Origin: Candidatus Kapaibacterium sp. | Lineage (GTDB): Bacteria; Bacteroidota; Ignavibacteria; OLB7 | Reading direction: 5' to 3' | DNA: 36,482 nt | Assembly (NCBI GenBank): GCA_050248595.1 | Contig: JBFWSB010000004.1 | Coordinates: 1-36,482, forward strand | In this document: positions 1 to 36,482 of the stretch, in pieces | How positions within the stretch are numbered: the stretch's first letter is position 1 | Layout of the letters: each line of letters starts with the position of its first letter | The notes under the pieces: generated by a model | Seen by the model: the letters and a program-made list of their open reading frames with translations, nothing else | The model's database searches: none | Told to the model about the DNA's origin: nothing | Program-made: the position numbers and the translations under genes

Positions 1-603
1 TCCCCCAGTAAAATCCCCGTCGGAACCACGGGTTGACCAACTATACTCTTCTCGACAAGACACCTGAATCGGGTTCGTGTGAACTTTATAATCGAGAGTG
101 TATGTTCCCGCTTCTAATGGATTAAAGCCGTGATGGTGTAAGACCGCCAACAGTCTGAACCGACCATTGACAATACTAATCAATGCAGCCTCTCCGTGTG
201 CACTGTTCCCTCTACCAACAGCCTCATTGACGAGAATCAATGAATCATAGGTTTCGATAGTTTGCCCATAAACTATTCTCGAGCGCAACATTGTCTCGAC
301 TGTATCGAGTAGTTCCCTCCCATCCCGAAGCAAAAGCCAGCAATCGTAGGATTCGATCGTGTAGAGATGACCGGTCACTAAATCGTGCATGGCATATGTT
401 TCCAAGGGAGAACCAATAAACTTTGGTTCAACATAAGGCTCCCCCTCAGAGCATCCCGACTCCAAGCTAATCACTGGAACTGTTGGAGTTAACTGGTCAG
501 ATCTGAATACTGAATCTGGAATCAATAGAATAATACTCTTCTCTTCTGTGTTCGAGCAGGAGAGAAGAAGAAGGGCAAGGAGAAGAGGTCTCACGAATTT
601 CAT
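1..603 (-). CDS. Putative lipoprotein, hypothetical (3' end runs off the window; absent from the ORF track)
   Basis: Hand translation from ATG at 603 gives MKFVRPLLLALLLLSCSNTEEKSIILLIPD..., i.e. basic N-terminus, hydrophobic core and an LLS-C lipobox. The frame stays open to position 1. Confidence 0.8.
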   Translation of the reverse strand, partial: MKFVRPLLLALLLLSCSNTEEKSIILLIPDSVFRSDQLTPTVPVISLESGCSEGEPYVEPKFIGSPLETYAMHDLVTGHLYTIESYDCWLLLRDGRELLDTVETMLRSRIVYGQTIETYDSLILVNEAVGRGNSAHGEAALISIVNGRFRLLAVLHHHGFNPLEAGTYTLDYKVHTNPIQVSCREEYSWSTRGSDGDFTGG

Positions 604-697
604 ATCGCCTCAAACGAGTGACTTCAAAGTTCTTAAAGCCTTGGAGTTCTTGGTGGTGAACCTTCCTTAAGGATACAATCCCCTTCAATGATACGAG

Positions 698-737
698 AAA
701 AAAAAGCGCGGGGAAGATCGAAATCTCCCCCGCGCTT
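698..737 (-). terminator. Intrinsic terminator downstream of the 852-1322 gene
   Basis: GC-rich stem AAGCGCGGGG...CCCCGCGCTT, with an A8 run at 698-705 that forms the U-tract on the minus strand. Confidence 0.85.
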
Positions 738-851
738 CATTCACCGATACCAACGTGTTCCCTGCCTATTCATCGGGACGGCGTCTGGAGTTATTCACCA
801 TCGTTCATCAGACGTTTGTTCCACCCCCTTGCTCACATACTTCAATAGCTC

Positions 852-1322
852 TTATCCAAAGATGGCGAGCCGTTGCCGAGCAGCTTCAGCGGCAATCGTT
901 CCGACCAACTCAGCAATTCCTGATGGGCCAGCATAAGCGTTCGAGACGTGATGTTCCATCATGACATCTCCTCCATTAGCAATCACAAGTGTTCCGATAG
1001 AGAGCGTTGTGTTCAGGAAGCCGATCTTCTCAACAGCCTTCTCCTGTCCTGCCTTTGAAAGTGATGAGAGGTTCCCGAGGTAGATGTGCATCAGAACCGA
1101 TCCGTTAGTTGCCTCCAGTACCAGACCAGACTGACCAGTTGCACTGCTCCGAAGCGTCAGTGATGAGCCTTTGCTGTTAAAGCCGAATGTGTAGGAATCT
1201 TTCAGGAGATACGATACCTGCTCGAGAACCGAGCCTCCTGCTGTCTGTGCTGAAGCCGTGATTGTCGCGGCTGTGAAGAGAATGGCAATTGCGCCAAGCG
1301 ATGCGATGACATTGCGTTTCAT
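852..1322 (-). CDS. Secreted hypothetical protein, possibly YbjN-like (type III chaperone-like) fold
   Basis: 156-aa ORF with a Sec signal (MKRNVIASLGAIAILFTAATITASA-Q). The helix-LN-strand pattern (EKIGFLNTTLSIGTLVIANGGDVMMEH) is reminiscent of YbjN; the fold call is tentative. Confidence 0.65.
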   Translation of the reverse strand: MKRNVIASLGAIAILFTAATITASAQTAGGSVLEQVSYLLKDSYTFGFNSKGSSLTLRSSATGQSGLVLEATNGSVLMHIYLGNLSSLSKAGQEKAVEKIGFLNTTLSIGTLVIANGGDVMMEHHVSNAYAGPSGIAELVGTIAAEAARQRLAIFG

Positions 1323-1519
1323 TTGTGCCTCCGTTGTGTATTGTCGATTGTGATAACTCGTCTGATTCGTTTTGACAGTCTTTGCCGACTTGTTGAGAAC
1401 TCGGCTTGTGCTGTCACGTTTGTCAAACGTTTTGTACAGAGGAACAAATAATGTCTATACGCGCTGTCGTTGTGTTGAATGGTAGTTGGGTAGAATAACC
1501 GCAAGCTATGTGGGACGTT

Positions 1520-1537
1520 ACACAAACGGCGTGCCGA
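1520..1537 (-). promoter_or_regulatory. Sigma54-like -24/-12 motif (variant -12)
   Basis: Minus strand TCGGCACGCCGTTTGTGT has GG-N10-GT spacing and lies about 200 bp upstream of the 1322 start. A near-identical motif occurs at 24876-24893. Confidence 0.4.
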
Positions 1538-1868
1538 AAGTGAAAACCTTGATAGAGCAACCTATGGGGTCACCTTCTCGTTCTGTTCCATCACGTCATC
1601 CGTGCAAAACGAGCACAGTGTCACGGAACTTTGGTTCACTCAACACGGTACCCTTCACGCGTCACCCAGTGCGTCAGGTTTCACTCCCTTCACTCTCGTT
1701 CTGTACCCAACAGATATTCTTTGTAGACTTCCTCTTCAACCTTACGATTCTTCTTGCGTTTACCCTTCCTCGTTCTTTATATCAAACTGCAATCTCGTTA
1801 GATGTGAAGAGACGAAAGAGCAATTACCCGTATTCCTTATCACTAAACACTCTACTATCACCATGTGT

Positions 1869-2402
1869 ATGAAGAAACTTCAGATCATTTGCCTTTTCCT
1901 TTTTGTTCTCTCCTTCACGGTCACACCATCGGTGAGCGAAGCTCAATCAACCGAGCATTCTAAATCGATCACGCTCTCTCCGTTCCACTTAGTTCTCCCT
2001 GTCCTTGAACTTACTGGTGAATTTCAGATGCAGCCAAAAGTGGGAGTAGCTGGAATCCTCGGCTTTGGAAGTGTTTCTGGGACAGGTGTTTTCGAAGCAG
2101 GGGGTCAATTCAACTACTATCTTATCGGCGACTTCGACCATGGAATGCAGTTGGGATCGGAACTTCTCTACGTCCACGCATCTGATGCCGTCGATAATGT
2201 GAGCGTTGCAGCCAATGGAGTCTCTGTAGCCGGATATATCGGCTATAAGATCGCAGCAACTTTCGGCCTTACGTTCAACGCGCAGTTAGGGGGAAATCTC
2301 CTTCTGGTTAGGGCTACGGCAGAAGACGAGTCGAGCACCGCAACTGCAAGTGGCAGCGATGCAGGTCTCTTATTAAATCTGAACGTCGGGTGGTCATTTT
2401 GA
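1869..2402 (+). CDS. Small outer-membrane beta-barrel protein (DUF3575-like)
   Basis: Probable start is ATG 1869 (MKKLQIICLFLFVLSF..., signal peptide). Alternating amphipathic strands and a C-terminal LNLNVGWSF beta-signal ending in Phe. Confidence 0.8.
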   Translation: MKKLQIICLFLFVLSFTVTPSVSEAQSTEHSKSITLSPFHLVLPVLELTGEFQMQPKVGVAGILGFGSVSGTGVFEAGGQFNYYLIGDFDHGMQLGSELLYVHASDAVDNVSVAANGVSVAGYIGYKIAATFGLTFNAQLGGNLLLVRATAEDESSTATASGSDAGLLLNLNVGWSF

Positions 2403-2596
2403 GCCTTGATACTCCAGAAGAAATTTGCGGAGTGCTCTCCTTCCCATAGACCGACTCACTACAACACATTCCTACGCACCATCGACAGTGTAGAATCAGA
2501 GTCAGGGACTTTTGATATGGATTTTACTGGAGGAGAGTCCAAACGAGAAATAATGTGAGAAAATCTCAAAATTGCTGGAGATATTCTCAGGTTATG

Positions 2597-2604
2597 TATT
2601 TTTG
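2597..2604 (+). promoter_or_regulatory. Bacteroidota-type -7 promoter element for tRNA-Gln
   Basis: TATTTTTG matches TAnnTTTG about 50 bp upstream of the tRNA, with a TTG about 22 bp further upstream. Confidence 0.5.
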
Positions 2605-2628
2605 CAGCCGAGTTGATTCTTCAACGAA

Positions 2629-4269
2629 TCAATCCTCTTCACTTTCAGTGAAGAATTGCCCGATGGTGTAATCGGCAGCACAGCAGATTTTGGTTCTGTT
2701 AGTCGAGGTTCGAGTCCTTGTCGGGCAACCAAACGGGACTAACTCCGGAAACGTGGAGTTAGTCCCGTTTTCTTTTCTTCGATTCTCTTCAGAATTCCGC
2801 GATAATAGGGCAAGAACAGGGTTCAAGTCTGTGGTTTGATATTTTCCTCCGACATAGGTAAAATTCCCCCTACATATCGAACCGATCATCTTTTGCTTCC
2901 CTTCCAGCGTAGCTCCGTTGTAGTACGTTCCGAGGTCTGCAATCAGAGACAAACCGTAGTTTATGTAGCGTTCAAAGCCTTTTTCTACTGACAGAACGTC
3001 AAGCCGTTGCCGTTTGAGTTGGTTTGATAATTGGTCGTATCGGTCTTTGAGTCGGTGGAATGAATCGCTACCGATTGTCCCTTCTATGAACTTTTCCTCT
3101 GCGTTGAACAACTTCTCCTGAACCCCTTCCAGTTCGTTGTCGATCCGGGTAAGTTCTCCCTCTTGACTCTCTCCGTGCCGGTTGAAAATGTCCTTCATTA
3201 CTGCGTGATAGAGTTCGGCAACTTCCGAAGAGATTGAGAGTGAGGAGAGGAACGCCACAAAGTCACGGTTTGCGCTATCGGCTCTGAATCGCTCCGTGCA
3301 TCCTTTCTGACAGTGGTAGTAGTAGTAATATCCTCCGTTCCCCTTTATCCGGCTCCCTGTCAGTTTTCCGCCGCACTTGTTGCACTTCAGAAACCCACGT
3401 AACGGCAACTGTGCATTCCGTCTCTTCGGCTTTCCCCGTCGTTCTCCGTTGCGTCGTGAAAGAATGTCCTGAACTTCATCGAACAGGTCTTCATTCACTA
3501 TCGGTTCATGCAAGCCGGGAACAAGTATCTCCTCTTCGTCTCTCCACTCCGGTATGGGAACGTATCCCTTATAGACTGGATTCCGGAGGAGCCGGGCAAA
3601 CACGCTCTTTGAACAGTCGAACCCTTTAGCTATCAGCTTCCGCCGTATCTCTTCAACGGTATATATTCCCCGTGCAGCCAAGTTGAACGCTTCCCTCACA
3701 AACCGGGCGTTGTCGTCCGGTTGCATTAACGGCTTTCCCCCTGCATCCCTTCCGGGACTGTATCCTTTCGGAGGTCTGTTCACGTATCGACCTTCCCGCA
3801 TTGCCCTACGCATCCCCTCAATAGTGTTTAGAGACCGTCGTTCGTTTTCGACTTCGGGAGCAGTGAGATAGAAATTGAACATGAACCTGTTTTCCGGAAT
3901 GCTCAAGTCTACTGGTTGTTCTACGGCTTGTACCTGAACACCCAAGTCAGCGAGAACACGCAACATCCGATAGGACTCTTCGACGTTGCGTGAAAACCTG
4001 TCCCACTTCACCACAAGCAACAGGTCAACCTCACGTTTGTTCTTCTGAATAAACTCAAGCAAGCGGTTGAACTCCGGACGATGGAAGGACTTTGCTGAAG
4101 CGTCGTCCTGATAGTGATCGACAATTGCTATTTCCTTGTACTCACAGTATTGTCGTAAGCGTTCCTCTTGTGCCCGGAGAGAGTACCCCTTTTCCGCCTG
4201 TTCGTCAGTGGATACACGGGTGTAGATGATTGCTCTCTTCTCCTTGAGACTTTCGCGTGAACTCTTCAT
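2629..4269 (-). CDS. Large serine recombinase (integrase), integrated-state form
   Basis: Catalytic motif YTRVST (Ser20) and DRFSRN; recombinase domain LLRNPVYKG...HEPIV; zinc ribbon LRGFLKCNKCG...YYHCQKGC; then a coiled coil. The last 30 codons run antisense through the tRNA. Confidence 0.96.
   Translation of the reverse strand: MKSSRESLKEKRAIIYTRVSTDEQAEKGYSLRAQEERLRQYCEYKEIAIVDHYQDDASAKSFHRPEFNRLLEFIQKNKREVDLLLVVKWDRFSRNVEESYRMLRVLADLGVQVQAVEQPVDLSIPENRFMFNFYLTAPEVENERRSLNTIEGMRRAMREGRYVNRPPKGYSPGRDAGGKPLMQPDDNARFVREAFNLAARGIYTVEEIRRKLIAKGFDCSKSVFARLLRNPVYKGYVPIPEWRDEEEILVPGLHEPIVNEDLFDEVQDILSRRNGERRGKPKRRNAQLPLRGFLKCNKCGGKLTGSRIKGNGGYYYYYHCQKGCTERFRADSANRDFVAFLSSLSISSEVAELYHAVMKDIFNRHGESQEGELTRIDNELEGVQEKLFNAEEKFIEGTIGSDSFHRLKDRYDQLSNQLKRQRLDVLSVEKGFERYINYGLSLIADLGTYYNGATLEGKQKMIGSICRGNFTYVGGKYQTTDLNPVLALLSRNSEENRRKENGTNSTFPELVPFGCPTRTRTSTNRTKICCAADYTIGQFFTESEED
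2657..2731 (+). tRNA. tRNA-Gln (anticodon TTG), CCA encoded
   Basis: Acceptor stem TGCCCGA/TCGGGCA, D arm TGGTGTAATCGGCAGCAC, anticodon arm GCAGA-TT-TTG-GT-TCTGT, T loop GGTTCGAGTCC, 3' end ACCA. Confidence 0.97.
2721..2843 (+). repeat. Left junction; copy 1 of a 123-bp imperfect direct repeat
   Basis: Gapless hand alignment to 8274-8396 gives 106/123 identities. Confidence 0.93.
2731..2779 (+). terminator. Intrinsic terminator for tRNA-Gln, embedded in integrase coding sequence
   Basis: Perfect 16-bp stem AAACGGGACTAACTCC (2731-2746) / GGAGTTAGTCCCGTTT (2755-2770), 8-nt loop, followed by TCTTTTCTT. Confidence 0.85.
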
Positions 4270-4381
4270 AGTCGATTTGTCCTAACTGGTAGAGTAGTTC
4301 TCGAATCTGTTTTACTTCATCATCAGTGAACGTTCTTCCGTTCTTGTTTAGAATGGATTTGCATTGTTCCAATGTCAACAT
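4205..4381 (-). CDS. 58-aa small protein overlapping the integrase start (below the ORF-track cutoff)
   Basis: Hand translation MLTLEQCKSILNKNGRTFTDDEVKQIRELLYQLGQIDYEEFTRKSQGEESNHLHPCIH*. ATG 4381, TGA 4205-4207, amphipathic helical pattern, 65-nt overlap with the integrase. Confidence 0.7.
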   Translation of the reverse strand: MLTLEQCKSILNKNGRTFTDDEVKQIRELLYQLGQIDYEEFTRKSQGEESNHLHPCIH

Positions 4382-4684
4382 TTGTCAACACAGCAGTTGA
4401 ACCTGTCTCCGGGTTTTCCGGTCAACTGGTTGGTCTGTGTTTGGTTGCCTCCGGGCTAACCGGTCAGCTATCGTTTACGCAATGTTCTGTCCCCTATTTC
4501 TCGCCTTGTTGGGAATAGTTTTGTACGGTTTCAATGTCAACATTTGTCAACATTGAATGAACGTTTCTCCGGGTGCTTCATCACCTGTATTTCCGCGATT
4601 TCAGAGCCTAACCCCTGTTTTTGCCATTGTGCTGAATGGATTTGAGGTTCAACATTCCTCAATAGCAAATGAACCGGTTTTCGG
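4351..4684. repeat. Three degenerate tandem copies of the small-ORF 5' region
   Basis: Exact 21-mer CAATGTCAACATTTGTCAACA at 4370-4390 and 4532-4552, each followed by GAACnTnTCTCCGGG. A looser third copy lies at about 4634-4684. Confidence 0.8.
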
Positions 4685-4703
4685 CTGCTCTGTTCGTCTA
4701 CAC

Positions 4704-5648
4704 TTACGCCAATTTCTTTAGCGTCGTCCGTGTCATCCTCACAACTTTTCCGTCTCGCTTCTTGATCTCGATGTTCTGGAAATCTTCCTGTTTCAGAACG
4801 TCGGCTATCCGTTGTCCTGTTATCACTTCCTCTGATTCTATCGTTTCAATCATGCCCCCCTTACTACGAATTGTCAGGGAGTCATAGTTCCCTGTCCGCA
4901 ACATCAAGAGGAACTCCTGTTCTTCTTCTGTGAGGTCATAGCCTGTTCCGAAATCAGGTGTGAAGTTTGAGTTCTGGAATACTCCGCGTAGAATCAGGGA
5001 GAAATCAATCAGGACGTAATGGAAGAGAGCAAGTGAACGATTCTTGTTTGCTTCGTGATATGTTCCTGACTTTTCATCTTGCACCATCACCGAGCCTTTC
5101 GACTTCTTCTCTTTTTGCTCCTGTTCAAATTCTTCCGGTGTTATGGTTCTCGCATAGGGCGGATTCTGTCCGAGAATTGATTGCAGGTATTCTTTGAAGA
5201 AGAGAAGTTCAGCGTCACCATACTGGAACACTCGCATGTAAACGGGATCATTGCGAGTCATCGCACAGACAAGGTAGTATTCAAACAGAGAGAGTTCCAT
5301 TCCTTCCGGTACTACCCGCACAGAGTCTTTCACCCTCTTGAGTTTTTCAATCGGAACTCCGAAGTATCGGAGGTCTGTGAGAATGCGAATCCATACAAGG
5401 TCAGCCATACTGAACTTACGCCACCCCTTCCCCTCTTCCCGGTCGTCCTCAAGCAATTCAAGTTCTGTCCAGTGGTTCAAGGCACGATATGTCAAGTCTG
5501 TTTCCTTGACGGTATAGAGCTTCTCATTTACTCTCTCTACTGACTTCCTTGCGTACTCTGAATCCATGAAGCTGAAGAACTCGACAAGAACAGGATCGTC
5601 AACCCATGAGCCGTTTTCTCTCTTTACCAGTGCTTTTTGTGTCGTCAT
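4704..5648 (-). CDS. MerR-like HTH transcriptional regulator with an uncharacterised C-terminal domain
   Basis: LTYRALNHWTELELL...GWRKFSMADLVWIRILTDLRYFGVPIEKLK follows the MerR winged-HTH pattern. Confidence 0.8.
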   Translation of the reverse strand: MTTQKALVKRENGSWVDDPVLVEFFSFMDSEYARKSVERVNEKLYTVKETDLTYRALNHWTELELLEDDREEGKGWRKFSMADLVWIRILTDLRYFGVPIEKLKRVKDSVRVVPEGMELSLFEYYLVCAMTRNDPVYMRVFQYGDAELLFFKEYLQSILGQNPPYARTITPEEFEQEQKEKKSKGSVMVQDEKSGTYHEANKNRSLALFHYVLIDFSLILRGVFQNSNFTPDFGTGYDLTEEEQEFLLMLRTGNYDSLTIRSKGGMIETIESEEVITGQRIADVLKQEDFQNIEIKKRDGKVVRMTRTTLKKLA

Positions 5649-5650
5649 AG

Positions 5651-5718
5651 AACCTTACCTATACGTATGATTTGCAGCGAAGATAGCTCCACTGCAAATC
5701 ATACGCAAGTGTAAGGTT
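5651..5718. promoter_or_regulatory. 68-bp symmetric inverted repeat directly upstream of the MerR-like gene (operator or 5' hairpin)
   Basis: AACCTTAC-N5-CGTATGATTTGCAG-N14-CTGCAAATCATACG-N5-GTAAGGTT; the 14-bp and 8-bp arms are perfect. Confidence 0.7.
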
Positions 5719-5784
5719 TGTCCTTTTTGAGAAGGAACCTGATTTCAGGAGAAAACCGGTTGCTTCAATCCCGGATGGATTGAC

Positions 5785-6024
5785 CTACAATGAACCCGGT
5801 TTCAGGTTTTTTAAGGTTGTCTGGAGAACCCGAATGTCTTCGAGAACGTCACTGATAACCCATACAAGGCAGGCAGCTTCCTTCCCTCCGGCATGTTGAA
5901 GGCCAAAGGAAGCATATTCCAGAACGTGCAAACGTCCCTGATTCCGTTCGAGCAAGTGAAAGATGTCGTCAGGTCTGAACCCTTGAGCAGGTTCGGTGCG
6001 GTTGGTTGTGTGATGTTTGGACAT
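5785..6024 (-). CDS. Small hypothetical protein (79 aa)
   Basis: ATG-started ORF with helical character, co-oriented with the MerR-like gene and integrase, directly after a structured leader. Confidence 0.6.
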   Translation of the reverse strand: MSKHHTTNRTEPAQGFRPDDIFHLLERNQGRLHVLEYASFGLQHAGGKEAACLVWVISDVLEDIRVLQTTLKNLKPGSL

Positions 6025-6172
6025 AGTGGTTTGAACGTAGAAAATGCCGAGCCTTGTTCACGCCCACTAAGGAAGCGTCCCGCACCTCACGGTAACGGGA
6101 GACTCGGCAAGTTATAGCCGAAGCAAAACAAAACCGCGTTATCGGAGCGGTTTGCCGCTTAGTGGTTTGAAC
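6024..6172 (-). ncRNA. Structured leader / C4- or CI-like antisense RNA candidate
   Basis: Outer stem TGCCGAG/CTCGGCA (6045-6109), an inner hairpin closed by a GUGA (GNRA) loop, and a segment complementary to a 13-nt sequence repeated at 6024-6036 and 6160-6172. Confidence 0.55.
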
Positions 6173-6361
6173 AATCGTAAAATACAATCATAAGGATTCT
6201 ACACAAAGCCTTCTAACCGTTGGTTTTCCTTTATGGAGATGAGCACCCATAATCAGATTGCCCCGTATATGATTATCGCCTTAACTTCAGACTGCTTCAG
6301 TAGCTGGCCACTATAGGTTTCTTGTGGCTGAGGAAATTTTGACTCTCCAGATTTTGATTTG

Positions 6362-7081
6362 ATGCTACACTACAAAGTTTGGCAATGGTTAGGACAGCAT
6401 GGGACAACGGCAATGGCACCGGAAAAGGTTGGACTTTTCGGGATTGCAAAACCCTCTAATTCAAGACATCCTTTTGCTGTTGTCAACGAACTCATTTGTG
6501 AACGTATTGGCCGTTTTATTGGACTGCCCATACCTCCGGGATGCATTGTGACAAAGGGACAAATTCCTTATTTCGTTTCCTTGAATTTCAACTTGTCTGG
6601 TGAAGACTTACCTCCAATAATTCCATCTAAAGTCATTGCAGAGCAAAGCTATTTGTCATGGGGAGTGATAGTTTTTGACGCGTGGATGGTCAACTGTGAT
6701 CGCCATAACAATAACATCTCGTACGACACGTACACGCAACAACTTCATGTATTCGACCATAGCCATGCGCTCTTGTGTGGATCAAACCCGTTTGAAACAA
6801 TGGAAGTTCGGGAACAAAAGATTTTCAATATCCATTGCTTAGCAAAGCACGTTCTCAATCAGAATGGTCTTTCTGATTGGATTAACCGGGTTCAAATGGT
6901 TCCGGACTATGTAATAAAGGATACGGTAAACGACGCAGGAACCTATTGCACTTCAGCCAGTACGATAAGTCAATGCGTAGACTACCTTTTGAAGCGTCGA
7001 GACAATATTGAATCTATTATTGAGACTCACAAAAGCACTTTTCCCAATTTGATTCCCTCATTAACCAACGAATTGGAATAG
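6362..7081 (+). CDS. HipA-like (HipA_2-type) Ser/Thr kinase
   Basis: AK...VVNELICERIGRFIGLPIP, catalytic loop FDAWMVNCDRHNNN and Mg-binding VFDHSHAL. Start is TTG 6359 or ATG 6362. Confidence 0.85.
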   Translation: MLHYKVWQWLGQHGTTAMAPEKVGLFGIAKPSNSRHPFAVVNELICERIGRFIGLPIPPGCIVTKGQIPYFVSLNFNLSGEDLPPIIPSKVIAEQSYLSWGVIVFDAWMVNCDRHNNNISYDTYTQQLHVFDHSHALLCGSNPFETMEVREQKIFNIHCLAKHVLNQNGLSDWINRVQMVPDYVIKDTVNDAGTYCTSASTISQCVDYLLKRRDNIESIIETHKSTFPNLIPSLTNELE

Positions 7082-7085
7082 CATT

Positions 7086-7925
7086 ATGAAAGATCGCAAG
7101 GTTCAATTTCTTATAGCTCAATACCATAAAGACCCGTTCCGCAAGGAGCCTCAGAACATAGGAGTCATCGTACGTGATGAATCTTCCGGTGCATGCATGA
7201 TGCGTATGATCGGACAGGATTTTTCTGGTCATATAGATAAGCGGCATCTCAAACAGTTCAATCATCCCAACGTATATGTACAATGGATTGAGTATTGGAA
7301 TGACTGTCTCAGGGAGGAAAAGGAGGCTTTTGACATCCTTTTGAACCACTACTCCCCTCACTATCAGTGTATTGAAGGAGGAGAAGTAACGGAGGTCAAC
7401 GAGGATTGTTTAGCAGACATTGTCTCGAACCTTTTCAATCTACTTGTTACGGACTCCAGTGATCATGAGTCAAAAGCTCCTCTAAAAAGACGTGTGTTCA
7501 ATGAATTCAAACGGTGCCATTTGATAGCTCCCAAGAAGGAAGAGAACAAGATTTTTGATGTCCAACATCCGATATTGGTCAATGAGTGGATAAAAGGAGA
7601 ACATATAGATCACCAAGCATCTTTTGTTCAAAAGAATGGGCATTATGTGGTCATTGAAGCAGTTGATTTTAATAAGAGGCATAAGAATGTTGCACGCGAT
7701 AATGCAGGCAGGATTGCTTATATGTTTAAAGATATTCAGGCAAGGATGAAGGATAGTGAGACAATTGTCCTTCTAAGCCACAACAAAAAAGAAGAACTTG
7801 ATTCAAATCTTCGTTACGGCTTGGAGATGCTGAACGAGGAGGCACAATTCATTGTAGATTGGAGCAATAGAGATGAAAGAGAAACTTTTCTTCAAAAGCG
7901 AAAAGAATTAGCTCAAAGCAACTAA
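7086..7925 (+). CDS. DUF3037-like domain protein, partner of the HipA-like kinase
   Basis: N-terminal IAQYHKDPFRKEPQNIGVIV matches the DUF3037 Y-x-x-D-x3-E-x2-N-I-G-V pattern; starts 4 nt after the kinase stop. Confidence 0.8.
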   Translation: MKDRKVQFLIAQYHKDPFRKEPQNIGVIVRDESSGACMMRMIGQDFSGHIDKRHLKQFNHPNVYVQWIEYWNDCLREEKEAFDILLNHYSPHYQCIEGGEVTEVNEDCLADIVSNLFNLLVTDSSDHESKAPLKRRVFNEFKRCHLIAPKKEENKIFDVQHPILVNEWIKGEHIDHQASFVQKNGHYVVIEAVDFNKRHKNVARDNAGRIAYMFKDIQARMKDSETIVLLSHNKKEELDSNLRYGLEMLNEEAQFIVDWSNRDERETFLQKRKELAQSN

Positions 7926-8124
7926 ATGCTTGCAACAAATGAACAATGTCCAATGCCAGATGGTCTTTAACTGGTTCGTAAACTTGTTTTGCACTCGCTA
8001 TATCAACCTAACTGGAATTAGTCGTGTTCAGTAGAAATTGATCGGTCTCTCTTTTCAGTCGCATTCTTCATTGTCTTCACTCTCTACAGGCAACACTTTT
8101 CCCTTCTCTCTTGCAATTGCAGTA

Positions 8125-8274
8125 TCACTCGGGATATTCAAACAGGTGAGCGTAGTTCCCACTATTTACCTGAATCTGAGGTTTTCTGAGGTTCAGTGGT
8201 TGTACTTCAATCAGAGGATTGAGCCGGTATAGCTCTTTCAGACCTGTCAGGAAGGGTTGTATATCTGAAAGACT
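8125..8274 (-). other. Alternative (excised/attP-state) integrase C-terminal coding segment, 49 codons plus stop
   Basis: In frame with the FGCP codons of the att core: SLSDIQPFLTGLKELYRLNPLIEVQPLNLRKPQIQVNSGNYAHLFEYPE*. Confidence 0.75.
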
Positions 8275-8396
8275 CGGGCAACCAAACGGTACTGACTCCG
8301 GAAACGTGGAGTTAGTACCGTTTTTGTTTCTGCGATTCTCTTCAGATTTCCGCGATAACAGGGCACTTGCAGGGTTCAGATGTGGGGTTCGATATT
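8274..8396 (-). pseudogene. Right junction and remnant of a related serine-integrase 3' region (repeat copy 2)
   Basis: Encodes YRTPHLNPASALLSRKSEENRRNKNGTNSTFPESVPFGCP versus YQTTDLNPVLALLSRNSEENRRKENGTNSTFPELVPFGCP in the intact integrase. Homology stops at about 8396. Confidence 0.8.
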
Positions 8397-8497
8397 GCGG
8401 CCTTGCTTGGGTTTCCACGAACTCCAATCAGCACACCTAACAATACTTCCAATTCACATCTGTTCAACCAACAACGCAAGTTCATACGCTACATCTG

Positions 8498-10876
8498 TCA
8501 TTGTTTTGAAAGATGATTTCCAGATCGATCCACTAAAAACGTCGTCTCGTATCCTTGCTCATCTGTCTCGTGTGCGTGAAGCTGCCCCGACTCCGACATG
8601 ATGAACTGTCTCAATTGAAGAGGCGAACGCCCTTCGAGAAACGGGATCAGAGTTCTTCCACGAAGGTCGAGCAGGCACTGATTAGGGCCGTATTCAGTTT
8701 GGTTCGATAGAATGATAACTCCAGCCTGAACTTCGGCATAATCGTATCCGATCTCCACAATCGTGTCGTTCGTGATAGAGACCACTCCCCACTTCCGATC
8801 CTTCGTCACAACAAAGAGATTGTTGACGATTCCGAGTTCACGACCAAAGTTAGCTGAGTCGATCCGGTCATAAACTGATGGAACCGTCGTGTCGCCGTTG
8901 ATGTTGACGACACCCCTACCGCAGGCTGAATGACTCAACGGTTGAGAAAATGGTTCTGACAGGAGGGGTAATGAATCTCTCTCCCGACATTGCGAGACGA
9001 TCTCATAGCCGCGCCTCAGTCGTTGAGCCGTTCGGACTGAATCGGCTTGAGCTGAGGGAAGGAGTAGAGAGTTGCCGGGAACTCCATCAACTTCATCTGT
9101 GGAAGGGAGAAAGAAGCCCGGTCCAAAGTGTAGCGTATGCTTGATGTCAAACCAGTCGGCTACCGCTTCAACCACCATCGAAAAATGATAGTTGACGGTG
9201 TCGATCCTCCCATTTCGGTCGAAGAAAAAGTAGGTGCCAACGTATTGATAGCGTGGTATGCCGGTGTTCAATGAGATACCCGATCCGACAGATGCGATTC
9301 CCACGGAGTCGTTGACCCGAATGACTCCGTGAAAGCTCTGAAACGGATAAATCAATTCTGGGAAGATATCACGACCTTGAAGGTCGATGACCCGGTAGCC
9401 CTCACCGTTGTGTACGATCAATAAGTCGTCGAACAAGGGATAAATTGCCAAGTATTCTATCGGGATTAGCAGGCTGTCAGCCGAAGAGACGACACCAGTC
9501 AGAGAGTTCTGTCCAACAACAAATCGATTGTGGGCAATGGGAACGATTCGGTCGTAACGTATCGGGAGGAGAACTTCGTTCCGACCGTTCACCACTCCGA
9601 AGTGAGAGGCATTCGAAACAATGTATCGATCGTCACCTGCCGATCTGATTGAGTCGTAAACAAAGGGAAGAACAACGATGTTCTCTCGCGTTATCACACC
9701 ATACTTCGAGCCTCGTTGCGCAACCAGGTGACCGTTTCGGAAAGACATAGTGCTCTGGACAATCGTAGCGGGTTGACGCCCCCAGTTAATGGTCGTGATA
9801 AACGACGACGTGTCGACAGGAGAAATCAACGTGTAGTCGAACGGCAGGTGTATACGATTGAACGAGTCGATCACTCCGAATTGACCGTTCGCAGTAGCAA
9901 TGAAATTTCCTTGACCAAGTCGTGCAATCGAATCGTAGAGAGTTGGAACAGTGACTCTCCCGGTTGTGTCGACAACACCCCATTTGCCATCAGACAATGC
10001 CAGAGCAAGACCATCCTCAAACGAATCCAACCAATCGAATTTGGCTGGAACGATCATGCTACCTCGCCGATCAATTGCTCCGATCTTGTCTCTCCCCTCC
10101 TTCTCCACAACCTTCTGCGTCAGTCCATTCCTGAACCTCATAAGCGGAACGGAACGGCCATTAGATTGCAAGAGATACTCCTCAGCGAGCCAATTCTTTA
10201 CGAGCATTCTGCCAATTTGAGGAGCATCGATCACTACCAATTCATTGGTTGCTGGAGTGAGGAGTTCCATCGTTAGCGTTTGCTGTCTGACGATGAAAAA
10301 TTGTCCTTCTCCTACAAACTGCACATAGGATGCTCTGCCCAGATTCCGTACTCCTCCCCGTATGTCGACAAGCCCGTACTCCCAACTGTCCGAAAATCTC
10401 ACAATCGCGTAGCCATCGTAGAACGGACCGATGAACTCCGTCATGATGGGTTCAACAAGAATCTGACCGTCGATACCGATCAGTCCGTAGTGATTGTTCT
10501 GAGTCACGTTTGCAATACCGTTACTGTCGAACGGGTAGATCATATCGTAGATCGGTGGAACGATAATTTGGCCAGTGCTGTCGATTAACCCCACGTAACC
10601 GTTGTTGTAGAGGTAAGCTCTCTCCTCGACAAAGGTGTTCACCCAGTAGGACGAATCCGCAGGTGCAAACGACCTGGTAACGGGATCAAACACTCCATCA
10701 AGTCGTGTTTGCGCAGTAGATGGAAGGCAGGTAAGCAGAACGAAAAGAAGAGGCACCGCGACGTAGTCGAAGTATCGACGCGATGTCAAACGGTGCAATG
10801 TGATCCCTGATGCAGCTTCCATCGACAGGGAGTCAGTTGAGGAAAGAACGTCCTGAGCACTACGTAACTGAATCAT
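8498..10876 (-). CDS. WG-repeat (WG beta repeat) secreted protein
   Basis: Many units such as GKWGVVDTTGRVTVPTLYD and YGLIGIDGQILVEP; signal-like VAVPLLFVLLTCLPSTAQ. Start is uncertain (10972, 10876 or 10822). Confidence 0.88.
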   Translation of the reverse strand: MIQLRSAQDVLSSTDSLSMEAASGITLHRLTSRRYFDYVAVPLLFVLLTCLPSTAQTRLDGVFDPVTRSFAPADSSYWVNTFVEERAYLYNNGYVGLIDSTGQIIVPPIYDMIYPFDSNGIANVTQNNHYGLIGIDGQILVEPIMTEFIGPFYDGYAIVRFSDSWEYGLVDIRGGVRNLGRASYVQFVGEGQFFIVRQQTLTMELLTPATNELVVIDAPQIGRMLVKNWLAEEYLLQSNGRSVPLMRFRNGLTQKVVEKEGRDKIGAIDRRGSMIVPAKFDWLDSFEDGLALALSDGKWGVVDTTGRVTVPTLYDSIARLGQGNFIATANGQFGVIDSFNRIHLPFDYTLISPVDTSSFITTINWGRQPATIVQSTMSFRNGHLVAQRGSKYGVITRENIVVLPFVYDSIRSAGDDRYIVSNASHFGVVNGRNEVLLPIRYDRIVPIAHNRFVVGQNSLTGVVSSADSLLIPIEYLAIYPLFDDLLIVHNGEGYRVIDLQGRDIFPELIYPFQSFHGVIRVNDSVGIASVGSGISLNTGIPRYQYVGTYFFFDRNGRIDTVNYHFSMVVEAVADWFDIKHTLHFGPGFFLPSTDEVDGVPGNSLLLPSAQADSVRTAQRLRRGYEIVSQCRERDSLPLLSEPFSQPLSHSACGRGVVNINGDTTVPSVYDRIDSANFGRELGIVNNLFVVTKDRKWGVVSITNDTIVEIGYDYAEVQAGVIILSNQTEYGPNQCLLDLRGRTLIPFLEGRSPLQLRQFIMSESGQLHAHETDEQGYETTFLVDRSGNHLSKQ

Positions 10877-11035
10877 GCCATCTTGACGATTGTGAAAGAC
10901 TTGTTTGTGGAGGAATAGACAATAGTCGACGATCTTGTAACGGACATCAACACTCCAGATTCTCCTCCTCACATCATCTCATCCTGCCACACCGGTAACC
11001 TCTCAGTTGCTTGCTTAAACCAATCCCATCTCACC

Positions 11036-11063
11036 ACTGGTACAAAAAAGGATTTGTACCAGT
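11036..11063. promoter_or_regulatory. Inverted repeat in the divergent intergenic region (operator-like)
   Basis: ACTGGTACAAA-N6-TTTGTACCAGT; a third half-site ACTGGTACAA at 11168-11177 touches the next start codon. Confidence 0.55.
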
Positions 11064-11176
11064 AGCCGTGTTTGCATTGACATAGGAACTCAGATATACT
11101 TAAAATCTAATAGTGAGACGATCCCTCTTCCTATGTCCAATCAGATATTCCCCACTCTATACAAGATACTGGTACA

Positions 11177-12979
11177 ATGAGTAGTATAAAACAGAGCGTT
11201 TGCTTCGTGGGCTTCCTCTCCCTGTTAACCGTGGCAATTCCTCTGCACGCCCAAGAACGAGACCTGCGTGCGGAGCGGCTTGTGCTGGATGATAACGGAA
11301 CCGACTCCACATTCAACACGATAACGATACAGGCTCCCTCATCACTGCCGCACGACCTTGTCCTGACCATACCAGATCCGGGAACCGGAACAGCAGAGTT
11401 CGTGCTTGCATCCTCGGGAAGTGGTGGGTTCTGGGGACTTGACGGCAACAGCGGAACGACACCCGGCACGCACTTTCTGGGAACGACTGATAGCGTGGCA
11501 GTACAGATTCAAGTGCGGGGAGCAAGTGGAACGATTGCCAACTCACTGATCCTGAACGAGAACGGGAGTTTGCAGCGGGATACGGGGGGAAATGCACGCG
11601 GAGCAAACGCGGTCGACCTTCAGATTTCCCGGAGTGCGGCAACCTATGTAGCAGGGAGCGATTATAGTGTCATCGGAGGGGGTGAACACAACGGGGTTGC
11701 CCCCACTGCCGATTACTCGACGATCGGTGGAGGGTCAACCAACGCCATACATGATAACGCCAGCTATTCCACAATAGGGGGAGGTGGAAGCAACACGATT
11801 GACACCAATTCTCGGTATGCTACGATTGGTGGAGGAGAACTGAACGTCATAGGGACGAATGCCAGCCATTCCACCATCGCGGGAGGAGAGGAGAACAGTA
11901 TTGACTCCACTTCGAATCAGGCTACGATTGGTGGAGGACGAGCAAACCAAATTCGCTCCGGAGCCAATAGCTCCACAATAGGGGGAGGATTCTTCAACCG
12001 GATTTTTGCCGACGCAACCCATGCCACAATTGGGGGAGGAGAAGATAACCGCATCCGCGAGGGAGCCACGCATTCAGCAATAATCGGTGGGTTCCGCAAT
12101 GACATTGGCTCCAACGCCAATTATTCAACGATTGGGGGAGGATTGACCAACAACATCAAAACCACAGCCGACTTTTCCTCGATCGGAGGAGGACAGGATA
12201 ACGTCATCGACATCTTTGCCACCAATTCCACAATCGGTGGAGGGCGTTCCAACTCAATAGGCGACAGTGCTGATTATGGAACCATCGGAGGAGGGCGATT
12301 GAACATTATCCGGGCACACGGTGATTACTCGACAATCGGCGGAGGGTTCGGTAATGTTATTGACGGTCAAAGTTCGGTTATTCCGGGAGGGAGAGGGTTG
12401 AGGCTGGAAGCCGATCGCAGCTTCGGATTTCTTTCCAACAGCGGAAGCAATGGTATGACCATATCGGAATCCGATGTGGCAGTCTTCGGCAACACCAATC
12501 TCTGGTTGGCGAACAACACCGGGACTGCAAGTCAGATCCGTTTCTACGAGGCTAATACGGGAACCGGAAACTTCCCCAGTTCGGACTTCTACACCTCGTT
12601 TGAAGCTCCGGCGCTTGGTGCGACAATCGAGTATATCCTTCCCGGGACAAAGCCGACCCTGGTCGGCCAGGTTCTGGAAGTCTCCGCAATCAACGGCAAC
12701 GAAATTACCCTGACGTGGGGAACCGACGATACGAGGACTGATCGTGATGGTGCGGACGTGCCAACTACCATAGCAGTACCGGACGACAGTTCCGGTTTGG
12801 AGAGTCGGGTAAAGAATCTTGAAGCAGAACTAAAAGCCCGTCGGCAATTGCTTGAAGCTCAGAAACAGCAGATAGAGGCTTTGCAGGCCGAGTTGCACGG
12901 GCTGGACAAACAAGGAACTAATCTCTCTTTGGAGGATATTGAGTTGAAGGAGAGCGTCAATGTGCAAAATGCTGAATAG
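11177..12979 (+). CDS. Secreted fibre/adhesin-like protein with 17-aa STIGGG-x2-N repeats and a C-terminal coiled coil (paralogue 1)
   Basis: Signal peptide (...AIPLHA-Q), WGLDGNSGTTPGTHFLGTTD motif, 14 consecutive 17-aa repeats and a heptad-rich C-terminus. Confidence 0.85.
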   Translation: MSSIKQSVCFVGFLSLLTVAIPLHAQERDLRAERLVLDDNGTDSTFNTITIQAPSSLPHDLVLTIPDPGTGTAEFVLASSGSGGFWGLDGNSGTTPGTHFLGTTDSVAVQIQVRGASGTIANSLILNENGSLQRDTGGNARGANAVDLQISRSAATYVAGSDYSVIGGGEHNGVAPTADYSTIGGGSTNAIHDNASYSTIGGGGSNTIDTNSRYATIGGGELNVIGTNASHSTIAGGEENSIDSTSNQATIGGGRANQIRSGANSSTIGGGFFNRIFADATHATIGGGEDNRIREGATHSAIIGGFRNDIGSNANYSTIGGGLTNNIKTTADFSSIGGGQDNVIDIFATNSTIGGGRSNSIGDSADYGTIGGGRLNIIRAHGDYSTIGGGFGNVIDGQSSVIPGGRGLRLEADRSFGFLSNSGSNGMTISESDVAVFGNTNLWLANNTGTASQIRFYEANTGTGNFPSSDFYTSFEAPALGATIEYILPGTKPTLVGQVLEVSAINGNEITLTWGTDDTRTDRDGADVPTTIAVPDDSSGLESRVKNLEAELKARRQLLEAQKQQIEALQAELHGLDKQGTNLSLEDIELKESVNVQNAE

Positions 12980-13022
12980 AGAGTTCCGCACCATGATCTC
13001 AATTGATAATTATACCGTGAAT

Positions 13023-14798
13023 ATGATGAGACTGAGCTTCGCCTTGATGGTAGCCCTCTCCCTCATCGTCGTGTCAACCGATCTGTACGGGCAAGGACGC
13101 GACCTACGTGCTGAACGCCTCGTCCTCGATGATAACAGAACCGACTCCACACTCAACACGATAACGATACAGACTCCCTCAACGCTGTCACACGATCTGA
13201 TCCTGACCATACCCGACCCGGGAATCGGGGCAACGGAGTTCAGATTGACCTCTTCAGGAAGTGGAGGGTACTGGTCACGTGCTGGCAACAGTGGAACGGT
13301 TCCCGGCACATCCTTTCTTGGAACAACAGACAGCACGGCACTCCAAATCCAGATACGGGGTGCGAGTGGAACAATCGCCAACTCGCTCATCCTCAACCAG
13401 AACAGAAGCTTGCAACGGGATACGGCGGGAGATGCGCGAGGACTGAATGCAGTCGACCTTCAGATAGTACGTAGTGCGGCGACGGAGGTCGCAGCGAGCA
13501 ATCACAGCATCATTACCGGCGGCGAGGGTAACGAGATAACGGCAACTGCTGGAACACATACGACGATACGAGGTGGATCAGGAAATATCATACGTGAGAA
13601 CCAGAGCAGGTCTGCAACGATTGGAGGAGGTTGGAACGGTCTGATTGAAAAAGGGCAACATACCGTAGTCGGTGGCGGAAACGGAAATGTCGTTGATTCG
13701 TCTGGCCCATACTCGGTGATCGGAGGAGGACGATCCAACTTCTTGAACCTCGCTTTTGCCTCGAGCATTGGTGGAGGGGGGGCAAATCGTAGTACCTTCT
13801 TTTCTGTCTATTCGCCGATAGGTGGCGGAGAGGAGAATGAACTTTATAACTCATCCGAATGTGTTGTTATTGGTGGAGAGTCCAATGAAATGTCGCAAAC
13901 GAGTGATGGTGCGATAGGGGGAGGAGGGATAAATTTGATTCAGTTCAATGCCCGCCGTGCCACGATAGGGGCAGGAATCGGAAACATCCTGGACGTCGGG
14001 GTCTCGTTTGCGACAATAAGGGGAGGTGCATTCAATTGGATACGCAGAAGAGCCATTTTTCCCAACGACAGCTGGGCCGTGATAGGTGGAGGAGCAGGTC
14101 ACACTCTCGGGCAAGGGAGCGGAACAAGTATCAGTAATGCTCTCTATGCTGTCATAGCAGGAGGGCGAGGAAATATCATTCGTGTAGATGGTGCATACAG
14201 TACAATCAGTGGAGGTACATTTCATGAAGTTGCCGATTCTTCCTCGGTGATACCTGGCGGACGTTCGCTTGATCTCAACGGCAACCGGAGTTTTGGATTC
14301 CTTGCCAACGGTGGGAGTAATAATATGGCAGTTTCGGAACCCGATGTTGCCCTCTTCGCCAACGTCAACGTTTGGCTGGCGAACAACAATAATCGCCCGA
14401 GCCAGTTGCGCCTGTATGAACCGTACGACACAACTGGCACGTTCCCCGGTTCGGCTCACTACACTTCATTCGAAGCTCCTCCCCTAACCGATACGATCCA
14501 GTATATCCTTCCAGCAACGAAGCCGAGCGCAACCGGTCAGGTTCTGGCAGTCTCGGCTATCAATGGTGACACGATTACCTTAGCGTGGGGAGCCGACAAC
14601 ACAGTAGCTGCTCGTGACGGTGGCGACGTACCAACGACGATAGCAGTACCCGACAACAATTCCCGTCTGGAGATTCAGATAAGGGAACTTGAGGCAGAGT
14701 ATGAAGCGCAAGAACGTCAGTTCGAATTGCAGCAGAAGGAGTTGAAGGCGTTGCAAACCAAGGTGCATCTATTGAAAAGGCAAGAGAGTGATCTTTGA
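13023..14798 (+). CDS. Secreted fibre/adhesin-like repeat protein (paralogue 2)
   Basis: Same architecture with strongly similar N- and C-terminal blocks (RDLRAERLVLDDN..., YTSFEAP..., DVPTTIAVPD). Probable start MMRLSF at 13023; the ORF is open from 12960. Confidence 0.82.
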   Translation: MMRLSFALMVALSLIVVSTDLYGQGRDLRAERLVLDDNRTDSTLNTITIQTPSTLSHDLILTIPDPGIGATEFRLTSSGSGGYWSRAGNSGTVPGTSFLGTTDSTALQIQIRGASGTIANSLILNQNRSLQRDTAGDARGLNAVDLQIVRSAATEVAASNHSIITGGEGNEITATAGTHTTIRGGSGNIIRENQSRSATIGGGWNGLIEKGQHTVVGGGNGNVVDSSGPYSVIGGGRSNFLNLAFASSIGGGGANRSTFFSVYSPIGGGEENELYNSSECVVIGGESNEMSQTSDGAIGGGGINLIQFNARRATIGAGIGNILDVGVSFATIRGGAFNWIRRRAIFPNDSWAVIGGGAGHTLGQGSGTSISNALYAVIAGGRGNIIRVDGAYSTISGGTFHEVADSSSVIPGGRSLDLNGNRSFGFLANGGSNNMAVSEPDVALFANVNVWLANNNNRPSQLRLYEPYDTTGTFPGSAHYTSFEAPPLTDTIQYILPATKPSATGQVLAVSAINGDTITLAWGADNTVAARDGGDVPTTIAVPDNNSRLEIQIRELEAEYEAQERQFELQQKELKALQTKVHLLKRQESDL

Positions 14799-14902
14799 GA
14801 GCCTATCTTGGAAGTCAAGTTGTCGTTATGATTGCGATTTGTGGGAACTGAAAACGATTCAAGTTGGAAGACTGCACGCTCACACTACAAATCCGAAAAG
14901 GG

Positions 14903-15649
14903 TCAGGAAGCCAGAAGCAGCTCAACTACCTCTTCTCGCTCCGTATCGAAGATCAGCACCCCCTCTGAGCAATCGTCCATCTCTCCGGCAAGCGATCCAT
15001 CTCTCTTCCATATTGCCGATCTGCCGACACTTTCAAAGGTATCGCACTGTCCAACAGCATTGGCCATCAACAAAATCATCGAATGTTGGCGTGCAATCAT
15101 CGGATAGTGCTTCGCTCCCCTCTCTACTCCCCCCTCCGGCTTAGCAACACTCGCGAGGTACACCGAAGCATTCAGCATCGCAGCTTGTTCGGCATGTTCG
15201 GGAAGGAGCGATTCATAGCAAATAGCTGGCACCAACTTCTCACCTTCATGAGATAGGACAAGATGCTCTGTACCCGGCACGAAATAGGGGAACTCATCTT
15301 CATGCAAATGTTGCTTGGAGTATGTCGTGGCTTCCTTACCCGGTTGAAGGTAGAACATGCTAATCCGCACACCTGAACCGGCAGCAGTTGGCACCCCCAC
15401 ACCAATCACCATGTTGTGTCTCTCACTCACTGCTTGCAAGCTCTCCAGTCGAGGATCGGTCTCACTCATCACCAAACCTCTCGCAAGCCGAGGTTCGTAG
15501 TTGGTCAACGATAACTCTGGGAATATTATTAGGTCGGTATTCTGTGAGGCAGCTAAGGAGAGAAGTGCTTCGTGTCTCCTCACATTGTAGTCAATATCTC
15601 CGGCTACCGAACGGAGTTGCGCAACGGCAAGTTTCTTGGCATATCGCAT
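14903..15649 (-). CDS. Carbon-nitrogen hydrolase (nitrilase superfamily)
   Basis: Glu-Lys-Cys triad motifs IIFPEL, YSKQHL and AICYE. Confidence 0.93.
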   Translation of the reverse strand: MRYAKKLAVAQLRSVAGDIDYNVRRHEALLSLAASQNTDLIIFPELSLTNYEPRLARGLVMSETDPRLESLQAVSERHNMVIGVGVPTAAGSGVRISMFYLQPGKEATTYSKQHLHEDEFPYFVPGTEHLVLSHEGEKLVPAICYESLLPEHAEQAAMLNASVYLASVAKPEGGVERGAKHYPMIARQHSMILLMANAVGQCDTFESVGRSAIWKRDGSLAGEMDDCSEGVLIFDTEREEVVELLLAS

Positions 15650-15703
15650 TCATAGGTTGTAGGTGCACAAATAACTTCCGAGAGAACTCTCGCTTCCTTA
15701 CAT

Positions 15704-16189
15704 CTACCCGTTTTCTTCAATCTCTATTGAAGTGCACGTTGCCTCGTGCCGCACGGGGAAATTGCAGGAGTTAGCAATGAAGCATTTCTTGTGAGCTTCG
15801 GCGTGTAGCTCTAACGCTCGGTCTATCATCTCAGGTTCTCTCACTGTGACGTTTGGCCTGAGGAGAACTTCGCTGAAACTGCTCGGCTCATTATCTCTTA
15901 GACTCAACACTCCAACAGCTTCGTCAGAGTATGATGTGACGATTACCCCAGCATCTGCACACAAGTGAAGATACCAGAGCATGTGGCAGGATGAGAGTGA
16001 GGCTACCAGCATATCTTCTGGATTGTGCCGCCTGCCATCTCCCCTGAATATCACGTCGGAAGATGCGGGGAGTGGTGGCTTGCCAGGAATCAAGACTTCA
16101 TGGTCTCTTGAATAAGAAGTGTAGTCTGAAGTTCCTGAACCATTGTTTCCAGTCCAGTTGATCGTAACGTTGTACTCGTGGTTTCTCAT
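15704..16189 (-). CDS. OsmC/Ohr-family protein
   Basis: NPEDMLVASLSSCHML and AHKKCFIANS contain the two conserved Cys. Confidence 0.93.
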   Translation of the reverse strand: MRNHEYNVTINWTGNNGSGTSDYTSYSRDHEVLIPGKPPLPASSDVIFRGDGRRHNPEDMLVASLSSCHMLWYLHLCADAGVIVTSYSDEAVGVLSLRDNEPSSFSEVLLRPNVTVREPEMIDRALELHAEAHKKCFIANSCNFPVRHEATCTSIEIEENG

Positions 16190-16547
16190 AGTTCAATATC
16201 TATTACTTGTTCAGCTAATGGTGTCGACTCGAAGTTGCGCTGTCGACGTTGTTTCGTTTCGCACTCCTCTGCAAGCGATTCTATCTTCTCTTCGCTCGCA
16301 GGTATTGCGCCTCTCAACACTGCAAAATAATCGCTTCCCTATGTTAGCAAATCACAATGGATGGCAAGATTTCACCACGGAATGTTTTTTCCGATACTTG
16401 CCTACATATCTCATTCAGAGCTTCCCTTTTCTCTCGCTCTAACGTTCGAAATGTCCTATCTTCGGTCTCACTCTGCGGCCTACATTAGGTTGCAGATTCT
16501 TCGCATGTCATATTCAATGGATTGAACCGAACAGGACACGGATTTCT

Positions 16548-17324
16548 ATGATTCGCATACTTGCGCTGTTACTCACCACATCGCTCATTTGTTCCTACCC
16601 CTTGCTGGCACAGGACGAAGAAGGTTCTGAAGAATGGCGAGTGCTCTTCTCCGAAGGGGAAGCCGACACACTTGTGAAACCGGATGAAATCGTCTTCTTC
16701 TTGTCAATTGAGGCAAGCCACCTCGACATTGACTCCGCACAAGCGGCTTATGAGAAGAAGATGGCGAAGTTGACTGAGTTGACGAAGAAGATGAATATCA
16801 AGGGGGAAGACATTCGGATGGATCTTCTCGACATTGAACCAGAGAATCTTGTCCACGGGAACAACGGAACGGACTTCAACCCGAGGGCATTTTCGTCAAA
16901 TTCTGACGAACCAGAGTTGAAGGAATATTACGTAATGCGGTCGATTACACTAACGCTACGAGACCAATCGAAGTACACCTCTTTCCTTGCAGAACTCCTT
17001 CGACTTGGGATTGAGATGCGCCGCTCCCCCCTCTACAGAGTTTCAAACTCGGATGCTATTCGAGACACGCTAACCTTGCGCGCAATTCGGAATGCCCGCC
17101 AACGTGCCGAAGCCTTGGCTCGCGAACTGGGGATGAGAGTAGCCAATCCGATTCGGGTGGGACAGGCTGATTGGTACGATGCCTCAAGCTATTCTTCCTA
17201 CTCACCATACAACAACTCTTATGGTGGTTACTCCAATCCCGAAGGACAGCAATCCTTGTTGACTCCAGATAGGATATCGTTCAGCCTCTCGGTGAGCGTT
17301 ACATTCCAGATTGTTCCCGAATAG
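16548..17324 (+). CDS. SIMPL (DUF541) domain periplasmic protein
   Basis: Signal peptide; GEADTLVKPD, AIRNARQRAEALARELG and C-terminal SVSVTFQI. Confidence 0.88.
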   Translation: MIRILALLLTTSLICSYPLLAQDEEGSEEWRVLFSEGEADTLVKPDEIVFFLSIEASHLDIDSAQAAYEKKMAKLTELTKKMNIKGEDIRMDLLDIEPENLVHGNNGTDFNPRAFSSNSDEPELKEYYVMRSITLTLRDQSKYTSFLAELLRLGIEMRRSPLYRVSNSDAIRDTLTLRAIRNARQRAEALARELGMRVANPIRVGQADWYDASSYSSYSPYNNSYGGYSNPEGQQSLLTPDRISFSLSVSVTFQIVPE

Positions 17325-17386
17325 CTTTCCGATCAACGAAGTGAGAAAGAGAAGTACACAGAGACCACGGAACGTTTCAGGATAGT

Positions 17387-18280
17387 ATGACGGCAACATC
17401 TTCTCGCAGTGGAGTGAGCGCAAGAGTTCAATTAATGCGGCCAAGTCATTGGCTGAAGAACGTCTTCGTCTTCGCCCCCTTAGTCTACAGCAAAACACTC
17501 TTCCAGTTCGACTATCTGCTTCCAGCAATTGAAGCATTTGGTGCTTTCTGTCTTATCAGTTCTGCTGTCTATATCTTCAACGATATAGCCGACCGCGAAG
17601 CCGACGCAGAGCATCCGAAGAAACGGTTCCGTCCAATTCCGTCTGGTGCTGTTAGTCCAACCTCTGCTTGGATACAGCTTGCCGTGGTGCTTCTATCTGC
17701 TGGTCTGCTCCTATCAGCACTCCCCTGGCGAGCCGGGTTGTTAATCGGCATCTACCTTGTTATCAACGCTGCCTATTCTCTGGGACTAAAGCACGTTGTC
17801 CTGCTCGACATCTTTATTATCGCCGCTGGCTTTATGCTGCGCGTCCTAACTGGAGCTTACGCAATCGACGTTCCTGTCTCGAACTGGCTTGTGATATGCA
17901 CTCTCTTCCTCTCACTCTTCTTAGGTGTGGCAAAGCGTCGAAGTGAAATCAACAATATGGAGCGAGGCCAGTCCCGAAAAGTGTTGGATGACTACACACC
18001 AGAGCTTGTCCGAACAATAATGATTGTCTCGGTTGCCGGATCGATTATGAGCTATACGCTCTACACACTTACTGATCGAGTAGTTGAGATTTTTGGAACC
18101 GACAAGCTTATCTACACAGTTCCAATAGTGATGTTCGGCATGTTCCGCTATCTCTACTTAGATGAGAAGAAACAGACGGCAGAGAATCCGGTTGCAGTTG
18201 TTGCGCGTGATCCGTCACTCATCCTAACCGCCTTAGCTTGGGGAGTGGTCTCGTTAGCGGTGATATATTGGGAGATGTAG
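17387..18280 (+). CDS. UbiA-family prenyltransferase (decaprenyl-phosphate phosphoribosyltransferase-like)
   Basis: MRPSHWLKN, YIFNDIADREADAEHPKKRFRPIPSG, AYSLGLKH and KRRSE motifs; multiple TM helices. Confidence 0.92.
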   Translation: MTATSSRSGVSARVQLMRPSHWLKNVFVFAPLVYSKTLFQFDYLLPAIEAFGAFCLISSAVYIFNDIADREADAEHPKKRFRPIPSGAVSPTSAWIQLAVVLLSAGLLLSALPWRAGLLIGIYLVINAAYSLGLKHVVLLDIFIIAAGFMLRVLTGAYAIDVPVSNWLVICTLFLSLFLGVAKRRSEINNMERGQSRKVLDDYTPELVRTIMIVSVAGSIMSYTLYTLTDRVVEIFGTDKLIYTVPIVMFGMFRYLYLDEKKQTAENPVAVVARDPSLILTALAWGVVSLAVIYWEM

Positions 18281-18319
18281 TAGTCAGAAATTCCAAGTCT
18301 GATTCTATACTTAGTGAAT

Positions 18320-19390
18320 TCAAGTAGCCGGAATTGGACTATCTTTTTCCGCTTTGATATCCCCCCCCATCAACCTTGCCAACGGCTTCAGTTCATCGAT
18401 GTTCTCGAAGATAATTTTTAGGATGGAGGTCATCGGAACAGCGATAATCATACCAACAATTCCCCAGAGCCACCCCCAGAAGATGAGGGCAACCAAGATT
18501 ACGAGAGGGCTTAAGTTCAGACTGAAAGCCATCATCTTTGGCTCTACAACATTCCCCATCACTGTCTGCATTCCTACCAGAATAACGAGAATGATAAGTG
18601 GGGTGACGACTGAATCAAACTGGAGGAAGGCAAGAAGAACAGGAAAGACTTCCGCCAAGAGTGAGCCAATGTTTGGAATGTAGTTCAGCAGAAAGGCGAG
18701 GAATCCCCAGAAGAGAGCGAAGTCCACACCGAAAATCCAGAGAACCACTGTTGTCAGCACTCCGGTAATCAGACTTATCAAGGTCTTAGTGAGAATGTAC
18801 TGTCGCACTTGGGTATCGATCCGTTCAATAATTGTGGCGATCTTTTCGGAATGCTCTCGTCGGAATCCCACTCGAAGTTTCGCGGCCATGTGGCCACTGG
18901 AAGCGAGGATGAAGAACATATAGAGCATCACCAGAATCACGTTGCCGAGGAAGGTGACAGTTGTGCCGAGGCTTGAACTTAGAACGGAGGTGATCGACGA
19001 GACATCAAACACTGTCCACCAGTCGAAGTCACTTACGGGCAGTCCATAACGAGTGGCGAGAGAACGAATAGTGCCATCAATTTCAGATGCAAGCCCGTTA
19101 ACCCGATCCTGATATTTCGGAGCCTCGGCCACAAATGAATCAATGCTCGAGTAGACGACAAACGAGACACCGAACAACACTCCAGCAATAGTGACAAAGA
19201 CAATAAGCAGCGAGATAACGGTAGGAATTTGTCGTTTCTTCAGCCAGAGAACCATTGGCTTGAAGAGATAGGAAAGGAAAACAGCAACGACGAGGGGAAG
19301 TAGAATTGATGCGAGGAGGTTGAGCACAACTCCCACAACAAAGGTGGCAATGATGGCCAAAAGAGCGATGATAACTTTGCTCTCCTTCAT
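18320..19390 (-). CDS. AI-2E (PerM/TqsA) family transporter
   Basis: LLNYIPNIGS, GNVVEPKMM...LNLSP and WGWLWGIVGMIIAVP motifs. Probable start MKESKV at 19390. Confidence 0.93.
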   Translation of the reverse strand: MKESKVIIALLAIIATFVVGVVLNLLASILLPLVVAVFLSYLFKPMVLWLKKRQIPTVISLLIVFVTIAGVLFGVSFVVYSSIDSFVAEAPKYQDRVNGLASEIDGTIRSLATRYGLPVSDFDWWTVFDVSSITSVLSSSLGTTVTFLGNVILVMLYMFFILASSGHMAAKLRVGFRREHSEKIATIIERIDTQVRQYILTKTLISLITGVLTTVVLWIFGVDFALFWGFLAFLLNYIPNIGSLLAEVFPVLLAFLQFDSVVTPLIILVILVGMQTVMGNVVEPKMMAFSLNLSPLVILVALIFWGWLWGIVGMIIAVPMTSILKIIFENIDELKPLARLMGGDIKAEKDSPIPAT

Positions 19391-19703
19391 GATGTTCCCC
19401 CGCTTGTGGTATGCAAAACAAGTTCTGATTAACTCAGCGACAAATATACGATTTCCCTTCACTGAGTCTCTCTTCCCATGCTTTCTTCGCTCCTCATCTA
19501 AAGTGATCGAGGATAAATGGGGCGTAGCACCTCACTTGAATGTCTGTCATCCTTTTCATAACAGATGGCTATAGATCCGTATTCATTCGCGTTAATCTGT
19601 CGAATCTGTGTACAATTTCATCGAGCAATCATCTCTGGTTGGGGATCGTACACGAATGACGCGAATCGGGCGGGATTTTCACAGATTGAGTGACCGAGAA
19701 TGA

Positions 19704-19735
19704 AAGCGGGCTATGACATCAGCCATAGCCCGCTT
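19704..19735 (-). terminator. Hairpin / probable terminator after the Cys-rich gene
   Basis: Perfect 12-bp stem AAGCGGGCTATG / CATAGCCCGCTT, 36 bp past the stop; the U-tract is short. Confidence 0.7.
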
Positions 19736-19771
19736 AATATTTATATTTCAAACAATCGTAATGCTACACTC

Positions 19772-20113
19772 TTAGTTGAGTTCAGCTTCTGGTGTGCTCT
19801 CTTCGCTCTTAGCCCCATGCTTGCTCTCCCAATCACACTTGGTATTGCACTTCTTCTGACAATCGGCCTTTGCTTCCCCTCTACACTCAGCCTTCGTTGC
19901 GCACTCCTTCTGTGAGTCGCACGATTTTTTTGCCTCGATGCTTCGCTTATGCCAATCGCAATCCTCTACCGAAGTAGCTTTATACGAACACTCAGTTGTT
20001 TTGCCATCAACTCCTTCATCCTTAGCTGTGCTTCCTGCATAGAGGAATGTATAGCTAAGGATACCAACTGCTGCTACCAGCAGCGTAGCCATAAGTAGAA
20101 CAGATTTTTTCAT
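19772..20113 (-). CDS. Small exported or membrane-anchored Cys/Lys/Glu-rich protein (113 aa)
   Basis: Probable start MKKSVLLMATLLVAAVGIL at 20113; 8 Cys in a charged low-complexity region. Confidence 0.75.
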   Translation of the reverse strand: MKKSVLLMATLLVAAVGILSYTFLYAGSTAKDEGVDGKTTECSYKATSVEDCDWHKRSIEAKKSCDSQKECATKAECRGEAKADCQKKCNTKCDWESKHGAKSEESTPEAELN

Positions 20114-20192
20114 ATGATTTTCAGTTTTGTATGGTGAGAAAAGTTTGTTGTGATACACCACATCGCGTCGAGTGAACTTAGGGAATAGGTTC

Positions 20193-22619
20193 TTACTTCA
20201 CAAGTGTAATCTTTCTACTGAGACTGCTACCATCTTCAAAACGAACTCGAACGTAGTAGATACCAGATCGCAAATCTCTACTGTCAACTTGAATGCTCGA
20301 CTCCCCTTCTAACAGACTTCCTCGATAGATTGTCGCGACAGATCGTCCAGCAACATCAAGCAAATCTACCTGAAGGTTACGGGCACTCGTTGGCAACGTA
20401 AGTCGAAGAAGACCATTATCAGTTAACGGATTAGGGAGTAGTTGCAGGTTGGCTCCCGCAAATCTTCCCCCACCTTTCACACCGCTACTAATCCCTGTGT
20501 CACTTACGAGAAAGTCGTCGAGACCAGCCTCCACCCACCCTTGCTCAGCCGAGTCGGCAGCCACAATACGGAACCGCATCCGGGAAGTCGGGGTCATATA
20601 GTCTGCAACGCGGAGTTTGAATTCTGTCCACTCCTGCACTCCATCTTCCAACGTCAACACATCTTCCCAAGAATCTCCTCCATTATTTGAGAGGCGAATG
20701 TAGAGCCGATCATCCTTGGCGAAGAAGCTGAAGGCTTGATTTACATACCAAAGCCAAAATGAAATGTGTGGATCGCCGTAGGTGGTCAGGTCAAACTCAG
20801 GTGAGGTAAGAGTTACACGTCCAGAATCAATGTCGGAGGATCCGGGCGACGGTTGTTCCGCATCAATGATACCAGTGTAGAAAGCCTTTACTCCATCGGG
20901 CGTATGGTCATCCCCCGGCTCAACAATCACTGGAGGCTCTCCCTGAATCTGCAATCGCAATTCGGGGCCGTCACCTCGCTCCCACATTCCTGAGGAAGCA
21001 CCATCATCGTCTGGCTCACCAAGACTCCAACCTAAATCAAGCTCGGCATCATCGCTATATCCTCGCTGCATCACAATCCGAATGTCACCCTCAACTTCGG
21101 AAGGTACTTGCACAGTCTTAGGCAGCCATCCCCAAGCACCAACGCGCAGAGTGTATCCGCTGTCGGCTGGTAGTTGCAACGTGGAGAGTTCTCCGCTTAC
21201 CCCTTCCCCTCGCGACTCAATATCGAAAGCAAACGTTGTGATCTCCTTATCGGTCTTCGCATCAATCGGAAGAATGTGAACTGAACGAAGGCGGAGAGGT
21301 GAGAGAAGGATTTCGACGTTGGCTCCATCACTGGAGAGAGTGAATGCCCCCTCCCGCAGCTTATAGTTCAACAGGCGAACTGCAAAATTGGTCTCCCCCT
21401 CAGCAGCTAACACCTGAAAATGTCCACTTGCACCAGTTGTGATACTTCGTCCTAACTCTGGAAGATCAACAATAGCACCCGACAGTGGAAGTCCGGTAAC
21501 CGAGTCCCGGACTGTACCATTCACCAGACCTTTCTTAGCACCGTCGAAGGTGAAGACATGGAGTCCGGTTGTCATATCACTGGCAATGATCTTTCCACTT
21601 TCGAAGTAAGGGTAGACCTCCCAATTTCCAAACGTTCGCGAATTGCTCCCTGGAACCATATCGTAGAACCCGATTTCTACTGGGTTGACCGGATCCGAAA
21701 TATCTACAATCCGTGCTCCCGCAGTATACCAGGCAATGTAAGCTACAGTTCCCTTAATGTGAACGTTGTGAATTGTCTGCCCCTCTACTGGCGTCCAGTC
21801 GGCAGCCTTGACAATATCGTCGATGTCAGAGAGGTCCCACACTTTCAACGTTTTCGGTGTACTCCCTACTTCATCGGTTGTCATTAGGTAGCGGCCATCA
21901 ATCGTCAGGTCTGCATTGTGGGTTCCGGCTCCGGGATAACTAATCTCGGTTACGAGTTGGGGATCCTTCCGATCTTTCCCGAGATAGACAATGTCGAGAC
22001 GACCGTCGTTGATCATTGCTGCATACATCGTGTCGTTCCGGACTGCCGCATCGTGGACATATCCGCGATCGTATTGGCCAACAAGTACCGGGTTCAGGGG
22101 ATCGGTGGCAACATCGAAAATTAATGTCCCCTGGTTCGCCCCTGCCTCTACATTAGAGCCATGCACGTAGAGCCATGCTCCTTCCTGATCAATCGTATGC
22201 CCAGTACGAAACGTAGTCATATCTGACTTGATGAGCGAAGCACTCTCTGGCAGGTTCCTCAAGTCGATAATCTGCATACCAGCTCCCCCTTCACTAACGA
22301 CATAGGCAAACGTACCGAACGTTTTCATTTCACGCCATCCACTGTTAGGTCCGGCAATGAAGGCAACTTCCTTTATTGGTTGCTCGGTAATGTCGATGAT
22401 GTGTGTGCCGGTAAATCCACCGAGCAAAGCATATTCACGCCCATTAGGAGCAGTGTATCCCCAAAGTGCTGAATACCGACCACTCGCCTCAGGGTTTGGG
22501 TTCAGCGTGTCGTAGAGAGCCGTATTGTAGAAAACGGTCTCCTGTGCTTGAGACAGGGTTCCAGAGAAGAATAGAATCGTTGTTGCAAAGAGCATACAAC
22601 GGAATATGGTGAGTGCCAT
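20193..22619 (-). CDS. Choice-of-anchor B / LVIVD-repeat protein with carboxypeptidase-regulatory-like domain and T9SS type A C-terminal sorting domain
   Basis: Signal peptide; WGYTAPNGREYAL, WREMK, YVHDA, TTDE, WEVYPY, GTVRDSVTGLPLSGA; C-terminal PNP...LRSGIYYVR...SRKITLVK. Confidence 0.9.
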   Translation of the reverse strand: MALTIFRCMLFATTILFFSGTLSQAQETVFYNTALYDTLNPNPEASGRYSALWGYTAPNGREYALLGGFTGTHIIDITEQPIKEVAFIAGPNSGWREMKTFGTFAYVVSEGGAGMQIIDLRNLPESASLIKSDMTTFRTGHTIDQEGAWLYVHGSNVEAGANQGTLIFDVATDPLNPVLVGQYDRGYVHDAAVRNDTMYAAMINDGRLDIVYLGKDRKDPQLVTEISYPGAGTHNADLTIDGRYLMTTDEVGSTPKTLKVWDLSDIDDIVKAADWTPVEGQTIHNVHIKGTVAYIAWYTAGARIVDISDPVNPVEIGFYDMVPGSNSRTFGNWEVYPYFESGKIIASDMTTGLHVFTFDGAKKGLVNGTVRDSVTGLPLSGAIVDLPELGRSITTGASGHFQVLAAEGETNFAVRLLNYKLREGAFTLSSDGANVEILLSPLRLRSVHILPIDAKTDKEITTFAFDIESRGEGVSGELSTLQLPADSGYTLRVGAWGWLPKTVQVPSEVEGDIRIVMQRGYSDDAELDLGWSLGEPDDDGASSGMWERGDGPELRLQIQGEPPVIVEPGDDHTPDGVKAFYTGIIDAEQPSPGSSDIDSGRVTLTSPEFDLTTYGDPHISFWLWYVNQAFSFFAKDDRLYIRLSNNGGDSWEDVLTLEDGVQEWTEFKLRVADYMTPTSRMRFRIVAADSAEQGWVEAGLDDFLVSDTGISSGVKGGGRFAGANLQLLPNPLTDNGLLRLTLPTSARNLQVDLLDVAGRSVATIYRGSLLEGESSIQVDSRDLRSGIYYVRVRFEDGSSLSRKITLVK

Positions 22620-22709
22620 GTAGTATAGATAAGCGATATTAAGTTTTATAGTGGTGCAAGATACACCGCATCAGGTTATTTGTTTCTCGGTTTTCGATCT
22701 CGTTGCAAC

Positions 22710-23360
22710 ATGAGCCAGAAAGAACAGATACGACAAGCGATTGTGGAGAGTCGAATCATCGCAGTGATTCGCGAGCAGAACCCGGACGACGTTCCGCCAC
22801 TGATAGAGGGACTGCTACATTCAGGTATTACTTCTATTGAGATTACTCTCACTACTCCAACTGCACTGGAGCTTATCAGCCACTATGCCAAACAGGAAAA
22901 TCTGTTAGTAGGTGCTGGCAGTCTCTTCCACCCGAACGATGCTGAGCAAGCCTTTGAAGCTGGCGCGCAATTCTATGCAAGCCCATGTTTTGATCCTTCC
23001 CTTATTGGCATTGCACACGATGCAGGTTGCATAGCCATACCGGGAGGCTTGACACCGAACGAACTCTACACTGCTTGGAAAGGGGGAGCCGATCTTGTTA
23101 AAGTCTTTCCAATGCCAGAGAATGGGGAAGCCTACCTTCGCTCTCTCTTGGGGCCGATGCCGAACCTCCCTTTAGCTCCGTCGGGAGGAATAACAGATAG
23201 AACTGGAGTGAAGTTACTCCAGGCAGGGGCAATGGTGCTGAATGTAGGGTCGTGGCTTACTCCAATGTGCCAGACTGTACAAGAAAGAGTCGAAGAGACT
23301 CGACGAAGGGGAAAGCTCCTTGTGGAGAGCGTGCAACAGTGGAAGGAGAATCAGGGATAG
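22710..23360 (+). CDS. eda: KDPG/KHG aldolase family protein
   Basis: IIAVIR, IEITL, VGAGS, PGGLTPNE, Schiff-base VKVFP and PSGGI motifs. Probable start MSQKEQ at 22710. Confidence 0.88.
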   Translation: MSQKEQIRQAIVESRIIAVIREQNPDDVPPLIEGLLHSGITSIEITLTTPTALELISHYAKQENLLVGAGSLFHPNDAEQAFEAGAQFYASPCFDPSLIGIAHDAGCIAIPGGLTPNELYTAWKGGADLVKVFPMPENGEAYLRSLLGPMPNLPLAPSGGITDRTGVKLLQAGAMVLNVGSWLTPMCQTVQERVEETRRRGKLLVESVQQWKENQG

Positions 23361-23415
23361 TTGGGCGTGATACCCCAGAACGCTTGTTCCTTGTCGGTGT
23401 GTAGAATCAGAATAT

Positions 23416-24810
23416 CTACTTCTGTAGAATGATAAACTCCGTTCTCCTGTTAAGGCGACGGTTATCTTCCGTGTCATTCAACGCTGTTGGTCTGGACTCT
23501 CCGTAGCCGACAGTGAAAAGTCGATCTGCCAAGATGCCTCGACTCACCATATACCTCTTGACAGACTCTGCCCGCAAGCGCGAAAGGCGTTGGTTGTATA
23601 ACTCTTCCCCCACATCATCTGTGTGCCCCTCAATTTTAATCCTGAGAGTAGGGCGAGCCTTCATCAACGTAACCAGATAGTCAAGCTCCGGCATCGACTC
23701 CCGCTCAATGTCATAGCGGTTGTAAGCAAAGTGGATATTGTCCAGTACAAGCTTCCGCCCCACTTCAAGAACAGCAAAGCTTTTACGGGAGACCTGGCCA
23801 CTTCCTGGAATGCGCAATTCTACTTCTATTGAGTCAGGAATCAAATCGGCTCTGGAACGATACGTGGCATTGTAGAGAGAGGTCATTGTCTCCACAAAGT
23901 CATTGAGGATTTGTGCAAAGGGTTGGTTGATGTCGAATGTCCGTCCACCAGTTCGTTCAGAAATCTCGTAGTATCCTTTGATCGAGGGATCGACAATGTT
24001 GAACACACGTATATCTTGTCGCTCCAACACCACACCAATAGTCCGCTCGGTATAGCGAGTACGTCCAAATCCATTCTCGTTGTAGCTGTGGTAGGGGGCA
24101 TCAGTCACGAGGACAGCAACCCGGTTTGCACTCGAGCGGAAGTTCATACCTGTAGCGGCTCGCAATCCTTCCAGCGCGTTCTCTGCTTTATCACCACCTC
24201 CACTTACCTCGATTGCATCGATCCACTTCTTGAACTGTTCGATATCGTCTGTCATCCAGTGACGTGTTGACACGTTGTCGTCGAAGACAATGAGTCCAAG
24301 GCGATAGTCTATCCCCTTTGCTGCCAATCGAGTTGTGAACTCGTCAATGTTTGCCTTCACCGCATCGATCTCGTCTCTCATGCTCCCCGTGTGGTCGATC
24401 ACAAAAACGAAGTCGATAGGGACACGGTTGTTGCTGGTAATCAGCGAGAGGTCAATTACTTCCTGATCTACCTGATTCTCAGTAATCAGAATATCACTCT
24501 TCCTCAGCGTGTCAATAAAGTTGTGCTCTCTATCGAACACATCGAAAATGATACCAACGTTTGGGAAGCGAGTAATATCGATGTTGCGCACGGAGACTCG
24601 TAAGGCTGAATCGACGGTTAGGACAGCAGTTGACTTCAGCCGCTCTTCCTCGCTTACTGTGTCTGACGAGCGCTTTTGTGGTTGTGCAGAAATTGGTAGG
24701 GACAAGAAGAGACAGAGCCAAAGAAAAATTCCGGCTATGCGTTTGATTGCCGTTTGATATGGAGGAGTTGTGTTCACCATAAATTCCAGGCTATTACAGG
24801 GCGACGTCAT
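23416..24810 (-). CDS. vWA domain + OmpA-like peptidoglycan-binding domain protein
   Basis: MIDAS-like FVIDHTGSM and VTDAP; OmpA_C motifs IEGHTDDVG, LSRLRAESV, GYGESRP and NRRTEF. Start is 24810 or 24780. Confidence 0.93.
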   Translation of the reverse strand: MTSPCNSLEFMVNTTPPYQTAIKRIAGIFLWLCLFLSLPISAQPQKRSSDTVSEEERLKSTAVLTVDSALRVSVRNIDITRFPNVGIIFDVFDREHNFIDTLRKSDILITENQVDQEVIDLSLITSNNRVPIDFVFVIDHTGSMRDEIDAVKANIDEFTTRLAAKGIDYRLGLIVFDDNVSTRHWMTDDIEQFKKWIDAIEVSGGGDKAENALEGLRAATGMNFRSSANRVAVLVTDAPYHSYNENGFGRTRYTERTIGVVLERQDIRVFNIVDPSIKGYYEISERTGGRTFDINQPFAQILNDFVETMTSLYNATYRSRADLIPDSIEVELRIPGSGQVSRKSFAVLEVGRKLVLDNIHFAYNRYDIERESMPELDYLVTLMKARPTLRIKIEGHTDDVGEELYNQRLSRLRAESVKRYMVSRGILADRLFTVGYGESRPTALNDTEDNRRLNRRTEFIILQK

Positions 24811-24875
24811 ATTCGGACAAACAGGGTTAGGGTTACAGGGCTACAAAATCTACCGTTCAGTTCTAAAGGGGTTAC

Positions 24876-24893
24876 ACACAAAAAGCGTGCCGA
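24876..24893 (-). promoter_or_regulatory. Sigma54-like -24/-12 motif (variant -12) upstream of vWA-OmpA
   Basis: Minus strand TCGGCACGCTTTTTGTGT, GG-N10-GT; 16/18 identical to the motif at 1520-1537. Confidence 0.4.
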
Positions 24894-24896
24894 CAT

Positions 24897-24946
24897 AAAA
24901 AACTCCGCACAACGATGAGTAACAAGACTCGATTCATTGTGCGGAG
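24897..24946 (-). terminator. Intrinsic terminator of the 30393-25085 operon
   Basis: Stem CTCCGCACAA (24903-24912) / TTGTGCGGAG (24937-24946), followed on the minus strand by TTTTTT. Confidence 0.75.
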
Positions 24947-25084
24947 ACACCTCATAATGGTTCTGGTTTCGGAGAGGGAGATTATACCTTCATCTCTTCT
25001 CTTCACAGATAATGTACTACGACAGTACACCAAGTAGATTCGTTGTTTCAGCTTGCGTGATTATCGGATGATAATCTGATGCCA

Positions 25085-26548
25085 TCAGTCCAACATAAAA
25101 CGAAGGACAGGAGAGATCACGATAAACGGATTCTGCTCCCAAGGTGCAGCCTCGCTACGCAACAGTGGCGTTGAATACTTTGCTTGCAAGAAGAGCCAGT
25201 TCGGAACAACTGGAACAAACCCTGTAAGCAACAGATTGCGGTTGGCTAACTGTGCCGAAACACCGAATGGGAAATCTGACTGATTCAAGTATTCAATCTT
25301 GGCGTAGAGCCAATCTTGTACTTCGGTTGGATGTACAAGGCCACGATACTCAACATTGTTTGCCAGACCAACCGGACTTGCTCCCGGCCCCTCTTCAACG
25401 ATACCGGTCTGTGGATTCACACGACGCGTTGTCTCGCCATCAGGATCAAGCCAGTAATCCCCAACACGGAGCGCACCGACAGCGAACTCCTGATAGGACA
25501 TTCCGAGACTGAAGCGGACATAGTGCTCGTAGTTATCGAGCCACGTCTCCCAGAAAAGATTTCCCTGAGCAACCGTCCGCATGAAGTATGCCGAGCGAAT
25601 TGGGATATTCTGTCCCGGACGACCAGTTCCAATTGAATCTGGAACCCAGACAACTTCTTCGTTCCCCTTCACACTTTCGAAGCCAGCTCTCTTGTTGAAC
25701 GGAAGCTCGGTATAAAAGCCGATACCGAGATCATTAAGCTGTGGTAAACGGTACTCAGCCCGGACAATCGCCTTGGCTCCAATAGCACCATTCAATTTCC
25801 GTGGTGAGAAGATGTCGGCAACTGCATTTTGGTCTGGCACACCAAACTTCAAACGATAGCCGACACCGAGAGAAAACTTAAATGGATCGGGAACACCGTT
25901 AGCACGAAGCTCCTCATTATCCTGCCGAATAATTGGGTAGTCGATCAATGCTTTCCCCTGACCACCCGACCAGAAGGGATAGCCAACCTCGTCACTCCCA
26001 AGCAAATGCTCAAGGCGAGCACCAGTAGAGCCAATTTGGACAGCTTGGCGGAACAGACTAACGGCAACAAATTGCTTTGCATTCGTTGGATAGAAGACAC
26101 TTGGCACACGCTCTGTCCCAGTTTCGGTAATAGGCTTTGCTGGTGGAATCTCAGCATGAGCATATTGCCGACCAAGAATCTGCTGATATAGCTCGGCTCC
26201 TAAGGCTCCCTCAATTGCTTGACGGCTATTAAGTTCTGATCCAGGATATGACCCGGCCTTTATTTGCAGAATATCTTGCGGAGCAGTTGCTCCCCTCTCA
26301 AATGAAGCAGTTACCGTCATCGTATCGTTGGTGTTAACAGGAACACCAATCGATCGGAAATAGAGTGCCAACTTTGTTTTCAGATCTGCTTCTAAAATCC
26401 GCCATCTTGGGAAGTATCTTCCAACGTCAGGATCAATTGTATTGAGATCCTCGATATCTTTTTGTAACTCTGTTACGGTCGGCTCTTGAGCGTTTGCCAT
26501 CATATATCCGGCAAAAATCAAGGCCACTATAAAGACTGTCTTACGCAT
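25085..26548 (-). CDS. Hypothetical exported protein, probable outer-membrane beta-rich protein (paralogue of 26615-28471)
   Basis: Signal peptide (...MMANA-Q); amphipathic strands in the C-terminal two-thirds; shared motifs KIEY, P(F/Y)G, KYxTPL and PWE. Confidence 0.8.
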   Translation of the reverse strand: MRKTVFIVALIFAGYMMANAQEPTVTELQKDIEDLNTIDPDVGRYFPRWRILEADLKTKLALYFRSIGVPVNTNDTMTVTASFERGATAPQDILQIKAGSYPGSELNSRQAIEGALGAELYQQILGRQYAHAEIPPAKPITETGTERVPSVFYPTNAKQFVAVSLFRQAVQIGSTGARLEHLLGSDEVGYPFWSGGQGKALIDYPIIRQDNEELRANGVPDPFKFSLGVGYRLKFGVPDQNAVADIFSPRKLNGAIGAKAIVRAEYRLPQLNDLGIGFYTELPFNKRAGFESVKGNEEVVWVPDSIGTGRPGQNIPIRSAYFMRTVAQGNLFWETWLDNYEHYVRFSLGMSYQEFAVGALRVGDYWLDPDGETTRRVNPQTGIVEEGPGASPVGLANNVEYRGLVHPTEVQDWLYAKIEYLNQSDFPFGVSAQLANRNLLLTGFVPVVPNWLFLQAKYSTPLLRSEAAPWEQNPFIVISPVLRFMLD

Positions 26549-26614
26549 CGGTAGTATTGTTTAGGCTCTGTGATAGTGTACAAAACAATCCGTAGGAAAC
26601 TCGCGACATTTACG

Positions 26615-28471
26615 TCACGGAGTACCAAAGTGGTACTTTACCTCGACCGAAGGAATCACAAGTGAATTTGACTCCCACGGACGTGGATCACGAAATAGTG
26701 GAGTGAAGTACTTTCCTTCGAACTTCAAGTCAAGACTACGCGAGACAATGAACTGTAGCCAGACATTCCCCTGCACAGATCCATCAAAGTACTGGAACCC
26801 AGCACCGTAAGGAATATCTGTGCCCCCTTTCATATACTCGATTTTTCCTGCAACACCACCTCGTGTCTCGCCCCCCACTTCTCGAAGGGTCGGAATGCTA
26901 TCCACATTTTCACCAGGGCCAAAATATTGCTGCCGTTCGTAAGTGTCGACTCCGTACACCGCACCACCTAACTTCAAACGGAAGAGATGGTTTGCAGCGT
27001 TGTCGGCATAGAATCCGAACGAGTAAAACCCTTGAAAGGCGTAGCGAATCAGGTAGGCAAGATCTCCGTTAACACGCCTTCCGGTGTCACCAGTAGGGCC
27101 AATATCGAAAACACCGGGAATCATTGCTTCAGTGCTCGCTTCGCCAAATGTATAGGACGCGTGGAAGTTAAAGAGACCTGAATTACTTAACATCGGTGCT
27201 GTAAAATCTCCACCAAAAGAGATACCATAGCCCCCCAGGACTTTCTGTGGCTTGTCGAACAGACCACTCTCCCCGATACTCTCACCTCCGAAACGTGGCG
27301 ACGGTAATATTGCACCAATCTTGACATTCCTCAGAATGGCGTTCAGCGTCATTCGCCCACCCCATATCGAGGGATAGTTTAGCTCATCAAAATTGTTTAG
27401 CAGCTCCACACCCCACTTGGTCTGCTTTACCTGCTTTGCATCCATTTCGTAGTTGTAGTAAGCAACCACGACATCAGTACCAACAACAATTTCGTTCGGG
27501 AACTCTATTGCTCCTGGAACAGCAGCCCCAGCAGTTACATCTACTGTTTGGCTAGTTCCACCAATATCGAGATCAAGATCAAAGCTCCAAGGATCATCGG
27601 CTCCACTCCCTGCATCGCTACTGGTGTCTGCAGGTTTCCACTCTTCACGAACTGGACGCCCCATACTGACGCTCTTCAACACCCACCCTTCTTCATTTTC
27701 GTCGATCCGAGTTGCCCGCGTGTTCGTACGATCGACAATAAGAACGTTGGCCAGATCACGCAGCACAAACATCTGATTTGAGAGCATCTGTGTGTTCTTC
27801 TCTCTGACCGCATCTTTCATTTCACCATACATAGTCGAGTCTGTATTGCTCGACGTAAGGTAGTCGTGAAGTTGAGTCCCAACTTTAACGAAGGAGGTTA
27901 GTGATGGGCGTCCACTCTCTAAGTCAACACCTAACAGAGCAATCAACCGTGGCTTCTCCAGATCAGAAGAGGTCACTAAGTAGAAATTCTTCGGACGGTT
28001 CTTCCGATTCTGAATAATAGTAGAAGCAATACTATATGCCCGATCAGCTTCAGCCTCATCTATATCGTAGTCAGGATCTAATCCTGTCCGTTGCGCCAAT
28101 TGAATCCGAAATAATCGAGGGTTGCCAACCGCAGGTGAGGCAGCAATAGCAATTGCTGTCTGTTCAAACCCTGGTATGGGTTCAGGAGCAATAATGTCTC
28201 CAATCTGCTTTAGTCGATCAATGTCAGACTCATCCTCTGACTGCATACTGGTTACTAAACGGTTCTTGAAATCGCTTTCGAGCTTGTAGATGCGTATATC
28301 AGACCAGATAATATCATCTATCGACCGAATCAGTGAACTGATCTGTCTGTCAAGCCGGGTACGTGCCTTTTCGCTGTCACTGTCAGGCTGTGCCGAAGCA
28401 GTCACAGCAATCATTCCTCCAGAAATCAGAATCAAGAGGAACCCGCCGAACCGAGACATCCTGTTGAGCAT
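26615..28471 (-). CDS. Hypothetical exported protein, probable outer-membrane beta-rich protein
   Basis: Signal peptide (...AVTASA-Q), helical N-terminal region, acidic linker and a beta-rich C-terminal region ending VEVKYHFGTP. Confidence 0.8.
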   Translation of the reverse strand: MLNRMSRFGGFLLILISGGMIAVTASAQPDSDSEKARTRLDRQISSLIRSIDDIIWSDIRIYKLESDFKNRLVTSMQSEDESDIDRLKQIGDIIAPEPIPGFEQTAIAIAASPAVGNPRLFRIQLAQRTGLDPDYDIDEAEADRAYSIASTIIQNRKNRPKNFYLVTSSDLEKPRLIALLGVDLESGRPSLTSFVKVGTQLHDYLTSSNTDSTMYGEMKDAVREKNTQMLSNQMFVLRDLANVLIVDRTNTRATRIDENEEGWVLKSVSMGRPVREEWKPADTSSDAGSGADDPWSFDLDLDIGGTSQTVDVTAGAAVPGAIEFPNEIVVGTDVVVAYYNYEMDAKQVKQTKWGVELLNNFDELNYPSIWGGRMTLNAILRNVKIGAILPSPRFGGESIGESGLFDKPQKVLGGYGISFGGDFTAPMLSNSGLFNFHASYTFGEASTEAMIPGVFDIGPTGDTGRRVNGDLAYLIRYAFQGFYSFGFYADNAANHLFRLKLGGAVYGVDTYERQQYFGPGENVDSIPTLREVGGETRGGVAGKIEYMKGGTDIPYGAGFQYFDGSVQGNVWLQFIVSRSLDLKFEGKYFTPLFRDPRPWESNSLVIPSVEVKYHFGTP

Positions 28472-28530
28472 AGTTTTCTCCGGTTTGTGGCTTTATATAA
28501 TGATTATTGTTCTCAATACGAATAAAATCC

Positions 28531-30393
28531 CTAACTCCCCAGACGAACTGTCACTTGCACAACACTTACGGTCTCCGCTTCGCGCCCCTTGATTGATAGA
28601 GGTATCTGCAACACTTTACCGTTTACTTCACGCGCCTTCGAAACCAGCTTACGAATATCCGTTACTTCCATGTACATGGACCACTGATAACTACCAGCAG
28701 AAGTCACACGTGGCTGACTTAATCCAAGATCACCACACTCTTCACAGGAAGCAGTAACGCTCACAGCTTCTCCAAAACGTCCACCATCAAGTGGTTGACG
28801 GATAACGATAGGAGAGAAGTCCTCACTTGTCTTGGTCTTAGAGATCGTCCAAGTAAATTCAAAGCCTTCATCGTGAGTCGGCGTCTGGTAACGAGGATCA
28901 ATTCCTTCAGCCGCTACCTGTGTAGTTCCAACTGATGGATCAGTACTGACCAACGGAACCCACTTGGTTCTGTCGGATGTACCGTTCGGTGCCCACCAAA
29001 CAGTCAAACCAATTGACTTCGTCGACTCTTTGATCTCCAACTTATCCTTCGGAAGGTCATCACCCGAGAACTTTGTTCCAGCTTTTTCAAAGACCTTCTC
29101 GCCGTTAATCTTCACTTCTGTGATGTAGTGTTCCGGTGGTATCTGAGTCGCTTCCCACTGTGTCTCCGGACGATAGACACGTCCGATATATCCACGGGAT
29201 GCAGGCTGACGCTTCCATCCTCCTGTCAACTCTGGCTTCAATATCACCAGTCGTTTTTCAGAAGCTTCGCTTTTTCCCCCGTTCGAGGCTGTGACTGTCA
29301 AGATCTTCTCACCAGCCGTTGATTGTGCAGGAAAAATGATGTTATATCTATTCGGAACGTTTGGATCTTCCACAAGCGAAGCCTCGCCCGGATCAACACT
29401 TCTTTGTCCATCCTTCGGCCCAAGTTTTACTGGCATTTCTAATGGAGCGCCCGTATACCAATATATTTCTGGTCTTGGAACCAATATCTCAGCAACTGGA
29501 TCTGCTGGTGGTGGCAAATCCGGCTTGACTACGCGAACGTCAATCGCGTTGCGTCCACTGTTAATACTTAGCTCTTTCCACTTTTCAGGATCGAGCAAGG
29601 CATCAATGTAATCTTTTACCTGCTGCTGCGCCGTGCTCTCTCCCTTTTCCTTCTCAAGGAATTTCTGCACAGAACGCAACTGCTTTACGGTCAACTTCAC
29701 GTTGCCGATTCTGACGGTATCGTCATCGTTCGGCTCGGCATCAACTACACCCATAATTTGATTTGTCCGAGAGGCAAACCGAAGTCGATACCACCCTGCA
29801 CCACTTGTTGGCTTGAAGTTAACTCGGAAGACTTTCACTCGTCGCCCTTTGGCTATTTCCTGAGCGGTCATCTCTTCGTTTAGCTGGAAGTAGGCAGTAG
29901 GATCGCCAGTAGGTATGGCAGCACCTTTCGTCTGCTGAGGGTTGAAGTATCCCCCATGCTCTGTTCCAAGAATAGCAGTAAAGAAAGGGTCTGTAAGATC
30001 GGTTGTGTCCAGAGGCAACTCTTCTTCAGGGATATTTGGGTCGCCAAGCGTGGAGACAAGGTAATTCAACTCTGGAATGTCATCGCCACGTTTGCCAGCT
30101 TCACCGACGGCATTCGAGTCACCGACGGCAACCAGAACGTCGTAGACCCGAACCATTGATTCAGGCTCTTTGTCGCTCCAGGTGATGTTGTCCTTCGGTC
30201 GGGTTGTGATCGCCGTTGCACCCACACCCGATTGTAACTGAGAGAGGATGGTTTGGACGATCTGAATCGCTTCGCGTTGCTGTTTGCGCAGATGCTCTTC
30301 GGCTTCATCTCGTTCAATAAAGATGATCAGAAGCTCAAGAATGACAGCAAGATATAGCACAAAATATACCTTGCCGGCTCCACCTTTCGACAT
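28531..30393 (-). CDS. Hypothetical single-pass inner-membrane protein with GldM/PorM-like architecture
   Basis: Short N-tail, one TM helix (VYFVLYLAVILELLIIFI) containing Tyr and Glu, a helical segment, then beta-rich Ig-like segments. The CDS is secure; the family assignment is speculative. Confidence 0.6.
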   Translation of the reverse strand: MSKGGAGKVYFVLYLAVILELLIIFIERDEAEEHLRKQQREAIQIVQTILSQLQSGVGATAITTRPKDNITWSDKEPESMVRVYDVLVAVGDSNAVGEAGKRGDDIPELNYLVSTLGDPNIPEEELPLDTTDLTDPFFTAILGTEHGGYFNPQQTKGAAIPTGDPTAYFQLNEEMTAQEIAKGRRVKVFRVNFKPTSGAGWYRLRFASRTNQIMGVVDAEPNDDDTVRIGNVKLTVKQLRSVQKFLEKEKGESTAQQQVKDYIDALLDPEKWKELSINSGRNAIDVRVVKPDLPPPADPVAEILVPRPEIYWYTGAPLEMPVKLGPKDGQRSVDPGEASLVEDPNVPNRYNIIFPAQSTAGEKILTVTASNGGKSEASEKRLVILKPELTGGWKRQPASRGYIGRVYRPETQWEATQIPPEHYITEVKINGEKVFEKAGTKFSGDDLPKDKLEIKESTKSIGLTVWWAPNGTSDRTKWVPLVSTDPSVGTTQVAAEGIDPRYQTPTHDEGFEFTWTISKTKTSEDFSPIVIRQPLDGGRFGEAVSVTASCEECGDLGLSQPRVTSAGSYQWSMYMEVTDIRKLVSKAREVNGKVLQIPLSIKGREAETVSVVQVTVRLGS

Positions 30394-30763
30394 AGCTATC
30401 GCTCTTGGTTATGGTTAGCGTTGTTGACTGTTAGCTCTGTTGTCGCAAGAAATGTAAATGTACGGCGGAGCAATTCTCATGCGCAAATATTATTCGGTGG
30501 GAAATCTTTGAAATTTCTTCTTTGTGTTTGCACGTTTTGCTGAAAAAGACCGTAGATGCAGCACTCACGCACTTCTGTCCGCAGTTAAGAACCGTTCGGC
30601 TTTCTCTACTCCGCTCCAAGTTCCCAATCTTCGAAAGCAGGAACATTTCTCCCAGACAATGATGACAATATATGATAAACCATGAAAAAACAAGGGGAAA
30701 ATTCGTCCCCTTTTTTAAGAAAACTTTTCGGAGCTGTTACTTTTCGTTCTTATTGGTTGTCAG

Positions 30764-30779
30764 TGCAAGCACTATGCCA
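30764..30779 (-). promoter_or_regulatory. Sigma54 -24/-12 consensus match
   Basis: Minus strand TGGCATAGTGCTTGCA, exact GG-N10-GC, within the 546-bp intergenic region upstream of 30393. Confidence 0.5.
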
Positions 30780-30939
30780 AAATTCAGAACGGACAGACAT
30801 TCCTTGATCTTCAGCAATCAATAGATGCTGATGAAAAAGAGCAAATTCTGCGTTGAACTGTATGTTCTCCAGCGACTTCCACTCTAAAATTGACCCAACG
30901 AATCCCCCCTTCAATGCAGATCCCCGTTTTCCTTTTCAC

Positions 30940-33900
30940 TTACTTCGGTCTGATAATTGCATACCGAGCCTCATCCAGATCGAGTAGTCGAAGATAAAAC
31001 TCTCGGAACTCCTCAAATTTTTCTGGAGGAACTCTTGTGGTGTAGAACTGCTGATACTTCTCTGCCTCAAGCCCCCCCTCTATCGACCGGAACTTCACGC
31101 GGTATACACCAAACTCTGACTCTACTTCAATGTTCTCAGGGATTTCGGTCATCTCGTATCCTTTAGGAAACATAATCTCTACCCGCTGACGTGAAGGAGC
31201 GGTTTCGCACAACTTGGCAACGTCAAGCGTAGTTACTCGCTCCGAAGTCTTGATTGCACTGCTATTGCGGATAGCAAGCATCCAAGGAAGACGGAAGATG
31301 TAGAGATTCGAGACCCGGTCGCTGAAGCGCTCTCCAGAGAGTGTGTAGTGAGAACGCAACGGCTCGGTGATTGAAAGCCGATTTGCAAAATCGTAGTCGC
31401 GAAGGCGCACATCCTGAAAGGTTCCTTGCCCCAAAAGGCCGAGGATCATGTTTCGCACTTCTTCTTTTGAAAGTCGCGCCATCGACTCGCGGATGTAAGC
31501 TCCCTCCAACCCTCGATGCTCAGCCTGAACATCGAGAGAAACTGCCCGACTTGTGTCCAACACTGCTTGCACCTGCATCTCAATCAGATTCTTTTCTGGA
31601 TTGATATGATCGTATGGTAACTGGAAGATATCCTTCTCTCCATCCTTAATATTTAGTGCCCAAGCTCCACAATCACTGTACGGAATTACATTGTGAGGAA
31701 AGAAGTTTGTTGTCAAATCCATATACCGATTCTCCCCTTCCAGTTCAAGACCAACAATCACGTGATCGAACAGTTGGCACGGAAGGAATCGAGCGTGGTT
31801 GAAGGAATTTGTTTTCACGAGCGCATACCAAGCATCAATCCCTACCTCACGCAGCATCGCAATCATTAAGGTTGCAACATCTTTGCAATCACCAACATTT
31901 GATGAGATCGTTAAGTCGCACGACTTCGGCGTGTAGGCAGATTGAAGGAATGGGACGTAAGAGTAGTTCACCCGGCGGGTGATATAGTTGTAGATTACTT
32001 CGATCTTCTCAGCATCACTCATCCCATCAATAATGATAGAGTCGAGGATGTTCCTCACGTCGTAGGTGGCGTCAGTACGTCGGTATGTTTTGCGCGTGTA
32101 CCAGTCGGCCACGCGACTCCAGTCCGGCATTGTACTCACAAAAATTGTGCGCAACCCATCCCAGCCGTCGAGCATCGCATCCTCATCAGGTGTCCTATCA
32201 AGATTCTTGTAGTGCCAGACATACGAATCGTAGGTCTGGCTCCGAGCTTTCACCACGTTATCCTCTATTCTCTGGTGGAGGTAACCGAGATACTTTCCCT
32301 CTGGAACAAGAATTTCTAAGCGAGCCTCGTGAATCGGTGCTCCGAACGAGAAGTAGGTAATATCAAAATACTCTCCGTCGAAGAGGTCGTCGAAGAGAGT
32401 TCCCTCACTCTGTCCTTCCAAGAAGATTATGTCTCCCGGCTCAAGGTTCTTGAAGACAACCATTCCCCTCATCCTGTCAGGGACAACTTCAGCCCCCGAT
32501 GCCTTGCGAACGCGCACCAAGTTGACCACTCCGAGCATTCCGAAGTCATATTCCGTCCACAAATCGGCTCCGGCCTCAGTCAGAATGCGGATCATCATTT
32601 TCGACCAAGAACGAACTCTGCCGAGGGTATCCACAATCTGCCGTTTCTCGTAGAGCTGGATTACCGACTCTTCATCCTCGTAACGCTGTCGCCAGTCATC
32701 TGAGGCCAATGCGTCGTCGAAAGAAAGGCCTGCGGTAAAGAGAGTGTTCACATCTTCTGCACCAGTCATGTTTTCAATCTTCTGCACAAGAGAGTTCTCT
32801 CTGTAGCCAGATTGGTGACTGTAGCCATCCACGTCAACAGCAAATCCTTTGAGGTAATACTCCAGGGCATCCTTCTTCCGATCCATATCGAGATAGAGAT
32901 CACCGATCTGTTCGTAGAGACTGGCACTGTAAGGAAAAACTCCAAGCCCCCCTTTCAACGTCTCGATTGCCTCCTGATACCGCTTCTCCTCCCGCAGATA
33001 GTTCGCCTTCTCGCGACGATAGTAGACCCAGCCGGGATAGGCATCAATCAATTGGTCGTGCAACATCAAGACGGTATCGACACTCTCTTTGTCGGTGAAG
33101 TATTCAATTAATTCATCGTAGGCATCTTCATCGATCTTCTTTTCTATTGCGGTTAACAGACTGTCGGCTATCTCTCGTGGTGTCCGCTCATCTACTGTTG
33201 AGCGGTACTTGTAGTCAGAACGATAGTATTCGAGATCCTCCTTGTACTCTGGGAACTCCACAATCATCTTGTCGATGAACGCATCACTCTCTTGCTTGCG
33301 GTCTTTCTCTGTGTAGAAGTCGATTGTCTGGCGGATCAACGAGAAATTGGTGGGAGCAATCTTGCGTAGTTCTTGAAGACGTTTCAGATACTCTTCTTCC
33401 CGAGTCTTTGGGTCAATTTCTTCAAGCCGTTCGGCAAGCAATCCATAGACAGGTGTTGTCTCTGGTTTCGAAGGTTCTAATATTTCATAGACTCGCTCAA
33501 GTTTGCCGTTCGAAGCGTAGAGCTTGGCCAGAAGCCAACGCACCAGCATGTTATCGTTCTCACCGAGCTGCTGCGTGAATAGTTCCTCCCCTTCCAACGT
33601 ATAACCGGAAACGAGGTAGGCTTTGGCCAACATGTAGAGAGCGAAGAGATCGTCCGGGTGTTCGCTGACATCCTTCGTGAAGTAATCGATCATCTCACGT
33701 CGCCGGATATCAGGAGAGTAGGTCGTCTTCTTGTACTTCCCCTCGTACTGCAACTCCGCATCGGTCAAGGTTCTCCCTGTTTCGTCGGTGAAGCGGAGAA
33801 GGAAGAACCCTTGCGGATAGAGTGAGGTTTCTGACGTACTGCTGTAGCGTTTGCGCCACGTTGCCACCTCTAAAAATGAGTAGCTATCTCGACCTTCATA

Positions 33901-34770
33901 GAAGGGCGAGGTCTTCACCAGTATTCGATGTGTTCCAGCAGTTAGAGGAAGAGAGATGATCTCGTTATCATATTCAAAGACAATAACCTCCTTGTCGGTA
34001 AAAACAAGATCGTCATCGACCCAAATTGAAATTGGCGAACTCCGCCCTATACGTATCTGTACCGTCCGGTCACTCGGGAGTGTGAGGAAGGTGTTCGCAT
34101 AAACCACTCCGACCTCCCCATCTGGCACGTGCTGCTCGGCTATCACCTGCCCAACTGGATCAACGTGCGTAGGACGGATCCAGCGGAGGGGAACACCAAG
34201 GTGGTTCTTAAACTCTCCCTTCGGATTAAACGGCTGGGTCTCAACTGGATAGGAAGTCAGATATCCACTCCCACCAATATTCTCAAACGGACCTACTAAA
34301 CTCCAACGGTTTTCTGGAGCAAGGTCGCGAAAAGCCTTCTCTCCCTTTTCGCGTTGTCTGTAGAGCAGGTGCTCCGCAGCTAAACTTATCCGGGAAGAGA
34401 TTTTACCCGACTCACTCATCGGCGAATCGACAATCACTGTGTCGGACGCATCGAAGACATTTCGAAAGTTGCGGTAGACAGGTTCATCCCAGGTTGCCAG
34501 GATGTACCGCGTGACGTAATCACGATAGCGGAGTGGGTCGCCGTGAATCTCCGAGAGGATAATCATTCCTTTCAGTGCAGAAAAGTCGAGACTATCCTCA
34601 GAAAGCTTTTTCTCGAACCAATCACGCGCTTTCAGATGTTCGTTTGATCGAAGTAGCTCCCACCCTTGACTTTGTTGAGCCAAGGAAGTGTGTGAGATAA
34701 CTGTAAGGAAGAAGGTAACGACAGTGGCAAGGGTGAGGGGACGACCGAAAGGCAAAGGTCTTCTCTTCAT
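30940..34770 (-). CDS. Secreted TPR / DUF3857 / transglutaminase-like / DUF3858-like protein
   Basis: Signal peptide; TPR-like helices; FKNLEPGDII (DUF3857); Cys-His-Asp motifs GDCKDVATL, FDHVIV and YMDLT; C-terminal PENIEVESEFGVY. Confidence 0.9.
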   Translation of the reverse strand: MKRRPLPFGRPLTLATVVTFFLTVISHTSLAQQSQGWELLRSNEHLKARDWFEKKLSEDSLDFSALKGMIILSEIHGDPLRYRDYVTRYILATWDEPVYRNFRNVFDASDTVIVDSPMSESGKISSRISLAAEHLLYRQREKGEKAFRDLAPENRWSLVGPFENIGGSGYLTSYPVETQPFNPKGEFKNHLGVPLRWIRPTHVDPVGQVIAEQHVPDGEVGVVYANTFLTLPSDRTVQIRIGRSSPISIWVDDDLVFTDKEVIVFEYDNEIISLPLTAGTHRILVKTSPFYEGRDSYSFLEVATWRKRYSSTSETSLYPQGFFLLRFTDETGRTLTDAELQYEGKYKKTTYSPDIRRREMIDYFTKDVSEHPDDLFALYMLAKAYLVSGYTLEGEELFTQQLGENDNMLVRWLLAKLYASNGKLERVYEILEPSKPETTPVYGLLAERLEEIDPKTREEEYLKRLQELRKIAPTNFSLIRQTIDFYTEKDRKQESDAFIDKMIVEFPEYKEDLEYYRSDYKYRSTVDERTPREIADSLLTAIEKKIDEDAYDELIEYFTDKESVDTVLMLHDQLIDAYPGWVYYRREKANYLREEKRYQEAIETLKGGLGVFPYSASLYEQIGDLYLDMDRKKDALEYYLKGFAVDVDGYSHQSGYRENSLVQKIENMTGAEDVNTLFTAGLSFDDALASDDWRQRYEDEESVIQLYEKRQIVDTLGRVRSWSKMMIRILTEAGADLWTEYDFGMLGVVNLVRVRKASGAEVVPDRMRGMVVFKNLEPGDIIFLEGQSEGTLFDDLFDGEYFDITYFSFGAPIHEARLEILVPEGKYLGYLHQRIEDNVVKARSQTYDSYVWHYKNLDRTPDEDAMLDGWDGLRTIFVSTMPDWSRVADWYTRKTYRRTDATYDVRNILDSIIIDGMSDAEKIEVIYNYITRRVNYSYVPFLQSAYTPKSCDLTISSNVGDCKDVATLMIAMLREVGIDAWYALVKTNSFNHARFLPCQLFDHVIVGLELEGENRYMDLTTNFFPHNVIPYSDCGAWALNIKDGEKDIFQLPYDHINPEKNLIEMQVQAVLDTSRAVSLDVQAEHRGLEGAYIRESMARLSKEEVRNMILGLLGQGTFQDVRLRDYDFANRLSITEPLRSHYTLSGERFSDRVSNLYIFRLPWMLAIRNSSAIKTSERVTTLDVAKLCETAPSRQRVEIMFPKGYEMTEIPENIEVESEFGVYRVKFRSIEGGLEAEKYQQFYTTRVPPEKFEEFREFYLRLLDLDEARYAIIRPK

Positions 34771-34949
34771 AAAGTTCAGTAGGTATCCAGGTGACAGTGG
34801 ATTTGATGATTGACCACTCCCAAGCGGCCTCTACAGATCAAGGTAGAGTTATTGGGAATTTGTTCTGGAAAGATATTGCACTTCTTGATTGCAGCAAAGA
34901 GTCTGCCGACTTGAAAGGAAAATTCTTTTGCGCAAAGCGGACCAAGGGA

Positions 34950-36482
34950 TTACAACACTCGAAGTTTAGCAAACTTCAACATCAACTGCTTCCGCCCAAC
35001 TCCTTCAAATCGAACGGTAACCCGTGTCTTCTCCCCCTCCCCAACAATCGCATCTACACGACCTTTTCCAAACGAGTCGTGGGAAACAATGGAACCGACC
35101 TGCAAGGTTTTGGGAATCTGCGAGTAGTCATCATCTGGCAGGGGATCGGGTGTCCACTCGTCGAACATCTCCTCCTTCGGCTTCTGTACAATCGGTCGGC
35201 GACGCGATTGAATCGACGTAGAGGAAAAAGAGGATGCCGACGTTGGTCGAGGTGCAGTGGAATTGAATCGCAGGTGCTCATCTCCAATTTCGTTCAGGAA
35301 ACGTGAAGGAGTGGGATAACTCAGTTCGCCAAATCGATAGCGTCGCTCGCAGTTCGTTAAGTAGAGTCGCTTCTTTGCCCTGGTAACGGCAACGTAGAAG
35401 AGACGCCGCTCTTCTTCCAACTCTTCTTGATCGGAGGCCGACTGCCCAATTGGGAACAACCCTTCCTCCATCCCCGGCACAATCACTGTCTCGAACTCCA
35501 GTCCCTTTGCCGAGTGAATGGTCATCAGTGTTACGCGCTCATCTACCTGCTCATAATTGTCGAGATCGGAGATTAGTGAAATCTCCTGTAGATATTGGTC
35601 GAGCGTTCCATCTGGATTTGTCTCCACATACTCGGCAATGTGGGAGAGTAACCGCTGCACGTTATCCCAGCGAGCCATCGCCTCCGGTGTCCCCTCATCT
35701 TTGAACGATCCAATCAAGCCCGACTCCGTCAGTGCCATGCGGGCAATTTCCGGCAGTGGAGCATCCGTTAGCCTGGTTCTCCAGGTATCAATCATTCCAG
35801 CAAAGTTCCTCAAGCCATTGGTAGCTCGTGGCGTAAGGTCTTGAATCTCGTCAGCGTGTTGAGCCATTTGTAGAAGTGGCCACCCACGCGATTCGGCGGC
35901 AGTTCGAAGCCTGCGAATCGAGACTTCACCGATTCCCCGAGCCGGACGATTCACTCCCCGCAGGAAGGATTCGTCGTCCCGCTCGTTCACCAACAGGCGG
36001 AGATATGCCAACGCATCCTTTACCTCGGCACGTTGATAGAAAGCGACCCCTCCCACAAGCGTGTAGGGGATGTTGGCACGTCGGAGGGCATCTTCGATTG
36101 AGAGGGATTGTGAGTTGATTCGGTAGAGGACAGCAATCTCATTCAACGAGACTTCCCTTTGCTGCTCATCCCGAATCATCCGAACAACTTCGCTCCCCTC
36201 GTCCCGCTCATCCCGCAAGGTGAGAACGTTGATCTGTTCTCCCTGATCGTTATCAGTCCAAAGCGATTTCTTGATCTGTCCGCGATTCCGCGCAATCACA
36301 TCGTCGGCGGCAGCTAAAATTGTTTTCGTTGAGCGATAGTTCTGTTCCAGACGATAGATCTGATAGTTCGGGTAGTCACGCTCGAAGTCGAGGATATTCC
36401 GAATGTCGGCTCCTCGGAATCGGTAGAGCGACTGTGCATCATCCCCCACAACGCAGAGATTCTGAGGCGTCCCGGCAAGCAT
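34950..36482 (-). CDS. pcrA: UvrD/PcrA SF1 DNA helicase (5' part outside the window)
   Basis: VVGDDAQSLYRFRGA, LEQNYRST, VLYRINSQS, LMTIHSAKGLEF, EEERRLFYVAVTRA and a C-terminal Tudor-like VSHDSFGKG domain. Confidence 0.95.
   Translation of the reverse strand: MLAGTPQNLCVVGDDAQSLYRFRGADIRNILDFERDYPNYQIYRLEQNYRSTKTILAAADDVIARNRGQIKKSLWTDNDQGEQINVLTLRDERDEGSEVVRMIRDEQQREVSLNEIAVLYRINSQSLSIEDALRRANIPYTLVGGVAFYQRAEVKDALAYLRLLVNERDDESFLRGVNRPARGIGEVSIRRLRTAAESRGWPLLQMAQHADEIQDLTPRATNGLRNFAGMIDTWRTRLTDAPLPEIARMALTESGLIGSFKDEGTPEAMARWDNVQRLLSHIAEYVETNPDGTLDQYLQEISLISDLDNYEQVDERVTLMTIHSAKGLEFETVIVPGMEEGLFPIGQSASDQEELEEERRLFYVAVTRAKKRLYLTNCERRYRFGELSYPTPSRFLNEIGDEHLRFNSTAPRPTSASSFSSTSIQSRRRPIVQKPKEEMFDEWTPDPLPDDDYSQIPKTLQVGSIVSHDSFGKGRVDAIVGEGEKTRVTVRFEGVGRKQLMLKFAKLRVL

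What the first reader, a model, noticed from the sequence alone, without database searches (positions are those of the whole stretch)
2629..8289. att site inside the serine-integrase gene: integration and excision swap the enzyme's C-terminus
Seen: the 16-bp core encodes the ...PFGCP codons of the integrase. In the integrated state the ORF continues for 30 aa through the antisense tRNA (TRTRTSTNRTKICCAADYTIGQFFTESEED, 546 aa in total). At the far end of the element the same core is followed, in the same frame, by 49 open codons (SLSDIQPFLTGLKELYRLNP...EYPE, 8125-8274) with an amphipathic-helix pattern, so circularisation would give a 565-aa isoform sharing the first 516 aa. Known analogues: attP lies within the integrase of the archaeal virus SSV1 (tyrosine type) and within the repressor of some mycobacteriophages, where it acts as a switch; tRNA targeting is mostly associated with tyrosine integrases. 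Inference: the recombinase may rewrite its own tail to control directionality, stability or activity according to integration state.
Basis: partly seen in the sequence, partly recalled or inferred. Interest (0 to 1): 0.88.

Follow-up and report, generated by a model that had tools for sequence, protein, structure and literature searches.

The report
Serine integrase gene split by integration
A small mobile element sits in a tRNA gene, and its integrase gene runs across the element's own joining site, so the enzyme carries a conserved two-helix tail only when the element is a free circle, which may tell it which way to recombine.

Summary
A 5,553-bp element lies between two exact 16-bp cores (2721-2736, 8274-8289) in the 3' end of tRNA-Gln. 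Its 546-aa large serine integrase reads through the core into 30 antisense-tRNA codons. At the far end the core is followed in frame by 49 open codons.

Three things are new.
1. This is a family trait. In 54 of 56 related loci that have an adjacent antisense tRNA, the integrase stop lies inside or beyond the tRNA.
2. The distal tail is not a chance ORF. It belongs to a conserved tail family, found at 12 junctions with tails of 49, 48, 47, 41, 27, 26 or 20 aa. A profile built without the window finds the window's tail at E 9e-5. Differences from a same-genus copy fall mainly on third codon positions.
3. A structure model docks the tail on the junction of the coiled coil and the second DNA-binding domain (score 0.70, best control 0.00). 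Directionality factors bind that junction in other serine integrases.

One correction: the repeat is about 128 nt at 86% identity, because a relic of an older integrase 3' end lies outside attR.

No circular junction was seen. Many family members have short, unrelated tails. The tail's function is inferred, not shown.

The parts
2657..2731 (+). tRNA-Gln(ttg). Its last 11 nt (3' acceptor strand + ACCA) lie in the attL core and are supplied by the element.
   Evidence: ARAGORN; sequence
2721..2736 (.). attL copy of the 16-bp identity block (core); the crossover is presumed to lie within it.
2731..2770 (+). Hairpin with a 17-bp stem followed by a T-run in the tRNA sense. It is a replacement intrinsic terminator for the tRNA and is encoded antisense inside the integrase ORF (residues ENGTNSTFPELVPF).
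   Evidence: dG -29.1 kcal/mol, z -6.1, 0 of 200 shuffles fold as well
2629..4269 (-). Large serine integrase, integrated-state form of 546 aa. Residues 1-516 are element-encoded up to the core. Residues 517-546 (2721->2632) are antisense tRNA.
   Evidence: (PF00239 8.8e-30, PF07508 1.2e-13, PF13408 1.4e-6)
4205..4381 (-). Conserved 58-aa ORF that overlaps the integrase start; candidate accessory or directionality factor.
   Evidence: tblastn hits directly upstream of the integrase in at least 37 other loci; no Pfam or PHROG family
4704..5648 (-). 314-aa protein with a MerR-type HTH, conserved upstream of the integrase in related elements.
   Evidence: PF13411 3.2e-7; tblastn hits in 14 loci
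6359..7925 (+). Cargo: HipA_2-like kinase (240 aa, 6359-7081) and a 279-aa protein of unknown function (7086-7925).
8125..8274 (-). Distal tail: 49 codons plus stop, in frame with the integrase across the core. Member of a conserved tail family.
8274..8289 (.). attR copy of the 16-bp core.
8290..8401 (-). Relic of the 3' end of an older, related integrase gene (from the YRT motif to the core), including a second hairpin at 8284-8323.
8125..8427 (-). 100-aa ORF across attR (relic + core + tail); probably not a gene in its own right.

Best explanation
Positions 2721-8289 are a 5.55-kb integrative element inserted in the 3' end of tRNA-Gln. It was inserted by a large serine integrase of a big, mostly Bacteroidota-associated family that targets tRNA genes and whose ORF runs across attP. 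SHOWN: The last ~27 codons before the crossover also encode, on the other strand, the replacement tRNA 3' end and, in this subclade, a replacement terminator hairpin. In a modelled homologue this stretch of protein is a disordered linker. Beyond the crossover the integrated copy reads 30 codons of antisense tRNA. A circle (or a tandem junction) instead reads the 49-codon segment at the element's far end, which belongs to a conserved family of helical tails. The complete 565-codon gene therefore exists only on the excised circle. Integration detaches the tail but leaves the catalytic and DNA-binding domains intact. The attR flank carries a relic of an earlier related element, which points to serial integration at the same tRNA. 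INFERRED: The tail is a tethered peptide that docks on the enzyme's own DBD2/coiled-coil junction. In that way the enzyme's behaviour (direction, activity or stability) would depend on whether the element is integrated or free.
For: Geometry. Integrase domains.
Family trait:
- 104 of 121 family proteins carry an antisense T-arm signature in their last 45 aa (regex; sequences).
- Of 80 genome loci, 56 have an antisense tRNA at the integrase 3' end (Leu 18, Arg 18, Pro 6, Glu 5, Lys 4, Asn 4, Met 1). In 54 of the 56 the stop lies inside or beyond the tRNA, a median of 15.7 codons in.
- 13 further loci have tRNA-like ends by eye.
Insertion: same-genus genome G002 has tRNA-Gln without the element. 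Contigs from two runs bridge attL and attR.
Tail conservation:
- phmmer with the 100-aa attR ORF against 1.84 billion representatives gave 4 hits at E<=1e-3. Two of them (P0122, E 1.5e-9; P0125, E 8.8e-4) align through the tail.
- A profile search found two full-length integrases with the tail (P0126, 567 aa; P0053, 532 aa) and four more tail-bearing fragments.
- Genome searches added G097, G003:C274 and G631.
- Tail lengths are 49, 49, 48, 47, 41 (five times), 27, 26 and 20 aa.
- Tail identity equals that of the last 40 integrase residues: window versus P0122, 41% versus 45%.
- An HMM built without the window ranks the window's attR ORF first among non-training segments (93,439 six-frame segments searched), E 9e-5, aligned to tail residues 7-44.
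- Window versus G003:C274, nucleotide differences at codon positions 1/2/3: 10/6/19 in the first 27 tail codons (chi-square p 0.022) and 19/14/30 in 43 codons (p 0.041).
Structure:
- AF2 model of P0126 has mean pLDDT 87.7. Residues 502-522 are below 50 (linker). The tail forms helices 524-534 and 547-563 at pLDDT 59-75.
- Complex model of integrase 1-516 with the 49-aa tail: score 0.70, best of 3 controls 0.00. This mark was reached by 58 of 80 solved complexes and 2 of 110 mismatched pairs. These counts hold only roughly because my own alignments were used. The three runs share at least 67% of contacts, and the partner's pLDDT is at least 65.
- The interface is integrase 348-365, 432-464 and 483-488 with tail residues 1-30. 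By the P0126 model this is the DBD2/coiled-coil junction.
Site architecture: a T-loop-like TCGAACC/TACAACC motif starts 8 nt beyond the core on the tRNA side and 13 nt beyond it on the element side in the window. The figures are 2 and 7 nt in L048. This 5-bp shift is what I recall for large serine integrase attB versus attP half-sites.
Against: - No circular junction or empty site was seen in the two runs that hold the locus. Only assembled contigs at about 5-7x were available, and these drop rare forms.
- Forty-nine open codons alone have P about 0.12-0.16.
- The long conserved tail is not universal. The closest homologue, P0002 (70% identity), ends one residue after the junction. Nine genome loci (L004, L021, L039, L047, L063, L065, L069, L074, L080) and three viral-collection loci (L093, L094, L098) have non-tRNA ends of about 1-38 aa that the tail HMMs did not match at their junction. 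Eleven of these 12 (all but L069) were also checked and hold no tRNA and only one integrase copy in the DNA fetched.
- Only 3 of the 12 tail-bearing junctions are attached to a full-length integrase. The others are integrase fragments.
- First-pass pairwise comparison of seven assorted tails was weak: 4 of 21 pairs at p<0.05, and partly out of register.
- The codon-position test is only modestly significant and rests on one DNA pair.
- The docking is a model made with a 5-row tail alignment. Solved integrase-RDF complexes exist, so part of the score could come from memory of that interface.
- No dyad symmetry was found around the core.
Confidence: 0.7

Rival explanations
1. The functional integrase ends in the disordered linker, and anything beyond the crossover is untranslated or irrelevant read-through. 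On this view the similarity of the distal segments reflects DNA-level constraints at the element end, such as the attP arm or other cis sites.
For: Tails at non-tRNA junctions range from 0 to 49 aa and most do not match the motif. P0002 ends 1 residue after the junction. The chance of 49 open codons is 0.12-0.16. The linker itself is poorly conserved.
Against: Conservation extends 27-45 codons (80-135 nt) beyond the crossover. That is far longer than the ~25-30 bp I recall for a serine-integrase half-site. Substitutions are conservative (L/I/V, K/R). Stop positions are conserved within subgroups (49/49/48 aa; 41 aa five times). Differences concentrate on third codon positions. The HMM gives E 9e-5. 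The tail is predicted to dock specifically.
Confidence: 0.15
2. The conserved unit is the short ORF across attR (integrase C-terminal fragment + linker + tail). It would be made from the integrated element as a small regulator, for example a decoy for the DBD2/coiled-coil junction, and not as a tail of the full-length enzyme.
For: Nine of the 12 tail-bearing ORFs are integrase fragments. In three cases of this subclade the relic begins at almost the same codon, the YRT motif.
Against: The N-termini and start codons of these ORFs are unrelated to each other. In the P0125 group the fragments start at variable points. tRNA-form fragments are just as common in the same search. Three full-length integrases carry the tail. 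Integration into a tRNA without a relic would provide no integrase-like upstream part.
Confidence: 0.08
3. The 16-bp core is not the crossover. The ~128-nt repeats would arise from duplication or homologous recombination, or strand exchange would occur in the hairpin palindrome, so the proposed 565-aa fusion would never form.
For: The repeat is much longer than the core. The only strong dyad symmetry near the site is the hairpin.
Against: The left edge of identity coincides exactly with the start of the tRNA 3' acceptor strand. Each hairpin copy keeps its own compensatory pair (G..C versus T..A), so the copies are not loop-crossover hybrids. L048 shows the same layout with a 19-nt block ending at the T-loop. 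In the family, tRNA-form and tail-form proteins diverge at the acceptor/T-arm boundary.
Confidence: 0.05

Closest known systems
SSV1-type 'suicidal' tyrosine integrases of archaeal viruses and plasmids
   Same: attP lies inside the integrase ORF, so integration partitions the gene and the complete gene exists only on the circle.
   Different: Those are tyrosine recombinases. The review PMC8371274 (passages read) describes them as found exclusively in archaea. Their gene is cut into two large parts, which inactivates it. Here the enzyme is a bacterial large serine recombinase, only the last ~9% (the tail) is detached, and all catalytic and DNA-binding domains stay together.
Integration-dependent immunity of mycobacteriophage BPs and relatives
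   Same: attP lies inside an ORF, so the viral and prophage forms differ by a C-terminal segment (33 aa) that changes the protein's fate (abstract and passages of PMC4557955).
   Different: The gene affected there is the repressor, the integrase is of the tyrosine type, and the detached part is an ssrA-like degradation tag. Here the recombinase itself is affected, and the tail is a helical module predicted to dock on the enzyme.
Canonical large serine integrases (phiC31, Bxb1, LI/A118, SPbeta) with separate RDFs, and engineered integrase-RDF fusions
   Same: Same domain order, with a coiled coil inserted in DBD2. RDFs bind the DBD2/coiled-coil junction. Engineered fusions tether the RDF to the integrase C-terminus by an 18-residue flexible linker (PMC12286644, passages). 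The natural protein here has a ~20-25-residue disordered linker and a tail predicted to dock on the same junction.
   Different: In the canonical systems, as I recall, attP is intergenic, the targets are mostly protein-coding genes, and the RDF is a separate, separately regulated protein. Here the docking peptide is part of the ORF and is attached or detached by the recombination reaction itself. It is present in the free state, the opposite of what an excision factor would need.
tRNA-targeting genomic islands and tycheposons
   Same: Insertion in a tRNA 3' end, which the element restores. Tandem arrays and relics of fragmented integrases occur at the same tRNA (tycheposon preprint 10.1101/2020.12.28.424599, passages).
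   Different: Those elements use mostly tyrosine recombinases (910 of 937 in that preprint), and no overlap of the integrase ORF with the att site is described in the passages I read.

Membership tests
Large serine recombinase (serine integrase) | N-terminal resolvase catalytic domain with the serine nucleophile | tested here: met
   PF00239 E 8.8e-30, residues 13-162. The YTRVSTDEQ motif is present, and R18, S20 and Q24 are invariant in 25 family members.
Large serine recombinase (serine integrase) | Recombinase domain (DBD1) followed by a zinc-ribbon domain (DBD2) | tested here: met
   PF07508 E 1.2e-13 (186-273); PF13408 E 1.4e-6 (289-322).
Large serine recombinase (serine integrase) | Coiled coil inserted in DBD2 | tested here: met
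   The AF2 model of homologue P0126 has helices 350-397 and 403-446 at pLDDT above 90. The window's own protein was not modelled alone.
Large serine recombinase (serine integrase) | Catalyses attP x attB recombination with a 2-bp staggered cut | not testable with these tools
   Needs an in vivo or in vitro assay.
tRNA-integrating genomic island | Insertion in a tRNA gene whose 3' end is restored, flanked by direct repeats | tested here: met
   The tRNA-Gln is intact by ARAGORN. Exact 16-bp repeats cover its last 11 nt.
tRNA-integrating genomic island | Unoccupied site in a relative | tested here: met
   G002 (same genus) has tRNA-Gln at 97% identity to the window's tRNA-Gln and the DNA just upstream of it, with no integrase or cargo. 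It does carry a 48-nt copy of the hairpin, probably a relic. G001 has a different sequence downstream of the tRNA.
att-site-within-integrase arrangement (as in SSV-type integrases) | The crossover lies upstream of the integrase stop codon | tested here: met
   The stop is 90 nt beyond the core in the window. The stop lies inside or beyond the tRNA in 54 of 56 related loci. The exact crossover nucleotide was not determined.
att-site-within-integrase arrangement (as in SSV-type integrases) | The detached 3' segment is a conserved, in-frame coding sequence | tested here: met
   This holds for a subset of the family only.
att-site-within-integrase arrangement (as in SSV-type integrases) | The circular form with the complete gene is observed | tested here: inconclusive
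   No joints were found in contigs of 3 runs. Raw reads were not available. Tandem junction L048/P0126 shows the full-length gene fused to a tail in a chromosome.
Integration-dependent C-terminal degradation switch (BPs type) | The detached tail ends in a protease tag and the two forms differ in stability | not tested
   The window's tail ends ...HLFEYPE. The 41-aa tails end KKAV, KRAS or KTAS.

The most novel reading that the evidence does not exclude
The tail is a built-in, topology-coded directionality module. On the circle, the full-length integrase carries a tethered peptide that occupies the DBD2/coiled-coil junction. This would keep a co-expressed directionality factor (candidate: the conserved 58-aa ORF overlapping the integrase start) from binding, so the enzyme can only integrate. 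Integration cuts the tail off, frees the junction and makes the same operon competent for excision. Direction would then be set by the recombination product itself, with no need for separate regulation of a directionality factor.
Probability: 0.2. Interest if true: 0.92.

Novelty: new variant of a known kind. Interest (0 to 1): 0.78.

Why it matters
How large serine integrases choose between integration and excision is a central question for these enzymes. They are also major genome-engineering tools. The known answer is a separate, diverse and hard-to-find directionality factor that binds the DBD2/coiled-coil junction.

This family appears to attach and detach a junction-binding peptide through the recombination reaction itself. 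If the tail changes direction, activity or stability, it would be a self-contained switch that could be moved to other integrases.

It would also be the first bacterial, serine-type counterpart of the archaeal integrases that carry their att site inside the gene.

The finding also defines a large, uncharacterised set of tRNA-targeting serine integrases with predictable attB sites. My six paper searches found no description of such an arrangement. Subscription journals and supplementary files were not covered.

Tried and rejected
- Phage and plasmid collections: tblastn with the integrase at E<=1e-30 gave one 29%-identity phage hit and no plasmid hit, so no free attP-form genomes were found there.
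- Metagenome contig scan: only 3 distant relatives, 36-42% identity.
- Search for attR within 10 kb upstream of 56 tRNA-adjacent loci: only L048 had a repeat longer than 12 nt (19 nt). Three other loci had 12-nt matches that I take as chance. Most elements are therefore larger than 10 kb or share short cores.
- Read laying: 3 runs, contigs only, no joints. The loose ends near 2661-2729 belong to tRNA-Gln genes of other organisms (3-5 mismatches).
- Dyad-symmetry scan of the reconstructed attP and attB: only the hairpin scored, 18 of 24.
- Pairwise comparison of seven assorted tails: one search used a wrong frame for the window's tail and is void. One search, corrected, gave 4 of 21 pairs at p<0.05. 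This weak result was superseded by the database searches.
- Phylum- and class-wide genome searches with profile A3 (401 genomes each, G000 included): 7 and 3 genomes matched. L178 (G220) is a false positive, a short-chain dehydrogenase.
- P0123 and P0124 are repeat proteins and count as noise.
- PADLOC and PHROGs gave only weak or unnamed hits for the cargo.
- A third copy of the core near 11000, which would mark the older element's far end, was not found.

Full report
WHAT IS THERE. ARAGORN finds one tRNA in the window, tRNA-Gln(ttg), at 2657-2731 on the + strand. Converging on it from the right is a 546-aa ORF (4269->2629, - strand). It has the three Pfam domains of a large serine recombinase: Resolvase 8.8e-30, Recombinase 1.2e-13 and Zn_ribbon_recom 1.4e-6. 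The 16-mer TCGGGCAACCAAACGG occurs exactly twice in the window, at 2721-2736 and 8274-8289. Its first 11 nt are the 3' acceptor strand plus ACCA of the tRNA.

On the - strand the core encodes ...PFGCP. After the left copy the ORF continues for 30 codons of antisense tRNA. After the right copy the same frame stays open for 49 codons, SLSDIQPFLTGLKELYRLNPLIEVQP...EYPE, with the stop at 8127-8125.

Between the cores lie:
- the integrase;
- a 58-aa ORF overlapping its start;
- a 314-aa protein with a MerR-type HTH;
- a HipA_2-like kinase;
- a 279-aa protein of unknown function.
The element has 45.2% G+C against 48.5% for the window.

The repeat does not end at the core. Positions 2721-2843 and 8274-8396 are 86% identical, and the alignment runs to about 2848/8401. 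The right-hand copy translates to YRTPHLNPASALLSRKSEENRRNKNGTNSTFPESVPFGCP. That is the last 40 residues of a related integrase (tblastn E 2.4e-14).

The DNA outside attR is therefore a relic of an older element's integrase 3' end, which points to serial integration at the same tRNA. Tandem arrays and integrase fragments at tRNA sites are described for tycheposons (preprint 10.1101/2020.12.28.424599, passages). Locus L048 shows an intact tandem pair of this same family.

Both repeat copies contain a hairpin with a 17-bp stem directly after the tRNA's CCA. A T-run follows it in the tRNA sense. The fold energies are -29.1 and -27.8 kcal/mol, z is about -6, and 0 of 200 shuffles fold as well. The two copies differ by a compensatory pair.

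A similar hairpin plus T-run sits inside the 3' end of a 56%-identical integrase next to tRNA-Asn in same-genus genome G003. The hairpin therefore belongs to the element. It reads as a replacement terminator for the tRNA, encoded antisense within the integrase ORF.

IS IT AN INSERTION? Same-genus genome G002 has the tRNA-Gln at 97% identity to the window's tRNA-Gln and the DNA just upstream of it. It has no integrase or cargo. After a 48-nt copy of the hairpin and about 300 nt it continues into a homologue of the window's gene at 11177. G001 has a different sequence after its tRNA-Gln.

The integrase occurs in 3 of 41 related genomes searched, G000 included. Assembled contigs from two runs of one study bridge attL and attR, and one of those runs may be the source of the window. 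No circle or empty-site joint appears. These are low-depth contigs, so this says little.

A FAMILY TRAIT. The protein search gave 2,246 relatives at E<=1e-20 among 8,000 scored candidates, and the best 120 were listed. Their C-termini are translations of antisense tRNA T-arms: GLEPRTP, GFEPGTS, GIEPVS, GFKPETF, RTRTYDPL. A regex for this signature matches 104 of 121 proteins, the window's included.

Eighty genome loci, mostly Bacteroidota MAGs and isolates, were examined:
- 56 have an antisense tRNA at the integrase 3' end (Leu 18, Arg 18, Pro 6, Glu 5, Lys 4, Asn 4, Met 1).
- In 54 of those 56 the stop lies inside or beyond the tRNA, a median of 15.7 codons in.
- Of the other 24, 13 still end in tRNA-like peptides by eye, 2 run off the contig too early to tell, and 9 end in other sequence.
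An ORF that spans the att site is thus the rule in this family. The review of archaeal tyrosine recombinases calls the att-within-integrase layout exclusive to archaea (PMC8371274, passages). My six literature searches found no serine-type case.

IS THE DISTAL TAIL REAL? Openness alone is not evidence: P of 49 or more open codons is about 0.12-0.16. A first comparison of seven assorted non-tRNA tails was weak.

The decisive result came from searching with the 100-aa ORF across attR against 1.84 billion representative proteins. It gave 4 hits at E<=1e-3. Two of them, P0122 and P0125, consist of an integrase 3' fragment, a junction and a tail that aligns with the window's tail:
- window: SLSDIQPFLTGLKELYRLNPLIEVQP
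- P0122: DSANIKPFLAGLKSLYSLKPFVPVKL
- P0125: TFSNQFLEGMKQLYELEPFIKVKP
- L048: ELSNQFYEELNKMFNLRHHLKVDP

A profile search restricted to longer proteins then found P0126 (567 aa, full length, identical to the L048 junction ORF), P0053 (532 aa, full length) and P0127-P0130. In the same subgroup it also found many tRNA-form proteins ending ...VPMTG|LEPALYC.

Genome searches added three more:
- G097, a 532-aa integrase with a 20-aa tail and no tRNA within 20 kb on either side;
- G003:C274, with a 48-aa tail;
- G631, with a 27-aa tail.
That makes 12 junctions in about six tail types.

The evidence for coding constraint is as follows.
- Tail lengths are conserved within types: 49/49/48 aa, and 41 aa five times.
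- Tail identity matches that of the last 40 integrase residues: window versus P0122, 41% versus 45%.
- An HMM built without the window ranks the window's ORF first among non-training hits in 93,439 six-frame segments (E 9e-5).
- For the one DNA pair available (window versus G003:C274), differences fall mainly on third codon positions. The counts at positions 1/2/3 are 10/6/19 in the first 27 tail codons (p 0.022) and 19/14/30 in 43 codons (p 0.041). The adjacent true integrase relic shows the same pattern, 14/11/22.
- Upstream fragment and tail are mosaic. P0125 versus P0127 is 60% identical upstream and 90% in the tail, whereas P0125 versus P0128 is 80% and 41%. This is expected at junctions between two different elements.

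AGAINST UNIVERSALITY.
- The closest homologue, P0002, ends one residue after the junction.
- Nine genome loci and three viral-collection loci have non-tRNA ends of about 1-38 aa that neither tail HMM matched at their junction. Eleven of these 12, all but L069, were also checked for tRNAs and integrase copies. They have none of the former and one of the latter in the DNA fetched.
- Only 3 of the 12 tail-bearing ORFs are full-length integrases.
The conserved tail is therefore a property of several sublineages, including the window's, and not of the whole family as sampled. Some of the short ends may also be decayed junctions.

STRUCTURE. The AF2 model of P0126 (85-row alignment) is confident up to residue ~500 (mean pLDDT 87.7). 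It places a coiled coil at 350-446. Residues 502-522 fall below pLDDT 50. This is exactly the part encoded by the hairpin, tRNA-end and core DNA. The tail forms two helices, 524-534 and 547-563, at pLDDT 59-75. A disordered linker can tolerate the DNA-level constraints printed over it.

The complex model of the window's integrase 1-516 with its 49-aa tail scored 0.70, with the best of 3 controls at 0.00. This mark was reached by 58 of 80 solved complexes and 2 of 110 mismatched pairs. The counts hold only roughly because my own alignments were used. The runs agree in at least 67% of contacts, and the partner's pLDDT is at least 65. The model supports binding; it does not show it.

The contacts are integrase 348-365, 432-464 and 483-488 with tail residues 1-30. 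By the P0126 model (numbering offset +2) these are the DBD2-proximal ends of both coiled-coil helices and the adjoining DBD2 helices. According to PMC12286644 (passages), RDFs bind this junction and redirect the coiled coil. The same paper reports that RDFs fused to the integrase C-terminus by an 18-residue linker switch the enzyme to excision. The natural protein has the same architecture. Solved integrase-RDF structures exist, so part of the score might come from memory of that interface.

HOW IT PROBABLY WORKS.
Shown:
- The element's attP lies in the integrase ORF.
- The P' side carries the tRNA 3' end and a terminator inside the linker codons.
- The complete gene, with a conserved tail, exists only on a circle or at a tandem junction.
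- Integration replaces the tail with unselected tRNA-encoded residues.
Consistent with the site architecture of large serine integrases: a T-loop-like motif sits 5 bp further from the core on the element arm than on the tRNA arm, in both the window and L048. The rule itself is recalled; only states that DBD2 positioning differs between attP and attB.
Inferred:
- The tail docks on the DBD2/coiled-coil junction and makes the enzyme's behaviour depend on the element's state.
- The tail is present in the free state, so a plain excision-factor role would be in the wrong state.
- The reading I find most coherent is an anti-RDF that blocks a co-expressed accessory factor. The 58-aa ORF overlapping the integrase start is conserved in at least 37 loci.
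- Control of stability or simple activation is equally open.

UNEXPLAINED. In the window, G003:C274 and P0122 the integrase relic outside attR begins at almost the same codon, the invariant YRT motif. Those codons read TATCGAACC in the window's relic, which resembles an antisense T-loop. A pseudo-att site that causes site-specific deletions is one possibility. I could not test it.

VERDICT. The structural interpretation is supported. The function is open but now directly testable. I rate it a new variant of a known kind: att-within-gene switching, here in a bacterial large serine integrase. Interest 0.78.

Noticed in passing
window 4205-4381 (-): A 58-aa ORF overlapping the integrase start codon is conserved (33-66% identity) directly upstream of the integrase in at least 37 other loci of the family. 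It has no Pfam or PHROG family. It is a candidate directionality or accessory factor, translationally coupled to the integrase.
   Followed up: partly
window 4704-5648 (-): The 314-aa protein with a MerR-type HTH is conserved just upstream of the 58-aa ORF and the integrase in 14 loci. The three genes look like one recombination module.
   Followed up: partly
window 4343-4390, 4505-4552, 4627-4644: Direct repeats of 48 nt (83% identity), with a third partial copy. Each full copy ends in TGTCAACATTTGTCAACA. They lie between the MerR-like gene and the 58-aa ORF, so they may be operators or a promoter region of the module.
   Followed up: no
window 8290-8401; L185 (G003:C274) 1444-1767; protein P0122: The integrase relics outside attR begin at nearly the same codon (the invariant YRT motif) in three cases of this subclade. 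The YRT codons (TATCGAACC in the window's relic) resemble an antisense tRNA T-loop and the element-arm motif of L048. This may be a pseudo-att site.
   Followed up: partly
L085 (G002:C7), rows 1500-1450 of the minus-strand read: The same-genus genome without the element still has a 48-nt copy of the element-type terminator hairpin after tRNA-Gln. It lacks the 824-aa WG-repeat gene (window 8498-10972), which separates the tRNA island from the next shared gene in the window.
   Followed up: partly
window 6359-7925 (+): The cargo pair is a HipA_2-like kinase (PF20613 4.2e-9; phrog_3162; weak PADLOC PDC-M03A/PDC-M66A) and a 279-aa protein (phrog_5137, weak NsnC). It may be a toxin or defence module carried by this small element.
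   Followed up: no
L048 2383-4095 and 10001-11563: Two full-length integrases of the family lie in tandem next to tRNA-Glu. The distal one reads through a 19-nt core into the proximal element's 47-aa tail (protein P0126, 567 aa).
   Followed up: yes
proteins P0125, P0127-P0130 (C-termini): The 41-aa tails end in KKAV, KRAS or KTAS. From memory these resemble the basic C-terminal ClpX recognition motif of MuA transposase. The window's tail ends ...FEYPE and does not.
   Followed up: no
window 11177-12979 and 12960-14798 (+): Two adjacent paralogous ~600-aa secreted repeat proteins with nearly identical N-terminal regions. G002 has a homologue right after its tRNA-Gln.
   Followed up: no
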